Notes: generated from the letters alone by a model not told the origin. Positions 1-64,000 are shown, numbered from the stretch's first letter. The stretch: 64,000 nucleotides of DNA from Candidatus Onthoplasma sp. (GCA_045126575.1 JBGVOQ010000005.1:19-64018); one strand, 5' to 3'. A program made the numbers and translations.

Positions 1-475
1 TAGACGTTGCCAAGAAGTATTGAAGTTTACGATGTTCATTTAACTTATCAATAAATGCTTTACCTAGTAGTTTGTATCTATTTAGTAAAATTTTATTTAA
101 CATTTCAAAATTTAATGTATTTGCTTGACTTAAAGCCATAGCAGTTTTGGTAGCCCAGTCAACTGGGGTTTGAATTCCACCATCACTAAAATCGCATAGC
201 AAATTCATATTTTCAGGTGACACCACAATGCGTTTTACAATATTAATTTTTTCAAAAATGGTGCGTGGCAACTCCTTAACCGCATTTGCGTTAAGATAAT
301 AAAATTCGTAATACTTATCCTTTTCGCCAAATATACATTCAGGGCGCTTACTACGCTTTAAAATAACTCTGTCACCGTAAATTCCACGGCCACGTTTATA
401 CTCTACAATCTCATAAAAATTATTAATCAAAAAATCTAGTTCCGCCCAATTTTGGACATTAACTTTAGTTTCCAT
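1..475 (-). CDS. hypothetical protein; C-terminus cut by window edge (158 codons visible)
   Basis: Not in the supplied track because it runs off the edge. My hand translation from ATG 475..473 gives METKVNVQNWAELDFLINNFYEIVEYKRGRGIYGDRVILKRSKRPE... and stays open to position 1. GGAGG at 485..481 lies 5 nt upstream. It begins 13 nt after the stop of the HicB-like gene. No family recognised. Confidence 0.5.
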   Translation of the reverse strand, partial: METKVNVQNWAELDFLINNFYEIVEYKRGRGIYGDRVILKRSKRPECIFGEKDKYYEFYYLNANAVKELPRTIFEKINIVKRIVVSPENMNLLCDFSDGGIQTPVDWATKTAMALSQANTLNFEMLNKILLNRYKLLGKAFIDKLNEHRKLQYFLATS

Positions 476-487
476 AAAGTCCTCCTT

Positions 488-745
488 TTAAGCCAAAGCG
501 TCAACTAATATAACAATATTCTCCTTGTTTTCCTTCCAAACTTTGATAAATGGAGATGGTGCATCAATTTCACAATCCAACTTAACAGCACATTCAAACA
601 ATGCGGTCAAATGGTCGCGTGCATTAACAAACGCATCTTCCACTGTCCTACCTTCGGTTACAATACCAAGGTCGTGGATTGCAATAGTAAAAGCATTGCT
701 TTCCTTATCTTTATATAATACTGCTGGATAAACTAATTCTTTCAT
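488..745 (-). CDS. HicB-like (UPF0150) antitoxin-family protein
   Basis: 85-aa ORF. The N-terminus, MKELVYPAVLYKDKESNAFTIAIHDLGIVTEGRTVEDAFVNARDHLTALFE, has the typical HicB N-terminal-domain pattern (YPA.. / F.D.PG..T.G.T.EEA..NA.EAL). No DNA-binding C-terminal domain. Confidence 0.55.
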   Translation of the reverse strand: MKELVYPAVLYKDKESNAFTIAIHDLGIVTEGRTVEDAFVNARDHLTALFECAVKLDCEIDAPSPFIKVWKENKENIVILVDALA

Positions 746-942
746 AACTTAAAACCTCTTTAGATAATTACTCAATTTATTCTAACACACTAACAAAAAA
801 AAGTCCAACAAAATTTAAACACATTTCCAAATTTGTGTAAAAATTGTTAGACTTTAAAACTTTTTACTTTTGCGCACAATACTCTTGTACGAATACTGCA
901 TTATCCCAATAGTCATTGAATTGTATTACTGCAAAATAAAAA

Positions 943-1095
943 TTAAACAGTCATACCTAAATCTTTATTAGCTTCAATTTTTTTGGTTTTTACTAAAGCT
1001 CCAGCCTTAGCAAAAATATCACTTGTTATAAGACGTTGAGTTTTGTGAACCTTTCCGTTCTCATCTATCTTCCAAGTATCGTATGACTTTTCCAT
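943..1095 (-). CDS. small hypothetical protein (50 aa)
   Basis: The track ORF is 943..1164. I place the start at the internal ATG 1095 (MEKSYDTWKIDENGKVH...) because GGAGG at 1108..1104 sits 8 nt upstream. No homology recognised. Confidence 0.3.
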   Translation of the reverse strand: MEKSYDTWKIDENGKVHKTQRLITSDIFAKAGALVKTKKIEANKDLGMTV

Positions 1096-1297
1096 AATCC
1101 ATACCTCCTTTAATATACTCATACTATAGCACATATTTTTACATTTGTAAATAGTTTTTGGCAAAATTTTTTAAAAATTATTAAAAAATTAAAATTCGCC
1201 TAAAATACTATTTTATAGTATATTATCATAATTTACGTTATAATTAATTATATCGATTTTTTTGATTATTTCATATTACTTATGTAACTGTAAAATT

Positions 1298-1334
1298 AAT
1301 ATAAAATAAGAGCAACGTAATTGTTACTCTTATT
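1298..1334 (-). terminator. Rho-independent terminator downstream of rpoC
   Basis: 12-bp stem (one mismatch), AATAAGAGCAAC / GTTACTCTTATT, at 1305..1334. On the minus strand it is followed by a T-rich tract. It lies 8 nt after the rpoC stop. Confidence 0.6.
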
Positions 1335-1341
1335 CAGTATA

Positions 1342-4300
1342 CTAATCCATTAATTCAACATCAGCAAATGCAATGTCCATATTGTTATCGATATTGTATT
1401 TATTTGCTTGTTCAACTTCTCTTGGAAGAGTGTTGCGGTATTGCGCACAACCAGTACCTGCAGGAATAAGTTTACCGATAATAACGTTTTCCTTAAGTCC
1501 TAGCAAGTGGTCTACCTTACCCTTTAATGATGCCTTAGTTAAAGCACTACTTGTTTCTTGGAATGAAGAAGCAGATAGGAAGCTTTCAGTAGTTAGAGAT
1601 GCACGAGTAATACCTTGAAGTTCACGCTTAGCAGTAGCAGGAACACCACCTTCAGCAAGAACACGGTCATTTTCTTCTTCATACACACTAATACTTACGC
1701 TGTCGCCTGGCAATAGTTTTGTATCACCTGGGTCTTCAATCTTAACCTTACGCAACATTTGACGGATAATAATTTCCAAGTGTTTAGCGTTGATATCAAC
1801 CGATTGAGATTTATAAACGCCAAGAACTTCGTTTAACAAATATTCTTGAACCGCCTTAACACCACGAGTTCTTAAAATATCTCTTGGGTTAATTGGACCT
1901 TCGGTTAAAGTTGTACCTGGTTGAACCATATCACCTGGCTTAACCTTTAAGGTTACACCGTATGGCAACATATATGATTCTTCAGTATCACCCTTAACCA
2001 CAACTTCGTAACGCTTGTCAACGTTGTTGATTTCAACCTTACCTGCAATTTCACTAACAAATGCAGCACCCTTAGGATTACGAGCTTCAAAGATTTCTTC
2101 AACACGAGGCAAACCTTGAGTAATATCGGCAGTAGCAGCACCACCTGAGTGGAATGTACGCATTGTCAATTGTGTACCTGGTTCACCAATTGATTGAGCA
2201 GCGATAACACCAACTGCTTCACCAACATCTACAAGTTCGTTCTTGCTCATGTTACGTCCATAACACTTAGCGCAAACGCCTTGTTTAGACTTACATGTTA
2301 GCAATGTACGAATATTAACTGATTTGATACCAGCGTCAATAATTTCACTAGCCATTTCAGCAGTAATATATTCATTTGCTGGGCAAATTTCTTGTTTTGT
2401 TTTAGGATTTATAATAGCACCAACGCTATAACGTCCTATAATACGATTTTCAAGGGTTTCAATTAAAGTACCATCTTTTACGATTTCAGTAACTTCCATA
2501 CCCTTTACGCTTTCATCTAAGGCTTCGAAACAGTCAACTTCGGTAATAATTGTATCTTGAGATACGTCTACCAATCTACGTGTTAAGTAACCTGAGTCAG
2601 CTGTTTTCATGGCTGTATCCATCAATTGCTTACGTGAACCACGAGATGCACTAAAGTATTCGATAGGTGTTAAACCACGTCTAAAGCTTGACTTAACTGG
2701 GATTTCGGAACGCACACCAGATGCAACCGCTGTAATACCTTGCATACCAGACAATTGCTTAATTTGGTCGTTGTTACCACGGGCCTTTGAGTCAGCCATC
2801 ATCTTTAATGGGTTGAATTTATCCAACGCACCAACGACAGCGTTCATAACTTTACCAGTAGCTTCGTTCCAAATCTTAATATTACGTTCACGCTTATCGT
2901 TTTCGCTCATAAATCCTTGTAAATACAAGTCATTGTTTTGAGCTACTTGAGCGTCCGCTTCCTTAAGAATTTCGGCTTTCTTGTCACTTTCCTTCATATC
3001 AAATAATGATAATGAAATACTTGCAAGTGTAGAATGTTTGAAACCAAGGTTCTTGATATCATCAATCATGGTAACAGTTACGTTAGTACCATGTTTACGA
3101 TATGCCAAATCGATTAGTTTTCCATATTCCTTTTTGCCAACTTCTTTTTCAATTTCATAACGGAAAATATTTTCCTTCTTAGTTCTATCAACATAACCGA
3201 GGTCTTGAGGAATACATCTGTTAAAGTAAATTCTACCCAAAGATGTTTCGGTACGACCTTCGCACATTTCGCCATTAAACTCTACTTGACGGCGAACTTG
3301 GATTTTTGCTTGAAGTGACAACACGCCATTAACGTGAGCCATTTCAGCTTCGTCTTCGCTGTTAAATACCATACCTTCACCCTTAGCACCTTCACGGATA
3401 AGTGTGATATAGTAGTTACCTAAAATCATATCTTGTGATGGAACCATCGCAGGACTACCATCACTTGGTTTTAATACGTTGTTTGATGCAAGTAATAGAT
3501 TTCTTGCTTCAGTTCTTGCCTCTACGCTTAGAGGAACGTGGATTGACATTTGGTCACCGTCGAAGTCCGCATTAAAGCCACCGCAGGCCAAAGGTGGAAG
3601 ACGAATTGCTTTACCTTCGATTAGCAATGGTTCAAACGCTTGCACTGACAATTTGTGTAGTGTAGGCGCACGGTTAAGTAGTACTGGGTGTCCTTGAACA
3701 ACTTCAGATAGGATATCCCAAACTACAGGACGTTCTTGGTCAATCATACGTGTAGCTTTTTTAAGGTTATTAGTTTGATTCATTTCAAGCAAACGCTTGA
3801 TGATAAATGGACGGAACAACTCCAAAGCCATCATCTTAGGTAAGCCCATTTGATAAATCTTAAGTTCAGGTCCAACCACGATAACTGAACGGCCAGAATA
3901 GTCAACACGTTTACCTAATAAGTTTTGACGGAAACGTCCATGTTTACCCTTTAAGCTTGCAGTCAATGACTTCAAATCTCTTGCACGAGAGCCTTGAACA
4001 GCACGACCACGTTTACCGTTATCGAACAATGCGTCAACTGCTTCTTGAAGCATACGCTTTTCGTTACGAACGATAATTTCAGGAGCGCCTAAATCAATCA
4101 ATTTCTTCAAACGATTGTTACGGTTGATAACACGACGATATAAATCGTTTAAGTCGCTGGCAGCAAACTTACCACCATCAATTTGAACAAGTGGACGGAT
4201 ATCAGGTGGAATAACTGGAATAACGTCCATAATCATCCACTCTGGCTTATTTCCACTCTTGATAAAGTCTTCAATAACTTCCAACTTCTTGGTAGCCTTT

Positions 4301-4914
4301 AACTTCTTTTGACCTTTAGACTTTGCCATAATTTGTTGCAATTCATTCTTTTCTTTTTCAAGGTCAATATTGTGTAATAATTCTTTAATAGCCTCAGCAC
4401 CCATGCCTACACGGAAACCATTTACGCCGTATTTTTCAACAGCTTCACGATATTCACGGTCACGGATAACTTGCTTGTACTCAAAGTCAGTATTTTTAGG
4501 GTCAAGAACTACGTAACTTACATAATACAAAACTTCGTCCAATAGTTTTGGAGAGATGTCAAGGGCTAGCACCATTGGGCTAGGAACACCTTTAAAGAAC
4601 CAAATATGTGATACTGGGCATGCTAAGTCAATATGTCCCATGCGTTCACGGCGAACCTTAGAACGAGTAACTTCAACACCACACTTATCACAAATTACGC
4701 CCTTATAACGAACTCTTTTGTATCTACCACAGCTACATTCCCAGTCCTTTTTAGGTCCAAAAATACGCTCGCAGAACAAACCGTCTTTTTCAGGCTTTTG
4801 AGTACGATAATTTATTGTTTCAGGCTTAGTTACTTCACCTCTAGACCATTCTCTAATCTTTTCAGGTGAAGCAATACTAATCCTAATTGAGTCAAAATTG
4901 TTTAATTCAAACAT
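1342..4914 (-). CDS. rpoC: DNA-directed RNA polymerase subunit beta'
   Basis: 1190-aa ORF with a zinc-finger region ([15 protein letters not shown]) and the catalytic NADFDGDQM motif. Beta' is collinear throughout. It lies 20 nt downstream of rpoB. Confidence 0.97.
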
Positions 4915-4934
4915 TATATTTCTCCTATATTTTT

Positions 4935-7900
4935 TTAGTCATCTAAATCGTCAAATAATGCCGATTCATCAAAAGCCTGTTCAGACACTTCAGATTCATA
5001 ATTTTCTTGAATTTGGTCAAATTCAAGTGTAATATCTTCAAGTCCTACCTTATTTACAGGTTGAACAGCATCAAATTCTACTTCTTGGTCAGAAACTTCG
5101 TTGATTGACAACTCGTGTTGGTCAGCGGTTAAAATCTTAACGTCTAAGCCCAAACCTTGCATTTCCTTAACAAGCACTTTAAATGCTTCAGGCATACCAG
5201 GTTCTGGAATAGGCTCACCCTTAACGATTGCTTCATAAGTTTTAATACGTCCTTCAACGTCATCTGACTTAATTGTTAACATTTCTTGCAACAATCTACT
5301 TGCACCGTATGCTTCCAATGCCCACACTTCCATTTCACCAAAACGTTGTCCACCAAGTTGTGATTTACCGCTTAGAGGTTGTTGTGTAATCAAAGCATAT
5401 GTTCCAATACTACGTGCGTGGATTTTATCATCAACCATGTGGTTAAGTTTTAACATATACATCACGCCCACGTTAGTTTTGTTTTCAAATGGAAGACCTG
5501 TACGGCCATCATATAATTGCATATAGCCATCTTCTGGCAAGTTGTTTTGACGAAGAAGTTCTTGAATTTCCTCTTCTGTTGCACTATCGAAACTTGGAGT
5601 TGCAACCTTCCAGCCTAGATGCTTAGCAGCAAGACCTAGATGCATTTCCAATAATTGTCCCAAGTTCATACGAGATGGAATACCCATTGGGTTAAGCACG
5701 ATATCAACAGTTTCACCATTAGCCATAAATGGCATATCACTTTCTGGAAGAACAATTGATACAACACCCTTGTTACCATAACGACCTGCAAGTTTGTCAC
5801 CAGGTTGAAGTTTACGCTTTTGAGCGATGTAAATCTTAACCATCATATTTACGCCAGCGTCAAGTTCATCTTTATTCTTACGAGATAAGATTTCAACGCC
5901 AACTACCACACCTGCTTCGCCATGTTTAACCTTTAATGAAGTATTTTTAACTTCCTTAGTCTTTTCACCGAAGATTGACTTCAACAATCTTTCTTCTGGA
6001 GTTAAATCAGTTTCACCCTTAGGAGTTACCTTACCTACAAGGATATCACCAACTTTAACTTCGGTACCGATACGCACAATACCGTTTTCGTCCAAGTTCT
6101 TTAACGCTTCTTCACCTACACCTGCGATATCACGAGTAATTTCTTCATCACCAAGTTTAGTTGTACGAGCTTCAGTTTTAACTTGTTGGATAGATATTGA
6201 AGTAAATGCATCTTCACGAACCACTCTTTCGTTAACCAAAATAGCGTCTTCGAAGTTGTAACCTTCCCAGTTCATGAATGCTACTGTCATATTTTTACCA
6301 AGAGCAGCTTCACCATTTTGAGTAGAAGCGCCATCGGCAAGAACATCACCAAATTTAACTCTTTCGTTAGTATTAACGATTGGTTTTTGATTGAAGCAAG
6401 TTTTGTCGTTACTTCTTTCAAATTTTCTTAAATAATGATTAACTGTACGTCCATCATCATATTCTACTGTAATATAGTCACCACTTACGTAAGTTACCAC
6501 ACCGTCAGCGTCAGCAGTAATCATAGCACCACTGTCTTTTGCCAACTTATGTTCGATACCTGTACCTACAACTGGTGAATCAGCCTTGATTAGTGGAACT
6601 GCTTGACATTGCATGTTTGTACCCATCAACGCACGGTTTGCGGCACAGTGTTCGATAAATGGAATAAGGCCTGCTGTTTCAGAAATTAACTGACTTGGAG
6701 ATAGGTCCACATAAGTAATCATATCACGGCTAACTGACATAACTGTACCATTGTGACGGCAAACCACGTTTTCAGCAATGATTCTGCCATTTTCATCAAG
6801 TGGTTCCTTGGCTGTTGCGATATATTCATTAATATCCTCATCAGCCATCATAAATACGATTTCATCAGTAACCTTACCTGTACTATCTACCTTGCGGAAA
6901 GGAGATTCAAGGAAACCATATTCATTAATACGTGCGTAGCCTGCGATACTTGTCATCAAACCAATTGGTTGACCTTCTGGAGTATTAACCACACAGATAC
7001 GGCCATAGTGTGAGTGGTTAATATCACGAACTTCGGCACTAGCACGTTCCTTTTTAACACCGCCAGGTCCAAATGAACTTAAACGGCGCTTGTTTCTTAA
7101 ACTTGAAATTGGGTTAACTTGGTCCATCAAAGCTGAAAGTTGAGATGTGCTCATAAATTCCTTAAATGCCTTGTTGATATATCTAGCATTAACAACTTGA
7201 GCAGGTGTAATATCTGTTAAATCTCTACTTTGAAGTGTTTCACGCACTTGTGCTTGAAGTTTTGTCATACCCTTTCTAAATTCTTGGGTTAACAATTCAC
7301 CACAGCCAGCCACACGGCGGTTAGCCAAGTGGTCACGTTCGTCCAAATATCCGATACCATCAATTAAGTTTAAGTGATAGCTTACGGTAGCAATCATATC
7401 GTCAAGAGTAATTTCGTAGTTTTCCAACGCACGAGCATTTTGACGGATTGCTTCAAGGATATCTTCCTCTGTTTTGTTTTCCTTTAAAATTTCTTGCAAT
7501 AATGGATAGTAAACTAAACCATTGATTCCAAAATCCTTTGGATTGCAATTTACATAGCAAGTTAGGTCTACACGCTTGTTACCTACAACACGGATAACCT
7601 TATCATTATATATAATGTCTACGCTATTGATACCAGCATTTTGAATTTTATCAGCGATATCACGAGTGATAACTTCACCCTTAGCCACTACAACCTTGCG
7701 GCCAACCTTGATATCCTCAGCACTGATATGCTCTACGATACGGTTAGCAAGGCCTAACTTCTTATTAGTCTTATAACGACCAACCTTACCCATACTATAA
7801 TGTTGATGGTTAAAGAAACGGTCATTAATATATGACATAGTGTTAGATGGGCTAGGAATTTCGCCTGGACGTGTACGACGGCTAAATTCGATAAGCGCAT

Positions 7901-8609
7901 CCTCTTGAGTAATTTGAGTTTCCTTATTCAAGGTGTTAACCATAAATGGATGGTTGCCAAAAATATCCAACAATTGTTCGTTGGTGTAACCAAAACATTT
8001 AAGTAGTACGCCTAGTGACATCTTATACTTACGCTCAACAGTTACACGCAAACTATCGCCAGTAACTTGTTCAGTGGTCACCCACATACCATGAGATGGA
8101 GCAATAGAACCAGTATAATCCATTTTGCCATACTTGTTCATTTCACCATCAAACACAATACCCGGTGATTTGATTAATTGGTTAAGAATAACCCTTTCAA
8201 CGCCGTTGCAAAGGAATCCACCATCTTCTGACATATAAGGGATATCGCCTAGGAACACTTCTTGTTCCATAACTTGTCCAGTTTCCTTAACAAGCAAGCG
8301 AACTTTTACCTTTAATGCAACAGTATAACTTGATTGACGGCGTTTGCATTCCGCCCATGAGTATTTAGGTGTAAAGTCGATAGAATAATCCAAAAAAGAC
8401 AACTCAGCTTTGTTTGAGTAGTCTACAATAGGATTAAACTCGTTCAACACTTCCCAAATACCTTCTTTTAAAAATGATTGAAAAGATGTTTTTTGAACAT
8501 CTAACAAATAAGACATTTCATAAGGAACGTGTGTTTTCCCAAATGTTTGTCTTTTGGCTTTGTTGCCATAGTTTACCATCTTGATGTTGAGTGTGTTAGA
8601 ATTCATCAT
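4935..8609 (-). CDS. rpoB: DNA-directed RNA polymerase subunit beta
   Basis: 1224-aa ORF with RpoB signatures (SSFGPGG.., [24 protein letters not shown]) and an acidic C-terminal tail. The exact start is uncertain: ATG 8609, ATG 8606, or MVNYGN at 8579. AAGGAG lies immediately upstream of 8609. Confidence 0.96.
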
Positions 8610-8717
8610 AACTCCTTAAATTTTATTATTCAGTTGCCATTTATCCCTAAAACTTATAGTTTTAAGCACTCAAAAGTGCACCAACCTCCATTTTGAGATA
8701 ATTATTCACGCTACTCA

Positions 8718-8746
8718 ATCATATCACAATTTGCTAGATGTGTCAA
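8718..8746 (-). promoter_or_regulatory. sigma-A type promoter for rpoBC
   Basis: Minus strand: TTGACA (8746..8741), 17-nt spacer, TATGAT (8723..8718). It lies about 110 nt upstream of the rpoB start. Confidence 0.5.
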
Positions 8747-9001
8747 GAGATTTTTTAAAAAAGTTTAGGAATTTATCACTTTTTGTTGTATATATATTAA
8801 TCGTATACAATATGGTTTACCATATATAGATATATAGTAAGCTTCTCGTATATACACATATATAGTTACCCACCGAACACTTATAGTAATAACCCTATAT
8901 TTTTATTTTAATGTCAAGCGACCAATCAATTCAGTTGAGTACCACAAATGTCATTTTTATCACAAAAGCTCTTTCAAAAATAATTAACCTAATAGATTTT
9001 G

Positions 9002-9030
9002 TTGCACTAAGTGTAAGTATGTGCTATAAT
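9002..9030 (+). promoter_or_regulatory. sigma-A promoter with extended -10 for ndk
   Basis: TTGCAC (9002..9007), 17-nt spacer ending in TGc, TATAAT (9025..9030). A GGAGA ribosome-binding site precedes ATG 9054. Confidence 0.55.
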
Positions 9031-9053
9031 GAATATGTTGATAGGAGAAATTT

Positions 9054-9473
9054 ATGGAAAAAACTTATATTATGGTAAAGCCTCACTTTGCTAACTTCCC
9101 TAAGGTTATTGACCTTGTTAAAAAGGAAGCGGTTAGTGCAGGTATGCAAATTGTGGATGAAAAATTTATTAAATACTCAGTAGCAGATGCTCAAAAGCAC
9201 TATGCTGAACACTTCCGCGGAAGTTATGAAAACGCTAAAGGATTTTACAAGGAACTAGAAAACTATATCACATCTGACAAGGCTTATGGTATGGTTATGG
9301 TAGGCAAAGATGCTATTGCCACAATGCGTGCTATCATCAAACGTTTAAGATTGGAAGTACCTGCAATGTTAGGTGAAGAACCACGTATGACCGAAAACGT
9401 GCTTCACGGTAGTGATTGCGTTGAGTCTGCAAACAATGAAATTGCAATCTTTAATAGTTTAAAAGCATTATAA
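9054..9473 (+). CDS. ndk: nucleoside-diphosphate kinase (divergent)
   Basis: 139 aa with an NDK-like layout: TYIMVKPH.., HYAEH.., and an active-site-like NVLHGSDCVESANNEIAIF (canonical N.IHGSDS.ESA.REI..WF). Confidence 0.75.
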   Translation: MEKTYIMVKPHFANFPKVIDLVKKEAVSAGMQIVDEKFIKYSVADAQKHYAEHFRGSYENAKGFYKELENYITSDKAYGMVMVGKDAIATMRAIIKRLRLEVPAMLGEEPRMTENVLHGSDCVESANNEIAIFNSLKAL

Positions 9474-9480
9474 GCAAAAC

Positions 9481-9516
9481 AAAAAATAGGACATTGGGTA
9501 ATGCCCTATTTTTTTA
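9481..9516. terminator. bidirectional terminator between ndk and the Cys-rich small gene
   Basis: A-run, 10-bp stem (ATAGGACATT / AATGCCCTAT, one mismatch, loop GGGT), then a T-run. It lies between two convergent genes. Confidence 0.7.
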
Positions 9517-9530
9517 TGTACTATCAACTA

Positions 9531-9740
9531 TTAGCAGCAGCTATCCTTGTGTCCGCCGCAACCGCAACCGCACAAAATTAATAAAATCAATATGATGAAG
9601 CAAGGGTCAGCATTGCAACCGCAATTGCAAAGGATTAATAGCAACACAATTATCCAGCAGCAGTCAAATCCGCTACCGCCATTGCATTTGTCGTAATCGT
9701 CACGTCCACAGCCACAACCGCCAAACATTTTGTTAAACAT
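9531..9740 (-). CDS. small Cys/Gly-rich hydrophobic protein (YjcZ / tiny-TM-like, duplicated)
   Basis: 69 aa with 14 Cys by my count. CGCG-type clusters alternate with two 9-residue hydrophobic cores (WIIVLLLIL, FIILILLIL). AAGGAGAA RBS upstream of ATG 9740. Confidence 0.5.
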   Translation of the reverse strand: MFNKMFGGCGCGRDDYDKCNGGSGFDCCWIIVLLLILCNCGCNADPCFIILILLILCGCGCGGHKDSCC

Positions 9741-10000
9741 AAAAATTCTCCTTTTGTTTATAAATTGTGTTTAAAATTTCTTTTTGCGCAAAAATAATTT
9801 TAATATAAGGAATTAGTTTGAAAACATGTTTTTTAAATATCGTTTTTCGCGTAGTGTTATATGTAATTTATCTTTTGTACTTTTCTAATTCCTTTGTATA
9901 CTCCATAGTATGTAAAAACAAAAAAAATGTTCATCCCGTCAAATTAAAATGAAAAAAACTTCCTAATTAGTCAATCAATTTTGAAACTAGTGTAATAATT

Positions 10001-10032
10001 AAGAGTTGAGATAAAAATCTTAACTCTTTTTT
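10001..10032 (+). terminator. orphan strong hairpin plus T-run (plus strand)
   Basis: AAGAGTTGAGAT-aaaa-ATCTTAACTCTT forms a 12-bp stem including one G-U, followed by TTTTTT. No annotated plus-strand gene lies upstream. Confidence 0.45.
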
Positions 10033-10225
10033 AACGGCTACTTTATGCCGTGAAAGGTACTTGATAAGAGAAGAAATGAAAACACAATATAAAAAGGCAG
10101 AGAAAGGACAAACAAAATGCGTAAGCACAAATATCGTTTCTCTGTCTTAACCAGCAAAAAAGAAAAAACATTTCAGAGACTCTTGTCAAGTACACCATGG
10201 AATAAATTAGCCGACATATAGACAG

Positions 10226-10270
10226 CAAAAAGCGAAAGCGTGTTACGTTCACAAACACTTTCGCTTTTTG
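10226..10270. terminator. bidirectional hairpin terminator
   Basis: CAAAAAGCGAAAG..(bulged GTGT/ACAC extension)..CTTTCGCTTTTTG. The A-run and T-run are built into the arms. It lies 5 nt after the stop of a possible 34-codon plus-strand ORF (10117..10221), and also downstream of the minus-strand gene 10395..10871. Confidence 0.5.
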
Positions 10271-10292
10271 TCTGCTTTGATTTAGTTTATAA

Positions 10293-10348
10293 ACGTGTGC
10301 TTGTCTGGTGGAGCGAAGCGACACCACTTGTATATGACAAGCACACGT
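10293..10348. other. long imperfect palindrome / stem-loop
   Basis: The 13-bp outer stem ACGTGTGCTTGTC / GACAAGCACACGT encloses an inner TGGTG/CACCA stem. No flanking T-run. It lies 46 nt downstream of the stop of the 158-aa minus-strand gene. Confidence 0.5.
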
Positions 10349-10394
10349 CTAAGTGCCAAATCAAAGTTGATATTATTTTTCACTTAAATAAAAA

Positions 10395-10871
10395 TTATGG
10401 CAATTCTCTTTCCAAAGACTCTTCTATATATTTCTCTTGTTCTTCAACTGTTCTATATTGTCCATTAGAAAGTCTTACATTGCCAGATATATTACTATTG
10501 CTTAAATTATTTTTATATTCGATTTTTCTTTCAGCAACAAATTCATCATAGCTGTGATAAAGTTTTTGACTTTCAACTTTAAATGGAGATTGACCATTTC
10601 CAAAGATATTGTTATATGTTTCTTCAAAAACTATGTATCTTTCACCGTCTGCTTTAATTCTTGTGTATGCATTTCTTAATGCCATAGCATCATCTCGTGA
10701 AAGGAAAAGACAAGGGAACACATATTGTTTATAATTAAAATGACTTAGCATTAAATAATCCATAGACGAAATTTCGCCTTCATAAAGAACTTCTTTATAA
10801 ACACCATAAACCATTGTGTTTTTTCTTATTTTATCATTATTTTTGTGTTTGAAATAATCTAATAAACTCAT
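10395..10871 (-). CDS. hypothetical protein (158 aa)
   Basis: ORF with an AAGGAG RBS 6 nt upstream of ATG 10871. No recognisable motif. Confidence 0.55.
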   Translation of the reverse strand: MSLLDYFKHKNNDKIRKNTMVYGVYKEVLYEGEISSMDYLMLSHFNYKQYVFPCLFLSRDDAMALRNAYTRIKADGERYIVFEETYNNIFGNGQSPFKVESQKLYHSYDEFVAERKIEYKNNLSNSNISGNVRLSNGQYRTVEEQEKYIEESLERELP

Positions 10872-10944
10872 ACAAAACTCCTTAAAAGTATAGAAAGTAT
10901 AGCATATTTAAAAAAATATTACAATACCCTATTTGAAAATCATA

Positions 10945-10977
10945 TAAAAAAAGGTAAACCTAATAAGATTTACCTTA
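10945..10977 (-). terminator. Rho-independent terminator after the 182-aa gene
   Basis: Minus strand: AAGGTAAA-loop-TTTACCTT, followed by TTTTTT. Confidence 0.6.
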
Positions 10978-11027
10978 ATTCTATTTCACTAGTTTCAAAA
11001 GTTGCAGGTCTTAACGGAAGTTTTTTA

Positions 11028-11576
11028 TTAAAGTTCTGCTCCAAATCCAACTTTACAATCCTTGTAACGACTCCAACCATTATTTTTAACCTTAGTTCTC
11101 TTTTTATCGTCAACATCTAGACCGTCCAATTTTTCATCTTTGATAAATTGCTCAACTTCATCTAGAATTGTTTGTTTTTTTGATAAAACCTTGTTACGTT
11201 CCTGAAGTTCATCATTATATATCGTCAATATTTCTCTTGCTAAAGACTTTAAATTATTGAGATCATACATTCGCTCTTTATTCATTTTGCCTTTAACTAT
11301 TTCTAACGCACTAAGTTTAAGCAATGCATTTAAATTTTCCTTGCTGTACTCAACCTCCAAATTGCCTATCACGTCAATTATAAAGTTGGTGTCATCCACT
11401 ATTCCTGGACATGTAATATCAATAGGGAATCCTATAAGCAACAACTTATTTGATGAATGCGCGTACATATAAGCGGTGGCCACGTCCTTATCTGTTAGCA
11501 AGAATTTATCAATGTTATCAAAATCGATAACATCTTTTTTAACTTCCTCAATTGCTTCATACTTATCAGTTATCAT
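11028..11576 (-). CDS. hypothetical protein (182 aa)
   Basis: ORF with an AGAGGT RBS. The C-terminal half is predicted to be coiled-coil-like (KERMYDLNNLKSLAREILTIYNDELQERNKVLSKKQTILDEVEQF). No family recognised. Confidence 0.55.
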   Translation of the reverse strand: MITDKYEAIEEVKKDVIDFDNIDKFLLTDKDVATAYMYAHSSNKLLLIGFPIDITCPGIVDDTNFIIDVIGNLEVEYSKENLNALLKLSALEIVKGKMNKERMYDLNNLKSLAREILTIYNDELQERNKVLSKKQTILDEVEQFIKDEKLDGLDVDDKKRTKVKNNGWSRYKDCKVGFGAEL

Positions 11577-11670
11577 AACATTACCTCTTGCCTAAAGTAT
11601 ACACCACTTATCCACAATTGTCAATACCAAATTACAAAATAAGGAGTAGTTGGCACTCCTTACTTTATAT

Positions 11671-12750
11671 CTATTTATTTAATTTTTCACGAATTAACGC
11701 TTTAAGTTCTGCAATACCTTGGTTATGTTTTGCCTGAATTTTACAACTTGTGTAGCCAAAATCTTCGAGCACACTAAGTTCCATTTTGTTTAAAAGGTCA
11801 CACTTATTATAAACCAAAATACATTTATCCTTGGTTACTTGCAGTTTGGTTAGTTCATCCTCAACAACCTTAAGTTGCTCATATTTATTTTTATCGCTAG
11901 CATCTAGTATAATCAAACATAAGTCCGCATCACGCACTTCCTCAAGGGTTGCCGAAAAGGCATTCATCAGTTCGTGCGGAAGGTTTGATACAAACCCAAC
12001 TGTATCACATAGCACATAACTAGTCCCCTCATCCCACACGTGTTTGGTAAGCACGTCAAGTGTTGCAAACAAACGGTTGTCTGCATAGGTATCCGCCTTA
12101 GTTATTGTGTTCATAAGTGTTGACTTGCCTGCATTAGTGTAGCCAACCAGCGACACCATATATTCGTTGTTTTTACGTTGTTTACGTGTAAGTTGACGCT
12201 TTTGATTAACTTGCTTTAACTCTTTTTCCTTTTTTTGAATATTTTCCTGCACCTTACGTTTATCTAACTCCAACTTAGTTTCTCCCGGGCCACGCATACC
12301 AACTCCGCCACCAAAACGGCCAGCAGTACCCGATATTGCACTAAGGCGAGGCAAACTATACTTAAGTTGTGCAAGTTCCACTTGAAGCTTACCTTCATTT
12401 GACTTTGCTCGGCCTGCAAATATGTCCAATATTAACATTGTTCGGTCGATAACTTTAACACCCAATTCAGTTTGCAAATTACGTAATTGCGAACCAGTCA
12501 ATGACACGTCAAAAATAACCACATCAGCATCCAACTCATTAACCTTATAGGCAATTTCCTCTACCTTACCAGTTCCAATGTACGAATGTGGATTTATCTC
12601 ACGTAAAGTCACATATTCACTACCAACAAAATCAAGCATTGCCGAACGTATAAGTTCCTTCATTTCATGCAGTTCTGTCTTTTGGTCTTGCGAGGAAAAA
12701 TACACCAAAAATGCTTTTTCCTTTTGTATTTCATTTAAATTATATGCCAT
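11671..12750 (-). CDS. hflX: GTPase HflX
   Basis: 359 aa with the HflX N-domain pattern (..IFD..L...Q..NL......[27 protein letters not shown]) followed by a G domain ([21 protein letters not shown]). Confidence 0.88.
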
Positions 12751-12904
12751 ATATCCTCCTAGTAAAAATGAAAGTATTAAGACGCCTTACGCCTTATGAA
12801 AATATGATAAGTGCTATCGCAGATAAAGTCGACAAACCTCGTTTGCTTATTATGGAATTTATGACCAATCCTTAATTCTTCACTACTCATTTTTCATTCT
12901 TCAT

Positions 12905-13792
12905 TTAATACAAATGCTTTGGGTACATACCCTTACTTTTCATATCAACAATTGCTTGCTTAAATTGTTCAAGGTCTTCCTTGTATGTAATACCATACCA
13001 CTTTGCCTTTGTTGTACCAACACGCAACTTAATTTCACCGGATTTAATCATCTTATTAACTTCATCCGGCAACAAAAATTCACCTTTAAGCAATGCTTCC
13101 TTTGACTGCGCAAAGAATATTTCAAAGTCCTTAGCAATCCTATCCATCAACTTTTTGCTAAAACCAAACATATTCATAGAAACCAGTGTATTAGCGCTAA
13201 TTTCGCTCCACTTATCTTGATTGAGTGGTGTAGCAATAACCTTGCCATCTTTTACTTGAATTTCGCTTTCAACCAAATCGGTCGCATGGCCGTTTACAAA
13301 GTGTAATATTCCACGTTTTACACTACCCTGGTCGCTTAGTGTATTGGTAACCAAAAATCCAGCATTTAAGAACTCATCATCCTTACTATTTTTTAAGAAA
13401 TCCGCCACCAACTTAAATGACTCGTATCCATAAAAATCATCTGCATTAATAACAGCAAATCTATCTGCAACAATATCCTTACAGCAATATAATGCGTGCG
13501 CCGTACCCCATGGCTTAACACGCTCTGGCATACTAAAACCGCTTGGCACAACATCCATACCCTGAAAAGCATATACAACTGGCACAACTTGGCTTAGGCG
13601 TTTACCAACAGTTGCCTTAAAATACTCATAATTTTCCTCTTTGATAATAAGCACAATCCTGTCAAACCCTGCCTTTACCGCATCATAAATTGAATAATCT
13701 AAAATAAAGTTTTTATCCTCATCAATAGGCTCTACTTGTTTAAGTCCGCCAAATCGGCTTCCCATCCCCGCCGCCATAACTACTAAATCCAT
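12905..13792 (-). CDS. sugar-phosphate nucleotidyltransferase family protein
   Basis: 295 aa. The N-terminal MAAGMGSRFGG.KQ signature (G-x-G-t-R-f) and INADDFYG are typical of NTP_transferase-fold enzymes. Substrate unknown. Confidence 0.7.
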   Translation of the reverse strand: MDLVVMAAGMGSRFGGLKQVEPIDEDKNFILDYSIYDAVKAGFDRIVLIIKEENYEYFKATVGKRLSQVVPVVYAFQGMDVVPSGFSMPERVKPWGTAHALYCCKDIVADRFAVINADDFYGYESFKLVADFLKNSKDDEFLNAGFLVTNTLSDQGSVKRGILHFVNGHATDLVESEIQVKDGKVIATPLNQDKWSEISANTLVSMNMFGFSKKLMDRIAKDFEIFFAQSKEALLKGEFLLPDEVNKMIKSGEIKLRVGTTKAKWYGITYKEDLEQFKQAIVDMKSKGMYPKHLY

Positions 13793-13830
13793 ATTTTATC
13801 TCCTTTTAATATACTTGTAAGTATGTTTTT

Positions 13831-13859
13831 ATTATATAAAAGTTGCAAACTATTGTCAA
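13831..13859 (-). promoter_or_regulatory. sigma-A promoter for the nucleotidyltransferase(-hflX) unit
   Basis: Minus strand: TTGACA (13859..13854), 17 nt, TATAAT (13836..13831). Confidence 0.6.
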
Positions 13860-13963
13860 ACATTATTTATCCTAATTTACAATCCAGTTTCCACATTTAA
13901 ACAATGTATAAACCTGCAGTTGATAATTAAACCTACAATATCTATACAGCGTGTGCAGGGCAA

Positions 13964-13990
13964 TGAAAAAAACTCTACCGAAGTAGAGTT
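13964..13990 (-). terminator. Rho-independent terminator after the 74-aa membrane gene
   Basis: Minus strand: AACTCTAC-TTCG-GTAGAGTT, followed by TTTTTTT. Confidence 0.7.
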
Positions 13991-14008
13991 CTTAGTATCA
14001 ACCTAAAA

Positions 14009-14233
14009 TTATGCTAATACAGTTAAATCTTTACTAGCAATAATAGTAACTAGGTCAATAATGTAGAATAATGGGCATAGGATAATGTTTAAAATTAAAC
14101 CTAACCAATTTCCACGCATAGCTCTGGTTACAATACCAAATAATACATTTGTAAATGGAATAATAGCCAAAATCAAGCTAATAATCCAATCTAAACCAAA
14201 GTATGCTTTTTGAGATGATTTTCTACTTGCCAT
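14009..14233 (-). CDS. small membrane protein (74 aa, 2 predicted TM helices)
   Basis: Two hydrophobic stretches (WIISLILAIIPFTNVLFGIV, LGLILNIILCPLFYIIDLVTII). AAAGGAG RBS. Confidence 0.55.
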   Translation of the reverse strand: MASRKSSQKAYFGLDWIISLILAIIPFTNVLFGIVTRAMRGNWLGLILNIILCPLFYIIDLVTIIASKDLTVLA

Positions 14234-14477
14234 ATTACACTCCTTTCAATACTAGTAATATAGCATACAGCAAGTTTTTATGTCAAATAAATTTAGCGTA
14301 TTTTATAATATTTTGTAAAAAACATCCCTACAATACAATCCTACAACTAAAAGCAAAAACTCGCAGTGAGCAATTTTCCCTAAATCACCTTTGAATAAAT
14401 CATTCAAATTCCAACCCCCTACCACGCAGTTAGCCCGTACTAAAACATAATAAATTAAATTTATATTTAAAATATCA

Positions 14478-14506
14478 TTGACAAAAGCAAAAAAAGGGGT
14501 TAAACT
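14478..14506 (+). promoter_or_regulatory. sigma-A promoter for lysS
   Basis: TTGACA (14478..14483), 17 nt, TAAACT (14501..14506). The leader is only about 30 nt. Confidence 0.5.
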
Positions 14507-14539
14507 ATATAGCAAATAACAGCAAAAAGGATAAAATGT

Positions 14540-16018
14540 ATGGAAAATATTGAATTAACTAACATTCAACGCGAAGCAGATGAAGTTAATGCTAGACGTG
14601 AAAAAATATTAAGCATGAAGGAAAATGGCTTAATACCTTATAAGGACAGGTTTGAGCGCACACATACCATCTTGGAAGCACGCTCACTTAATGATGGCGA
14701 CAAATGCCGTGTTTGCGGTCGTGTTACCGGTCGCAGAGGTTTTGGCAAACTTATGTTCCTAGATTTATTTGATGTGTATGCAAAAATACAACTCGAAGTA
14801 ACACTTAATAATTTAGGCGAAGAAAAGTTTGCTGAAATCAAAAAATATTTAGACGTTGGTGATTTTGTTGGTGTTGAAGGTGAAATTTGTCACACTAAGG
14901 TTGGTGAATTGACTATAAGATGTTTTGATTTTACAATTTTATCTAAAACACTTCGACCATTACCAGAAAAATTCCACGGAGTTAAAGATGATGACATTAG
15001 ATATCGCCAAAGATATTTAGATTGTATTTCAAACGAGAAAACACGCGAAACATTAAAAAATCGTATTAAGGCAGTTAAGTTTATTCGTGATTTTATGGAT
15101 AAAAATGGATTTGTGGAAGTTGAAACACCTATCCTTCAAGGAGTTGCAAGCGGTGCGGCGGCTAAACCTTTTATTACCAAACACAATGCATTGGATAAAG
15201 ATTTCTATCTACGAATTGCTCCAGAACTTGCATTGAAGGAAATTATTGCATGCGGATTTGATCGTGTTTATGAAATTGGCAAAAACTTCCGTAACGAAGG
15301 TATGGACCCTTCTCACCTACAAGAATTTACCGTAATAGAATGGTACGCTGCTTACTGGAATTTTGAAGATAATATTAAATTCTCAACCGAATTATTCCAA
15401 GGTCTTGTAAAACACATCACTGGTGGATTAACTGTCAACTATCAAGGCACCGAACTTAATTTTGAAAATATCGAGCATATTGATTATTGCGCAAGCTTGT
15501 CTGAAATTTTAGGTGCAAACATTCTCGATTTTACCGATTTAGCAGAATTAAAAAGTGTTATCCTTGCTAAACACCTAGTAGATGACGGGGAACTGGAAGG
15601 TGCTAAGTCAATACCTGCCACAATCGACTTATTGTTTAAGCGTGTACTACGTAACAAGTTGATTCAACCATGTATTGTATACAACTACCCTGCATGCCTA
15701 GTTCCTCTAGCACGCCGTAACGATAAGGACCCTCGTATTATTGACATGTTCCAATTTGTTGCAAATGGTGTTGAACTAGACAAGGCTTATTCGGAACTTG
15801 TTGACCCATTAATTCAACGTGAAGCATTTGAAGAACAAGCACGTAACAGAGCAAATGGTGATGATGAAAGTTTTGGCGTAGATGAAGATTTCTTACTTGC
15901 CATGGAACATGGTATGCCACCAATTTCAGGTTTAGGATTTGGTATTGACCGTATCGTAGCAATACTAACCGACCAACAAACATTGCGTGATACAATTTTC
16001 TTCCCATTAGTAAAATAA
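14540..16018 (+). CDS. lysS: lysine--tRNA ligase (class II)
   Basis: 492 aa with an OB-fold N-domain and class II motifs (..FRNEG.., GMPPISGLGFGIDR). Collinear with bacterial LysS. Confidence 0.93.
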   Translation: MENIELTNIQREADEVNARREKILSMKENGLIPYKDRFERTHTILEARSLNDGDKCRVCGRVTGRRGFGKLMFLDLFDVYAKIQLEVTLNNLGEEKFAEIKKYLDVGDFVGVEGEICHTKVGELTIRCFDFTILSKTLRPLPEKFHGVKDDDIRYRQRYLDCISNEKTRETLKNRIKAVKFIRDFMDKNGFVEVETPILQGVASGAAAKPFITKHNALDKDFYLRIAPELALKEIIACGFDRVYEIGKNFRNEGMDPSHLQEFTVIEWYAAYWNFEDNIKFSTELFQGLVKHITGGLTVNYQGTELNFENIEHIDYCASLSEILGANILDFTDLAELKSVILAKHLVDDGELEGAKSIPATIDLLFKRVLRNKLIQPCIVYNYPACLVPLARRNDKDPRIIDMFQFVANGVELDKAYSELVDPLIQREAFEEQARNRANGDDESFGVDEDFLLAMEHGMPPISGLGFGIDRIVAILTDQQTLRDTIFFPLVK

Positions 16019-16087
16019 TCAACATTTTAATAAATTTTAAAATATAAAAATTTCCGCTTTAATTAGCGGATTTTTTTGTTTACGTTA

Positions 16088-16116
16088 TTGACTAATTGTG
16101 TGTTTGATTATATAAT
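16088..16116 (+). promoter_or_regulatory. sigma-A promoter placed for a leaderless queH mRNA
   Basis: TTGACT (16088..16093), 17 nt, TATAAT (16111..16116), then only 6 nt (ATCATT) before ATG 16123. No Shine-Dalgarno sequence. Confidence 0.55.
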
Positions 16117-16122
16117 ATCATT

Positions 16123-16713
16123 ATGCAAAAAGTGGATTATAATCAAAAAATGAAACAACAAATATCTCAGTTGTCAGGCAAGCCAAAACTCTTGCTTCAT
16201 GTTTGCTGTGCACCATGCAGTTCGGCAGTCCTTGAAAAATTAACAAATCATTTTGATATTACACTATTTTACTTTAACCCAAATACTTATCCACTAAGTG
16301 AATATAACTTGCGTGCACAGCAGTTTGCCAAACTTACCAATCTTCCAATAATTGTGTGCGATTATGACCATAGCCAGTTTTTAGAAACAATCAAGGGCTA
16401 TGAACATAACAAGGAAGGCGAAACACGTTGCCAAAAATGTATTGAACTGCGTATGCTAAAAACTTTTGAATATGCTAAGGCAAACAATTTTGATATGGTT
16501 ACCACCACCCTATCAATCAGTCCACACAAGGACCATATATTTATCAACCTTTGTGGCGAACAGTTGCAACAAAAATTTGATATCCCCTACCTTTATGCCG
16601 ACTTTAAAAAGGAAAATGGTTATCTTAACAGTATACAATTAAGCAAACAGTTTGACCTTTACCGTCAGGACTATTGCGGTTGCGAATTTTCTATAAATAA
16701 GCACAATAAATAA
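16123..16713 (+). CDS. queH: epoxyqueuosine reductase QueH (DUF208 family)
   Basis: 196 aa with LLLHVCCAPCSS, a CQKC motif, and a C-terminal DYCGCEFS. Confidence 0.8.
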   Translation: MQKVDYNQKMKQQISQLSGKPKLLLHVCCAPCSSAVLEKLTNHFDITLFYFNPNTYPLSEYNLRAQQFAKLTNLPIIVCDYDHSQFLETIKGYEHNKEGETRCQKCIELRMLKTFEYAKANNFDMVTTTLSISPHKDHIFINLCGEQLQQKFDIPYLYADFKKENGYLNSIQLSKQFDLYRQDYCGCEFSINKHNK

Positions 16714-16807
16714 GGACCTATTCGATATGTCTGGCCAAGTTATTGAGGTTAAAAATTGAATTTAAACAAAAAATATTTAATTTTTTACAAAAAGTTTTAA
16801 AAAAGCG

Positions 16808-16836
16808 TTGACATTATATTTATGATGTGCTATTAT
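16808..16836 (+). promoter_or_regulatory. sigma-A promoter (extended -10) for the tRNA-Ala / tRNA-Ile unit
   Basis: TTGACA (16808..16813), 17 nt ending in TGc, TATTAT (16831..16836). The tRNA-Ala 5' end lies about 20 nt downstream. Confidence 0.6.
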
Positions 16837-16855
16837 AATAATGCATTTGATGCAT

Positions 16856-16932
16856 GGGGGTATAGCTCAGTTGGCTAGAGCACCTGCCTTGCAAGCAGGG
16901 GGTCAGCGGTTCGAATCCGCTTATCTCCACCA
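16856..16932 (+). tRNA. tRNA-Ala (anticodon TGC)
   Basis: Hand-folded cloverleaf: acceptor GGGGGTA/TATCTCC with G3-U70, anticodon loop CTTGCAA, T-loop GGTTCGAATCC, encoded CCA. Confidence 0.9.
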
Positions 16933-16946
16933 AAATCAAATGCACA

Positions 16947-17140
16947 AATTTAATATAGGAGTGTAGCTCAGCAGGTTAGAGCACCACCCTGTAGCCGAGC
17001 AATTTATTGCGAACGCCAAGGTTCTTGAGTTTTACGAAAGGTTCTTCTAAGGTGTCACACCTTATCAGCCCTAAGTAACAACACAGCACCTAAACAATTT
17101 AATATAGGAGTGTAGCTCAGCAGGTTAGAGCACCACCCTG
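16947..17140 (+). repeat. perfect 45-bp direct repeat (16947..16991 and 17096..17140), period 149 bp
   Basis: AATTTAATATAGGAGTGTAGCTCAGCAGGTTAGAGCACCACCCTG occurs twice. The repeat is 10 nt of upstream flank plus tRNA-Ile positions 1-34. Checked base by base. Confidence 0.95.
16957..16991 (+). pseudogene. truncated tRNA-Ile 5' half (positions 1-34 only)
   Basis: Identical to the 5' half of the functional tRNA-Ile up to anticodon base G34, then diverges (TAGCCGAGC...). No 3' anticodon-stem strand, T-arm or acceptor 3' strand follows. Confidence 0.85.
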
Positions 17141-17182
17141 ATAAGGTGGGGGTCGGTGGTTCGAGTCCACTCATTCCTACCA
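17106..17182 (+). tRNA. tRNA-Ile (anticodon GAT)
   Basis: Acceptor AGGAGTG/CATTCCT, D-arm GCTC..GAGC, anticodon arm CCACC-CTGATAA-GGTGG, T-arm GGTGG-TTCGAGT-CCACT, encoded CCA. Confidence 0.9.
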
Positions 17183-17189
17183 GATAATT

Positions 17190-17213
17190 TCACTCGTTAT
17201 GAGTGATTTTTTT
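17190..17213 (+). terminator. Rho-independent terminator of the tRNA unit
   Basis: TCACTC-GTTAT-GAGTGA, followed by TTTTTTT. Confidence 0.7.
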
Positions 17214-17214
17214 A

Positions 17215-17245
17215 TTAAAAAACCATAATCTTAATAATTATGGTT
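17215..17245 (-). terminator. Rho-independent terminator after the P-loop gene
   Basis: Minus strand: AACCATAAT-loop-ATTATGGTT, followed by TTTTT. Confidence 0.65.
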
Positions 17246-17262
17246 CCCTTTTACTTGCGTTA

Positions 17263-18138
17263 TTATAAATTAACATTTGATATATTAACTTGTTCTATTT
17301 CATTGCATATCAATTTTAATTCGTTCCAGTCAATAGTATCTCCATCAATAAGTCCAGCCACATTTATAGTTTGGGTTGCCAATTCATGATTTTGACCTGA
17401 TTTAATAAGTAAATTATTTATTTCTAAATTACCTCCTGCCTTTTTCATTGAAGTTTCGTAATTTTGAGGCAATTCTAATTCAACAATATTTTTGAATGAT
17501 TTGAGCGCTTCCTGAATGTGTTTAAATCCAACTTTTGTTAAATCAATATGTTGAATATATAGTTTTTCATCTATTTCTCTAAATTGTTTGTCTAATTTAA
17601 GATATTCATCATCTAAAGAAATTGACATACCCCCACCCATGTCTATAATGCAAGCAAAATCTATCTGCTGAGTTAATGCTTGTAATAGTTGGTTTTCAAA
17701 TTGTTTTTGATAAAAATGCCAGGCAGCAATTCCAAATTTATCTCTTAAAAAATTTGATATTTGCTCATTATAACCTAAATCTTCATAGTTTGGGAGATTT
17801 GGAAGTAACGTTCTCATTTCAATTTGCCTATCACAAACCCAGTCATCATTTTTTAATTTATTAATTTTTGCTTTTATTTCTTCTTTTTTAGAATCCTGAC
17901 AAGATATTAGTTCATTCTTCCAGTATTCAATATCCTCACGAATCCTTGTTTGCTGTTTTTTTATTTCTTCTATAGTTTTTGGACAATTTCTCATTATATC
18001 GGTCGTTATTACAGGCAAATTATTTCTTCTCGACAATTCACTAGAAATTAATGATTTGCCCGCTCCAATAGGGCCAATTAAAACAATTGACTCTTCACGG
18101 GCACGCTCGACTCCGATTCTTTCAATTTCATTAGTCAT
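17263..18138 (-). CDS. P-loop NTPase / kinase-fold protein of unknown function
   Basis: 291 aa. Walker A GPIGAGKS at residues 22-29, a later IIDMGGG motif reminiscent of shikimate/NMP-kinase folds, and a charged helical insert (residues about 55-100). It has its own promoter-like ATGACA-17-TAAAAT upstream. Confidence 0.55.
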   Translation of the reverse strand: MTNEIERIGVERAREESIVLIGPIGAGKSLISSELSRRNNLPVITTDIMRNCPKTIEEIKKQQTRIREDIEYWKNELISCQDSKKEEIKAKINKLKNDDWVCDRQIEMRTLLPNLPNYEDLGYNEQISNFLRDKFGIAAWHFYQKQFENQLLQALTQQIDFACIIDMGGGMSISLDDEYLKLDKQFREIDEKLYIQHIDLTKVGFKHIQEALKSFKNIVELELPQNYETSMKKAGGNLEINNLLIKSGQNHELATQTINVAGLIDGDTIDWNELKLICNEIEQVNISNVNL

Positions 18139-18317
18139 TTTTTACCACCCTTGTTTTTTGTATTTTAACATAAATTTCATGCTTTGTCATTATTTTTAGT
18201 AAAATTTCTTGGTTCGGATATAAAAACTTGTAGTCTACCAAAAAGCTCATCACGAATTTTGTTATTTATTGCAAATAATATTAATTAACAATCTCTTTTG
18301 TAGGCATTTTAAATTTA

Positions 18318-19751
18318 TTATTTTATTTTTTCAAAATATTTTATTAATGATTTTTTTGCAAAGTCAGTATTTACATACATCAACCATCTAAGTTCTGCGT
18401 TGTTTTTGATTTCTCCAAGCTTATCTTTTTCTACAATGATTTCCACCTGGTCACCATCATAAAGTTGGGTATACGGCGGTGATTTGGTTTTGGAATTGTT
18501 AATAATTGCATACCTAAACCCTAAACCAATTTCCTTATGAATTTTAAATGCAAAATCTAGTACGGTGCTATCCTTTGGCATATATTTTTCCTCACCGCTT
18601 TTTGTTACAACTTTGATAAGTTCAACGTCCAATTCCTCAATACTGTCACTATCCCACAAGTCATCATCTTGACCTTGCAGTGTTCCATTACGCTGCAACT
18701 GATAGTCCGACATGGACATAATATAAAGATTATAAATATTATAAAAATTGTCACATAATTGATAGTATGGCCTTTTGGTAAACGAACCCATTTTGGCATC
18801 AATTACTTTAACTTCAGTTGCCAAATTTTTGTTAATAATATTTAAAGTTTTGTTGATAGCTTCCTTATGATTTTTATTTTTGTACAGTAGGTAAATATTA
18901 TAGTTTGCAACGTGCAATATTTGGTCTTGCGAAATTTTAGATATGCTCACACTTTTAAAAATTTTTCTAACATCATCATACACCTTGTACTCTCGTACAT
19001 CTTTAAACTTAATATCACGTATATACGTGCCTGCAAATGCTTCCTTAAAGCGTATTTCCAAATTTTCAATATTGCGTTTATTGGATATATGATAATCGGT
19101 ATACTGTTGCAAAAAATTTTGAGCAGTTAGCCTATATTTAATTTTAAAACACTCATTTGCAATTGCCCTGTAGAAGTACTCGGAGTTTTGCACTTTTGCA
19201 ATAGGCAGAATCCATTTTTCAGTTTCTTTAACTTTTTCAAGTTGCTTACTGTAATCAAAACAGTCTATTGTTCTTAGGTTATGCAGCCTATCGGCAAATT
19301 TAATACAAAAGCCAGCCGGATTTTTTTTACCAATTGCAATCAACTTTTTAAACGACTGTTCCTCTATGGATGCTTTTTCAAAATCTTCCAATTCATACAA
19401 ATTATCTTTGTCAAAAACATACTTAGCCTGGTCTATCGCACTAACGCAATCCACCATCTCCGCAATGTCATCACCAAACTCGCTAGCAATAGTTTGCAAA
19501 TCACAATCACAATCCTCCACCACATCATGCAACATAGCAGCACTCACAACACTTTCATCAAAATTCAGTTTTGCCAAAATCAGCGCAACATCTACAGGAT
19601 GGCCAATGTACGGAGTCCCATCTTTACGAGTTTGAGTTCCGTGCAAACGTTTTGCAAAATTATATGCCTTATTAACCAAAGCCAGGGCCTTATGATCTTC
19701 TAGGAAAAATGCAGCAATCTCGTTAAATTTAGATTCAATCTGCTTAAACAT
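18318..19751 (-). CDS. Rel/SpoT-homolog: HD (p)ppGpp-hydrolase domain, degenerate synthetase-like region and TGS; no C-terminal regulatory domains
   Basis: 477 aa. HD domain: HGTQTRKDGTPYIGHPVDVA...MLHDVVEDC...FADRLHNLRT. TGS: IKVVTKSGEEKYMPKDSTVLDFAFKIHKEIG...LYDGDQVEIIV. The middle region lacks the RelA_SpoT catalytic motifs as I read it. ATG 19751 overlaps the upstream gene's stop by 8 nt (ATGTTTAA). Confidence 0.75.
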   Translation of the reverse strand: MFKQIESKFNEIAAFFLEDHKALALVNKAYNFAKRLHGTQTRKDGTPYIGHPVDVALILAKLNFDESVVSAAMLHDVVEDCDCDLQTIASEFGDDIAEMVDCVSAIDQAKYVFDKDNLYELEDFEKASIEEQSFKKLIAIGKKNPAGFCIKFADRLHNLRTIDCFDYSKQLEKVKETEKWILPIAKVQNSEYFYRAIANECFKIKYRLTAQNFLQQYTDYHISNKRNIENLEIRFKEAFAGTYIRDIKFKDVREYKVYDDVRKIFKSVSISKISQDQILHVANYNIYLLYKNKNHKEAINKTLNIINKNLATEVKVIDAKMGSFTKRPYYQLCDNFYNIYNLYIMSMSDYQLQRNGTLQGQDDDLWDSDSIEELDVELIKVVTKSGEEKYMPKDSTVLDFAFKIHKEIGLGFRYAIINNSKTKSPPYTQLYDGDQVEIIVEKDKLGEIKNNAELRWLMYVNTDFAKKSLIKYFEKIK

Positions 19752-20706
19752 CAGTTTCCTCCCTTATTAGCTTGTATATCATATCATCTTCCTTGTTAGA
19801 TATCTTGGCAAATCTAAATATGTTAGCATCAAGAATTTCATTTAAATAGTACTCCAACTTGTTTTGTATAAGTGCAATTTTTTGATTTTCGGTTAAGTTG
19901 CCCGAAATCTCATTTTTTTCCACATACAACCTTTTAAACAAGTCAACCGCCTCTTTTACATAATTATCAATAGTTACGTGATAATTATCAAACTTTAGAT
20001 AGTTATATATTTCACCATCAGGCTTAGATATAATGTTTTTAGAAAAAATTGCAAATTGCACGCAAGGGTTATGCTCTCTACCTCTTGCTATTGAATTTAC
20101 AGTTGCCACACCGCCCATATAGTTGTTTTTGCTTGGCGGATTATTAAGTATAAAGAAGGTTTTATCGCCGTTAAAATTATTGTCCAAATTTATAAAAACA
20201 CTCTGCTCAGTTGTTGAGATATCGCCTTTATAAATATTATCCATCGACTTATATTTATCTATTATCTGGCGGGAATCATCCAATCTATTTATCTCTCTCA
20301 AAAAGTCAACGGCATCAGTTTTGTTCTTTACAAATATTCCAAAAACTTCAACCTTTTGACTAACTTCCTGCTGCTTAACCACACTAATAACGCCATAATT
20401 TAGCGTGTTAGCCAAATTCATATGAACTTCGCCCTTATAGGAATTATTGTTGTAATAATATACAATATAGTTGCCTAAAAATCTATCATACGATTCTTCG
20501 CTTACAACGCTAACATCGCCAAACAAAAAATCGTCCACGCAAATTCCAAATGCATTTTTTAATGCAACAAGAAATTGAATAGACGGTTCGCTTGCCTTGG
20601 TTAAATAGTTATTGATACTGGCCTGTGAAAATCCAGTGCACTCTGCAATATACTTTTGAGTGTACTTATTGGCTAACACTTTTAAATTCTTTTGAAAATT
20701 GCTCAT
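19744..20706 (-). CDS. XRE-family HTH protein fused to a ~250-aa domain of unknown function
   Basis: The track ORF reaches 20757. I prefer ATG 20706 (MSNFQKNLKVLANKYTQKYIAECTGFSQASINNYL...) behind AAGAGGT. The N-terminal roughly 65 aa form a clear XRE/Cro-type HTH. The remainder is unrecognised. Confidence 0.65.
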   Translation of the reverse strand: MSNFQKNLKVLANKYTQKYIAECTGFSQASINNYLTKASEPSIQFLVALKNAFGICVDDFLFGDVSVVSEESYDRFLGNYIVYYYNNNSYKGEVHMNLANTLNYGVISVVKQQEVSQKVEVFGIFVKNKTDAVDFLREINRLDDSRQIIDKYKSMDNIYKGDISTTEQSVFINLDNNFNGDKTFFILNNPPSKNNYMGGVATVNSIARGREHNPCVQFAIFSKNIISKPDGEIYNYLKFDNYHVTIDNYVKEAVDLFKRLYVEKNEISGNLTENQKIALIQNKLEYYLNEILDANIFRFAKISNKEDDMIYKLIREETDV

Positions 20707-20843
20707 AGTTACCTCTTTTGATACATTTATTATATTAAATTTTGCACAACTTGTCAAGGATTTATATAAAAGTAGGTAAATAATTATAATTTTAATTAAT
20801 TATATAATTTAGTATTTTAAATTACAATTTAGTATAGTAAATA

Positions 20844-20872
20844 TAAAAACCGTAACACAGTCTGTGTTACGG
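20844..20872 (-). terminator. Rho-independent terminator after the aldehyde dehydrogenase gene
   Basis: Minus strand: CCGTAACACA-GAC-TGTGTTACGG, followed by TTTTT. Confidence 0.7.
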
Positions 20873-20882
20873 CCCTTATATA

Positions 20883-22259
20883 CTATTTTAAGAACATATG
20901 AAGTAGTTTTGAAAACAATTTACTCTTATATGGTTGATATCTCATAGGCAAATCAATCCAGGTCTTTTTGTCAACAATGCTCTTGGTATGCGAAAATGCG
21001 TCAAAACCTATTTTACCATGATATGCGCCCATACCGCTTTCGCCAACACCGCCAAATCCTAGTTCGCTACTAGCAAGGTGAATAATGGTATCATTTACAC
21101 AACCGCCACCAAACTGACATCGCTCGGTAATAAGTTTTATGTTATGCTTATTTTGTGAAAAAATATACAATGCGAGTGGTTTTGGTTTATTGTACAACAA
21201 ATTAATAACCTCTATAATATTCTTGTATGTTAATATTGGAAGAATTGGTCCAAAAATCTCCTCCTGCATTACCGCATCATCCCACGTTACATCTTTTAAA
21301 ACTGTTGGCGATATTTGCATTTTGTCATTACTAATTCCACCAAAAACAACTTTAGTTTTATCAATTAAACCATTAAGACGTTCGAAATGTTTTTGATTTA
21401 CAATCTTACCATAATTACTATTATCTAAAGGATTTTCGCCATATTGCAATTTGATTTGATTAACAATTTCGGCAATCAAATCATCTTTAACCTTTTCATC
21501 ACAAAGGATGTAGTCTGGCGCTACACAAGTTTGTCCACAATTTAAAAATTTACCAAAGACAATGCGCTTTGCAGCCAACTTGATTTTTGCACTATCATCT
21601 ACAATACAAGGACTTTTTCCGCCCAATTCTAGTACAGCCGGTGTTAAATTTTCGGCAGTATGTCTTAGCACTTCCTTTCCTACTCCTTGACTGCCAGTAA
21701 AGAAAATAAAATCAAATTTCTGTTTAAGTAGATTAGAATTTTCCTCTCTACCACCTTTTACAACAGCCACATAATCACTATCAAAACATTCTGTAATAAT
21801 TTTTTCAATTATATCGGTAGTTGCTGGAGAGTAAGCACTTGGCTTAACAATTGCCGTATTCCCAGCCGCAATAGCGTCAGCAAGAGGGTCCAGTGTTAAC
21901 AGCAATGGATAATTCCAAGGACTCATAATTAATGTATTACCATAAGGTGATGGTTTTTGATAACTGCGTGAAGCAAACTGCGCTAGTGGTGTGCGCACAC
22001 GCTTTTCCTTGGCAAACCTTTTTACGTGCTTTATCATATACCCAATCTCGGCTAACACCATACCAGTTTCGCACATAAAACTTTCGTAACTACTTTTACC
22101 AAGGTCTTGCATTAAAGCATCTGCAATTTCATGCTCATATTTTTTTACAGCGACATATAACTTTTTTAATTGCTCTTTTCTAAAATCTACTGACAATGTT
22201 GCACCTGTTTGAAAATAATTTCGTTGACTTTGCAACAATTCCTCTACACTAATAGCCAT
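20883..22259 (-). CDS. NAD(P)-dependent aldehyde dehydrogenase (class-3-like)
   Basis: About 458 aa with ALDH motifs (ELGGKSP, catalytic-Cys region GQTCVAPDY, EEIFGPILPI). I place the start at ATG 22259 (MAISVEELL), 4 nt after GGAGGT. The track start at 22271 overlaps that RBS. Confidence 0.85.
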   Translation of the reverse strand: MAISVEELLQSQRNYFQTGATLSVDFRKEQLKKLYVAVKKYEHEIADALMQDLGKSSYESFMCETGMVLAEIGYMIKHVKRFAKEKRVRTPLAQFASRSYQKPSPYGNTLIMSPWNYPLLLTLDPLADAIAAGNTAIVKPSAYSPATTDIIEKIITECFDSDYVAVVKGGREENSNLLKQKFDFIFFTGSQGVGKEVLRHTAENLTPAVLELGGKSPCIVDDSAKIKLAAKRIVFGKFLNCGQTCVAPDYILCDEKVKDDLIAEIVNQIKLQYGENPLDNSNYGKIVNQKHFERLNGLIDKTKVVFGGISNDKMQISPTVLKDVTWDDAVMQEEIFGPILPILTYKNIIEVINLLYNKPKPLALYIFSQNKHNIKLITERCQFGGGCVNDTIIHLASSELGFGGVGESGMGAYHGKIGFDAFSHTKSIVDKKTWIDLPMRYQPYKSKLFSKLLHMFLK

Positions 22260-22261
22260 AC

Positions 22262-23467
22262 TTACCTCCAATCTGCTACCATATAATAAAATTTTTCCAA
22301 CTCTTTTGCATTCATCAATACAGGAACAGGATAAAGCGGATTAGCCTCCTTATCCGCATGCTTTGCCATCAACGGAATATCCTCACGCACAATACCAGAC
22401 AAGGTTGTAGGTATATTCATATCTGAATTAAGTTGTTTAATTGCCTCAATAAACTTAATTGCGCCAGTTTGATAACTATCTTCACTTTGCGCAACTCCTG
22501 CAGCAACTCCTAATCTATGCAATTTTTTGTACACCTTTTTACCATATTCTTCCAACACTATTGGCATTAATACCGAATTGGCAAGTCCGTGTGGAATGTT
22601 ATATTGTCCACCCAACGAATGCGCTACTGCATGAATATAACCAACATATGATTTAGAAAAAGCAACACCAGCAAGATATGCCGCCTTTAACATATTGGAC
22701 CTTGCGTTAAAATCAGTTGGATTGCTATATGCCGTTTTAATATTAGCAAATATAAGCGAAACCGCCTCTAATGCCTTTGCACGTGTTTCCTTGGTAGTAG
22801 AACGCCCAATATACGCCTCAACAGCATGAGTAAGCGCATCCATACCTGTAGTTGATGTTAGATGTGGTGGCAATGTGTATGTAACCGTTGGGTCTAGCAC
22901 CGCATATCTAGGAATTAGCGTAAAACTATTCATAGTATATTTATGTTTCTTTTCGCTATCGGTAATAACTGCCGCAAGGGTAACCTCGCTACCCGTTCCA
23001 GCCGTTGTAGGTATAGCCACAAGTGTAGGAATTTTACGCAATACTTTTAATACGCCCTTAAGGTCATTTAATGTCTTTTTAGGATAGGCAATACACGCAC
23101 CAATCCCCTTAGCACAATCCATTGATGAACCACCGCCAAAGGCAATCAAACCCTTACACTTGTTTTCGATATACATAAGTTTTGCCTCGTCCACATTTTT
23201 AACTGTTGGATTCGCCCTTGTATCATCATATACCACACATCTAATTTGGTTATCCTCAAGCACCTTTTCCAATTTTGATGTAATGCCCGCACCTCTAATA
23301 AACTTGTCGGTTACAAGCAACACACTATCAATACCTTTTTGCTTAAACATATTAGGCAAATCTTCTACACTATTAAATATTTCAGGTTCACGATATGGCA
23401 AAATTGGTAACGCCAAACGAAACACACCCTGATAAACCCTACAAAAAACTCTTTTAAATATATTCAT
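22262..23467 (-). CDS. iron-containing (group III) alcohol dehydrogenase
   Basis: 401 aa with GGGSSMDCAK and AVAHSLGG..IPHG metal-site motifs. Its stop lies 2 nt before the ALDH start. Confidence 0.85.
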   Translation of the reverse strand: MNIFKRVFCRVYQGVFRLALPILPYREPEIFNSVEDLPNMFKQKGIDSVLLVTDKFIRGAGITSKLEKVLEDNQIRCVVYDDTRANPTVKNVDEAKLMYIENKCKGLIAFGGGSSMDCAKGIGACIAYPKKTLNDLKGVLKVLRKIPTLVAIPTTAGTGSEVTLAAVITDSEKKHKYTMNSFTLIPRYAVLDPTVTYTLPPHLTSTTGMDALTHAVEAYIGRSTTKETRAKALEAVSLIFANIKTAYSNPTDFNARSNMLKAAYLAGVAFSKSYVGYIHAVAHSLGGQYNIPHGLANSVLMPIVLEEYGKKVYKKLHRLGVAAGVAQSEDSYQTGAIKFIEAIKQLNSDMNIPTTLSGIVREDIPLMAKHADKEANPLYPVPVLMNAKELEKFYYMVADWR

Positions 23468-23562
23468 AACAACCCCTTTTATTAATAGACATATTATAGC
23501 ATATTAAAATAAAAAAAGTCACTCAAATTAGAGTACTAAATCACCCAACAGCAAATTATAAA

Positions 23563-23590
23563 ATAAAAAAATCACCTCTTTCGAAGTGAT
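23563..23590 (-). terminator. Rho-independent terminator of the tRNA-Gly / tRNA-Val unit
   Basis: Minus strand: ATCACTTC-GAAA-GAGGTGAT (one G-U) followed by TTTTTTT. The equivalent plus-strand hairpin would contain a C-A mismatch. Confidence 0.65.
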
Positions 23591-23598
23591 TGGTTATA

Positions 23599-23674
23599 TG
23601 GTGGGAATTATAGGACTCGAACCTATGACCATCTGCTTGTAAGGCAGGTGCTCTACCAACTGAGCTAAACTCCC
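23599..23674 (-). tRNA. tRNA-Val (anticodon TAC)
   Basis: The reverse complement folds as a cloverleaf: GGGAGTT acceptor, anticodon loop CTTACAA, T-loop GGTTCGAGTCC, encoded CCA. Confidence 0.88.
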
Positions 23675-23678
23675 ATAT

Positions 23679-23753
23679 TGGAGCGGAAGACGAGATTCGA
23701 ACTCGCGACATTTGCCTTGGCAAGGCAACGCTCTACCACTGAGCCACTCCCGC
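23679..23753 (-). tRNA. tRNA-Gly (anticodon GCC)
   Basis: Reverse complement: GCGGGAG acceptor, anticodon loop TTGCCAA, T-loop AGTTCGAATCT, encoded CCA. Confidence 0.88.
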
Positions 23754-23785
23754 ATAATGCGTTGCATTACACCAAACGCATTATA

Positions 23786-23814
23786 ATATTAGCACATATT
23801 TATATATATGTCAA
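23786..23814 (-). promoter_or_regulatory. sigma-A promoter for tRNA-Gly / tRNA-Val
   Basis: Minus strand: TTGACA (23814..23809), 17 nt ending in TGc, TAATAT (23791..23786). Confidence 0.55.
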
Positions 23815-23855
23815 CAATTTTTTAAAAGTTTTTTTAATTTTTTTATAAATTCTTA

Positions 23856-25487
23856 TTACTCAACTGAAATTAAGTAGTAATATACAGGTTGTCCACCTTC
23901 AATCATACTTACATCACAGTTAGCATACTTAAGTTCCAATGTTGCTAGGAATTGTTCTGCTTGTTCTGCAGTAACACCTTCGCCATAGAACAATGTAATA
24001 TTCATTGTGTCGTTGTCAACCAACTTTTGAATCAAAGCGTCAGTTGTATCTTCGATATTATTTCCATGAACTAAGATATCGTGTTTATCAAGACCAATAA
24101 CCTCACCCTCATGCAAATCCATACCATTAATATTTGTGTTACGCACAGCATAAGTAACTGAGCCAGACTTAACAGTTGCGATAGCCTCAGTCATCATTTC
24201 CTTATTTTCATCTATTGTAGCATTACGGTCAAATGCAAGGGCTGCTGTGATACCTTCTGGAATAGTTTTAGTAGGGATAACAACAACATTGCATGAAGTA
24301 ATATCATTAGCCTGCTCAGCAGACATTACAATATTTTTATTATTAGGTAATACAAACACAGTCTTAGCCTTAACAGCGTCACAAGCGGTAGCAATATCGT
24401 TAGCGCTTGGATTCATAGTTTGTCCACCAGAAATTACATAGTCAACGTCAATATCTGTAAATACATTATTTAAGCCATCACCAGCAGCAACAGCCACTAA
24501 GCCGTATTCCTTAAGTTCTTCCTTCTTAGCATTTTTACGTAGTTGACGGTTTTGTTCTAACATATTTTCGATTTTAACGCCATTAAGTTCGCCTAATTGC
24601 AAAGCATAACCCAATGCCTTGTTAGGTTCGTTAGTGTGAACGTGAACCTTAACAAGTTGCAAATCACCAATACACAATACACAGTCGCCAATTTCTAACA
24701 AATGTTGACGAAGTGAGTTGATGTCGGCTTCGGTAGTTTTTTCATAAATATTTGTGATAAAGAATTCTGTACAATATCCAAAACGAATATCAGCCAAACT
24801 TTCGTAATTAACGTGATTTTCCTCGCTAGTTACATCAACTTCAACCTTATCCACAAATTCCACATTAACCATTTCGCCTGCAAGCATCTTGTACATACCG
24901 CTAAAAATGATTACCAATCCACGACCACCAGCGTCTACCACACCAGCCTTTTTAAGCACTGGAAGCATATCAGGTGTCATTTGAAGCATCTTTTCAGCGT
25001 CAGCAATAATGCTATGTAGGTAGTCCTGGAATGAACTTGCCTTAACATTTTGCTTAGCAGATTCTGCAATTGCACGGATAATAGTTAGGATTGTACCTTC
25101 CTTAGGCATGGTTACTGCCTTATATGCAGTTTCACAACCCTTTTCGCACGCACGGGCAAAATCCTTGGCAGTGATTTCATTTTGGCACTTCATAATCTCA
25201 GAGAACATACCCTTGATTATTTGCGACAAAATAACACCAGAGTTACCTCTAGCGCCCTTTAGTGCACCACGGTTAAATGCCACGGAAAGAGCCTCGATAG
25301 AGTTTCCTTCACAAGCATTCATTTCAGCCACAGCTGATTTTAAAGTTAAAGTCATGTTTGTTCCTGTGTCACCATCTGGAACAGGGAATATATTAAGTGC
25401 ATCCACATTATCCTTATTTTCTTCCAATAAAGAATATGATGTTACCAACATCTTACGAAGTGTTGCACCGTTAATCGTTTTTTGCAT
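23856..25487 (-). CDS. fakA: DAK2-domain protein, YloV / fatty-acid kinase FakA family
   Basis: 543 aa. The N-terminus carries NIFPVPDGDTGTNM, the hallmark of Dak2/YloV. Conserved synteny: it follows an Asp23-family gene and lies divergent to rpmB. Confidence 0.8.
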   Translation of the reverse strand: MQKTINGATLRKMLVTSYSLLEENKDNVDALNIFPVPDGDTGTNMTLTLKSAVAEMNACEGNSIEALSVAFNRGALKGARGNSGVILSQIIKGMFSEIMKCQNEITAKDFARACEKGCETAYKAVTMPKEGTILTIIRAIAESAKQNVKASSFQDYLHSIIADAEKMLQMTPDMLPVLKKAGVVDAGGRGLVIIFSGMYKMLAGEMVNVEFVDKVEVDVTSEENHVNYESLADIRFGYCTEFFITNIYEKTTEADINSLRQHLLEIGDCVLCIGDLQLVKVHVHTNEPNKALGYALQLGELNGVKIENMLEQNRQLRKNAKKEELKEYGLVAVAAGDGLNNVFTDIDVDYVISGGQTMNPSANDIATACDAVKAKTVFVLPNNKNIVMSAEQANDITSCNVVVIPTKTIPEGITAALAFDRNATIDENKEMMTEAIATVKSGSVTYAVRNTNINGMDLHEGEVIGLDKHDILVHGNNIEDTTDALIQKLVDNDTMNITLFYGEGVTAEQAEQFLATLELKYANCDVSMIEGGQPVYYYLISVE

Positions 25488-25504
25488 CGCTTTGTCTCCT
25501 AGTT

Positions 25505-25840
25505 TTATCTTACATCTATAACATGTACATCTACGCTTTTAACAATCATACCTGTAAAGCTTTCGATTGCATACTTGACTGCCTTACGGATAGATTCAGA
25601 CACGGCTGAAATTGTTACACTATATCTTAAAACGACGTACACGTCTACCATTATTATATCTGTTTCGTTAGAGGACAACACTATACCTTTGTAACCGTGG
25701 GATTTACTTTCACGATTAAAGGCTGGGTTAACTAACCCTACTACACCATAACAATCCTGCACGGCAACAGCAGCGACCTTACTAATAGCCCGCTTAGACA
25801 TACTAATCTTGCCAAATGAATTAAATGTAGTAAACTTCAT
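25505..25840 (-). CDS. Asp23/Gls24-family (YloU-like) protein
   Basis: I place the start at ATG 25840 (MKFTTFNSFGKISMSKRAISKVAAVAVQDCYGVVG), 5 nt after GGAGG. This is the typical Asp23 N-terminal pattern. Confidence 0.8.
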   Translation of the reverse strand: MKFTTFNSFGKISMSKRAISKVAAVAVQDCYGVVGLVNPAFNRESKSHGYKGIVLSSNETDIIMVDVYVVLRYSVTISAVSESIRKAVKYAIESFTGMIVKSVDVHVIDVR

Positions 25841-25914
25841 TAAATCCTCCAACACTATTGTATAATAGTTTTAATAAAAAATCAAGCAATATTTGAATAT
25901 TTTTCAAAAAATAC

Positions 25915-25943
25915 TTGCAATTTATTATTTTGTATGTTACAAT
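25915..25943 (+). promoter_or_regulatory. sigma-A promoter (extended -10) for rpmB
   Basis: TTGCAA (25915..25920), 17 nt ending in TGt, TACAAT (25938..25943). Confidence 0.55.
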
Positions 25944-25972
25944 AATGTGTATTTGAAAAACGGGAGGTCGTT

Positions 25973-26158
25973 ATGAGCAGAGTTTGTGCTATATGTGGTA
26001 AAGGTAAAGCAAGTGGTAACAATGTTAGCCATAGTAATAGAAAAACAAGACGCACTTTTGAAGCTAATGTTCAAAAGGTTTCAGTTGAAGTTGATGGTAA
26101 AAGCACTAATCAATACCTTTGCACTAAATGTATTAAGACATCTAAGAAGTCTAAATAG
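25973..26158 (+). CDS. rpmB: 50S ribosomal protein L28
   Basis: 61 aa: [35 protein letters not shown]... matches the L28 signature. Confidence 0.93.
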
Positions 26159-26189
26159 TGTATCAGGCGGTTTGTCCGCATAATAGTAC

Positions 26190-26213
26190 AACCAGGTGTA
26201 TCCTGGTTTTTTT
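26190..26213 (+). terminator. Rho-independent terminator after rpmB
   Basis: AACCAGG-TGTAT-CCTGGTT, followed by TTTTTT. Confidence 0.7.
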
Positions 26214-26426
26214 ATCCCTATTAGTGTATTATTATTTTTTGCCTACGTAATATACACTTTTACCAAACAACAACTTAGCCAAGGAACTAAGTATCTTAGG
26301 CAGTTTAAAACAATATATTTTCATACTTAAATATATTCACAAAAATCAACTTTTGTTAATCATATATGCATAATATTAGCAAAATGATTATAAGAGTATT
26401 ACTATAAAATGGAGGAACTATAATAA

Positions 26427-26747
26427 ATGTATTTAAAATATATAAGCAACAGCGCAATAGATAAGTTTGTAAAGTCGCACTTTTGCCCTAATGCTAGGAC
26501 TATTATGGTTGATAACGAGGAACGCACTTACGTTAATGTGTTTACCACGTTATTAGATACAACCCTACATATTAATGATTTTGAATGCATTAATATGGAT
26601 ATAGATAAGGACTATCATGAAATATGGCGTAAATTTATGATTAAACAACTAGATACTATAGACCCTACCAAGAGGCTAGGTACCAGATATTGTCGTGATT
26701 TGCAGGACCATTTAGAACACTGCGACATTTGTACACATTCTAGATAA
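26427..26747 (+). CDS. hypothetical protein (106 aa)
   Basis: ORF with a GGAGGA RBS 10 nt upstream. No recognisable motif. Confidence 0.45.
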   Translation: MYLKYISNSAIDKFVKSHFCPNARTIMVDNEERTYVNVFTTLLDTTLHINDFECINMDIDKDYHEIWRKFMIKQLDTIDPTKRLGTRYCRDLQDHLEHCDICTHSR

Positions 26748-26749
26748 AG

Positions 26750-26783
26750 CAAAAACTTGGATTAACTTAATCCAAGTTTTTTG
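26750..26783. terminator. bidirectional terminator (106-aa gene / dnaJ)
   Basis: A-run, ACTTGGATTA-ACT-TAATCCAAGT, T-run. It lies between convergent genes. Confidence 0.75.
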
Positions 26784-27899
26784 TTACTTTAATTTTTTGT
26801 TGTATGTTTCAGTTTTAGGATAATCCTTAGCGCTGATTGCATTTTCAAGTTCCTTAACCAACTTTTTAGCGCCCTTATCCAAGTTCTTAGGCATTTCGCC
26901 TTTTAATGTAACAACCAAGTCACCGCTACCAAATCCACGTAGGAACTTAATTCCCTTGCCCTTTAGCGTGTATTTAGTATTAGATTGAGTTAAAGGTTTG
27001 ATATCTATGGTTGTTGTACCCTTAAGGGTTGGCACTTCCATCTGACCACCTAGCAATAGTGTTGTAAATGGAACATATACGTCTACATACAAGTTAAAGT
27101 CCTTACGCACCAATAGTTTGTGAGATTGCACCTTTACGTTGATATGCAAATCGCCTGGCACACCATTACTTGACACTACTTGCTCGCCTTCACCACGCAT
27201 ACGAATGGTTTGACCATCATCAATACCGGCAGGAATTTTAACCTTAACTTTTACGCTTTGCTGGCTTAATCCCGAACCGTGACAATGTTGACATTTTTCC
27301 TTAACAATCTTACCGCTTCCGCCACAAATCTTACAGTCCGTCATGCTAGCAACACGACCAAACAAGGTATTTTGCACAAACTGAACCTTACCTGTTCCAC
27401 CACATTCGGTACAAGTGTTTATTGCAGTACCAGGCTTAGCACCTGTTCCACTACAATGTGTACATTTTTCGCTACGATTGATAGTTATTTCCTTTTCAAC
27501 GCCAAATGCTGCCTCTTCAAATGATATTGTAATATCACTAACAAGGTCAGCGCCTTGCTCACGGCTAGATGCACCGCCACTGCGACCAAAGTTTCCGAAT
27601 ATATTAAACAAGTCTTCGAACCCACCTTCAAAGCCTTGACTAAATCCGGAAAAGCCACCGCCACCACCAAACCCTTGTGGGCCATCAGCACTACCAAATT
27701 GGTCATAGTTGCTACGCTTAGTTTTGTCGCTTAGCACCGAATACGCCTCAGAAATTTCCTTAAACTTTTCCTGAGCGTCCGCTTCCTTATTTATATCAGG
27801 GTGATACTTTTTAGCCAGGTTGCGATATGCCGATTTAATCTCATCATCACTAGCAGTTTTGCTCACTCCTAAAATTGAATAATAATCTTTGTTTGCCAT
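26784..27899 (-). CDS. dnaJ: molecular chaperone DnaJ
   Basis: 371 aa with a J domain carrying HPD (KKYHPDINK), a G/F-rich linker and four CxxCxGxG zinc-finger repeats. Confidence 0.95.
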
Positions 27900-28093
27900 A
27901 TTTATCCTTTATATTTTTATCAACTTTTCTTGACAAGAAAAGTTACAAAAGAACATTCTTTTATACTTTGTTTTTACAAATTAGTAAATTTAGTAAATCT
28001 TTTTAATCACCTTACCATACACAAGCAACAATGAATAATGCCTAAACATTATTCATTATTACACATTAGTTAAATTTAGGGGAAATTTAACTC

Positions 28094-29905
28094 CTATTCT
28101 ACGATAACTTCGTCATCTCCGCCATTGTTGTCGCTACCATTGTTAGCGTCACCTTGAGGTGCTTGTTGTTGCATATTTTGATACATGCGTGTAAACACTT
28201 CGTTAGATACAGCAGTTAAATCTTCAGTAGCTTTCTTTAATTCTTCAATATCTTCACTTGTTAAGTGTTTTTTAGCCTCTTCACAAGCGTCTGTTAGTTT
28301 TTTCTTGTCATCTTCACTTAGTTTGTCGCTATTTTCTCTAACAAGTTTTTCAATGTTCATAACGTTTGCGTCCAAAGTATTACGAGTATCTACCACTTCA
28401 CGGCGCTTTTTATCTTCTTCTGCAAATTGTTCAGCTTCTTTTACTGCCTTATCAATTTCATCATCACTTAAGTTTGTGCTAGCAGTGATAGTAATTTTTT
28501 GTTCCTTGTTAGTTCCAAGGTCTTTAGCACTAACATTAACAATACCGTTTGCGTCAATATCAAATGTAACTTCGATTTGAGGAATACCACGTGGAGCTGG
28601 TGGAATACCAACTAGTTGGAATTTACCTAAAGTCTTGTTTTGTGCTGCAAATTGACGTTCGCCTTGTAATACGTGGATTTCAACCCCTGGTTGATTATCT
28701 TGAGCTGTACTGAATACTTGACTCTTTTTGGTAGGGATTGTGGTATTACGTTCAATTAACTTTGTAAATACACCACCCAATGTTTCAATACCAAGTGATA
28801 ATGGAGTAACGTCTAGTAGCAATACGTCCTTAACTTCGCCACCAAGTACACCTGCTTGGATAGCAGCACCCATAGCCACACATTCGTCTGGGTTAATACC
28901 CTTAAATGCGCTCTTACCAATTTCTTTTTCCAAAGCTTCAACCACGCTAGGAACACGTGTAGAACCACCAACTAGAACGACACTATTAATATCACTTGCG
29001 CTTAATTTAGCATCAGCCAATGCCTTACGAGTGCACTCTAATGTCTTGTTGATTAGGTCACTAATCATATTTTCAAATTTAGCACGTGATAGATTGTATT
29101 CCAAGTGCTTTGGACCAGTTGCGTCAGCAGTAATAAATGGTAGGCTAATAGTTGTATTTGTTAATGTAGAAAGTTCAATTTTAGCCTTTTCTGCTGCTTC
29201 CTTAAGTCTTTGCATAGCAAGTTTGTCGTTGCGAAGGTCAATACCATTAGTATTTTTGAAATCTTCAACTAATAAATCCATAATGCGATTATCAAAGTCG
29301 TCACCGCCAAGGCGAGTATCACCATTGGTAGATAGCACTTCAAATACGCCATCACCAATTTCAAGTATACTTACGTCAAATGTACCGCCACCTAGGTCAA
29401 ATACAAGTATTTTTTGGTTCTTTTTATCTTCCTTATCAAGGCCATAAGCAAGTGCCGCAGCAGTTGGTTCGTTAATAATACGAAGTACTTCAAGACCAGC
29501 AATCTTACCAGCGTCCTTAGTTGCTTGACGTTGGCTATCGTTAAAGTATGCAGGAACTGTAATAACTGCTTGAGTTACTGGAGTGCCAAGATAAGCCTCT
29601 GCATCAGCCTTTAACTTAGATAAAATCATAGCAGAAATTTCTTGAGGTGAATATTGTTTATCATCAATCTTAACCTTGTAATCTGTACCCATTTCACGTT
29701 TGATTGAAATAACTGTTTTGTCAGGGTTAGCCACTGCTTGACGCTTTGCTACTTGACCTACAAGACGTTCACTATCCTTAAAACCTACCACACTAGGAGT
29801 AGTTCTACCACCCTCACTGTTGGCAATAACGGTTGGATTACCACCTTCGATAACCGCAACACATGAATTTGTTGTACCTAAGTCGATACCAATAATTTTT
29901 CCCAT
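28094..29905 (-). CDS. dnaK: molecular chaperone DnaK (Hsp70)
   Basis: 603 aa with [17 protein letters not shown] and VLVGGSTR motifs. Confidence 0.97.
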
Positions 29906-30002
29906 AATAATTCTCCTTAAATTAAAATCTATATAAACTCAACTTTTTATTAATAAAAGTTGTAAAAATCTTGTTAATTGTTTTAGCATACTGCAAAACT
30001 TA

Positions 30003-30335
30003 CTACTTTAATAAATCTTGCCTTTCATGGTTGTCTATATAAAAAGGTTTCCAATATTCGCTTAAATTTATTGAATATCCTTGACCTTTAATAACAAACT
30101 TGTCATTTGCTACTGTTACATAGTGAAATGAAGGGTTTGTGGCTCCCTTATAGCTTAAATACATGTACACGGGTTCACCATTAAACATTTTAATCTCGCC
30201 ATTTGAGCACTTGCCAGTTTTGGTATTTTTAACCTGCATACCGCACCACTCAAAACCTTCGGATTCGAGAAAATTTCTAATATCTTTTAAAGTGTATTTC
30301 TTTATAAATCTTTTTTTCTGTATTGTTGTTTGCAT
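30003..30335 (-). CDS. hypothetical protein (110 aa) inserted between grpE and dnaK
   Basis: ORF with a GGAGA RBS, starting 22 nt after the grpE stop. No family recognised. Confidence 0.5.
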   Translation of the reverse strand: MQTTIQKKRFIKKYTLKDIRNFLESEGFEWCGMQVKNTKTGKCSNGEIKMFNGEPVYMYLSYKGATNPSFHYVTVANDKFVIKGQGYSINLSEYWKPFYIDNHERQDLLK

Positions 30336-30357
30336 AATATCTCCAAGCCTCTAAAGT

Positions 30358-31173
30358 CTACTTACACACTATTACTTGTGAATAACGTATAACTTTATCA
30401 CCCATTGTAAAGCCTTTAAAGCATTCTTTAATTATATCACCACTTTCATGCTCGGCACTTACTTCACTTCCAATTGCTTGGTGGAAGTTAGGGTCAAATT
30501 TGCCACTTACATCAATTGCTTTTACTCCAATCTTCTCAAGTGTTGAAAGTATTCCTTTTTCAATATATTGAATACCCATAAGAGTATTTGGGTCTGTGAT
30601 ATATTCGGTAGCCATTTTAAAACTATCTAGTGCTGGCAAGAATTCAGTTATTGCTTGGTTAAAGCCGTTTGAATAAGCCTTAGCTATATCATTTTGTGTA
30701 CGTTTGCGATAGTTGTCAAATTCTGCACGTAGGCTAAGCAGTTGCTTAAAGTACGCATCGGCAGTACTTTCTTCCAACTTTTCACCGCAACCACATTTAC
30801 ATTGTTCATCATCTAGCACGTCTTGTGCATCTTCCTCCACTTCTACCTTTTCACAATCACATTCTTCACAACACTTGTTGTCAGAAGTGCAATCGCAATC
30901 ATCGCCGCAAGTACAATGCTCGTTGCAGTCACAAGATTGTTCGCTACAGGTGCAATCTTCATTACACTTTTCTTCATCACCACACTTACAATCGTCACCA
31001 CAAGTATAATTATCTCCGCAATCACACTTTTCACCATCATGACATTTACAATCTGTTCCGCAAGTGCATTCATCACAACATTTGTTATCCTCAGTACAGT
31101 GACAATCTTCGCCACAAGTGCATTCTGGGCAACATTTGCAACCTTCGTTTAAATCTTTTTCTAAATCTTCCAA
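30358..31173 (-). CDS. grpE: nucleotide exchange factor GrpE with Cys-rich N-terminal extension
   Basis: The C-terminal roughly 140 aa form a canonical GrpE core (LRAEFDNYRKRTQ..., ..GF.MGDKVIRYSQV.V). TTG start at 31173, 7 nt after AAGGAG and 14 nt after the hrcA stop. The N-terminal roughly 130 aa contain 34 Cys by my count. Confidence 0.85.
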   Translation of the reverse strand: MEDLEKDLNEGCKCCPECTCGEDCHCTEDNKCCDECTCGTDCKCHDGEKCDCGDNYTCGDDCKCGDEEKCNEDCTCSEQSCDCNEHCTCGDDCDCTSDNKCCEECDCEKVEVEEDAQDVLDDEQCKCGCGEKLEESTADAYFKQLLSLRAEFDNYRKRTQNDIAKAYSNGFNQAITEFLPALDSFKMATEYITDPNTLMGIQYIEKGILSTLEKIGVKAIDVSGKFDPNFHQAIGSEVSAEHESGDIIKECFKGFTMGDKVIRYSQVIVCK

Positions 31174-31187
31174 AGTCGTTTCTCCTT

Positions 31188-32213
31188 TTAATCTTTATGA
31201 CTCATATTTTCCGCTTGGCTAACAATAAACTTTAACGCCGCAGCCAAACTTCCGTAATCCACACGCTTAGGTCCCACAAGCGCAAGCGAAGCAATGCTAA
31301 CTCCATCAATAATAATAGGAGCACTTAACATCATACCGCCCTTAAGTTTGTCATTTTGATTTTCATCACCAATAACAAAATTAAGTTCACTACTATCGCC
31401 CACCGCATTAATAACCTCATCACCATCTTCAAGGAACGAAAGCACGTCTTTAGCCTCATCAAACTCGCTAGAAGTAATGTTGTTTAGCATACGTGTAGTA
31501 TTTTCACTAGAAATATCTAACTTGGTTTTAACCACATTTTGTAAAGCGGCAGTCACACTGTCAATAAGTGTTTTAAAGTTAAACATTTGAGCGCCAGCCC
31601 TTAAACAAACTTCAGCCACATTGTCCACCATATATTTAATGGTTTTTCCACTAAATTGCTCGGTTAGGTAACTAGAAGCATCTTTGCAAGCATCTTTGTC
31701 AATATCTGGGTCAAGGCTTAGGTTATCATCAATAACACCAGCGGTTGTTTCAACTAATAGCAAAGCATCTTTTTGGATAAGTGGAATAATTTTAATATCC
31801 ACAATAGTCAAATTTTCGATACCGTGCTGTACCAATATTGTTGGATAGTTTGTTACCTTACTTAGTTTTTTAGCCAACGAGGATAATGTGCTTATAAGGT
31901 TGACACTTTTCACTTCATAATTATCCTTAACCTGTTGAAGCGATTTTGCATTAAAAGTTTTGCTAGTAAGAATATTATTAACATAACATCTGTAAGCCAA
32001 ACTGGTTGGCACACGTCCGCCCGAAGTGTGTAATTGTTGCAAATATCCCATTTGCTCCAACGCATTTAACTCGTTGCGAAGTGTTGCTGTGCTTACATCA
32101 CTAAACTTAATACTAAGACTTGCACTAGTAATTGGCTGAGGCTTTTTAATATACTCGTCAACCGCATAAAGCAAAATGTCCTGTTTACGTTTACTTTTAA
32201 ACTCCACACCCAT
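31188..32213 (-). CDS. hrcA: heat-inducible transcription repressor HrcA
   Basis: 341 aa with the HrcA N-terminal winged-helix pattern (..ITS..L........S.ATLRNEL..LE..GYL...HTSGGR.PT). First gene of the operon, directly preceded by CIRCE. Confidence 0.9.
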   Translation of the reverse strand: MGVEFKSKRKQDILLYAVDEYIKKPQPITSASLSIKFSDVSTATLRNELNALEQMGYLQQLHTSGGRVPTSLAYRCYVNNILTSKTFNAKSLQQVKDNYEVKSVNLISTLSSLAKKLSKVTNYPTILVQHGIENLTIVDIKIIPLIQKDALLLVETTAGVIDDNLSLDPDIDKDACKDASSYLTEQFSGKTIKYMVDNVAEVCLRAGAQMFNFKTLIDSVTAALQNVVKTKLDISSENTTRMLNNITSSEFDEAKDVLSFLEDGDEVINAVGDSSELNFVIGDENQNDKLKGGMMLSAPIIIDGVSIASLALVGPKRVDYGSLAAALKFIVSQAENMSHKD

Positions 32214-32219
32214 CTCCTT

Positions 32220-32246
32220 TTAGCACTCTCAAATCACGACTGCTAA
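32220..32246. promoter_or_regulatory. CIRCE operator (HrcA binding site)
   Basis: TTAGCACTC-N9-GACTGCTAA against consensus TTAGCACTC-N9-GAGTGCTAA (one mismatch). It lies between the promoter and the hrcA start. Confidence 0.85.
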
Positions 32247-32250
32247 CACT

Positions 32251-32279
32251 AGTATATGCTTAATGCAAACAAATGTCAA
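32251..32279 (-). promoter_or_regulatory. sigma-A promoter of the hrcA-grpE-dnaK-dnaJ operon
   Basis: Minus strand: TTGACA (32279..32274), 17 nt, TATACT (32256..32251), immediately upstream of CIRCE. Confidence 0.7.
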
Positions 32280-32404
32280 CCATTTGTGCCAATTTTTTTT
32301 GTAAAATTTTGTAAAATTGTTAAATAAATACTATTTTGCTGTCGCCAGACTTAAATACCAACAAAAAATTAAGCAATCCAACCCATTGCTTAACTTTTAC
32401 AATA

Positions 32405-33658
32405 TTATGAAACTTGTTTGTTTGATTTAATTATAATAGGTTTATCATTACCTAGTATATAATTTTCATCAATAATGATTTTTTCAATATTTTGGTCAAA
32501 GTGACTAGTGTACATAACATCTAGCATACGTTCTTCCAATATTGTGCGCAAACCTCTTGCGCCAGTTTTTAACTCAATAGCCTTTTTAGCCACTGCCTTA
32601 ATGGCGGACTTGTCAAACTCAAGTTCGATACCATCCATTTTAAATAGTTGGATATATTGCTTTGTGATAGCGTTTTTAGGTTTGGTCAAAATCTTTTCTA
32701 GTGACTTTTCATCTAATGCTTCCAAACCTACCACCACTGGTATACGGCCAACAAATTCTGGTATCATACCATACTTAATCAAATCATGTGGTTGAATGCC
32801 CTTTACATTGTTTTGCGTATTTTTAATACTACGTGCATTTACATCTGCGCCAAAGCCCAATCCAGCATTACCGTTACGCTCACTAATAATCTTATCAAGC
32901 CCAACAAATGCTCCACCACATATAAATAATATATTAGTAGTATCAATCTTGATATTTTCCTGTTGAGGGTGCTTGCGTCCACCTTGAGGAGGAACACTAG
33001 CAATAGTACCTTCCAAAATTTTTAATAACGCTTGTTGTACACCTTCACCTGACACGTCACGAGTAATTGACACATTTTGACTTTTACGTGCAATTTTGTC
33101 AATTTCGTCAATATATATAATTCCACGTTCAGCCTTTGAAATATCGTAATCGGCATTTTGGATAAGTTTTAGCAAAATGTTTTCAACATCATCACCCACA
33201 TAACCCGCTTCGGTTAACGCAGTTGCATCACTAGCAGCAAACGGAACTTTTAACATCTTTGCCAGTGTTTTAGCAAGCAAAGTTTTACCGCTACCCGTAG
33301 GTCCTACAAGTAGCACATTACTCTTTTCAAGTTCTACCTCATCAACACCAGCCTTAGTTTTGGCACTTAGGTTGTAGTTAATACGTTTGTAATGATTGTA
33401 TACTGAAATTGCAAGTATTTTCTTTGCCTCATCTTGACCTACAATAAACTCGTCAAGTTTTGCCTTAATTTCTTGAGGTTTTGGCAACTCTAGGATTTCA
33501 TTATCACTTGACTTGGTTGTGTTTTCTGCCATAATTTGATGACACAAATCCACGCAATCCTTACATATAAAGCACTCACCTTCAGGGTTTGCAATTATGT
33601 TTTTTAAATTAGTTATCGCACGTCCACAAAACGAACAATTAGCATTTAATTCCTTCAT
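32405..33658 (-). CDS. clpX: ATP-dependent Clp protease ATP-binding subunit ClpX
   Basis: 417 aa with an N-terminal C4 zinc ribbon (CSFCGR...CKDC), Walker A GPTGSGKT and the IGF-loop region. Confidence 0.95.
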
Positions 33659-33727
33659 AAATTTCCTTTATAATTAATAAATGCCAACTTTCATTGGCAT
33701 TTAAGTTTTAGAGTTTAGATAACCCTA

Positions 33728-34309
33728 TTAATTTCTTTTTTCAAAAATTTTATCAATCAAACCATACTTTAATGCAGTTTTAGCATCCATATAGTTATCA
33801 CGCTCGGTATCCTTTTGCAAAGTTTTAACATCTTTACCAGTGTTTTCCGCCAAAATCTTATTTAATAGTTCACGTGTTTTTGAAATATGTTTTGCTTGTA
33901 TTTCAATATCACTTTGTTGACCTTGTGCGCCACCCAAAGGTTGATGTATCATCACTTCGCTATGAGGCAAGCATATACGCTTACCCTTAGCACCGCTTGA
34001 AAGCAACACTGCAGCCATACTTGCAGCCATACCTATACAAATAGTAGATACGTCACACTTGATATAGTTCATAGTATCATAAATGGCAAGACCAGCGCTT
34101 ACGCTACCACCAGGGCTATTGATATACATAAATATATCTTTATCTGGATTTTTGCCTTCCAAATATATCAATTGTGCCACAACTGAATTTGCCACTTGGT
34201 CATTTATTTCACCGCTTAAAAATATAATTCTATCTTCAAGCAACCTACTATAAATATCATAACTACGTTCGTTGTTGCCAACTTGGTCAACCACCATAGG
34301 AATTAACAT
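33728..34309 (-). CDS. clpP: ATP-dependent Clp protease proteolytic subunit ClpP
   Basis: 193 aa with the typical ClpP sequence ([29 protein letters not shown]). Confidence 0.95.
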
Positions 34310-34367
34310 ATAATTTACCTCCTATTAATTGTATGTCGTAAAAGTTTAAAATTTTTCAAAGTATAAA

Positions 34368-35651
34368 TTACTTAATTGTATTGTTTTGTCTTAAAAAGTC
34401 TAATAGTTTTTTCATTAATAACTCGTTAGCAATTTGGTTGATAGCGTTGTTATCTAAATTCTTTTTAAATTCTTCAACCTTAACACCTTGAGCCTCAGCC
34501 ATTTCAGCAACACGTGCATCAATATCAGCTTCCTCAATATCAAGATTTTCAGTTCTAATCAACTTTTCAAGTACAAGACGACCTTTAACTTGACGTTCAG
34601 CCATCATACGTTGGTCAGCCTTTAATTCGTCAACAGTTTTACCCATATAGGTAGCATACATTTCAAGAGTAGCGCCTTGGTAAGCAAGTTGTTGTTCCAT
34701 ACCTCTAATCATACGGTCAGCCTCGCCTGCTACCATACCTTCTGGTAAATCAATTTTAGTGTTATCTACAATCATATCTAATAAACGATTATCAACTTCG
34801 ATATCAGCATTCATTTCAGCTTGCTTTACAAGTTGCTCACGAATATTGTTTTTGTAAGCGTCAACAGTATCAAATTCAGAGCTATTTTGTACAAATTCAT
34901 CATTTAGTTCAGGCATAATGCGTTCACGCACATTGTGAATCTTAACCTTGAATACTGCTGGCTTGCCTGCCAAATCTGCTTGATGATATTCGCTTGGGAA
35001 AGTAACGTTAACGTCCTTTTCGTCGCCAACACTAAGTCCTACAAGTTGGTCCTCAAAAGTATCGATAAATGAGTGTGAACCAATCTTTAATTGATAACGT
35101 TCAGCCTTACCGCCATCAAATGCCTTGCCATCAACAAAGCCTTCGAAGTCTAGTGTAACGGTGTCATCCATCTTAACTGGTTTGTTAGTTTCAACCAAAC
35201 GTGAACCACGCATCAATTCACGGTCGATAGCATTTTTAACTTGTTCGTCAGTAACAGCCTTAACATCTCTTTTTACTTCAAGACCTTTGTAGTCAGCCAA
35301 AGTAAATTCAGGCACGCAAGGGATTTCCAACACAATTTCGATACCCTTATCATCTAACTTCTTGATATCCATCTTAGGAGCTTCATAAGGCTTAACATCC
35401 TCATGTTCTCTTAAAATTTGGCTATAGCTTAAATAGAACACTTCATCCAAAGCATCTTGCATAAACACGCCTTGTCCGTAAGTTTTTTCAATCACATTAC
35501 GAGGAGCATGGCCTTTTCTAAATCCTTGAACATTGTATTTAGCCTTATTCTTTTGATAAGCCTTTTCAACGCTATCGCTCCATTCCTGAGCATCTAGTTG
35601 AATAGTTGCTTCTACTATTCCATTTTCTTTTTTAAGTAAATCGTATTTCAT
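34368..35651 (-). CDS. tig: trigger factor
   Basis: 427 aa with the ribosome-binding signature GFRKGHAP near the N-terminus and a central FKBP-like domain. tig-clpP-clpX synteny. Confidence 0.92.
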   Translation of the reverse strand: MKYDLLKKENGIVEATIQLDAQEWSDSVEKAYQKNKAKYNVQGFRKGHAPRNVIEKTYGQGVFMQDALDEVFYLSYSQILREHEDVKPYEAPKMDIKKLDDKGIEIVLEIPCVPEFTLADYKGLEVKRDVKAVTDEQVKNAIDRELMRGSRLVETNKPVKMDDTVTLDFEGFVDGKAFDGGKAERYQLKIGSHSFIDTFEDQLVGLSVGDEKDVNVTFPSEYHQADLAGKPAVFKVKIHNVRERIMPELNDEFVQNSSEFDTVDAYKNNIREQLVKQAEMNADIEVDNRLLDMIVDNTKIDLPEGMVAGEADRMIRGMEQQLAYQGATLEMYATYMGKTVDELKADQRMMAERQVKGRLVLEKLIRTENLDIEEADIDARVAEMAEAQGVKVEEFKKNLDNNAINQIANELLMKKLLDFLRQNNTIK

Positions 35652-35741
35652 TAAAGTTCTCCTTTTTATTTAGCGACACTATTATAACACACATTTTACA
35701 CAATTGCAAGTTCTAATGTGATTTTTGGCAAATTTATTTAT

Positions 35742-36122
35742 CTAAAAAAGACAAACAAACGCACAAATTATCAAAATAACCGCAACAGTGAACACCCCAA
35801 TCACCTGTTTGCGCAATTTTTTTACATACTTTACACGCATTTTGTTAAGCATTGCAGCGTCAAACATTCCGTAATACTCGCTATCCACACCATTTGTCCC
35901 AATATCTATAAGTATATCCTTACCTTGAATGTCAAATAATTCCAACTCCCTTTGATTTTTGCCCATTGTAATGTATGCAAAAACAAACATTGCCACAGCC
36001 CAAAACAGTGAAGTTAATCCACCTTGCACAAGTAAACTTTTACCAAACACAACTGTACACGCACCCATACATATAAATATGGCAATTATAATTCCAAAAA
36101 TATGTTCTCTAATTTTTTTCAT
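35742..36122 (-). CDS. membrane protein, unknown function (126 aa, 3 predicted TM)
   Basis: Hydrophobic segments plus a GAGGGG RBS. Confidence 0.5.
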   Translation of the reverse strand: MKKIREHIFGIIIAIFICMGACTVVFGKSLLVQGGLTSLFWAVAMFVFAYITMGKNQRELELFDIQGKDILIDIGTNGVDSEYYGMFDAAMLNKMRVKYVKKLRKQVIGVFTVAVILIICAFVCLF

Positions 36123-36140
36123 AATTCCCCTCTAACCTAT

Positions 36141-36404
36141 TTAGGCCACAAATTTAACGATAACCACAACAATAAGTGCAATTATTGCTACACCGTAAAC
36201 AAACATATACCATGACGCTTGACGGCTGCGTGCAAAGTAAAATGCATATACCAGCCCTACCGCCACCTCAATCCACATTGCAATATCAACAATCACGCCA
36301 CACCACTCGCCAAACTTGTTAGGTGTACAGTTAAGCCCTAATCCAACAACTAATATAATTATACCTACAAATGCTATAAAATTAATAAATTTTCTAAACT
36401 TCAT
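36141..36404 (-). CDS. membrane protein, unknown function (87 aa, 3 predicted TM)
   Basis: Hydrophobic segments plus an AGAGGA RBS. It lies 18 nt upstream of the next membrane-protein gene. Confidence 0.5.
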   Translation of the reverse strand: MKFRKFINFIAFVGIIILVVGLGLNCTPNKFGEWCGVIVDIAMWIEVAVGLVYAFYFARSRQASWYMFVYGVAIIALIVVVIVKFVA

Positions 36405-36515
36405 ATTTCCTCTACTACTTTATATGCCTTATTATATCAAAAACACCTGCCGTAAAGCAAGTGTTTGTGCCAGTTATCAAATTAATTGTTTTTGTTTGTA
36501 GATTTATATAAAATA

Positions 36516-37337
36516 TTAAAATTTACTGATATCATATCCCTGCGCTTCAAACGATTTATTAACTCTTTCCATATTTCTATATCTGCCCTCTGTCAATTCT
36601 ACCTGATAAGTATCTAATTCAAAGTTTGTTTTGTTAGATTTTAGTTCAGCATTTATATTATATTTACAGCTTTTGAAACAATATGAAACATTATTTTGTA
36701 AGTCGATATCAAGCAGCATATAATGAGCCCTACACACACTATCTGGATTGCTATTTTTGTCGTCATTTTGTACTAAACATATAGAATTGCCTACACTTCC
36801 ACAACACATTAAAGTTTTGTTGTATATATTACTAAGGTATTGAAAGTGTAGATGCCCATATATAACAACATCAGCAATCCTTTGACTACTGGTTGTTTTT
36901 GATGGTAAAAACATCCCATATTTATTTGACATGTCTGTATCGTAATCATTTACAAATCTAAAAACACTATCTGGTGTTGCATGAAACATTCTAATCAATT
37001 TCTTGCCCGCTTTAATTTCATAACATAGCGGTAGACTTTGAAGATATTCGATATCGTCTTGTGTTAATAATGATTGATTCCACAATATTCTTTTGTATTC
37101 CAACTCATTATCTTTAAAATCTTCTGCATTGCTAGAAAATCTAATATCAGTATTACCTGCTACAACTATATCACAATATTTTTTTACTAATTGCACGCAT
37201 TTATGTGCATTTTCACCTTTACCAATAATATCACCCAAGCAAATTATTTGGTCTACGCCTTGCTTCTTAATGTCTCTCAAAGTGCTTTTTAAAGCCTCAT
37301 AATTAGAATGTATATCTGAAATTATTGCATATCTCAT
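36516..37337 (-). CDS. metallophosphoesterase family protein
   Basis: I place the start at ATG 37337 (MRYAIISDIHSNYEAL...GDIIGKG...GNTD...GHLH) behind AAGGAGAA. The longer track ORF (to 37427) would overlap aspS by 62 nt. Confidence 0.75.
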   Translation of the reverse strand: MRYAIISDIHSNYEALKSTLRDIKKQGVDQIICLGDIIGKGENAHKCVQLVKKYCDIVVAGNTDIRFSSNAEDFKDNELEYKRILWNQSLLTQDDIEYLQSLPLCYEIKAGKKLIRMFHATPDSVFRFVNDYDTDMSNKYGMFLPSKTTSSQRIADVVIYGHLHFQYLSNIYNKTLMCCGSVGNSICLVQNDDKNSNPDSVCRAHYMLLDIDLQNNVSYCFKSCKYNINAELKSNKTNFELDTYQVELTEGRYRNMERVNKSFEAQGYDISKF

Positions 37338-37365
37338 AAGTTTTCTCCTTGGCGAAGTAATCAAA

Positions 37366-39111
37366 TTAATTATTTTCAACTTCTGGGCGTAGCATAATGT
37401 GAACATCTCGTAATGCTTTTTCATCAACTACTGTTGGAGCATTAGTTAGTGGGTCGCACGCATTTTTGTTCATAGGGAATGCTATAACGTCACGTATAAA
37501 TTCGTTTTTGGTTAAAAGCATCATAATACGGTCAAAGCCTGCACCGCTACCAGCGTGTGGAGGTGCACCATAACTAAATGCATTGTATAGTGCTGGGAAT
37601 TTGTTTTCAACCACAGACTTATCATAGCCTGCAAGTTTAAATAATTCTACCATCATTTCAGGCTCGTGGTTACGTACTGCACCTGACAAACTTTCGTATC
37701 CGTTAATTACAAGGTCGTATTGATATGCTTTAACTTCAAGTGGATTTTTAGCAATTTCTTCAATGTCGGCTTGTGGCATACTAAATGGATTGTGGCTAAA
37801 TTCAATCTTGCCATCATCATCAAGTTCGTAGAATGGGAAATCAACCACCCAACAGAATGCAAAAGCATTTTCATCAATCAAGCCCAACTTCTTACCTAAT
37901 TCATTACGTAAGATATTTGCAAACTTAGCAACACGCTCCTTAGCGTCAGCCACAAAGAAGATTGTGTCATTTGGCTCAAAATTTAATGCGTTCATTAGGT
38001 CGGCTTTGTTTTGCTCGGTCATAAACTTGGTAATACCTGTTTCAAATTCGCCTTCAGCATTTACATGTACATATGCAAGACCTTTAGCCTCTCTTGATTT
38101 TAGGAAATCGGTCAAAGCGTCATAGAACTTACGTCCCTTATCGCCACAGTTAGCCTTGATTGCCTTAATTGTAGCACCCTTAAATGCGTTAAATTCAGTA
38201 TCCTTAAACAAGTCAGTTACATCTACAACCTTTAGTGGGTTACGTAGGTCTGGCTTATCGCTACAATAATCACGCATAGCATCTTCGTACTTAATACGCT
38301 TGAAAGGTGTAACTACTTTCTGGTCAGTAAACTTTTCAAATATACCTTTAAATAATCCTTCCATTACATTAAAGATATCTTCCTGTGTTGCAAAAGCCAT
38401 TTCCATATCTATTTGATAGAACTCAGTAGGGCTACGGTCAGCACGAGCGTCTTCATCTCTAAAACATGGCGCAATTTGGAAATACTTATCCAATCCGCTT
38501 GTCATAAGTAATTGTTTAAATTGTTGAGGTGCTTGAGGAAGTGCATAAAATTTTCCAGGGTTAAGTCTACTTGGTACTAGGAAATCTCTTGCTCCTTCTG
38601 GGCTTGATGCCGTTAGAATTGGAGTTTGCACTTCGGTAAACCCGAGGTCATTGAAGTATGTACGTACAAAATACATAAGGTCGCTACGCAACTTTAACAT
38701 CTTTTGGTTATAATCGCTACGTAAATCCAAATATCTGTACTTTAAACGTAAATCTTCGTTAACCACACTACTGGTTTTGATTTCAAAAGGAAGTTCCTTA
38801 TCGCACTTACCTAACATAGTAACTGTTTCAACTTCAATTTCAATATCACCAGTTGGCATATTAGGGTTTTTGCTAGAACGCTCCACCACTTTACCGCTAA
38901 CACTAATAACATCTTCCTTGTTTAGCTCAGCCACCTTGCTTTCGTCTGCTACAAGTTGAGTAATTCCGTATTGGTCCCTAAGTGTAACAAAAGTAATACC
39001 GCCAAGTTTACGGATTGTATCCACCCAGCCCGCAAGTTTAATATTTTTACCCGCATCACTTAGTCTAAGTGAACCACAGTCAACATCTCTATAATTTTTA
39101 GTAATAATCAT
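37366..39111 (-). CDS. aspS: aspartate--tRNA ligase
   Basis: 581 aa with an OB-fold N-domain, class II motifs (FRDED, GAPPHAGSGAGFDR) and the bacterial-type insertion domain. Confidence 0.93.
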   Translation of the reverse strand: MIITKNYRDVDCGSLRLSDAGKNIKLAGWVDTIRKLGGITFVTLRDQYGITQLVADESKVAELNKEDVISVSGKVVERSSKNPNMPTGDIEIEVETVTMLGKCDKELPFEIKTSSVVNEDLRLKYRYLDLRSDYNQKMLKLRSDLMYFVRTYFNDLGFTEVQTPILTASSPEGARDFLVPSRLNPGKFYALPQAPQQFKQLLMTSGLDKYFQIAPCFRDEDARADRSPTEFYQIDMEMAFATQEDIFNVMEGLFKGIFEKFTDQKVVTPFKRIKYEDAMRDYCSDKPDLRNPLKVVDVTDLFKDTEFNAFKGATIKAIKANCGDKGRKFYDALTDFLKSREAKGLAYVHVNAEGEFETGITKFMTEQNKADLMNALNFEPNDTIFFVADAKERVAKFANILRNELGKKLGLIDENAFAFCWVVDFPFYELDDDGKIEFSHNPFSMPQADIEEIAKNPLEVKAYQYDLVINGYESLSGAVRNHEPEMMVELFKLAGYDKSVVENKFPALYNAFSYGAPPHAGSGAGFDRIMMLLTKNEFIRDVIAFPMNKNACDPLTNAPTVVDEKALRDVHIMLRPEVENN

Positions 39112-39258
39112 AATTTATCCTTTTAAATAATTTATTCGCAATAATTATACACCACCATTAAAAAAATTGCAACACTTTTTAATTTCTTTAAACCGTTAAT
39201 TTAAAATTTAAATCTATAAATATAAAAAAGCCAAGTTAACCTTGACTTTTTAAAATTT

Positions 39259-39975
39259 CTAATATGTTGTATCTGTGTTATTTTGTTCGTGATTTCTGCC
39301 TTTAATATACGAACATACCAACAATGCTCCTGCAACAATATATAACGAAATTGCCACCGTCTTCATAATATTGCGCATTTTTAATATTTGAGCATATTCA
39401 CCATCGTCTTTAAGTGTAGTATTTTTGTAATCCACATTAATTGAATCAGTGTCCTGTGTAATAGGATTTGAATCAACTGCCAATTTAATAATCTCGCCCG
39501 CATCCAATCCTCTAACTTGATCCCAGGTATAAATGCTATATGTATAGCCATCCACCTTTTCGCCATCTTTATCCAAAAAATAATATGTAACATACCACTT
39601 ATCACAAGTATCGCTTTGGAATTTTGATTTAATTATTCCATCCACAAGATAACTACTATCGCCTTTCGCCTGCTTAGCATAAGCATCGTCTATCATATCC
39701 TGATAATATAAGTAGTCAGACTCTATACTCTTTAAAGCACTTTTATTACCAGATGCCCCCATTGTACAAACAATTGCAACTAGCAATGCAAATATAGCAA
39801 GTGAAGCAAAAACTGCCGCAGCTCCACCTCTACCAAAAAATATTACTGTGCGGTGTCCACCATACGACCTACCGTATCTTCTTCCGCCGCCACTGCTGCC
39901 GCCAGAACTGCTTCCACCTCCAAAATGACTACCTCCGCCACCGCCGTGACTTCCTGAATGTGAACCTGATGGCAT
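39259..39975 (-). CDS. membrane protein with Gly/Ser-rich N-terminus, unknown function
   Basis: 238 aa: MPSGSHSGSHGGGGGSHFGGGSSSGGSSGGG..., then a TM helix, a roughly 140-aa extracytoplasmic domain and a C-terminal TM helix. Strong AAAGGAGGG RBS. A terminator hairpin with T-run lies at about 39225..39255. Confidence 0.55.
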   Translation of the reverse strand: MPSGSHSGSHGGGGGSHFGGGSSSGGSSGGGRRYGRSYGGHRTVIFFGRGGAAAVFASLAIFALLVAIVCTMGASGNKSALKSIESDYLYYQDMIDDAYAKQAKGDSSYLVDGIIKSKFQSDTCDKWYVTYYFLDKDGEKVDGYTYSIYTWDQVRGLDAGEIIKLAVDSNPITQDTDSINVDYKNTTLKDDGEYAQILKMRNIMKTVAISLYIVAGALLVCSYIKGRNHEQNNTDTTY

Positions 39976-40106
39976 AAATCAACCCTCCTTTGTATATTTC
40001 TCTATTGTTGTAATGATAATAACAAACCAACGTACGCTAAGTCAATTAAATTTTTGTTATTTAGCAATAAAAAATCCACTAGATAACTAATGGATTTAAT
40101 TTAATA

Positions 40107-40748
40107 TTAATCTTCTTGTTTATCAGAATTGTCTTCAATTTTGATTTTATCGCCTTGTTGGTTTTGTAATAAAGAGCGAATATCCTTAAGCAAATCAATT
40201 TCGGTTGGATTGTTTAAGCGGTCCTCGGCTTCTTTTTTAGCCTTTTCATCTGCCTCTAGTTTAGCCTTTTCATCTGCCAAACATTTCTTTTCAGTCTCAT
40301 GTTCTGCCCAAACTTCTTTAAACTTACGATTTTGTTCCTTTGCAAGTTTTTTAATTTGCTTGAGTTCAGCCCTAAATTCCTTTTTGGTTTGTTGTTCAAG
40401 CATTTCGCCAAATTCCTCAAGGCGTTTTCTCGAATTAGTTACAACCTTAACCATAATAAACACTGACATTGCAATAATAAAGAAGTCAATTACGTATTGC
40501 AAAAAACTACCATAATTCCAACTAAGTGTTACATTTTTAACACCATCAACCCACTCGTATCTAAGCGGAATACTTAAGTCTTTAACGCTAGAGGCACCTG
40601 TAGCATAGGTAATAAGTGGCATAATGATATCATTAACCAAACTTGAAACAATTTTGTTAAACGCCGTAGCAATAATCATACCTACGGCTAGGTCAAAAAC
40701 ATTGCCACGAGTTATAAACTTTTTAAAATCACTAAAAAACTTTTTCAT
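40107..40748 (-). CDS. mscL: large-conductance mechanosensitive channel MscL with long charged C-terminal extension
   Basis: N-terminus FKKFITRGNVFDLAVGMIIATAFNKIVSSLVNDIIMP is the canonical MscL TM1. It is 213 aa versus a typical 130-150 aa. Confidence 0.85.
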   Translation of the reverse strand: MKKFFSDFKKFITRGNVFDLAVGMIIATAFNKIVSSLVNDIIMPLITYATGASSVKDLSIPLRYEWVDGVKNVTLSWNYGSFLQYVIDFFIIAMSVFIMVKVVTNSRKRLEEFGEMLEQQTKKEFRAELKQIKKLAKEQNRKFKEVWAEHETEKKCLADEKAKLEADEKAKKEAEDRLNNPTEIDLLKDIRSLLQNQQGDKIKIEDNSDKQED

Positions 40749-40823
40749 TTGTACGCTCCTTACAAAGCATTATATCACATATTCTTTTTAATTACAATAT
40801 TTAAACACAAAAATTATAATCTT

Positions 40824-42461
40824 TTAAAACAGTCCTTCAATTTTGCCATTTTCATCTATTGTCATATTTTCGTAAGCCGAGTTCTTGGCAAGTCCTGGCA
40901 TTAACAACATATTACCAGCAATAGCCACAATAAATTCAGCACCACCCATTACCTGAATATCCTTAATAGTTATGTCAAAATCGGTAGGCGCATTAATCTT
41001 GCCCTTATCATCACTAAAACTATACTGCGTTTTGGCAATAACAACTGGGAATTTATCGTATTGAGTACCTTTAATTTCCTTTAATTTACTTTTAGCTTCG
41101 GCAGAATATTTAACCTTGCCTGCATGGTAAATACGTGTAGCCACTTTTTCAATTTTTGTTTCAATATTATCGGCTAAATCATATGCAAACTTAACTTGTG
41201 TATTACTGTTACACAATTTAATAACTTTGTTAGCCAAATCACATGCGCCCTTACTTCCATCGCTAAAGGCAGTTGTAACAGCAACTTCCACATTTTTGCT
41301 TTTGGCAAATCGTTTTACAACCTCAATTTCCTGCTCAGTATCAAAATTAAATTTGTTTATTGCCACAACCACAGGCAAGTTATGTACCTGTTTAATATTG
41401 TCAATATGTCGTTCCAAATTTGCAAGACCGTTATTAAGCGCACTCATATTTTCTTTATTTATTTCATCTATATTTGCTCCGCCATGGAACTTAAGAGCCT
41501 TTATAGTTACAACTAAAACTACACTATCAGGGCTAATACCATTAACTTGACATTTAAGGTCAATAAACTTTTCTGCGCCAAGGTCAGCGCCAAAGCCAGC
41601 CTCCGTCACAACGTAATCGCTATGAGATAAAGCAAACTTAGTTGCTCTAATACTATTGCAACCATGCGCAATATTGGCAAATGGTCCACAATGCACAATA
41701 GCCGGTGTATGTTCTAGCGTTTGCACAAGGTTTGGCTTGATTGCATCTTTTAATAATATTGCCATTGCATCTTGCGCCTTTAAATCACTCGCATAAATCA
41801 ACTTGTCATCACCATCTTTTCCAACAATGATATTGCCAAGCCTTCTTTTTAAATCTTGTAAATCGGTAGCCAAAGTAAGTATTGCCATCATTTCACTTGC
41901 GCTAGTTATGGTAAATTTATCTTTTCTGCCACCAAAAATCTCAACACTTTTAAGCGCCCTATCATTAACATCTAAACACCTTTTAAAGTATACTTCCTTA
42001 ATGTTAAGTTGATTGCCTTGAAATATATGATTATCTATAATGGCTGATAGTAGATTATTTGCACTGGTTATAGCATGCATATCACCTGTAAAGTGTAAAT
42101 TAATTTTGTCCATTGGCACAATTTGTGAATATCCGCCACCACATGCTCCGCCTTTGATACCAAACACTGGTCCAAGCGATGGCTCACGTAAAGTTACGCA
42201 TGCGCTTTTACCTAATGCACTTAATGCGTCAGCAAGCCCTATTGCAACAGTGGATTTGCCTTCACCAAACTTTGTAGGGCTAATTGCAGTAACTAATATC
42301 AATTTACCTTGGCTTGATTTGGCTGCAATGCTGTCCATATCAATTTTTGCAATATCGTTGCCATATAGTTCAAGATGCTTTTTATTTACTCCTATTTTTT
42401 TTGCAACCTTTAATATTGGCAAATTTTTATTTTGTAAAGATATTTCAATATCGGATAACAT
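40824..42461 (-). CDS. fhs: formate--tetrahydrofolate ligase
   Basis: 545 aa. N-terminus ..DIEI......I..VA.K.G and the nucleotide loop SPTKFGEGKST. Collinear with FTHFS. Confidence 0.92.
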   Translation of the reverse strand: MLSDIEISLQNKNLPILKVAKKIGVNKKHLELYGNDIAKIDMDSIAAKSSQGKLILVTAISPTKFGEGKSTVAIGLADALSALGKSACVTLREPSLGPVFGIKGGACGGGYSQIVPMDKINLHFTGDMHAITSANNLLSAIIDNHIFQGNQLNIKEVYFKRCLDVNDRALKSVEIFGGRKDKFTITSASEMMAILTLATDLQDLKRRLGNIIVGKDGDDKLIYASDLKAQDAMAILLKDAIKPNLVQTLEHTPAIVHCGPFANIAHGCNSIRATKFALSHSDYVVTEAGFGADLGAEKFIDLKCQVNGISPDSVVLVVTIKALKFHGGANIDEINKENMSALNNGLANLERHIDNIKQVHNLPVVVAINKFNFDTEQEIEVVKRFAKSKNVEVAVTTAFSDGSKGACDLANKVIKLCNSNTQVKFAYDLADNIETKIEKVATRIYHAGKVKYSAEAKSKLKEIKGTQYDKFPVVIAKTQYSFSDDKGKINAPTDFDITIKDIQVMGGAEFIVAIAGNMLLMPGLAKNSAYENMTIDENGKIEGLF

Positions 42462-42546
42462 ACCATATCCTCCTTTAACTTAATAATTTAATGAAAAAGG
42501 ACCTTTCGGTCCAATTTCTATAACAGTCAAACTGCTCACCTAAATC

Positions 42547-43086
42547 CTAATAATTTTTCTCATCAACTTGGAAGTATGATTGAGGATGAGAACAAACAGG
42601 ACATATCTTAGGTGCAGTTTTTGAAACGTGTTTATGTCCACAATTTAAACAAACCCAAACTACTGCAGATTTCTTAGCAAAAGCCTTTTTATTTTTAACA
42701 TTTTCAGCCAATGCCTTATAACGTTCTTCGTGCTCCTTTTCAATCTTGGCAACACCTTCAAACATTTTGGCAATTTCCTTAAAGCCTTCCTTCTTTGCAG
42801 TTTTTGCAAATTCAGCGTACATCTCTGTCCACTCATAGGCTTCCCCTTGGGCTGCTTCTAAAAGGTTGGTAAGTGTGTCACTTACGCTACCACCATTTAA
42901 CAACTTGTACCACATTTTAGCATGTTCCTTTTCGTTGTTGGCAGTTTCCTCAAAAATGTTGGCAATTTGCACATATCCATCTTTCTTAGCCTTACTTGCA
43001 AAGAAAGTGTACTTGTTACGTGCTTGACTTTCGCCTGCAAAAGCGGCCATTAAATTTTGCTCGGTTTGGCTTCCCTTCAACTCCAT
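42547..43086 (-). CDS. rbr: rubrerythrin
   Basis: I place the start at ATG 43086 ([26 protein letters not shown]) after GGAGGA. It has a di-iron four-helix domain (E..H motifs) plus a C-terminal rubredoxin CxxC...CPVC. Confidence 0.88.
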
Positions 43087-43324
43087 TAAAATTTCCTCCA
43101 TTAAGTTGATACTCATATAATAATTAAAAAATTAAAAAAAGGCAAATAATTTTAATGCCTTTTTTAAAAATATTTTATTTTTTTTACAAAATACTTATTT
43201 ATAGTATTTAATCGGTATTTTGTTTTATTAATTTTTACCTTAAATATCAATGCTGTCAACATTACAATAATATTTAATAACTTCAACCTTACGATTTTTA
43301 AAATATTTCTTTTTATTTAATTAT

Positions 43325-43618
43325 TTAAATTATTGTAGGGTCTTGCTTTAAAATTTGCTCAATATCACCATATTCCCTTTTTAATTTAAGAAGGTCTTGT
43401 TTTAATTCACTATGTGACATTACAAAAATATTTGGATTGGCCAACATTAAAATATCTAGGTCATATTTAGGATAGCCATATTCAATTAACAGTTTGCAAT
43501 TATCAACAAATTCATTATAGGTTGTTACCTCTAGCATTGGCGCAAATGTTGACATACTATCAATTTCGGAATCAGAAATATTATATTTTTTGATAAAATT
43601 TATTATTTTAGAGTCCAT
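43325..43618 (-). CDS. hypothetical protein (97 aa), possibly a short mTERF-like repeat protein
   Basis: It overlaps the upstream gene's stop by 11 nt. Contains ..ANPNIFVMSHSELKQDLLKLK.., resembling the repeat unit of the upstream protein. Confidence 0.5.
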   Translation of the reverse strand: MDSKIINFIKKYNISDSEIDSMSTFAPMLEVTTYNEFVDNCKLLIEYGYPKYDLDILMLANPNIFVMSHSELKQDLLKLKREYGDIEQILKQDPTII

Positions 43619-44900
43619 TATTCACCCCGTGTTCATCTCTTATATATCGTTTTTCAGCACTATTAAAATCTTCAATTTCGCCTTCTTCCAAAACTGACAT
43701 CATTGAATATATTACATCCTCGGTAAGTTTATATTCCTTAATCAGGTCATCACTACTTACACCAAAATCTTTTTTAAATCTTTCTTCCCCTTCCAAAAGT
43801 TTTGCAACACTAACCTTTTTACCTTCATTTATCATAAAGCATAATCTTGCATAGGTTTTGTGCTGGCTAGTAGTAGTCCAACCTCTTTTAAGAATATCCT
43901 CCCTATCAGCCACTTGCCTTAAAATCAAATATCTAATTTTTAAAGTGTTTGCAGGAGCACTTAGCACCATAGGATTCTTTTTAATAATGAAAGTATCCAT
44001 ATGCATTTCCTGTAATTGCTTATGCTTTTGCTTAATATCATCTTCCGAATATGTTAATGTTGCAGGCAACTTTTTGACAACTTCAGCAAAATCCTGTTGA
44101 CTGAAATTAAATTCCTTTTTACAATTTTCTATTTTTTCCTTAATATTTTTATCTGACAAACTAAACACTGTTGGCATCTTGACAATAATCTCAGTAAACT
44201 CAGCATCACTTACACCAAGTTCTCGTTGATAAATTTTAGCTTTTTGTTTAACAGTTTCTATTGAAAATCCCAATAATGAAGGAAAGACCTTTATCATCTT
44301 TGCAAATTCTTTATCTTTTAAATTAAATTGTTGCTTATAAAACTCTGTAGTATCAGTAACATTTTCCTCCGATAAAGATAAAAGTGATGGCATCTTTTTA
44401 ATCATTTTGCTAAACTCATCTTTACTTAAGCCAAATTGTTTTTTGTAAAAATCAACCTTCTGTTTAACACTATCTAAGGAGTATGCTAACATTGAAGGCA
44501 AAAGTTTTATCATATCCTTTAGTTTGGATTGACTTATATCAAATTCTTTTTTATAGTATTCTAACTTTTCCTTCATAGTGTCTTCCGAATAACTTATTAC
44601 AGAAGGCAAATCTTTTAAAATTTCTATAAATTCATCTTTGGTTAACTTAAGTTCTCTTTGATAAAACCCTGCTTTATTTTTAACACTCGTTTCTTCATAG
44701 AATAAAATTGCTGGCATTGTTTTTACCATTTTATCAAAATCTGCTTTTGTTAATTTAAATTCTTTTTGGTAAAAGCTGATTCTATCTAAAATTTCCTGTT
44801 CTGATTTATCATGTCTTAAATGTTGTAAAACATCTGCCTTTTCTTTTAAATCCTTCTGTGTCCAGCCAAAATGTTTTACTAAAATATCTTTAATTTTCAT
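43608..44900 (-). CDS. tandem 36-aa helical-repeat protein (mTERF-like)
   Basis: 430 aa with seven exact-length 36-aa repeats (residues 48-299), consensus F.LsK.eF.kmiK.lPs.Ls.S.e.vK.K..fYkke, plus degenerate flanking repeats and a roughly 130-aa unique C-terminus. Confidence 0.6.
   Translation of the reverse strand: MKIKDILVKHFGWTQKDLKEKADVLQHLRHDKSEQEILDRISFYQKEFKLTKADFDKMVKTMPAILFYEETSVKNKAGFYQRELKLTKDEFIEILKDLPSVISYSEDTMKEKLEYYKKEFDISQSKLKDMIKLLPSMLAYSLDSVKQKVDFYKKQFGLSKDEFSKMIKKMPSLLSLSEENVTDTTEFYKQQFNLKDKEFAKMIKVFPSLLGFSIETVKQKAKIYQRELGVSDAEFTEIIVKMPTVFSLSDKNIKEKIENCKKEFNFSQQDFAEVVKKLPATLTYSEDDIKQKHKQLQEMHMDTFIIKKNPMVLSAPANTLKIRYLILRQVADREDILKRGWTTTSQHKTYARLCFMINEGKKVSVAKLLEGEERFKKDFGVSSDDLIKEYKLTEDVIYSMMSVLEEGEIEDFNSAEKRYIRDEHGVNNGL
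44004..44759 (-). repeat. seven tandem 108-nt coding repeats
   Basis: Deduced from the 36-aa periodicity of the translation. The repeats are diverged at nucleotide level. Confidence 0.8.
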
Positions 44901-44929
44901 AACATTTCTCCCTTTGCATTTTAATTTAA

Positions 44930-46210
44930 TTATTTCTTCTTAAATTTATCTTTTTTACGCACCAAATTTTTTTCACGACCATTTCCACTTGGAATATAAT
45001 ACACATGGTCTTTCAAACTATTTGGCATATACTGCTGTTCAACATATCCGCCATAGTCGTGCGGATATTTGTATGGATTTGGATTTTCGGTGTCGTAATG
45101 ATAATTTTTAAGATATTCGGGAATTTTGTCGTCTGCCGACATTGTTGCATCCGTATTCGCCTTACCCATTGCTACATACACACTATTCGATTTTTCCGCC
45201 TCACACGCATATATAATTGCATGGCTCAAAGCGAGATTGCCCTCTGGCATACCTAAATTTTTAAGCGCATAATGAGCTGATATTGCAAGAAGTAGTGCAT
45301 TGCTATCAGCCATACCAATATCTTCGCTACAATGCGCAATCAATCTACGAGCAATTAGTAGCGGGTCACAACCTGCATTTATAAGTCTTTGGCTGTAATA
45401 CAATGCTGCATCTGTATCGCTTCCCCGTATACTTTTACAAAAGCAACTAAGCAGGTCGTAGTACATATTTTCATCAACGCTAATTGCCTTTTGTTGAATG
45501 CATTGCTCGGCTACTTTTTCGTCAATTAGCAATTTACCATCAGCAAAGGTTGTTGTCATAACTGCAAGTTCTAATCCGTTCATAGCATTACGCAAATCAC
45601 CGCTACTAGCATATGCAAGATGATTAAGCGCCTTAGGTGTAATTTCCACCTTAACCCTACCATAGCCATGTTCCTTATCGTTAATTGCATTAAGAAGTGC
45701 ATCCTTAATATCATTTAATTCTAGTGGCAAAAATTTAAATACTCTACACCTACTAACAATAGCCGGTGTCATACTCACATGTGGATTTTCGGTAGTCGAA
45801 CCAATAAATGTAATATACCCCTTTTCAACCGCCTCAAGCACGCAGTCACTTTGCGCCTTGCTCCAGCGGTGACATTCATCTAATATTAAGAATGTGGACT
45901 TACCATAAAGTTCAAAGTTTGACTTTGCTTCATCAATAATCTTTTTGGCATCCGCCACACCTGATGATACGGCATTAAGCTTTCTAACCTCATTATGCAT
46001 AGCATTGGCGATTATAAATGCCAATGTAGTTTTACCCACACCAGGCGGTCCATAAAATATACAACTACCTAATCTATTAATCTTAATTGCGCGCCTAAGC
46101 AATGTATCCTCACCTACAATATGCTTTTGACCAACAAACTCGTCAAGCGTTCTAGGCCTCATACGTTCTGCCAGTGGCGCATTCTTGTTATTCATATCAA
46201 ATATATTCAT
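44930..46210 (-). CDS. rarA: replication-associated recombination protein A (AAA+ ATPase RarA/MgsA)
   Basis: 426 aa: PLAERMRP..LDEFVGQ.H..G....LRR.I, Walker A GPPGVGKTT, Walker B LILDECHR, MgsA C-terminal domain. Confidence 0.9.
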   Translation of the reverse strand: MNIFDMNNKNAPLAERMRPRTLDEFVGQKHIVGEDTLLRRAIKINRLGSCIFYGPPGVGKTTLAFIIANAMHNEVRKLNAVSSGVADAKKIIDEAKSNFELYGKSTFLILDECHRWSKAQSDCVLEAVEKGYITFIGSTTENPHVSMTPAIVSRCRVFKFLPLELNDIKDALLNAINDKEHGYGRVKVEITPKALNHLAYASSGDLRNAMNGLELAVMTTTFADGKLLIDEKVAEQCIQQKAISVDENMYYDLLSCFCKSIRGSDTDAALYYSQRLINAGCDPLLIARRLIAHCSEDIGMADSNALLLAISAHYALKNLGMPEGNLALSHAIIYACEAEKSNSVYVAMGKANTDATMSADDKIPEYLKNYHYDTENPNPYKYPHDYGGYVEQQYMPNSLKDHVYYIPSGNGREKNLVRKKDKFKKK

Positions 46211-46295
46211 AATTACATTATATCATATATTCCCAATTTTGAAAATACTTTTTAATAAAGTTAATAAAAAAAGAAAAATTGAATTATCAACTTTT

Positions 46296-46499
46296 CTAAT
46301 CTTCCAACCCTAAAATATAGTCTGTACTAACTTTAAATAATTGTGCAATTTTGCATAATTGCTCTAGATTGCATTCCCTTTGACCCAATTCCCAATAGCT
46401 AATTGTACGTGGATTAATTTGCAAAAGATTAGCCAAGTCGTTCCTTGACAATTTTTTTTCACTTCGCAACTCCTTAAGTCTTTCAGCAAACTTTATCAT
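46296..46499 (-). CDS. XRE-family HTH transcriptional regulator (67 aa)
   Basis: MIKFAERLKELRSEKKLSRNDLANLLQINPRTISYWELGQREC.. is a canonical Cro/C1-type HTH. Confidence 0.8.
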   Translation of the reverse strand: MIKFAERLKELRSEKKLSRNDLANLLQINPRTISYWELGQRECNLEQLCKIAQLFKVSTDYILGLED

Positions 46500-46533
46500 T
46501 TATATAACATTAGAACAATATGTCCTCAAATAC

Positions 46534-46562
46534 TTGACTTATACCATTAGACTCTATATAAT
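46534..46562 (+). promoter_or_regulatory. sigma-A promoter for the 428-aa gene
   Basis: TTGACT (46534..46539), 17 nt, TATAAT (46557..46562). It sits in the 90-bp divergent spacer shared with the XRE gene. Confidence 0.6.
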
Positions 46563-46589
46563 TATAATTAGTTACAAAAAGGAGTATCT

Positions 46590-47876
46590 ATGGATAAATT
46601 ATTACAAGAATCAGAATCATATTTATTTTCGCTACGTTTTGGAGCATCTCTCTTCGGTAACGATGACCTATTAAAGACCATTGATGATTATCAAAAAAAA
46701 TTAACATCTCAAAGCAAATTTAACGAACAGATAAATTACAATCAAAATGACCTACTTAATCAAAATCTAAGATTATCTCAATCAGCCAAAGCATTAAAAT
46801 CAGCAATGCAAGCATATAGGGAGCATCCAGAAAATTCTTATAACCTAACTAATTTCCTATATCAACTACATAATTACAGAATGTTACAAGCAGATAAAGA
46901 AAAAATAGAACGAGTAGTTAAAGACCAGGAAATAGTTAGCGAAATGTTTGGAAATTTTACAACCGATAAACAAGTAAAAAAGGGATCCAAAGTAGTTATG
47001 GAATATAAATCAAGCCAAGAGTTACTTGATGAGCGAAATGACCGCCTTGCGATGCTTAATCAAATGCATGTTAATGGAGATATCAGTGATGCAGAGTTTG
47101 CTAAAAGTGTTGTAGCTGTTAGACGTACATATGATCGTAATATCGAAACACAAACCGTTAGAGAGGTTAATGCAGAAGCTTTAGCCCATCAACAAGAAAA
47201 CACCGTTGGCGAAAAGCTTAAATCAAAAGCAAAAGGTATTTTTGCAAAGGTTGCAAAAGTATTTAAAATAGATGTTGAAAATGTTAAGGATGTTGAAGTT
47301 GCAAACGAACAAGACGATTTAAAGCGACAAATAATTGACCGCAATGCTGCTCAGGCATTGGGAAAGGCTGCTGATATATTGGCTCAAAACAATGATTTGT
47401 CCAAAGATGCCGTTATTGATGAAATCACAGAACTAACCAAAGATGGTGGCGAGATTATGAAATCGCAATCTAATGAAATAGATCTCACAAAAATTGCACA
47501 GGAAATATATAAAAACCAAATTCTTAGTGCAAAAACTGAGGGGGATAAAGAATATTATCGCAACAGAATTGTTAATTTTGGACAAGTTCTAGTTGCTAAT
47601 GGGAACGGTGAAATATCTGTAAATCGTAATTTGGAAAGTCAAAAACAAGAATTTAAAGCATATATGTGGAGAACATATGAGACCAAACAAGAATTTAAAG
47701 ATGGTATATCTGTTCCAATTGTAAGTTTTAAAGATGAAGCTATTGAAAAGTTTTATTGGGACACAATGCGTCAATTTGACCAAAATATAGCAAAAGCCAA
47801 TGAAATGCTCAATGTTCAGGACGTTGTTAAAGATATGACTGAGCAAAACCAAGCAAAAAAAGAAAATAGTCGCTAG
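46590..47876 (+). CDS. hypothetical protein (428 aa, predicted mostly helical)
   Basis: ORF with an AAAGGAG RBS. Rich in Q/N/K/E. No family recognised. Confidence 0.55.
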   Translation: MDKLLQESESYLFSLRFGASLFGNDDLLKTIDDYQKKLTSQSKFNEQINYNQNDLLNQNLRLSQSAKALKSAMQAYREHPENSYNLTNFLYQLHNYRMLQADKEKIERVVKDQEIVSEMFGNFTTDKQVKKGSKVVMEYKSSQELLDERNDRLAMLNQMHVNGDISDAEFAKSVVAVRRTYDRNIETQTVREVNAEALAHQQENTVGEKLKSKAKGIFAKVAKVFKIDVENVKDVEVANEQDDLKRQIIDRNAAQALGKAADILAQNNDLSKDAVIDEITELTKDGGEIMKSQSNEIDLTKIAQEIYKNQILSAKTEGDKEYYRNRIVNFGQVLVANGNGEISVNRNLESQKQEFKAYMWRTYETKQEFKDGISVPIVSFKDEAIEKFYWDTMRQFDQNIAKANEMLNVQDVVKDMTEQNQAKKENSR

Positions 47877-47889
47877 ACTATTTTTTTTA
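47866..47889 (+). terminator. Rho-independent terminator overlapping the stop codon
   Basis: ATAGTC-GCTA-GACTAT, followed by TTTTTTTT. The TAG stop lies in the loop and 3' arm. Confidence 0.7.
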
Positions 47890-47979
47890 TTTTTTCATAT
47901 ACATATTTTAATTTTTATTTGACAAAATATAAATATAGGCATATAATTTTTATATTAAATATATTTTAAAGGGGAAATT

Positions 47980-49113
47980 ATGAGTAAAATTAAAATCGGT
48001 ATTAATGGTTTTGGCCGTATTGGCCGTATTGTGCTACGTGCATGCTTGGAGCGTGATGATATTGAAGTGGTTGGTATCAACGATCCATTTATCACTCCTG
48101 AATATGCGTGCTACTTGTTTAACTTTGACACCGTTCACGGCAGAGCTAAACATACTATGACACTAAAAGGCGACTTACTTACAGTTGGCAAAATGAAAAT
48201 TAAATTCCACGCTGAATATGAACCTGAAAATATTGGCTGGGATAAATGCGGTGCCGAATATATTGTTGAAGCAACTGGTAAATTTACCAAATATGCGGAT
48301 GCTAAGCGTCACCTAACCGCCGGCGCTAAAAAGGTTATTGTTAGTGCCCCTGGCAAGGAAATGCCTATGTTTGTTTATGGTGTAAACCACAGCGAATATA
48401 AAACAAGTATGGACGTTGTTAGCAACGCAAGTTGTACAACCAACTGCTTTGCTCCACTTGTAAAGATGATTGATGATGCATTTGGCGTGGAAGAAGGTTT
48501 GATGAGCACAATCCACTCTACTACCGCTACCCAACTTACTGTTGACGGTGTATCCAAAAAGGACTGGCGTGGTGGCCGTGCTGCAAGTTCTAATATTATC
48601 CCAAGTTCTACTGGAGCAGCTAAGGCTGTTGACCAAATTATTCCTACACTTAAAGGCAAACTTACCGGTATGAGTTTCCGTGTTCCTACAATTAATGTAA
48701 GCGTGGTAGACTTTACTGTAAAACTAAAAAAGAAAACTACCTATGAAGATATCTGTGCCGAAATTAGACGTCGTGCAACCACAGATATGGCTGGCATTGT
48801 AGATGTATGCGACCAACCACTTGTTAGCAGCGACTTTGTTGGTGATAAACATACTTGTATCTTTGACGAAAAGGCTGGTATTATGATTAGCCCTAAATTT
48901 GTAAAACTTGTTGCATGGTATGATAACGAATATGGCTATAGTTGCAAATTGGTTGATTTGATTGCAGCAATGTACGCTAAGGACCACAAAAAAGAATTGG
49001 TAGCAAAGGCTACTAAAAAAGTAGGCGCAAAAACTGCTACAAAAACTACCTCCAGCAAGAACACTAAAAAAACTGTAAGTCAAAAAACTGTTAAGAAGAC
49101 CGTAAAAAAATAA
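47980..49113 (+). CDS. gap: glyceraldehyde-3-phosphate dehydrogenase (GapA / eukaryote-like type) with Lys/Thr-rich C-terminal tail
   Basis: INGFGRIGR, catalytic SNASCTTNC, KDWRGGR, IIPSSTGAAKAV and WYDNEYGYS motifs. It is 377 aa, about 40 aa longer than usual. Confidence 0.92.
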   Translation: MSKIKIGINGFGRIGRIVLRACLERDDIEVVGINDPFITPEYACYLFNFDTVHGRAKHTMTLKGDLLTVGKMKIKFHAEYEPENIGWDKCGAEYIVEATGKFTKYADAKRHLTAGAKKVIVSAPGKEMPMFVYGVNHSEYKTSMDVVSNASCTTNCFAPLVKMIDDAFGVEEGLMSTIHSTTATQLTVDGVSKKDWRGGRAASSNIIPSSTGAAKAVDQIIPTLKGKLTGMSFRVPTINVSVVDFTVKLKKKTTYEDICAEIRRRATTDMAGIVDVCDQPLVSSDFVGDKHTCIFDEKAGIMISPKFVKLVAWYDNEYGYSCKLVDLIAAMYAKDHKKELVAKATKKVGAKTATKTTSSKNTKKTVSQKTVKKTVKK

Positions 49114-49128
49114 TTTACATACTATCAT

Positions 49129-49159
49129 AAAAAATGGAACTTCAAAGTTCCATTTTTTA
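49129..49159. terminator. bidirectional terminator (gap / 245-aa gene)
   Basis: A-run, ATGGAACTT-CAA-AGTTCCAT, T-run. Confidence 0.75.
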
Positions 49160-49181
49160 TTACTTTTATATAGATTATATT

Positions 49182-49919
49182 CTATTTCCTGTACCTTGTA
49201 TCAAACTTATTTTTAATAGCCATAACACACCAACAAGCAATTACTGTAACTATTGATAAAATCACAAATAGGTACATCCAAAATTGTAGTTTAAAGAATT
49301 TTTCAAGCACAACATACCCCATTAGGATAACACACATTGCCATTGGATTATACAACAAATTTTTATTAAACTTAGGCTTAGTATAATAACTCTCTGCATT
49401 TTTATCGTCTAGTGTTATAGTATGCGCTTCAGGCATTGTGAATATATGATTTTTAAAACCACTTTCTATTAGTTTACTCATCACATCTGCACTTATATAT
49501 TGCAGTTTTATGCTGGCATATTCATCTGGAACACCAAATATAAAATTGGTAAACTTCTGGTAAAACCACAACTTAAATCGCTTCCATGCATTTAATCTCT
49601 TTTTTACATAGATAACATCTGGTTTAGCTTTTAATCTTTCCCTTATATCTTCAACAATATTTAAGTCCAATTCGGCACTAGCATAGTATAGCAATACATT
49701 TTGTAACTTAAACCTTTCCGACTTAATATATTTATCAATGGTTACGTTTACATTTTTGTTGTAGATTGAAATAACTCTAGTAACAATATATTTATTTCCT
49801 AAAATTTTAGGAACAAGTTTAGCATCAACAAAGAACTTGATATTATCTCCCAGATTTTCCAGTAAAGATATTTTATGTTCTATGTTATCCAAACTATCAA
49901 TAACAAAAAATATTTCCAT
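49182..49919 (-). CDS. hypothetical membrane-anchored protein (245 aa)
   Basis: Soluble N-terminal roughly 190 aa followed by two C-terminal TM helices. The layout is reminiscent of GT2/GtrB-type enzymes, but I see no DxD motif. GGAGA RBS. Confidence 0.5.
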   Translation of the reverse strand: MEIFFVIDSLDNIEHKISLLENLGDNIKFFVDAKLVPKILGNKYIVTRVISIYNKNVNVTIDKYIKSERFKLQNVLLYYASAELDLNIVEDIRERLKAKPDVIYVKKRLNAWKRFKLWFYQKFTNFIFGVPDEYASIKLQYISADVMSKLIESGFKNHIFTMPEAHTITLDDKNAESYYTKPKFNKNLLYNPMAMCVILMGYVVLEKFFKLQFWMYLFVILSIVTVIACWCVMAIKNKFDTRYRK

Positions 49920-49927
49920 TTTATCTC

Positions 49928-50413
49928 CTACATAACATAATTGTTACTTACTCGTTCTAAAACTTTTGTAAATTCGGCCTCAGTTTTAAATGCTGATTTA
50001 GGCACAACCACTGCAGATTTTTTGTCAAACATAATATACATTAAATTATTTTTTGCTTTTGCGCTCTTAATAGCAGCATATTCAAACTTTGCGGTGTAAA
50101 TTGTTTGTTCGCCCATAGTTGCGGTCATATTCATTTCATCTTCGCCAAATTGAATTTTAACTTGTTGCCCAAGCAATGCTCTATTTGACCTTTCAACAGC
50201 TATATTAGCACACACAAACCCAACAATTAATATAACAAATGTTACTGCCGATAACACACCCAACAAGATATTTTGAACCACTGCAAACATTACAGCAACG
50301 CCGCAAAATATTAAAAATAATGAAATTTGACCAATCACATTATATGTTTTCATTATGGAATTATTTAATTCCTTAATATATGGATACGAATACTCAAACT
50401 TTGCCTCAATCAT
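49928..50413 (-). CDS. YcxB-like membrane protein (161 aa)
   Basis: Two central TM helices followed by a small C-terminal domain, which is the YcxB-like architecture. Weak call by eye. Confidence 0.4.
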   Translation of the reverse strand: MIEAKFEYSYPYIKELNNSIMKTYNVIGQISLFLIFCGVAVMFAVVQNILLGVLSAVTFVILIVGFVCANIAVERSNRALLGQQVKIQFGEDEMNMTATMGEQTIYTAKFEYAAIKSAKAKNNLMYIMFDKKSAVVVPKSAFKTEAEFTKVLERVSNNYVM

Positions 50414-50581
50414 ACACTTTCCCCTTTTTAATTAATTTTAACATTTAACAATATTAAAAGCAACTAAATTAAATAAAAAGTAATAGTTTATACAAAATTG
50501 ATTTGTATATAAAAAATTGACATACATGAGTATGCCAATTTTATATTTAGAAATTTTCCAACCAATATTTCCAAAACGATA

Positions 50582-51142
50582 TTATCTCTTACTAAATTGT
50601 GGAGCCTTACGAGCTTTCTTAAGACCGTATTTCTTACGTTCCTTCTTACGAGCATCACGTGTTACGAAACCAGCCTTCTTAAGTTCAGGTCTAAGTTCAG
50701 CCTTAAATTCGATTAAAGCCTTAGTGATACCATGACGCAAAGCGCCAGCTTGACCAGCAACGCCACCACCGTAGATGTTAGCGCGGATATCAACATTGTT
50801 AGCAAGTTCAGTTAATTCAAGTGGTTGCTTAACAATTTTGATTAAAGATTCAAGAACAAAATATTCCTTAACATCTTTACCATTAACTGTAATGTTACCA
50901 GTACCAGTAGTTAAACGTACACGAGCAACTGAAGTCTTACGCTTACCTGTTCCTAAAAACTCTTGAACAGCAGCCTTTGTAGCTTTTTTAGTTGTCTTCT
51001 TTGCAGGAGCTTTCTTTTCTGCAACTTTCTTTTCTGCAGTCTTCTTTTCTGTAGCAACTTCAGCAGTTTCAGCCTTCTTAGCACGAGTGCGCTTTGGCTT
51101 TTCAACTACTTCTTCTACCATTTCAACTTTTTCTTCAGCCAT
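50582..51142 (-). CDS. rpsI: 30S ribosomal protein S9 with Lys/Ala/Glu-rich N-terminal extension
   Basis: The C-terminal 130 aa are canonical S9 ([14 protein letters not shown]..., ...[25 protein letters not shown]). It is 186 aa in total. Confidence 0.93.
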
Positions 51143-51579
51143 TAGTCATTACCTCCTACTTTGTATTCGATTGGTTGTTGAGCTTGCATGTTGTGGTCAC
51201 CCTTGAAGATGTGACAGTGAGTAAGCATTGTACGACCTAAAGCATTTTTAGGAAGCATACCCTTAACAGCACGCATCAAAGCAACGTCAGATTTTTCATC
51301 CATCATTTTCTTGTATTGAGTTTGCTTCAAACCGCTAGCATAACCAGAATAACGCTTGAAGTATTTTTGTTCCAACTTCTTACCAGTAAGAACTAATTTA
51401 TCGCTATTAATTACGATAACATAATCACCACAATCTACGTGTGGAGTAAATGTAGTCTTGTTCTTGCCACGCAAAATCTTTGCAACTTCAGCAGCACATC
51501 TACCTAAAGCAAGACCAGACGCATCTATAACATACCACTTCTTTTCAACAGTGGCAGGCTTAGCCATATATGTGTTCAT
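51142..51579 (-). CDS. rplM: 50S ribosomal protein L13
   Basis: 145 aa: [34 protein letters not shown]. Its stop overlaps the rpsI start (ATGA). Confidence 0.93.
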
Positions 51580-51691
51580 TATAATTTTCCTCCAAAATAT
51601 TCTACTATCCCTTGCACCTAGGGCTAGTGTGGATTAGCGGTGCAATCTTCTAGTACTGATTAATTATACATAATACACGCCCCATTGTCAA
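51580..51691 (-). promoter_or_regulatory. rplM-rpsI promoter plus ~75-nt structured 5' leader (candidate L13 autoregulatory leader)
   Basis: Minus strand: TTGACA (51691..51686), 17 nt, TATAAT (51668..51663). The leader contains the stem GCACC (51643..51639) / GGTGC (51618..51614) enclosing a CCTAGGG-containing loop. Confidence 0.45.
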
Positions 51692-51760
51692 TAGTTTTTA
51701 AAAAATTTTTATTATAAATAATAATTTATTTAGGAATACAAAAAAATAAGGCTTAATGCC

Positions 51761-52159
51761 TTACTTTATATTAGTTTTATCTACATCCAAGCCCATTTCA
51801 TCCACTATGTCGCTGGTTTCCTGTTTAAACTTTTCAACAAAGGTATCCATTTTTTTATTGCGATATGCAATAAAATGATAAACATATTTATCACCAATCA
51901 CGTTTTTCATAACTCTACGCCACTCTTTACTAATAGCCGATCTGGTATAATTTCCATCACTCCAGTTTGTTTTAATATCGTAATCTCCAACAAATATGCC
52001 AGTAACGTTTCTAGCATGGTGTACGAAATGCAAACGGCCATCATCCATAGTTCCTGAAAAATTAAACATTTCGTCATTTTCTTCGTTAACACAAAAGATT
52101 CTTTTAATTTCATCTTCTACAAATTTAGGATTTTTCTCCCATAATTTTTCAATAAACAT
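51761..52159 (-). CDS. hypothetical protein (132 aa)
   Basis: ORF with an AAGGAGAG RBS. A terminator (AAGGC-ATTA-GCCTT plus T-run on the minus strand) lies at about 51735..51756. Confidence 0.5.
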   Translation of the reverse strand: MFIEKLWEKNPKFVEDEIKRIFCVNEENDEMFNFSGTMDDGRLHFVHHARNVTGIFVGDYDIKTNWSDGNYTRSAISKEWRRVMKNVIGDKYVYHFIAYRNKKMDTFVEKFKQETSDIVDEMGLDVDKTNIK

Positions 52160-52321
52160 ATTCTCTCCTTACAACTAACGTCATTATATCACATATTGCT
52201 ATTTTGTCAAGATATATAACAAATATTTGTATCAAAAAATCAACACTTTTATAGTGCTGAGTTTTTATAAAGTAACACTTTCCACAGTTCTTCCTTTTTC
52301 GTTATTCATTAATCATTGTAT

Positions 52322-53041
52322 TTAATATTTCACATTATACAAATATAGCGCCTTTGCAGGTGCGGTAAACTTTTTATCAGCATTTCCAAAGGCATATTCT
52401 TTAAATTGTTGATGCGTGATTTTGCCTTTGCCTAGTTCAATAAATAGACCTACTATGTTACGTACCATTTTGTACAAAAATCCATTACCTGTTATATAAA
52501 AGTGTAGTTCCTCGCCCACGTTTTTCCATTCGATAGAATAAATAGTTCGCACAGTAGATTGGACCTCGCTACCGCTTGCACAAAAGTTTGCAAAATCGTG
52601 TTCACCTTCCAGTACTGCAGTTGCTTTTTTCATATCTTCCAAATTAATGTCTGTAGGCAAACGCAAAAAATTATCATATAGCGGTAAATCTATATCGCTA
52701 ATGTACATTTTATATAAATATGTCTTGCGTTTTGCCGAAAAACGTGCGTGAAGTTTAGTTTCCTTAATACTTTTAACCTTAACATCCGCAGGCAAAATAC
52801 CATTCATAGACCTTACAAATTTATAAAAATCCGTTATCTCATCACACTCTATATGACACACTTGATTATATGCATGTACACCACTATCCGTCCTGCCGCT
52901 TGCTACTACGTTAATATCTTGTTTTAACAAAATTTTTAATGCTTTTTCAAGTTCTTCCTGAATGGTACGCTCACCCTTTTTTTGACGCTGAAATCCAGCA
53001 AAATTTGTTCCATCATAAGTAACTACTAATAAATATTTCAT
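52322..53041 (-). CDS. truA: tRNA pseudouridine(38-40) synthase TruA
   Basis: 239 aa: YDGT.F.GFQ.Q, with the catalytic-Asp motif SGRTDSGVHA. Confidence 0.9.
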   Translation of the reverse strand: MKYLLVVTYDGTNFAGFQRQKKGERTIQEELEKALKILLKQDINVVASGRTDSGVHAYNQVCHIECDEITDFYKFVRSMNGILPADVKVKSIKETKLHARFSAKRKTYLYKMYISDIDLPLYDNFLRLPTDINLEDMKKATAVLEGEHDFANFCASGSEVQSTVRTIYSIEWKNVGEELHFYITGNGFLYKMVRNIVGLFIELGKGKITHQQFKEYAFGNADKKFTAPAKALYLYNVKY

Positions 53042-53044
53042 ATC

Positions 53045-53449
53045 CTATTTGTTTCCTATAATTTGTTGTAATTTATATAAATTTTTTGACAGCGAAATTG
53101 TGTCATTTGATATTTGCTCAAGAGCATTATCCACTGCAACATAGTTAATAAAATCAACCCTAAAACCCAACTTGGTTATCTCGTCTTGTATGTAATGCAA
53201 TTGAATACAATGTGGCGATTTATCTACGCTTGCAAAAATAATTTTTTTAATATTTTTTGCCCTTATCATACCAAGAATTTTTGTTATTGCCATATTTATA
53301 TGCGAATTTTCTAGGCACAAATCAAAAATAGGCAAATCCAATTTTTCCAACTGCTTAAACGCCTTAGGTTGCATAACTTTTAAGCAACTTCCAACAATAA
53401 TAATCTCCTCACCGCAATCATAAATATTGCTTTTCATTAAATCTTTCAT
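53045..53449 (-). CDS. hypothetical protein (134 aa)
   Basis: ORF with a GGTGGA RBS. Its stop lies 3 nt before the truA start. No family recognised. Confidence 0.5.
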   Translation of the reverse strand: MKDLMKSNIYDCGEEIIIVGSCLKVMQPKAFKQLEKLDLPIFDLCLENSHINMAITKILGMIRAKNIKKIIFASVDKSPHCIQLHYIQDEITKLGFRVDFINYVAVDNALEQISNDTISLSKNLYKLQQIIGNK

Positions 53450-53565
53450 ATATCCACCTATAGAGTTATTATAGCATAAATTTAATCTTTAGTCTAGTGC
53501 TAGATTGTCAAATTTAGGCAGTTTTACATATAAACAAATAATGTATTAGTTTAGAGGAGATAATT

Positions 53566-54621
53566 ATGGCACTTGCTAGTAGTTTTTTAATAGCCGCTAA
53601 TGATGAACACGGAGTAAATCCCCCGACGGCTGGAAAGCGCACACCAATAATGCCTTATATCAATCGTAGTTTTTATGAAAATGAGTTTAATAGGCGGTGT
53701 AAAAATGCATTTATAGAGGCGTGTTTAAGATGCGGTTACAATGTTTTTGATGTAAAGCCTGAGATTCAGGATATAAGCATAACTTTACGTGTAAGGCGAA
53801 CAAATAACGCTCGGCCTACCCTAGTGGTAACTTTTGCTTACAATGCTTCAGGCGATGGATTAACATTTAATAACGCAAATGGTTTTGAAGTGTATTATTC
53901 ACGACTTAATCAATTTGCTACACGCAGTCAAAACTTAAGCGAAGATGTCTATCAACAACTTATCAACAACGTGTCTAACAATGGTCGAGGAATAGGTACT
54001 TTAAACGTAAGTATGTTAACTGCAGTCAACTGCCCTGCCACACTAATTGAGGCAGGATTTATGACCAACTTTGAAGAAGCCAAACTTATGCTTAACCCAA
54101 TTTATATAACCCAAGTTGCCGAAGGTGTGTGTCAAGGAGTGTGTCAATATTTAGACGTGCAATACATTCCACGTGAAGATTTTGGTGCATACCCAACCTT
54201 GCGCCGTGGCAATCAAGGCAACAAAGTAATTCTTCTTCAATATCTATTAAATAGGTACGGTTACAATCTAATCCCAGATGGAATATTTGGAACACGTAGT
54301 TATAATGCAGTAATTGACTTTCAGCGCAAAAACGGCTTAACAATTGATGGTATTGTAGGTCGCAACACTTGGAATGTGTTACTCAACCCGCAAGGCAAAA
54401 CTATCCGCCAAGGCGATAAAAGTGGAGCAACATGGTACTTGCAACAAATGTTGCTTAGTAAACTTTACCCTATTGGCGAAATTGATGGAAGTTTTGGGCC
54501 AGCCACTCTGCAAGCAGTACGTGATTTCCAAGCCGAAAACGGATTGGCGGTTGATGGAGTTGTAGGTCCTGCCACATGGCGAGTGTTAGATACAATTGGA
54601 GGCGGAAGACCACTAATATAA
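53566..54621 (+). CDS. N-acetylmuramoyl-L-alanine amidase (Amidase_3-like) with two C-terminal PG_binding_1 repeats
   Basis: Catalytic-domain pattern (..TFAYNASGDG.., LIEAGFMTNFEEAKL) plus two repeats of the ..G..V..LQ..L...GY....DG.FG..T..AV..FQ..NGL..DG.VG..TW type. I see no N-terminal signal peptide. Confidence 0.75.
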   Translation: MALASSFLIAANDEHGVNPPTAGKRTPIMPYINRSFYENEFNRRCKNAFIEACLRCGYNVFDVKPEIQDISITLRVRRTNNARPTLVVTFAYNASGDGLTFNNANGFEVYYSRLNQFATRSQNLSEDVYQQLINNVSNNGRGIGTLNVSMLTAVNCPATLIEAGFMTNFEEAKLMLNPIYITQVAEGVCQGVCQYLDVQYIPREDFGAYPTLRRGNQGNKVILLQYLLNRYGYNLIPDGIFGTRSYNAVIDFQRKNGLTIDGIVGRNTWNVLLNPQGKTIRQGDKSGATWYLQQMLLSKLYPIGEIDGSFGPATLQAVRDFQAENGLAVDGVVGPATWRVLDTIGGGRPLI

Positions 54622-54816
54622 TGAAGAATGAAAAATGAAGAATGGGAAATGAAGAACTAATAGTCAAAAATAAGAAGTCAAGAATAAAAAGTGGAAAATA
54701 AAAAATTAAAAATTTAAGGTAATAAATAAAACTAATTCGTTATGTAATTATTGCAAAAATTTACTATTCAACTTACGCATTGCACTACCTTATAATTACA
54801 AATTTTAAAATACCTA

Positions 54817-54844
54817 TTGACAAAATTAGTATTTGTGATAAAAT
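54817..54844 (+). promoter_or_regulatory. sigma-A promoter placed for a leaderless transcript of the 266-aa gene
   Basis: TTGACA (54817..54822), 16 nt ending in TGa, TAAAAT (54839..54844), then 6 nt before ATG 54851. No Shine-Dalgarno sequence. Confidence 0.45.
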
Positions 54845-54850
54845 TATAGT

Positions 54851-55651
54851 ATGAATTACGTAGAAATATTATCAATGATTTTAAATAGTGACGGTAAATT
54901 AACAAAGGATTACGCTTCTTTACTTCAAAGTATCGACACACGATTTTTTATCGACGAGTCGCTTATAAGTGACACTCCTTACTTTCAAAGCACCGGCAAG
55001 GGATTTATTGCCATCTACGAGCATGAAGGCGAAGTTGTTTTGGAATTTATGCATGGTGGCAGCAGCATTAAGTCCTGCACCAAAAAAGTAGTACTTAGCT
55101 TTAGTTCATGCCTTGGTGATGAAGTTAAAACCTTAAAACCAGACCAGCTAACTAATGATATTGTCAAGGACACGTTTGAACTTAGTAGTTTCTGCATGAA
55201 TTGCACTGCATATAATTTAAAGCGTGACTCGGTAGACTTTAAGCAAATAATTGAAACAGAAATATATTCAATAGATTACTATCTTCGTAAAAACAATAAT
55301 AATAAATATTTTTTACAAGCAGACTTATCATTTAAAAAGCCTATTACTAAAAACAATATAAAACTTAATAAGGCAACTATCCCATTCATAATAGTATCAC
55401 CTGATTTCCAAAATATTCTTCGAGATTATGTAAATCCATCTTCTAATGGTTTTGGAGATATGATTGATGATTTTGATGAAGATATTGATAATAACTTTGA
55501 TGATTTCGATGAAGAATTTGATGATGAATTTTGCGAAAATCCATTTGACACTTTATCCAAACTAGGACCTGGAACTTACGATTTGGAAACGGGCAAGTTT
55601 ACTCCAGATGACGAAAATGTAGAATCTGATGATGATTTGTTTGGACGTTAA
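54851..55651 (+). CDS. hypothetical protein with highly acidic C-terminal region (266 aa)
   Basis: ORF whose C-terminus reads GDMIDDFDEDIDNNFDDFDEEFDDEF...DDENVESDDDLFGR. No family recognised. Confidence 0.5.
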   Translation: MNYVEILSMILNSDGKLTKDYASLLQSIDTRFFIDESLISDTPYFQSTGKGFIAIYEHEGEVVLEFMHGGSSIKSCTKKVVLSFSSCLGDEVKTLKPDQLTNDIVKDTFELSSFCMNCTAYNLKRDSVDFKQIIETEIYSIDYYLRKNNNNKYFLQADLSFKKPITKNNIKLNKATIPFIIVSPDFQNILRDYVNPSSNGFGDMIDDFDEDIDNNFDDFDEEFDDEFCENPFDTLSKLGPGTYDLETGKFTPDDENVESDDDLFGR

Positions 55652-55660
55652 TTAGATATT

Positions 55661-55694
55661 AAAAAATATGTTAGGCAAACTAACATATTTTTTT
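55661..55694. terminator. bidirectional terminator
   Basis: A-run, ATATGTTAG-GCAAA-CTAACATAT, T-run, between convergent genes. Confidence 0.75.
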
Positions 55695-55698
55695 GTTT

Positions 55699-56169
55699 CT
55701 ATTTTAAAGTTTTACCGCACTTTTTGCAGTTATTTGCATCTAGGCTATTTTTGCAACCGCACTCGCACTTAATGTAACCCTCAACTTGTGCTCCACAGTT
55801 AGTACAAAACTCTGCATCTTCGTCTAACTTTGTTCCACAATTAGGGCACTTATTAACATTAACTGTACCAACAGCGCTATTGCCAACATCACTAACGTTG
55901 CCATCTTTAACCTTTATCATACTTCCGGCAGTTAGCATAATCATAATAGCAACCCAACCAAATGTTAAACCTAATAATGACAATACACCGCCAACTATTG
56001 CACGCCAAATTATTGCAGAAACTTTGGCAATAACTACGCCACGGACAATAAGTGCAACTCCACCAACAATCATCGCAAGTGAAATTACAAATATTATCAA
56101 GCCCAAAACCATCAAATGACCTTTATCGTGTCTATTTTCGCTATATGCGTTTTTATCAAGTTTTTTCAT
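55699..56169 (-). CDS. membrane protein with C-terminal zinc-ribbon pair (156 aa)
   Basis: Three predicted TM helices, then CPNCG...CTNCG and C.C.C...CKKCG zinc-ribbon motifs. AAGGGAGA RBS. It lies 13 nt after the upstream gene. Confidence 0.6.
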   Translation of the reverse strand: MKKLDKNAYSENRHDKGHLMVLGLIIFVISLAMIVGGVALIVRGVVIAKVSAIIWRAIVGGVLSLLGLTFGWVAIMIMLTAGSMIKVKDGNVSDVGNSAVGTVNVNKCPNCGTKLDEDAEFCTNCGAQVEGYIKCECGCKNSLDANNCKKCGKTLK

Positions 56170-56182
56170 AATATCTCCCTTT

Positions 56183-57217
56183 TTACATAGTAAGTGCTAT
56201 TGCAAGCACTGGAATACCTATCAATAATAAAATAAGTAGTACAAACAACGATATTTTTACAGGTGAACGTGGAACATTTCCTGCAACCTTTCCGTTTTGC
56301 CCATTCATAACATTTAAATATGATTTTTTATTATATTCATATCCAAAAAAGTAGGCTGGTAGTAGTGTATAATTATATACAATATTTGAATATGTTGGAT
56401 TAATAGTCAAACTATCGATTGATGAATATTTGCTTCTAATCCTAGATTCAATATCCCTAAGCATTTGTCTTTTAGCCACAATTTCCGCATCCTGCACCTG
56501 CTGATTGTAATAACTCACTGTATAGCCTTTAGTAATGTCGGCGTTATAATCCACACTTTTACTACAATCGTACGGCATAATATCCGCAATATCGCTTTGA
56601 GTAATCTTGTCATTTGACTCAACTATAATATTGTTATATTGCTGCTCAATTTTGCCAGAAAAACTACGATAGTGCGTAATGGTTCGTGTATGGCCTGAGG
56701 CAGTACGTTGTGTTGTGGTATAGCTTTGCCTTCCGGAATACGTTGCATAAACATTTCCATCAAACACAAATGCACTTAAATATGTTGCTCCCATATTATC
56801 CGCACGTAAATTGTTTTTAAACTTATTAGGTAAAAACTTACGTTTTTTGGTTCTTTCAACAAACTCGTTTTCGGCCTGTTCCTTGCTTATAGCAAAAGGA
56901 ATTATTTTTTCAGGTTGCAAGCCAGGTAAGTCCTTAAATGATGCTAACGAATTGGCTCCACAATACTTACATTTGGTACCAATATCATACTTGTCAAATA
57001 TAACCTGAGCGCCGCACGACTCACATCTATATGACCTATTTTCGTTTAACCATTGCTGAAATTTAATCTTATCAGGCTCCCACCCAATTGAATGTTTTGC
57101 CGTTTGGTTTGTAATATTAATTGGATACAATGTATCGCATTTAGTGCATTTTAAGCACTGATGCTGTGGACTAAACTCCACCCTTGCACCACAAGATTTG
57201 CAGTTGTTAATTTTCAT
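56183..57217 (-). CDS. TFIIB-type zinc-ribbon protein with C-terminal TM anchor (YdjG-like)
   Basis: I place the start at ATG 57217 (MKINNCKSCGARVEF..CLKCTKC; second ribbon CESCGAQV..CKYCG), overlapping the upstream TAA by 1 nt (TAATG). The C-terminus carries NGQNGKVAGNVPRSP plus a TM helix. Confidence 0.6.
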   Translation of the reverse strand: MKINNCKSCGARVEFSPQHQCLKCTKCDTLYPINITNQTAKHSIGWEPDKIKFQQWLNENRSYRCESCGAQVIFDKYDIGTKCKYCGANSLASFKDLPGLQPEKIIPFAISKEQAENEFVERTKKRKFLPNKFKNNLRADNMGATYLSAFVFDGNVYATYSGRQSYTTTQRTASGHTRTITHYRSFSGKIEQQYNNIIVESNDKITQSDIADIMPYDCSKSVDYNADITKGYTVSYYNQQVQDAEIVAKRQMLRDIESRIRSKYSSIDSLTINPTYSNIVYNYTLLPAYFFGYEYNKKSYLNVMNGQNGKVAGNVPRSPVKISLFVLLILLLIGIPVLAIALTM

Positions 57218-58335
57218 TAAACCTTTTCTCCGCATTCTGGACAAAACTTAGCATTTGCTCTTAATTTTTTACCGCATTTTTTACATACTTTTTCGCTAGT
57301 TAAACTTGCACCACAATTTGTGCAGAACTTTGTACCCTTATGCACCGCTTCGCCACACTTTGGACAACTTTCAGTTTGGCTGCTTCCGCATTCTGGACAA
57401 TATTTAACCCTAGGGTTAATTGATGCTCCACACTTTACACAAGTACGTTTTGAAGCACCGTCCTTAACACTAGACATTGCGTTTGCAAACATATTTCCCA
57501 TAGTAGCGCCTGCACCAAGACCGACACCAATGCCTGCCATATTGCCACCATTTGGGTTCTTAGCCGCATCACGCATAGCGGTAGCCGCTTGATATTGAGC
57601 GTATGTGCCCATTTTATCGCCAAGTATTCCAAGTTTGCTACGCTCGTCAAGCGCCTTTTCAACTTCTTCTGGAAGTGATAAGTTCTCAACCGTAACCTTG
57701 CATAACTTTAAGCCCAACTTATTAAATTCTTCTTGTGAAACGCTTACGATTTGAGTTCCAATTTCCTTATAGTTGGCAGCCAAATCTAATGCCGGAATTC
57801 CAGATTGTGCAATAGCGTCACTTATATTTGAAATTAATATTGCCTTGCATTGAGTGGTTAAGTCTTCAACCCTATAAACTGGGTTAGTACCAAACACTTC
57901 ACGCATAAATGTTTTACCATCTACGACTTTGTAACTAAATGTACCGTACCCACGCAAACGAACAGAACCAAAGTCAGCATCACGCATCATAATAGGATTT
58001 TGAGTACCCCATTTTTGACCTAAGAATTGCTTAGTGTTAATAAAATACACTTCGGCTTTAATTCTGCTGTTAAATCCAGTAGGAAGCGACATCATCTTAG
58101 TAATAATAGGAATATTTTCCGTATTTAACTTATATGTTCCAGGGCCAAACACATCTGCAATTTGTCCCTTGTGCACAAACACAGCCATTTGTGACTCACG
58201 CACAATAAGTGTAGAACTATTCATAAGTTCTTCACGCTTATCCATTGGGTGACGATATACTAAAATATCCTTAGAACTATCCTTCCACTCCAACACCTCT
58301 AATAATTGTCTTTTCATAAAACTAAATAAACCCAT
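57217..58335 (-). CDS. SPFH-domain protein (YdjI / COG4260-like) with three C-terminal double zinc ribbons
   Basis: 372 aa. The N-terminal roughly 260 aa match the 'virion core protein-like' SPFH pattern (MGLFSFMKRQLLEVLEW.D......Y......E....S.L.V.E.Q.AVF...G...D.F.PG.Y.L.T.N.P). The C-terminus reads CVKCG..CPECG, CPKCG..CTNCG, CKKCG..CPECG. Confidence 0.7.
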   Translation of the reverse strand: MGLFSFMKRQLLEVLEWKDSSKDILVYRHPMDKREELMNSSTLIVRESQMAVFVHKGQIADVFGPGTYKLNTENIPIITKMMSLPTGFNSRIKAEVYFINTKQFLGQKWGTQNPIMMRDADFGSVRLRGYGTFSYKVVDGKTFMREVFGTNPVYRVEDLTTQCKAILISNISDAIAQSGIPALDLAANYKEIGTQIVSVSQEEFNKLGLKLCKVTVENLSLPEEVEKALDERSKLGILGDKMGTYAQYQAATAMRDAAKNPNGGNMAGIGVGLGAGATMGNMFANAMSSVKDGASKRTCVKCGASINPRVKYCPECGSSQTESCPKCGEAVHKGTKFCTNCGASLTSEKVCKKCGKKLRANAKFCPECGEKV

Positions 58336-58377
58336 AAATTCCCCTCCTTTTTGATTTTTGAGTATTTAAAATCTTAA

Positions 58378-59745
58378 TTAAAACATTACCTTTTCGCTGA
58401 TATATTCAACAAGTTTATCAATAGGTAAACGAATTTGTTCCATACTATCACGGTCACGAATTGTAACAGTGTTATCTTCCAAGGTATCAAAGTCGATTGT
58501 TACACAGAAAGGTGTACCAATTTCGTCCTGACGGCGATAACGTTTACCAATACTACCTGCCTCATCATATGTACACATAAAGTATTTGTTTAATTTCTTT
58601 AAAACATCATGTGCTTTTTCACTCATATTCTTTTGAAGTGGTAATACAGCCACCTTGTAAGGAGCAATCGCAGGATGGAAATGCATTACAACACGAGCAT
58701 CGCCACCTTCCAGCACTTCCTCGTCATATGCTTCACACATTAAAGCAAGTGTAAGTCGGTCAGCACCAATAGAATATTCTACAACATTTGGAGTATATCT
58801 CTCATTTGTAATAGGGTCTAGGTATTGCATACTCTTACCGCTAAATTCTTCGTGACGAGATAAATCCCAGTCGCTACGGTGGTGAATACCATTAAGTTCT
58901 TGCCAACCAATAGGGAACAAATATTGGATATCGCACGCAGCCTTAGCATAGTGAGCCAATTTGTCATGGTCATGGAAACGCAAATGTTCTGCCTTTAAAC
59001 CAAGTTCAACCACGAAGTCCCAAGCAAGTTTTTTATACTCTTCATAATGTTCAAATGCCTTTTCAGCCTTACAGAAAAGTTGATGTTCCATTTGTTCAAA
59101 TTCTACTGTTCTAAATAGGAAGTTACCTGGTGTAATTTCGTTTCTAAAACTCTTACCAATTTGAGCAATACCAAATGGCACTTTAGCACGAGATGTGCGT
59201 TGAACGTTTAGGAAGTTAACATATTCACCTTGCGCAGTTTCAGGGCGAAGATACACAGCATCTTTTTCACCATCAACTGTACCACGGCTAGTTGCAAACA
59301 TTAGGTTAAATGTACGAATTGGAGTCCAATCACGTTTACCACAGTTAGGACATTTAATATCGTGGTCGGCAATATATTGTTCCATCTCTGCATTTGTCAT
59401 CTTGTCAGGCACAACGTCACAACCTTTGTAATTTTCAATAATATTATCTGCACGGTGACGAGTTTTACAATTTTTACAATCCATCTTAGGGTCGCTAAAA
59501 CTTGCAGTGTGACCACTAGCATCCCAAACACGTGGGTTCATAAGTATTGCTGCGTCCACACCAAAACTATTTTCTGCCTCTTGCACAAAACGCTTCCACC
59601 AAGCGCGCTTAATGTTGTTTTTAAGTTCTACACCCACTGGTCCAAAGTCCCAAGTGTTGGCAAATCCGCCATAAACATCACTACCAGGGAAAACAAAACC
59701 CCTAGTTTTACATAAATTTACAATCTTATCCATTGTTAGTTTCAT
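58378..59745 (-). CDS. glyQS: glycine--tRNA ligase (alpha2 homodimeric type)
   Basis: 455 aa: RGFVFPGS..YGG.AN.WD.GP.G..LKNN., class II motifs and an anticodon-binding C-domain. Confidence 0.92.
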   Translation of the reverse strand: MKLTMDKIVNLCKTRGFVFPGSDVYGGFANTWDFGPVGVELKNNIKRAWWKRFVQEAENSFGVDAAILMNPRVWDASGHTASFSDPKMDCKNCKTRHRADNIIENYKGCDVVPDKMTNAEMEQYIADHDIKCPNCGKRDWTPIRTFNLMFATSRGTVDGEKDAVYLRPETAQGEYVNFLNVQRTSRAKVPFGIAQIGKSFRNEITPGNFLFRTVEFEQMEHQLFCKAEKAFEHYEEYKKLAWDFVVELGLKAEHLRFHDHDKLAHYAKAACDIQYLFPIGWQELNGIHHRSDWDLSRHEEFSGKSMQYLDPITNERYTPNVVEYSIGADRLTLALMCEAYDEEVLEGGDARVVMHFHPAIAPYKVAVLPLQKNMSEKAHDVLKKLNKYFMCTYDEAGSIGKRYRRQDEIGTPFCVTIDFDTLEDNTVTIRDRDSMEQIRLPIDKLVEYISEKVMF

Positions 59746-59874
59746 AATATACCTCTCTACGTTACCTATTATATCACGAATTTAAAACTTAGTAAAGAAT
59801 TTTTAACTATTTTAATATAATATTATATTAAGAAATAACTTACTACGTTATCCGCGCCTACTTACACCATGCAT

Positions 59875-59905
59875 AAAAAAAGACTTTAAGTGTAACCTTA
59901 AAGCC
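59875..59905 (-). terminator. Rho-independent terminator after the 1268-aa gene
   Basis: Minus strand: GGCTTTAAG-GTTACA-CTTAAAGTC (one G-U), followed by TTTTTT. Confidence 0.65.
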
Positions 59906-59930
59906 TTTTTTGATTTGGGTTGGTATGAGT

Positions 59931-62900
59931 TTAAGCAGTCTTTCCTGTCCTAGGAGCTATTGCTGCTTTAACTCTATCCCACAGACCCATGCCTTTATTT
60001 TTTACTCGTTCCTCTTCTTTTTTCCTTTCAGCTTCCTGAGCGCGTTTTTCTTCAACCTCAGATTGAATATTTTTAAACTTTTCTTGTTTTTCTTCAGATG
60101 TTTGTAATTTATTTTCCTCTGAATTAAACATTTCCTCCGCTTTTTCTTGACACGCTCTATAAGATTCTCGGTTAAATTTACCAGATGCCAATTTAAACTG
60201 ATTAGCAACGTCAGGTTTTTCTCTTACGCAATATTCATAATACGCGCATTTTGCAACCTCGCCATTGCGCTTCATTTTAGGATGCTCAGCCAACCAAGCA
60301 TTATATCCATCTGGGTCTTGTTCGCAAACCACTTCTGCTTGAACTCTTGTTTCAATATTATTTTTTATGCGATATGTATCCATTTCTGCATTAATTGAAT
60401 CTTTTTTCTCAGGATGAACACTTACTAAGTAACTTTTAAATCTCATTATTTGCACATCGACAGGTATACTAGTATTCCCTTTAGCTTGTTCCGCTGCTAT
60501 AAAGGCATCAAAATCAGTTTTATGAGCCGCAATAAGGTCTGCCATTGCCCAACGTTCGACATGCTTTTCATACTGAGCACGTCTTTGGTCCCTCAGTATC
60601 TTTGCCTGATTACGTGATTTTGCCACATCTACTTCCACGTCTGAAACCGCTCCATCCATGCTCTCTAGTTTATCACTATTCAACTCAACATATTTAGTAC
60701 TATGTGCTTCTCTTGATATGTCAGCAGTTTCTCCTAATACACGCCTTGCAATGTTGGAATTCATAACATGGGCCTTGTACGCCTCTTCAAAGTCAGCACT
60801 TTCGGTAGCTCTGGCTAGATTTTGATTAGCGGTTTCAACCATAGCTTTTGGCCCAGCAATTCTTTCTTCAACAGTTTCAAGCGCTTTTTTACCTTCTACC
60901 GCATCGGCTGCACGTTCTCTTTCGGAAGTTCTTTCCACCTTATGTGAAATCATTGCTGAATAGTCAGTATCGGCAGTTTGTACAGCCGCTGCAGCCTTCC
61001 TAGTAAATCCAAATCTGCTTGGACGCTTGGTTTCTACAGTTTCAACTGTTTCCTCCATATGAGCATGTACTATATTAGATTTTATATCACATTCAGACTC
61101 GTCAATTCTTGCAGGAACAGCCTTTCGTGCAGATTCCAACAATGCCTCACGTTTAGCCTTAACCATTTCACGGCGCTTTTTACGTGATGGCTCGAATACA
61201 TATTCGTCACTTTGTTTAAACACCTTAATTTTTTGTCTAAGTGAGCCATGCTCTGCTATGTATGCGCTAGATTTTCTTTCAGCCTTCCAATTCTCATAAT
61301 CTGCAGTATGCTCTTTAGCCTCTTTTCTAGTATAGCCATTTTCTCTACGGAATGCTCTCTTGCTGGTGGAAAGCGCATTTCTATCACCTCTGATAAACGC
61401 TCTTTCACGCCTTCGTGCCATTGCAAAACCTATCACATTAGCATTGGTAATTTTTGATTTTTTGTTTAAGTCAAAAGGTATATCCAACTGTCCTTGAGAC
61501 AATATTTGCAGTCTACCAATTTCCTTTTCACACTTATTCATGTATGCAAGCTTAAGCTCGGCTACCCTTGGCCCATACTCAGCGTCTGGAAGTTTACGTG
61601 CTTTTCGGACTTCACGTCTAAGTTCTCTGTCATATTTACGAATGTTTCTTTTACAAACTTTTTCGGCATTCTTTTGCATTTTCCTAAGCATTTTTTCTGG
61701 ATTTAAATGATTAATCCTGTATGCCTTGATTGCCCTATATATTGGAGCAACCACAGCACCAACAGCCGCAACTCCAACCATTGGAAGCCCAATTAACATT
61801 CCAACAGGGAATAGATAGGTAGTAATACCCATACCAAATGCTGCTAGTGAGAATAATACATCATTAGCCTTTTTGGAGTCTACCACAACCCTTCCATTAA
61901 TTACCTCAACCTTGCTACCACCAATAACATTTGGTATTATTTTAGGGTCTAGTTCAAATTCGCTTGTTCCCTCATATGTATTTTTAAAATCATCAAGTTC
62001 GTGTGTTTGGTTAGGATTTTTGTCATCAATAACAACCGTCTTAAATGGCTTTTGTCTAAACTCTTCTTGTTGCTTCAATGCGTCATCAAGCTCGTTAACT
62101 TCATGTGCGCCGCAATATCCCGGACCAATACCCTTTGCTTCAAGTTCCGCCCTCTCGGCATCACTCAACCTTGCCCATTCAACATCGGTTAAAATTGGCC
62201 CCGTCTGCACCACATCTGCCACAACCTTGTACTTTCCATCAACTTTTTCCATCAATTTAGATGGCATCAATGGTATTATGTCAGATTTCACCTTCATTGT
62301 TACTTGCGCTGACAACTCTTTAAATCTTTCATCTGTTAAAAGGTTTACCTTATATTGTTTACCTTGATAAACTAGTGTACAATTGCCAATACCCTTTCCT
62401 GCAACGATTTCAGCATCACGAATTTCGATAGCGCCCATTTTAAATGAAACTGTTAGTTTGTCACCATCTGTAAATGTAATATCAGTCACCTTTTGCGCTG
62501 GTACGGTTGTTATAAGCAAGTGCTTATAGTTATCAACTAATTCTCCGCTAACTGTTATTGTTTTTTTATTTTTATGTATAAGTGTGAATGATTTAATCTT
62601 TCCATCTTCCCACTTAATATTTCTAATAGTTTTATCACCAATTTGGTATGATTTAACTACATTTATGTTTTGTTCCCTATCAAATTCCCATTCTATATTT
62701 TGTATATCAAAATCATTGATAATAATATCTAGATTATTTTTATCAACTTCTACCTGTCCGCTAAATTTGATATCGATACAATCATTCTTGTCACCATCTT
62801 TCGCCGGTTTTGCTTCAATATGGTCTACACGAAAAACTCTAACATTAGGGCCCATATCCCAATCGTGATGAGGTTCTCTTCCGGGCTGCAAATATATTTC

Positions 62901-63737
62901 ACTACGACCATCTCTAAATTCAATTCTAGCTATCGATCTTTCACTTGAAATATATACTGATTTAACATCACCACCATCAAAACTTAACTCAAGTCTGGTG
63001 CCTTTACCCGAATTTTTTGCTATTTTTTCTGCGTTAAGTGGATAAAATCTCTTTGAACTATCTGAACCAATTTTATCTCTAAACACAGCGATATATGATT
63101 CGTTAATCGCTATATCACTCTCAGTAAGTTGTTTTTTCTCTCCAGCAACTGTAATACTTGCTGTTCCATCATCATCAATTTCCACCTTTGGATTTCCATC
63201 ATCATCTGTGCCAATATCAACAATTTTTCCATCTATTAATACATGTGAGATTTCTCTATAATTTTCACCATCATCTGGAGTGCCCACATAAAATTTGCCA
63301 TCATGCACAGGTCCCACAAACGGAGTCTCATCACTGGTTTCAACCTTTTTGTATGCAGGTATTTGAACTTCGTCCTTATGAATATATCTTCCATCAGCAC
63401 ATCTATAAAAATTACCTTCTGGATTTGGATTCATAATCACAATCTGGCTGAACAGTGTAGGTACCACATTTACTTCCACTTCTGCACCTTCATCATTTTT
63501 ATTTTTGATAAAGTAATGACCATCCGATTTAATATCAGAATATTTTACCTCTCTAACCTCTTCGCCATTACGTTCATAAATAACAAGGTCGCTTGTAATT
63601 AATTTATACGAACCGTCTTCAAGCATAATATGGGTAGCAGCGCTGCTACTTTTAGCCTCCACATACGAACGAGTTCTAATTACGGTTTCCCCATTAAAGT
63701 CTTTTTTACTTTTACCGATTACAGCTTCAACACTCAT
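59931..63737 (-). CDS. giant orphan membrane protein (1268 aa)
   Basis: Uninterrupted ORF with a GGAGA RBS and its own promoter and terminator. The N-terminal roughly 620 aa look beta-rich with no signal peptide. A hydrophobic hairpin lies at about residues 622-666 (nt about 61740..61870). The C-terminal roughly 600 aa are highly charged and helical (R/K/E-rich). No family recognised. Confidence 0.7.
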   Translation of the reverse strand: MSVEAVIGKSKKDFNGETVIRTRSYVEAKSSSAATHIMLEDGSYKLITSDLVIYERNGEEVREVKYSDIKSDGHYFIKNKNDEGAEVEVNVVPTLFSQIVIMNPNPEGNFYRCADGRYIHKDEVQIPAYKKVETSDETPFVGPVHDGKFYVGTPDDGENYREISHVLIDGKIVDIGTDDDGNPKVEIDDDGTASITVAGEKKQLTESDIAINESYIAVFRDKIGSDSSKRFYPLNAEKIAKNSGKGTRLELSFDGGDVKSVYISSERSIARIEFRDGRSEIYLQPGREPHHDWDMGPNVRVFRVDHIEAKPAKDGDKNDCIDIKFSGQVEVDKNNLDIIINDFDIQNIEWEFDREQNINVVKSYQIGDKTIRNIKWEDGKIKSFTLIHKNKKTITVSGELVDNYKHLLITTVPAQKVTDITFTDGDKLTVSFKMGAIEIRDAEIVAGKGIGNCTLVYQGKQYKVNLLTDERFKELSAQVTMKVKSDIIPLMPSKLMEKVDGKYKVVADVVQTGPILTDVEWARLSDAERAELEAKGIGPGYCGAHEVNELDDALKQQEEFRQKPFKTVVIDDKNPNQTHELDDFKNTYEGTSEFELDPKIIPNVIGGSKVEVINGRVVVDSKKANDVLFSLAAFGMGITTYLFPVGMLIGLPMVGVAAVGAVVAPIYRAIKAYRINHLNPEKMLRKMQKNAEKVCKRNIRKYDRELRREVRKARKLPDAEYGPRVAELKLAYMNKCEKEIGRLQILSQGQLDIPFDLNKKSKITNANVIGFAMARRRERAFIRGDRNALSTSKRAFRRENGYTRKEAKEHTADYENWKAERKSSAYIAEHGSLRQKIKVFKQSDEYVFEPSRKKRREMVKAKREALLESARKAVPARIDESECDIKSNIVHAHMEETVETVETKRPSRFGFTRKAAAAVQTADTDYSAMISHKVERTSERERAADAVEGKKALETVEERIAGPKAMVETANQNLARATESADFEEAYKAHVMNSNIARRVLGETADISREAHSTKYVELNSDKLESMDGAVSDVEVDVAKSRNQAKILRDQRRAQYEKHVERWAMADLIAAHKTDFDAFIAAEQAKGNTSIPVDVQIMRFKSYLVSVHPEKKDSINAEMDTYRIKNNIETRVQAEVVCEQDPDGYNAWLAEHPKMKRNGEVAKCAYYEYCVREKPDVANQFKLASGKFNRESYRACQEKAEEMFNSEENKLQTSEEKQEKFKNIQSEVEEKRAQEAERKKEEERVKNKGMGLWDRVKAAIAPRTGKTA

Positions 63738-63763
63738 TAATCCATCTCCTATTATTTAATTAA

Positions 63764-63792
63764 ATAATACCATTTTTATTTTACTAAGTCAA
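63764..63792 (-). promoter_or_regulatory. sigma-A promoter of the 1268-aa gene
   Basis: Minus strand: TTGACT (63792..63787), 17 nt, TATTAT (63769..63764). Confidence 0.55.
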
Positions 63793-64000
63793 CACTATAC
63801 TGGAAATAATTGTTTTGCAAATCATTTTATTTACACAAATCAATCTACAAAACTCTTACATTTTGCCTAAATCTAATAGTATTTGCTACCCTAACCGTGT
63901 ATCAGCCAGCATAAAAATATACAAAAAATATCGAAATTGTAAAAATTTTTAACTTTTTTTAATTTTTTTTGAAATTTGACTTGACAGACCATATTCTTTT

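Follow-up and report, generated by a model that had tools for sequence, protein, structure and literature searches.

Here we describe a GrpE protein with an N-terminal Cys-rich segment that is probably (we put the likelihood at roughly 0.6) a metallothionein-type metal-thiolate domain: the 5′ ~400 nt of the gene would encode this domain on an otherwise normal GrpE, produced with the heat-shock response as a buffer tethered to DnaK. The gene comes from a stretch of 64,000 nucleotides of Candidatus Onthoplasma sp. (hereafter the window), from the first letter of which all positions are counted. The grpE coding sequence, including the Cys-rich segment (hereafter the head), spans 30358..31173 on the minus strand and is an open reading frame (ORF) of 271 amino acids with a TTG start. 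The protein contains 36 Cys, of which direct counting places 34 at residues 12-129 (nt 31140..30787), exactly the number and range proposed in the first-pass annotation of this DNA. The repeats noted there were also found, at residues 18-26 (CTCGEDCHC), 36-44 (CTCGTDCKC) and 87-95 (CTCGDDCDC), together with KCCDEC and KCCEEC. No other ORF of the 64-kb window is strongly Cys-dense; a second, canonical grpE may lie elsewhere in the genome, of which 64 kb were seen. The remaining Cys-containing ORFs of the window are ordinary zinc-ribbon proteins.

The grpE operon and its translation start

The gene order is promoter-CIRCE-hrcA-grpE-orf-dnaK-dnaJ, and this order is kept at related loci. A sigma-70-type promoter-like site (TTGACA-17-TATACT; 32251..32279, minus strand), recognized by consensus match only (11 of 12 positions), is the best such site between 26500 and 32500 and lies immediately 5′ of a CIRCE operator (TTAGCACTC-N9-GACTGCTAA; 32220..32246), an HrcA binding site by consensus. 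The operator carries one mismatch to the CIRCE consensus, for which no match was obtained in 100 shuffles and none is expected by chance, and it is located 7 nt upstream of the hrcA start. With the promoter, CIRCE and hrcA (31188..32213, minus strand; Pfam HrcA, E = 2.8e-30) directly upstream, grpE belongs to a CIRCE/HrcA heat-shock operon, as had been proposed. On its 3′ side is a 110-residue ORF (30003..30335, minus strand) from an unannotated small-protein family that is always found 3′ of the Cys-rich grpE in what we call lineage 1. A hidden Markov model (HMM) of this family matches solely lineage-1 loci, always directly after grpE and in 1-6 copies, and the ORF has no match in Pfam, NCBIfam or PHROG. 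A single-sequence AF2 model of the ORF has a pLDDT of 47. The dnaK gene (28094..29905, minus strand) has a typical Hsp70 translation, its orthologue at related loci being called HSP70, and dnaJ (26784..27899, minus strand) encodes an ordinary CxxCxGxG zinc-finger domain (Pfam DnaJ, DnaJ_CXXCXGXG and DnaJ_C). Terminator-like hairpins follow both dnaK and dnaJ (the latter at 26751-26781). Upstream of the operon are clpX, clpP and tig, which makes this a cluster of housekeeping genes for proteostasis. Near the operon, the 64-kb window showed neither a metal transporter nor a metal-sensing regulator or other metal-homeostasis gene.

The hrcA stop codon (31188-31190) adjoins the Shine-Dalgarno sequence AAGGAG of grpE (31182-31187, minus strand, by direct reading), which bears out the placement of grpE directly after hrcA. 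Both the TTG start and the Shine-Dalgarno sequence had been correctly identified; the spacer between them, given earlier as 7 nt, is 8 nt by our count. An equivalent start, AAAGGAG-N-TTG-GAA-GAT, is common to the orthologous DNA of two metagenome-assembled genome (MAG) loci (L001 and L002). As the first-pass annotation stated, there is no in-frame ATG between the start and the GrpE core, the first one being codon 187. The N terminus M-E-[DE]-L-E-K is conserved among orthologues, and the near-invariance of M1, E2, L4 and E5 fixes the true start at MEDLEK. An internal GTG (codon 112, nt 30840) was rejected as a start: the segment around it is deleted or variable in orthologues, and neither L001 nor L002 has V112. 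The view that the head is not an annotation artefact is thus upheld, since MEDLEK, begun by either TTG or ATG, is conserved in orthologues and the internal GTG is not.

Architecture of the Cys-rich head

The core of the protein, residues 133-271 (30361..30777, minus strand), is a canonical GrpE. Pfam GrpE (PF01025) matches it with E = 7.3e-33 and 114 bits against a cut-off of 25.8, and NCBIfam GrpE equivalogs match at E = 3e-29, under their strict per-model cut-offs. In an AF2 run with the family alignment, the core consists of a long helix (residues 136-190), a second helix (194-213) and then a beta domain, all at a pLDDT of ~90.

The head is built from several segments, all on the minus strand. 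A leader, MEDLEKDLNEG (residues 1-11; 31141..31173), which is conserved in orthologues, is followed by Cys unit 1 (residues 12-44; 31042..31140), which contains 13 Cys (CKCCPECTCGEDCHCTEDNKCCDECTCGTDCKC). The invariant residues of unit 1 are C12, C14, C18, C20, G21, C24, C26, K31, C32 and C36, and conservation reaches at least 90% at its remaining Cys. A degenerate CxC array of variable length (residues 45-80; 30934..31041), which corresponds to the indel-rich stretch of a 44-sequence alignment, leads into Cys unit 2 (residues 81-107; 30853..30933), which contains 11 Cys (CDCNEHCTCGDDCDCTSDNKCCEECDC) and appears as a second copy of unit 1. Direct reading gives 18 of 27 residues identical between the two units, and the corresponding DNA repeat family is 73% identical; judged by these identities, the two units are an old internal duplication. 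Next comes an acidic, Cys-free linker (residues 108-124; 30802..30852), variable or gapped in orthologues, which holds the non-conserved GTG codon. The last element, CKCGCGE (residues 125-131; 30781..30801), lies just ahead of the long GrpE helix in protein order. Its C, C, G, C, G and E are each at least 90% conserved, and C.CGCG is found in 100 of 110 orthologues. As the AF2 long helix begins at residue 136, CKCGCG is situated 5-10 residues ahead of the dimer helix. The peptide CCPECTCGEDCHCTEDNK is an example from the Cys-rich head.

The head, with 34 Cys in 118 residues (29%), is strongly acidic and lacks a hydrophobic core; the first 135 residues of the protein include a single aromatic residue (one Tyr), four Leu and three Val. 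AF2 renders the entire head as coil, with no secondary structure and a pLDDT of 34-62, a low-confidence prediction that fits a domain that would fold solely around metal. The placement of the Cys is non-random given the composition, because the counts of three patterns depart from those in shuffled sequences: CxC occurs 14 times (6.8 ± 2.2 in shuffles), CC is depleted (3 compared with 9.5 ± 2.2) and CxCxxxCxC occurs four times against 0.14 expected, a number reached by none of 5,000 shuffles. At the DNA level, Tandem Repeats Finder detected no recent tandem repeat or array, and the direct repeats inside the head are just 61-73% identical. Recent slippage or assembly duplication is ruled out on these grounds.

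Conservation of the head

A search of 5.8 billion proteins yielded 922 GrpE relatives, and heads were scored in the best 120 clusters, ~110 of which carry a similar Cys-rich head. The orthologous extensions for which the first-pass annotation had suggested looking are therefore present in more than 100 orthologous clusters from independent assemblies. These heads are 80-197 residues long (median 122) and contain 12-48 Cys (median 29), with an overall composition of 24% Cys, 33% Asp/Glu and 8% Lys/Arg. The 44-sequence alignment shows head Cys that are either invariant or at least 90% conserved, with variable residues between them. A comparison of the window with L001 and L002 gives saturation at synonymous sites and an N-terminal dN of 0.2-0.3, compared with 0.07 in the core; 19 of the 27 all-Cys columns mix TGT and TGC codons. 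By this comparison of sequences, the head is demonstrably real, translated and under purifying selection.

Cys-rich heads in other GrpE lineages

The expectation that canonical bacterial GrpE N termini are free of Cys clusters stands for the canonical proteins; as a mark of the window gene it has to be qualified. Cys-rich N termini are not unique to this gene and occur in at least two large and several small lineages of uncultured Firmicutes. Among the 150 best GrpE matches (representatives at 50% identity), 24 have at least six N-terminal Cys, and up to 45 Cys were counted. In a second large lineage, all of the 120 best clusters have a head of 45-60 residues that contains 6-20 Cys and leads into a Lys-rich linker, and this head aligns without gaps to unit 1 of the window protein. 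The operon of the second lineage is hrcA-grpE-(68 aa)-dnaK-pepF-dnaJ, and its members are named as Firmicutes/Bacillota bacterium MAGs. The GrpE that led to this second lineage, a metagenome match (L082), is only 32% identical to the window protein in the core and 62-70% identical in the head. In several Cys-headed GrpEs (P0260, P0266 and P0318), runs of His are added, for example HNHEHDHGHHHHHDHH or HDHKHE.

A rough neighbour-joining tree built from 130 GrpE cores requires at least 20 changes in the Cys-head trait, the distribution of which is therefore patchy. Relatives that share the unusual core motif of the window protein can be ranked by Cys number, from 0 through 5 and about 14 to 12-48, and the nearest Cys-free relatives (P0111-P0118) have plain acidic tails. 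Among the matches listed, the window clade consists of uncultured 'Clostridia bacterium' MAGs from the guts of roe deer (rectum), rabbit and other hosts. As the carriers of Cys heads come from gut metagenomes and MAGs, they are presumably anaerobes.

Relationship to metallothioneins

We aligned the head, with shuffling controls, to metallothionein sequences. Residues 12-52 align to Arabidopsis MT1a with 13 of 13 Cys matched (z = 5.8), and the head aligns less well to wheat Ec-1 (z = 3.4). The value for MymT (z = 2.2) signifies no significant similarity, and no alignment rose above shuffles for SmtA (z = 0.41), human MT2 or the zinc centre of Hsp33 (z = 0.19). We treat the MT1a resemblance as a lead to possible homology and not as proof of it. 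Searched alone, the head has no match in Pfam (E ≤ 10), NCBIfam or the PDB, the Metallothio_2 and DnaJ_CXXCXGXG profiles included, HMMER being blind to this composition. A head-alone search of the 5.8 billion proteins likewise returned nothing, the known orthologues of the head included. The composition filters of HMMER are evidently blind to it, and these negative results carry no weight because such a search misses the head's own orthologues.

Independent evidence came from metagenome contigs, which we scanned for the pattern of the head alignment. Standalone Cys-rich proteins of 178-340 residues with 35% Cys are encoded on seven contigs (L083-L089), of which two bear the label human gut metagenome, each protein consisting of 5-10 tandem copies of a 33-residue unit, CxCCxECxCGxxCxCTxDxKCCxxCTCxxxCKC. 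This unit aligns to unit 1 of the GrpE head without gaps, and the two agree at all 13 Cys and at 9 of the 20 remaining positions; when the Cys were held fixed, only 2 of 500 shuffles reached nine non-Cys identities. A near-identical unit, CACCPECKCVDCKCTPENKCCEQCPCD, is present on a further contig (L091). The seven contigs are eukaryotic, as the neighbouring genes encode Ras, an E2 ubiquitin-conjugating enzyme, LMBR1 and a dystroglycan-type glycosyltransferase (Glyco_transf_49), and these neighbours rule out the proteins as bacterial metallothioneins. The eukaryotic proteins also differ in being Lys-rich, whereas the GrpE heads are rich in Asp/Glu. We read the head as a repeat unit of metallothionein type that elsewhere occurs independently of GrpE; descent, transfer or convergence may each account for its presence in both bacteria and a eukaryote.

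The metallothionein-like spacing claimed in the first-pass annotation is thus corroborated by the enrichment of CxC, the excess of CxCxxxCxC, the MT1a alignment and the gapless match to the eukaryotic unit. Metallothioneins are defined as small standalone proteins with a high Cys content (about 15-35%), few aromatic or hydrophobic residues and ordered Cys motifs. The head, at 29% Cys, has the composition and the ordered motifs, but all bacterial examples that we encountered have it joined to GrpE. Because of this constant fusion, we refer to it as a metallothionein-like domain and not as a metallothionein protein.

Proposed role of the head

We infer by analogy that the head thiolates would enclose soft metal ions (Zn2+, Cu+, Cd2+ and possibly Fe2+) in clusters as the domain folds, with room for about 10-12 divalent ions per chain at the usual ~3 Cys per divalent ion. 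The gene would be transcribed from the CIRCE/HrcA-controlled hrcA-grpE-orf-dnaK-dnaJ operon. Metals and oxidants would unfold proteins, and unfolded protein would de-repress the HrcA regulon; the thiolate buffer would thereby be made when needed, tethered to the DnaK machine that handles the damage. Any effect of the head on DnaK is something that we infer, and it is the less certain step: a loaded, compact head and an empty or oxidized, extended one could differ in how they alter substrate release. GrpE N-terminal tails bind the substrate-binding domain of DnaK and promote substrate release (PMC12915176). Because GrpE tails bind DnaK and GrpE homologues sense oxidation, a gating role for the head is plausible by analogy, with the paired CKCGCG motifs at the dimer foot as the foremost candidates.

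How far the head might act as a switch in place of a store is the main point on which other readings differ from ours. That it is primarily a thiol/zinc redox switch is possible, if on the unlikely side: O2, H2O2 or HOCl would form disulfides and release zinc, changing the dimer geometry or the contacts between tail and DnaK and putting DnaK into a holdase mode, following a logic like that of Hsp33, Mge1 and GRPEL2. The number of Cys, which varies freely between 12 and 48, would be needless for such a switch; this variation argues for bulk capacity over a precise switch and also weakens the regulatory part of our own model. Histidine is a metal ligand and not a redox group, and the His-rich additions in sister lineages therefore favour metal coordination over pure disulfide chemistry. 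The lack of similarity to the Hsp33 zinc centre given above also counts against a switch. The near-invariant CKCGCG motif, however, would suit one, as its position 5-10 residues before the dimer helix would bring the two copies of a dimer next to each other, and some relatives have just 4-6 Cys (CxCx3-4CxC) beside the helix, a pattern more suggestive of a site than of a store. The presumed anaerobic life of the carriers would also agree with a redox role, and redox sensors are documented in the GrpE family, where Mge1 senses oxidation through Met155 (PMC3596242) and GRPEL2 through Cys87 (PMC6089081; reviewed in PMC12987570). A redox switch is compatible with the metal-thiolate reading, because metal-thiolate domains are intrinsically redox-sensitive.

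A more elaborate version, which we regard as speculative and rather unlikely, would make the head a metal- and redox-gated switch of the Hsp33 kind. Loaded with zinc it would be compact; stripped or oxidized, it would become a disordered acidic tail or be cross-linked across the dimer through CKCGCG, so that nucleotide exchange or substrate release would be altered and DnaK would enter a holding mode. Such heads would have been gained or lost repeatedly in uncultured gut Firmicutes, perhaps when these bacteria captured a mobile metallothionein unit of 33 residues that a gut eukaryote also has.

It is improbable that the head binds iron or Fe-S clusters and connects DnaK/GrpE to iron buffering or the maturation of Fe-S proteins. 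So dense a set of Cys could serve as Fe ligands in an anaerobe, and in the relative L001 there are suf-type genes 2 kb ahead of hrcA, on its upstream side, but this neighbourhood is absent from the window, L099 and L092-L096, and the nearest pattern matches of the head are metallothioneins. CxC-x3-CxC spacing without a hydrophobic scaffold is not a known Fe-S binding pattern, which also speaks against this role. In its favour, mitochondrial Mge1 acts in Fe-S metabolism, according to one report (PMC5516249).

The reading of the Cys stretch as non-functional, be it an assembly or slippage artefact, a neutral low-complexity expansion or an untranslated leader before a start at GTG112, could appeal to its low-complexity composition, its TTG start codon and its differing length among relatives, but it is effectively refuted by the comparative data, as the head recurs in more than 100 independent assemblies, its invariant Cys columns mix TGT and TGC despite saturated dS, its internal repeats are diverged and not in tandem, the MEDLEK start, Shine-Dalgarno site and TTG are conserved, and GTG112 with its surroundings is deleted in orthologues.

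The metal-thiolate reading, if true, would matter in several respects. GrpE is among the most studied co-chaperones, and the mechanistic role of its tail in substrate release has been assigned only recently. A conserved head of 12-48 Cys would add a new regulatory or protective layer to the bacterial Hsp70 system, and such heads are found in hundreds of protein clusters of gut Firmicutes, in several independent lineages and in some cases with His runs. The very short list of bacterial metallothionein-like proteins would be enlarged, and a defined, putatively metal-binding unit of 33 residues would be common to bacteria and a gut eukaryote. Being short and soluble, the proteins lend themselves to a direct test of the idea. 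Full-text literature searches returned no paper tying GrpE to a cysteine-rich or metallothionein-like N terminus, and a 2025 review of GrpE-like factors does not mention metal or zinc (PMC12987570). Public annotation lists the Cys-headed proteins plainly as 'nucleotide exchange factor GrpE'. The combination of a metallothionein-like head with GrpE is apparently an undescribed domain architecture made of known parts.

Comparison with known systems

The window protein shares with canonical bacterial GrpE (E. coli and B. subtilis type) the long helix, helical bundle and beta domain, an acidic N-terminal tail and, in the Firmicutes arrangement, a place between hrcA and dnaK under CIRCE. The usual GrpE tail comprises ~35-80 residues and is Cys-free and disordered, whereas here a 125-residue domain with 34 Cys takes its place. 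The mitochondrial proteins Mge1 and GRPEL2 are likewise GrpE-family exchange factors that respond to oxidants (PMC3596242, PMC6089081 and PMC12987570), but they do so through one Met or Cys in or near the helix and have no appended multi-Cys domain.

Hsp33 and the zinc finger of DnaJ resemble the head in being zinc-thiolate modules within the chaperone network of heat and oxidative stress. Hsp33, however, uses four Cys (CxC-x(27-32)-CxxC) in a folded C-terminal domain, and thus differs from the head in both the density and the position of its Cys. The DnaJ zinc finger consists of CxxCxGxG repeats, which are absent from residues 1-135 of this GrpE and normal in the dnaJ of the operon.

The accepted bacterial metallothioneins are few (BmtA/SmtA, PmtA and MymT) and are cytosolic Cys-based metal stores (PMC12193353). 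They are small, standalone proteins with 7-10 Cys plus His and are controlled by metal sensors, whereas the gene for the GrpE head is under HrcA. The Cys9His2 zinc-finger-like fold of BmtA/SmtA is not similar to the head, and compared with classical metallothioneins in general the head is far more acidic. The giant Cys-rich proteins of the seven eukaryotic contigs, which contain the same 33-residue unit, are themselves uncharacterized. Plant type-1 metallothioneins (metallothionein family 15) differ from the head in being standalone eukaryotic proteins of 45-75 residues. With about 12 Cys each, these proteins are binders of Cu+, Zn2+ and Cd2+ (PMC9922688), and they share with the head both the sole use of CxC motifs and the CxC-x3-CxC-x3-CxC arrangement.

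A small-protein family beside the Cys-rich grpE

In all lineage-1 loci seen, that is, those encoding GrpEs akin to the Cys-rich GrpE of the window, the Cys-rich grpE is directly followed by one or more genes for a small protein and then by dnaK. The window carries such a gene at 30003-30335 (minus strand), between the Cys-rich grpE and dnaK, and the family occupies the same interval in the loci L001 (4815-6952), L002 (4950-5461), L097 (1250-1567) and L099 (5720-6354), its tandem copy number being 1, 2 or 6 per lineage-1 locus. The proteins are approximately 100-110 residues long and share the pattern Y.L.D[IV].[DN]FL...L.W ... W.[DE]F. Searches of Pfam, NCBIfam and PHROG gave no match, and a family HMM had no matches in any of the approximately 90 other loci covered, including those of the second GrpE lineage and of low-Cys relatives. 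A single-sequence AF2 model reached a pLDDT of 47, too low for use. The small protein possibly works as a partner to the Cys-rich GrpE.

Other features of the window

At 17144-17284 (minus strand), an Rfam match to HPnc0260, a Helicobacter antisense RNA, scores 59 bits, exactly the gathering score; it overlaps a tRNA gene on the opposite strand (17106-17179) and is probably spurious. Three adjacent genes at 55699-58335 (minus strand) encode proteins with several CxxC zinc-ribbon motifs, and two of the proteins also have membrane segments. These are ordinary zinc ribbons, not related to the GrpE head.

Cys-rich heads on other GrpEs

The second lineage (L082 and L092-L096; grpE at 5001-5699 or 5001-5651) is an abundant GrpE group, one variant of which was found on 34-35 contigs. 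Its core is 32% identical to the core of the window GrpE, and is preceded by a head with 15-20 Cys and then a Lys-rich linker (KKDKKKHKKHD). The gene order is hrcA-grpE-dnaK-pepF (M3 peptidase)-dnaJ. Four further GrpEs, taken as representatives at 50% identity, have Cys or Cys/His heads that differ in type: 45 Cys in P0257, repeats of CGKDCDCGC in P0318, and runs of His (for example, HNHEHDHGHHHHHDHH and HDHKHE) in P0260 and P0266. These heads suggest repeated gain or loss of putative metal-binding heads on GrpE.

Similar repeats outside GrpE

A 301-residue open frame (L091, 234-1136), on a JGI Ga0180434 contig of 1138 bp, contains repeated CACCPECKCVDCKCTPENKCCEQCPCD units nearly identical to the GrpE head consensus, together with a Gly/Asp-rich spacer. 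Human-gut metagenome contigs (L083-L089) encode standalone proteins of 178-340 residues with up to 120 Cys (35%), for example at L087 4461-5441 and L089 4401-5420. They consist of tandem units of approximately 33 residues (CKCGDxCxC[TS]KDHKCCEEC), with a copy number that differs from contig to contig. The adjoining genes (Ras, E2, LMBR1 and Glyco_transf_49) are eukaryotic, which makes these proteins look like giant metallothioneins from a protist of the gut.

Follow-up and report, generated by a model that had tools for sequence, protein, structure and literature searches.

In much of the mTERF literature on plants and animals, the family is still said to be absent from prokaryotes (e.g. PMC12977773). 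In 2024, prokaryotic mTERF-like tandem-repeat proteins, named pTERF, were described from metagenome-assembled genomes of gut Clostridia and Bacillota (Nucleic Acids Res 2024, PMC11417379), with 3-11 units reported in the family. pTERF1 (MBQ3414883.1), which has a 35-aa period, was found to bind ACTNNNAGTC with a Kd of 1.87 nM, while pTERF2 binds a different motif, and both tested pTERFs bind double-stranded DNA sequence-specifically with nanomolar affinity (PMC11417379). That paper makes no mention of operons, neighbour genes or genomic context, so the partner gene reported below appears to be undescribed there.

Gene layout and family assignment

The window, that is the whole stretch of 64,000 nucleotides analysed here, is contig 5 (64 kb) of a Clostridia-type genome of 1.06 Mb, which is assembled in 29 contigs and is 96.6% complete. 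The locus contains the following features:

43325..43618, minus strand: small acidic gene, predicted mini-mTERF partner, 97 aa, pI 4.6 (ORF, orthologues, Pfam mTERF matches)
43608..44900, minus strand: large gene, predicted mTERF/pTERF type, 430 aa, pI 8.5 (ORF, Pfam PF02536, AlphaFold2, Foldseek, dN/dS)
44930..46210, minus strand: rarA/mgsA, AAA+ recombination protein (ORF; Pfam families of the orthologue at the related loci L061/L062)
46217..46245, minus strand: promoter-like site TTTTCA-17-TGnTATAAT, 5' of rarA (consensus match only)

The 97-aa ORF was located at 43325-43618, downstream of the 430-aa ORF on the same strand and with 11 nt common to both, just as the original prediction had described it. 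Shine-Dalgarno-like sequences were found before both genes, GGGAG about 8 nt 5' of the ATG of the large ORF and GGGGTG 4 nt 5' of the ATG of the small one. rarA ends 29 nt upstream of the large gene, and the order rarA, large, small and then rubrerythrin is operon-like. No terminator-like site was found between rarA and the pair, nor any before rubrerythrin has ended. rarA and the large and small genes may therefore plausibly be transcribed together, and from this layout rarA is probably the first gene of the transcription unit that holds the pair. The flanking genes are rarA/mgsA, rubrerythrin, formate-tetrahydrofolate ligase (fhs) and an XRE regulator. Further upstream of rarA, at window positions 46296-47876, a divergent XRE gene (67 aa) is accompanied by a 428/435-aa orphan; the close relative L062 has the same arrangement (L062:26-1627), which therefore appears to be stable local gene order, not a recent insertion.

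No shift in GC content was seen around the pair, and an mTERF scan of the whole genome recovered the same locus. One related protein has been deposited as 'Christensenellales bacterium'. The eukaryotic reputation of the family is all that speaks for an artefact, either contaminating eukaryotic DNA or a repeat present by chance in a non-coding frame. The gene has bacterial genes on either side in a single contig, does not differ from them in GC, shows Shine-Dalgarno sites and has intact orthologues under purifying selection in dozens of bacterial assemblies; this refutes an artefact, whose probability we consider practically negligible.

Against the Pfam mTERF family (PF02536) the 430-aa protein scored 145.8 bits (cut-off 23.1; E=1.9e-42) over three stretches, and the mTERF resemblance noticed from the sequence was thereby borne out at the profile level. 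NCBIfam contained no meaningful match for this protein. Through phmmer comparison with PDB sequences we obtained mTERF proteins only, namely MTERF3 (3M66) at 3.1e-15, MTERF1 at about 2e-7, Tetrahymena mS93 and MTERF4. AlphaFold2 gave a pLDDT of 72 from the single sequence, and a pLDDT of 89.3 with a pTM of 0.73 when the 16-sequence family alignment was used. When these two models were compared with PDB by Foldseek, ranks 1-17 were all mTERF-family structures, including DNA-bound MTERF1, the comparison that had been proposed. The TM score was 0.74 to MTERF3 (3M66, target-normalised) and 0.58-0.62 to DNA-bound MTERF1; mS93 and MTERF4-NSUN4 were also matched, and designed left-handed alpha/alpha toroids came after the mTERF structures.

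An unrelated helical class (TPR, HEAT or PPR) had been named as the outcome that would speak against the prediction. It did not appear, and a TPR/PPR/HEAT assignment is ruled out, with no such Pfam family at E<=10 and none among the Foldseek matches; the sole TPR-named Pfam match at E<=10 was 'Nucleoprot-TPR' (E=0.046 over 34 residues). The profile searches and the predicted models place this bacterial 430-aa protein in the mTERF superfamily. mTERF proteins are usually nuclear-encoded and organelle-targeted; here the gene is on a bacterial chromosome and the protein has no N-terminal extension, and organelle targeting is a feature of the habitat and not of the fold.

The 430-aa orthologues at L062:3023-4315 and L063:1302-2594 have no precomputed Pfam hit in the public collection, though the family reaches about 146 bits against PF02536. 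mTERF proteins of this type may therefore be under-counted in precomputed surveys.

Repeat architecture of the 430-aa protein

The protein was divided into four parts:

44796..44900, minus strand: N-terminal cap, aa 1-35, with a conserved 'FGWT' helix region (16-member alignment; three short helices in the model)
44040..44795, minus strand: seven tandem 36-aa mTERF units, aa 36-287 (period analysis, unit table, DSSP)
43881..44039, minus strand: degenerate terminal mTERF motifs, aa 288-340, NPMVLSAPANTLKIRYLILRQV (family alignments)
43611..43880, minus strand: family-specific C-terminal helical domain, aa 341-430 (alignments; pLDDT 83-96 with alignment)

The motif prolines are residues 63, 99, 135, 171, 207, 243 and 279, and their spacing is always 36. 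Self-comparison with BLOSUM62 gave +436 at period 36 and negative values at all other periods from 25 to 49. The seven units are thus exactly 36 residues long, as had been predicted; the term 'exact' holds for their length only, pairwise identity among them being 19-53% (mean 35%). Tandem Repeats Finder saw no 108-nt repeat at the DNA level, and this absence, together with the divergence of the units, indicates an old array that was not recently amplified.

The predicted consensus was recognised in the units. Unit position 28 is always a proline, after which comes S/A-x-L-x-Y/L-S, and DSSP on the AlphaFold2 model assigned three helices to each unit, a long, a medium and a short one of about 14, 10 and 5 residues. 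This agrees with the three-helix unit of about 30-36 aa, with its proline and hydrophobic residues, that had been suggested. The most conserved block of the family is composed of the terminal motifs NPxxLxxPxNxLKxRYLILR (P310, P316, N318 and LKxRYLILR), and the C-terminal domain is marked in family alignments by the signature TSQxKTYAR ... FxKxxGVxSxxLxxKY. With a pI of 8.5, the large protein carries a net charge of only +4, a point against the DNA binding proposed below.

Unlike the old and diverged array of the window, some large orthologues (L005, L009, L023, L024) contain near-identical consecutive units, for example NNKSVLEKVDFYKSNFSLSNNEFNKIFKSFPVILGL repeated. Other large orthologues have a 41-42-aa unit, and both the number of units and the period vary within the family.

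The small partner, distribution and evolution

The segment ANPNIFVMSHSELKQDLLKLK, quoted in the original prediction as a similar unit, is present in the 97-aa ORF. A profile of the partner aligned to aa 250-339 of the large protein, that is the last regular unit and the terminal motifs (hhalign 89%, E=2e-6), and 12 of 13 partner orthologues matched Pfam mTERF at E<=1 (best 3e-6); the small protein can therefore be called mTERF-like as well. The orthologues have 92-99 aa (86 aa by the shortest start) and end in LKxxP(F/T)xI. All 13 partners are acidic, with pI 4.05-5.03, and the large proteins have a median pI of 8.7.

At about 16 of 20 loci the gene directly downstream of the large one is the partner: 14 of these were detected automatically, and G037 and G096, the latter with a diverged copy, make up the rest. 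The distance between the two genes ranges from -11 to +46 nt. All-against-all comparison of 20 neighbourhoods of 15 kb revealed the partner as the only gene family consistently beside the large gene; beyond it no conserved neighbourhood was found in this set, and the adjacency of rarA is kept in the closest relatives only. The partner family comprised only 33 clusters, nearly all unannotated, in a collection of 5.8 billion proteins.

Several variants of the arrangement were observed. Two large mTERF genes in tandem followed by one mini-partner were revealed at L040 (G074:C1:209452-211793) and L049 (G096:C45:1440-4060), and the tandem array of G096 lies directly downstream of fusA-tuf. The genome G1119 (2.8 Mb), from another family of the phylum, encodes at L054:7066-9123 a large protein of 441 aa whose 35-aa units (KGFADKQIIKMWY...) are almost identical; close behind its gene come first an unrelated ORF of 83 aa and then a mini-mTERF of 154 aa that ends in an acidic tail (DEDE), so the pairing of a large and a mini protein recurs outside the family of the window. 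A second subfamily of about 534-549 aa occurs in the same bacterial family as the window (L019:433-2061 in G011, L021:622-2271 in G125 and L022:1138-2742 in G066) and has no separate partner gene. The extreme C-terminus of the L019 protein (aa 454-523) aligned with the mini-partner (hhalign 73%, E=3e-5), a weak hint that the partner may be fused into this subfamily of about 540 aa, though the same score also fits generic terminal-motif similarity.

In the same GTDB family, whose genomes have about 0.8-1.3 Mb, an mTERF match was found in 28 of 151 genomes and 20 of 58 genera, and in none of the four other species of the same genus. A 301-genome sample of the order contained three genomes with a match, all from this family and none from other families. 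Among 399 scored genomes of the class there were three including that of the window (two above the cut-off), and the 391-genome sample of the phylum contained five, again including that of the window (three above the cut-off). Fourteen control genomes gave no mTERF match above the cut-off. Within the order, class and phylum sampled, mTERF genes are near-confined to one family and occur almost nowhere else. A related-locus search with a 6-sequence alignment returned three loci only.

An exhaustive HMMER search of 1.84 billion representatives gave 1900 relatives at E<=1e-3, 47 of them at E<=1e-30. The bacterial C-terminal domain was present in 57 of the best 150 of these 1900; these 57 are AT-rich in composition, and their repeat periods were 36 aa (37 proteins), 41 aa (11) and 35 aa (3). 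An example of a 35-aa-period relative with the C-terminal domain of the large protein is P0146 (E=3e-23). The other 93 of the best 150 are for the most part longer and GC-richer in composition; they have extended N-termini and give full-length matches to Pfam mTERF. By these sequence features they look eukaryotic, the library itself carrying no taxonomy, and the C-terminal domain is absent from the long eukaryote-like representatives among the best 150. Such eukaryote-like relatives (E down to about 1e-36) could bear on the question whether mTERF genes passed between bacteria and eukaryotes.

The exact 430-aa sequence is absent from a collection of 15 billion proteins, where the closest full-length cluster representative found is 39-47% identical. 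Orthologues with 78% identity to the 430-aa protein are known on short metagenome contigs.

The order rarA-large-small(-rubrerythrin) is common to three other assemblies. Between the window and L062, identity was 97% for RarA, 97% for rubrerythrin, 78% for the large protein and 74% for the small one; for L061 the corresponding values were 94%, 94%, 47% and 68%, and the large protein there has 354 aa instead of 430, two units fewer. The dN/dS ratios against L062 were 0.097 (large), 0.136 (small), 0.020 (rarA), 0.068 (rubrerythrin) and 0.067 (fhs), and are rough since synonymous sites are near saturation. The dN of the pair was 4-8 times that of rarA and rubrerythrin in the same comparison. With a dN/dS near 0.1 and this raised dN, the pair is considered functional but fast-evolving. 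Differences between close orthologues are concentrated at unit positions 1-7, 10-11, 18-19 and 36, and positions 9, 13-14, 16, 20, 27-28 and 31-32 are unchanged.

In G106, which belongs to the same genus, rubrerythrin directly follows rarA and the pair is absent between them, indicating that the pair was gained or lost at this exact site. Alignment of the spacers for insertion scars (small-rubrerythrin of the window with rarA-rubrerythrin of G106) was uninformative because of the AT-rich DNA. At L061 (L061:5334-7074, GCA_045637825.1) two extra genes lie between the mini-partner and rubrerythrin, which encode a protein of 370 aa that matched no Pfam family and one of 212 aa with an HD domain; neither gene is present in the window.

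This pattern might suggest a conflict-type or accessory module, spread horizontally, which would control mobile DNA or act as a strain-specific regulator and whose fast divergence would follow changing targets. The patchy presence, the G106 junction, the low identity of the large protein beside a well-kept RarA, the change in repeat number and the clustering of differences at unit positions 1-7 and 10-11 are all consistent with it. However, no tblastn match was found in 50,697 phage records, and a phage origin was rejected; so was a defence system, as PADLOC gave only a weak match to the coiled-coil region of LmuB (23.6 bits) and a marginal one to AbiEi, both judged probably compositional. The PHROGs matches were all weak and all of unknown function, no nuclease, integrase or defence neighbours were seen in the neighbourhoods compared, and the overall dN/dS of about 0.1 is not above 1. 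We regard such a module as quite improbable.

Proposed function and comparison with known mTERF proteins

We propose that the pair probably forms a basic dsDNA-binding solenoid with an acidic partner subunit, which acts in gene regulation. The DNA ligand, the complex of large and small protein and the regulatory role are inferred from fold homology, charge, gene pairing and the pTERF experiments. The N-terminal cap, the seven units, the terminal motifs and the C-terminal domain would together form a superhelical solenoid with the basic pI given above. By analogy with MTERF1 and the two tested pTERFs, this solenoid would hold double-stranded DNA along its groove, with a preference for certain sequences, and may regulate gene expression, for example as a roadblock, a terminator or a repressor. 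The 97-aa gene, which appears translationally coupled, would encode an acidic mini-mTERF of two motifs, the obligate companion of the large genes. Most likely this would not bind nucleic acid itself but attach to the large protein, either as a cap or as a regulatory subunit.

We might speculate further on a two-subunit switch, in which the mini-mTERF would cap the solenoid or fill its groove and so gate DNA binding, and the fast-changing positions of helix 1 (unit positions 1-7 and 10-11) would retarget the large protein between strains. This extension is doubtful. If true, the lineage-restricted pair would be a naturally reprogrammable regulator, of a kind undescribed for any mTERF.

The main rival to DNA binding, since MTERF3 is the best match, is a role on RNA. 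MTERF3, MTERF4 and mS93 act on rRNA and the ribosome, and MTERF3 has a role both in the mitoribosome and in transcription repression. The 430-aa protein might likewise be a factor whose solenoid binds rRNA or a ribosomal intermediate, with the small partner as bound subunit in the way that NSUN4 is for MTERF4. That MTERF3 ranks first in both the sequence comparison (3e-15) and the structure comparison (TM 0.74) is consistent with this, as are the matches to the mS93 and MTERF4-NSUN4 assemblies and the position of some relatives next to fusA-tuf (G096), infC-rplT (G081, G037) or rpsB (G063). However, these neighbours lack conservation, and a genome of 1 Mb holds many translation genes in any case. 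The two pTERFs, so far the only bacterial relatives to be assayed, bind dsDNA with nanomolar affinity, and a core ribosome factor would hardly be expected in only about 19% of the genomes of its family. We therefore consider a ribosomal role unlikely.

Some plant mTERFs, such as Zm-mTERF4 and mTERF15, are cofactors for the splicing of group II introns and organelle RNA. This precedent in the family is all that points to a similar splicing role here. The group II intron model RF00029 was not found in the 96.6%-complete genome, while control genomes do match it; a splicing cofactor is therefore disfavoured, and we consider it very improbable.

The preferred reading, DNA binding by the large protein with the small one bound to it, can be compared with the described systems. 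MTERF1 (3MVA, 3N6S), a mitochondrial transcription terminator on DNA, resembles the 430-aa protein in repeat fold and superhelix, with Foldseek E values of about 1e-7 to 1e-8 over some 330-400 aligned columns and a sequence E value of 2e-7. In contrast, the repeats of MTERF1 are irregular in length, the protein is organelle-targeted, and it has neither a mini-partner gene nor the bacterial C-terminal domain. Its stacking residues F243 and Y288, identified from mutant chains, align to Ser172 and Thr216 of the 430-aa protein, so base flipping in the style of MTERF1 is unlikely here. MTERF3/MTERFD1 (3M66) is the best match in both sequence and structure, but is a eukaryotic organellar protein with 270 resolved residues and with fewer and irregular motifs. 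In MTERF4-NSUN4 (4FP9, 4FZV), which was also matched by Foldseek, an mTERF solenoid holds a tightly bound partner protein; NSUN4 is a methyltransferase, whereas the putative partner here is a 97-aa acidic mini-mTERF.

With the pTERFs the 430-aa protein shares a source in bacterial gut metagenome-assembled genomes, contiguous tandem three-helix units (seven regular ones here) and an AlphaFold solenoid like MTERF1. pTERF1 differs in its 35-aa period and is said to be without the canonical proline/hydrophobic signature, whereas the 430-aa protein has a 36-aa period, an invariant proline and a strong Pfam match. From the shared features, and from the 35-aa-period relatives that carry its C-terminal domain, the protein appears to be of pTERF type. 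The locus would thus be a further example of these rare bacterial mTERF-like proteins, described only recently (2024), and at the same time a clean canonical bacterial mTERF. The mini-partner, the lineage distribution and the evolutionary rates are additions to the pTERF description: a conserved and apparently translationally coupled acidic mini-mTERF; confinement to one family of gut Clostridia with genomes of about 1 Mb, where presence varies from genus to genus and also among the species of one genus; and protein evolution 4-8 times as fast as in neighbouring housekeeping genes, although both genes are under purifying selection. The pair offers a tractable two-protein system in which to study how an mTERF solenoid chooses its target, and what role it has in a cell without organelles.
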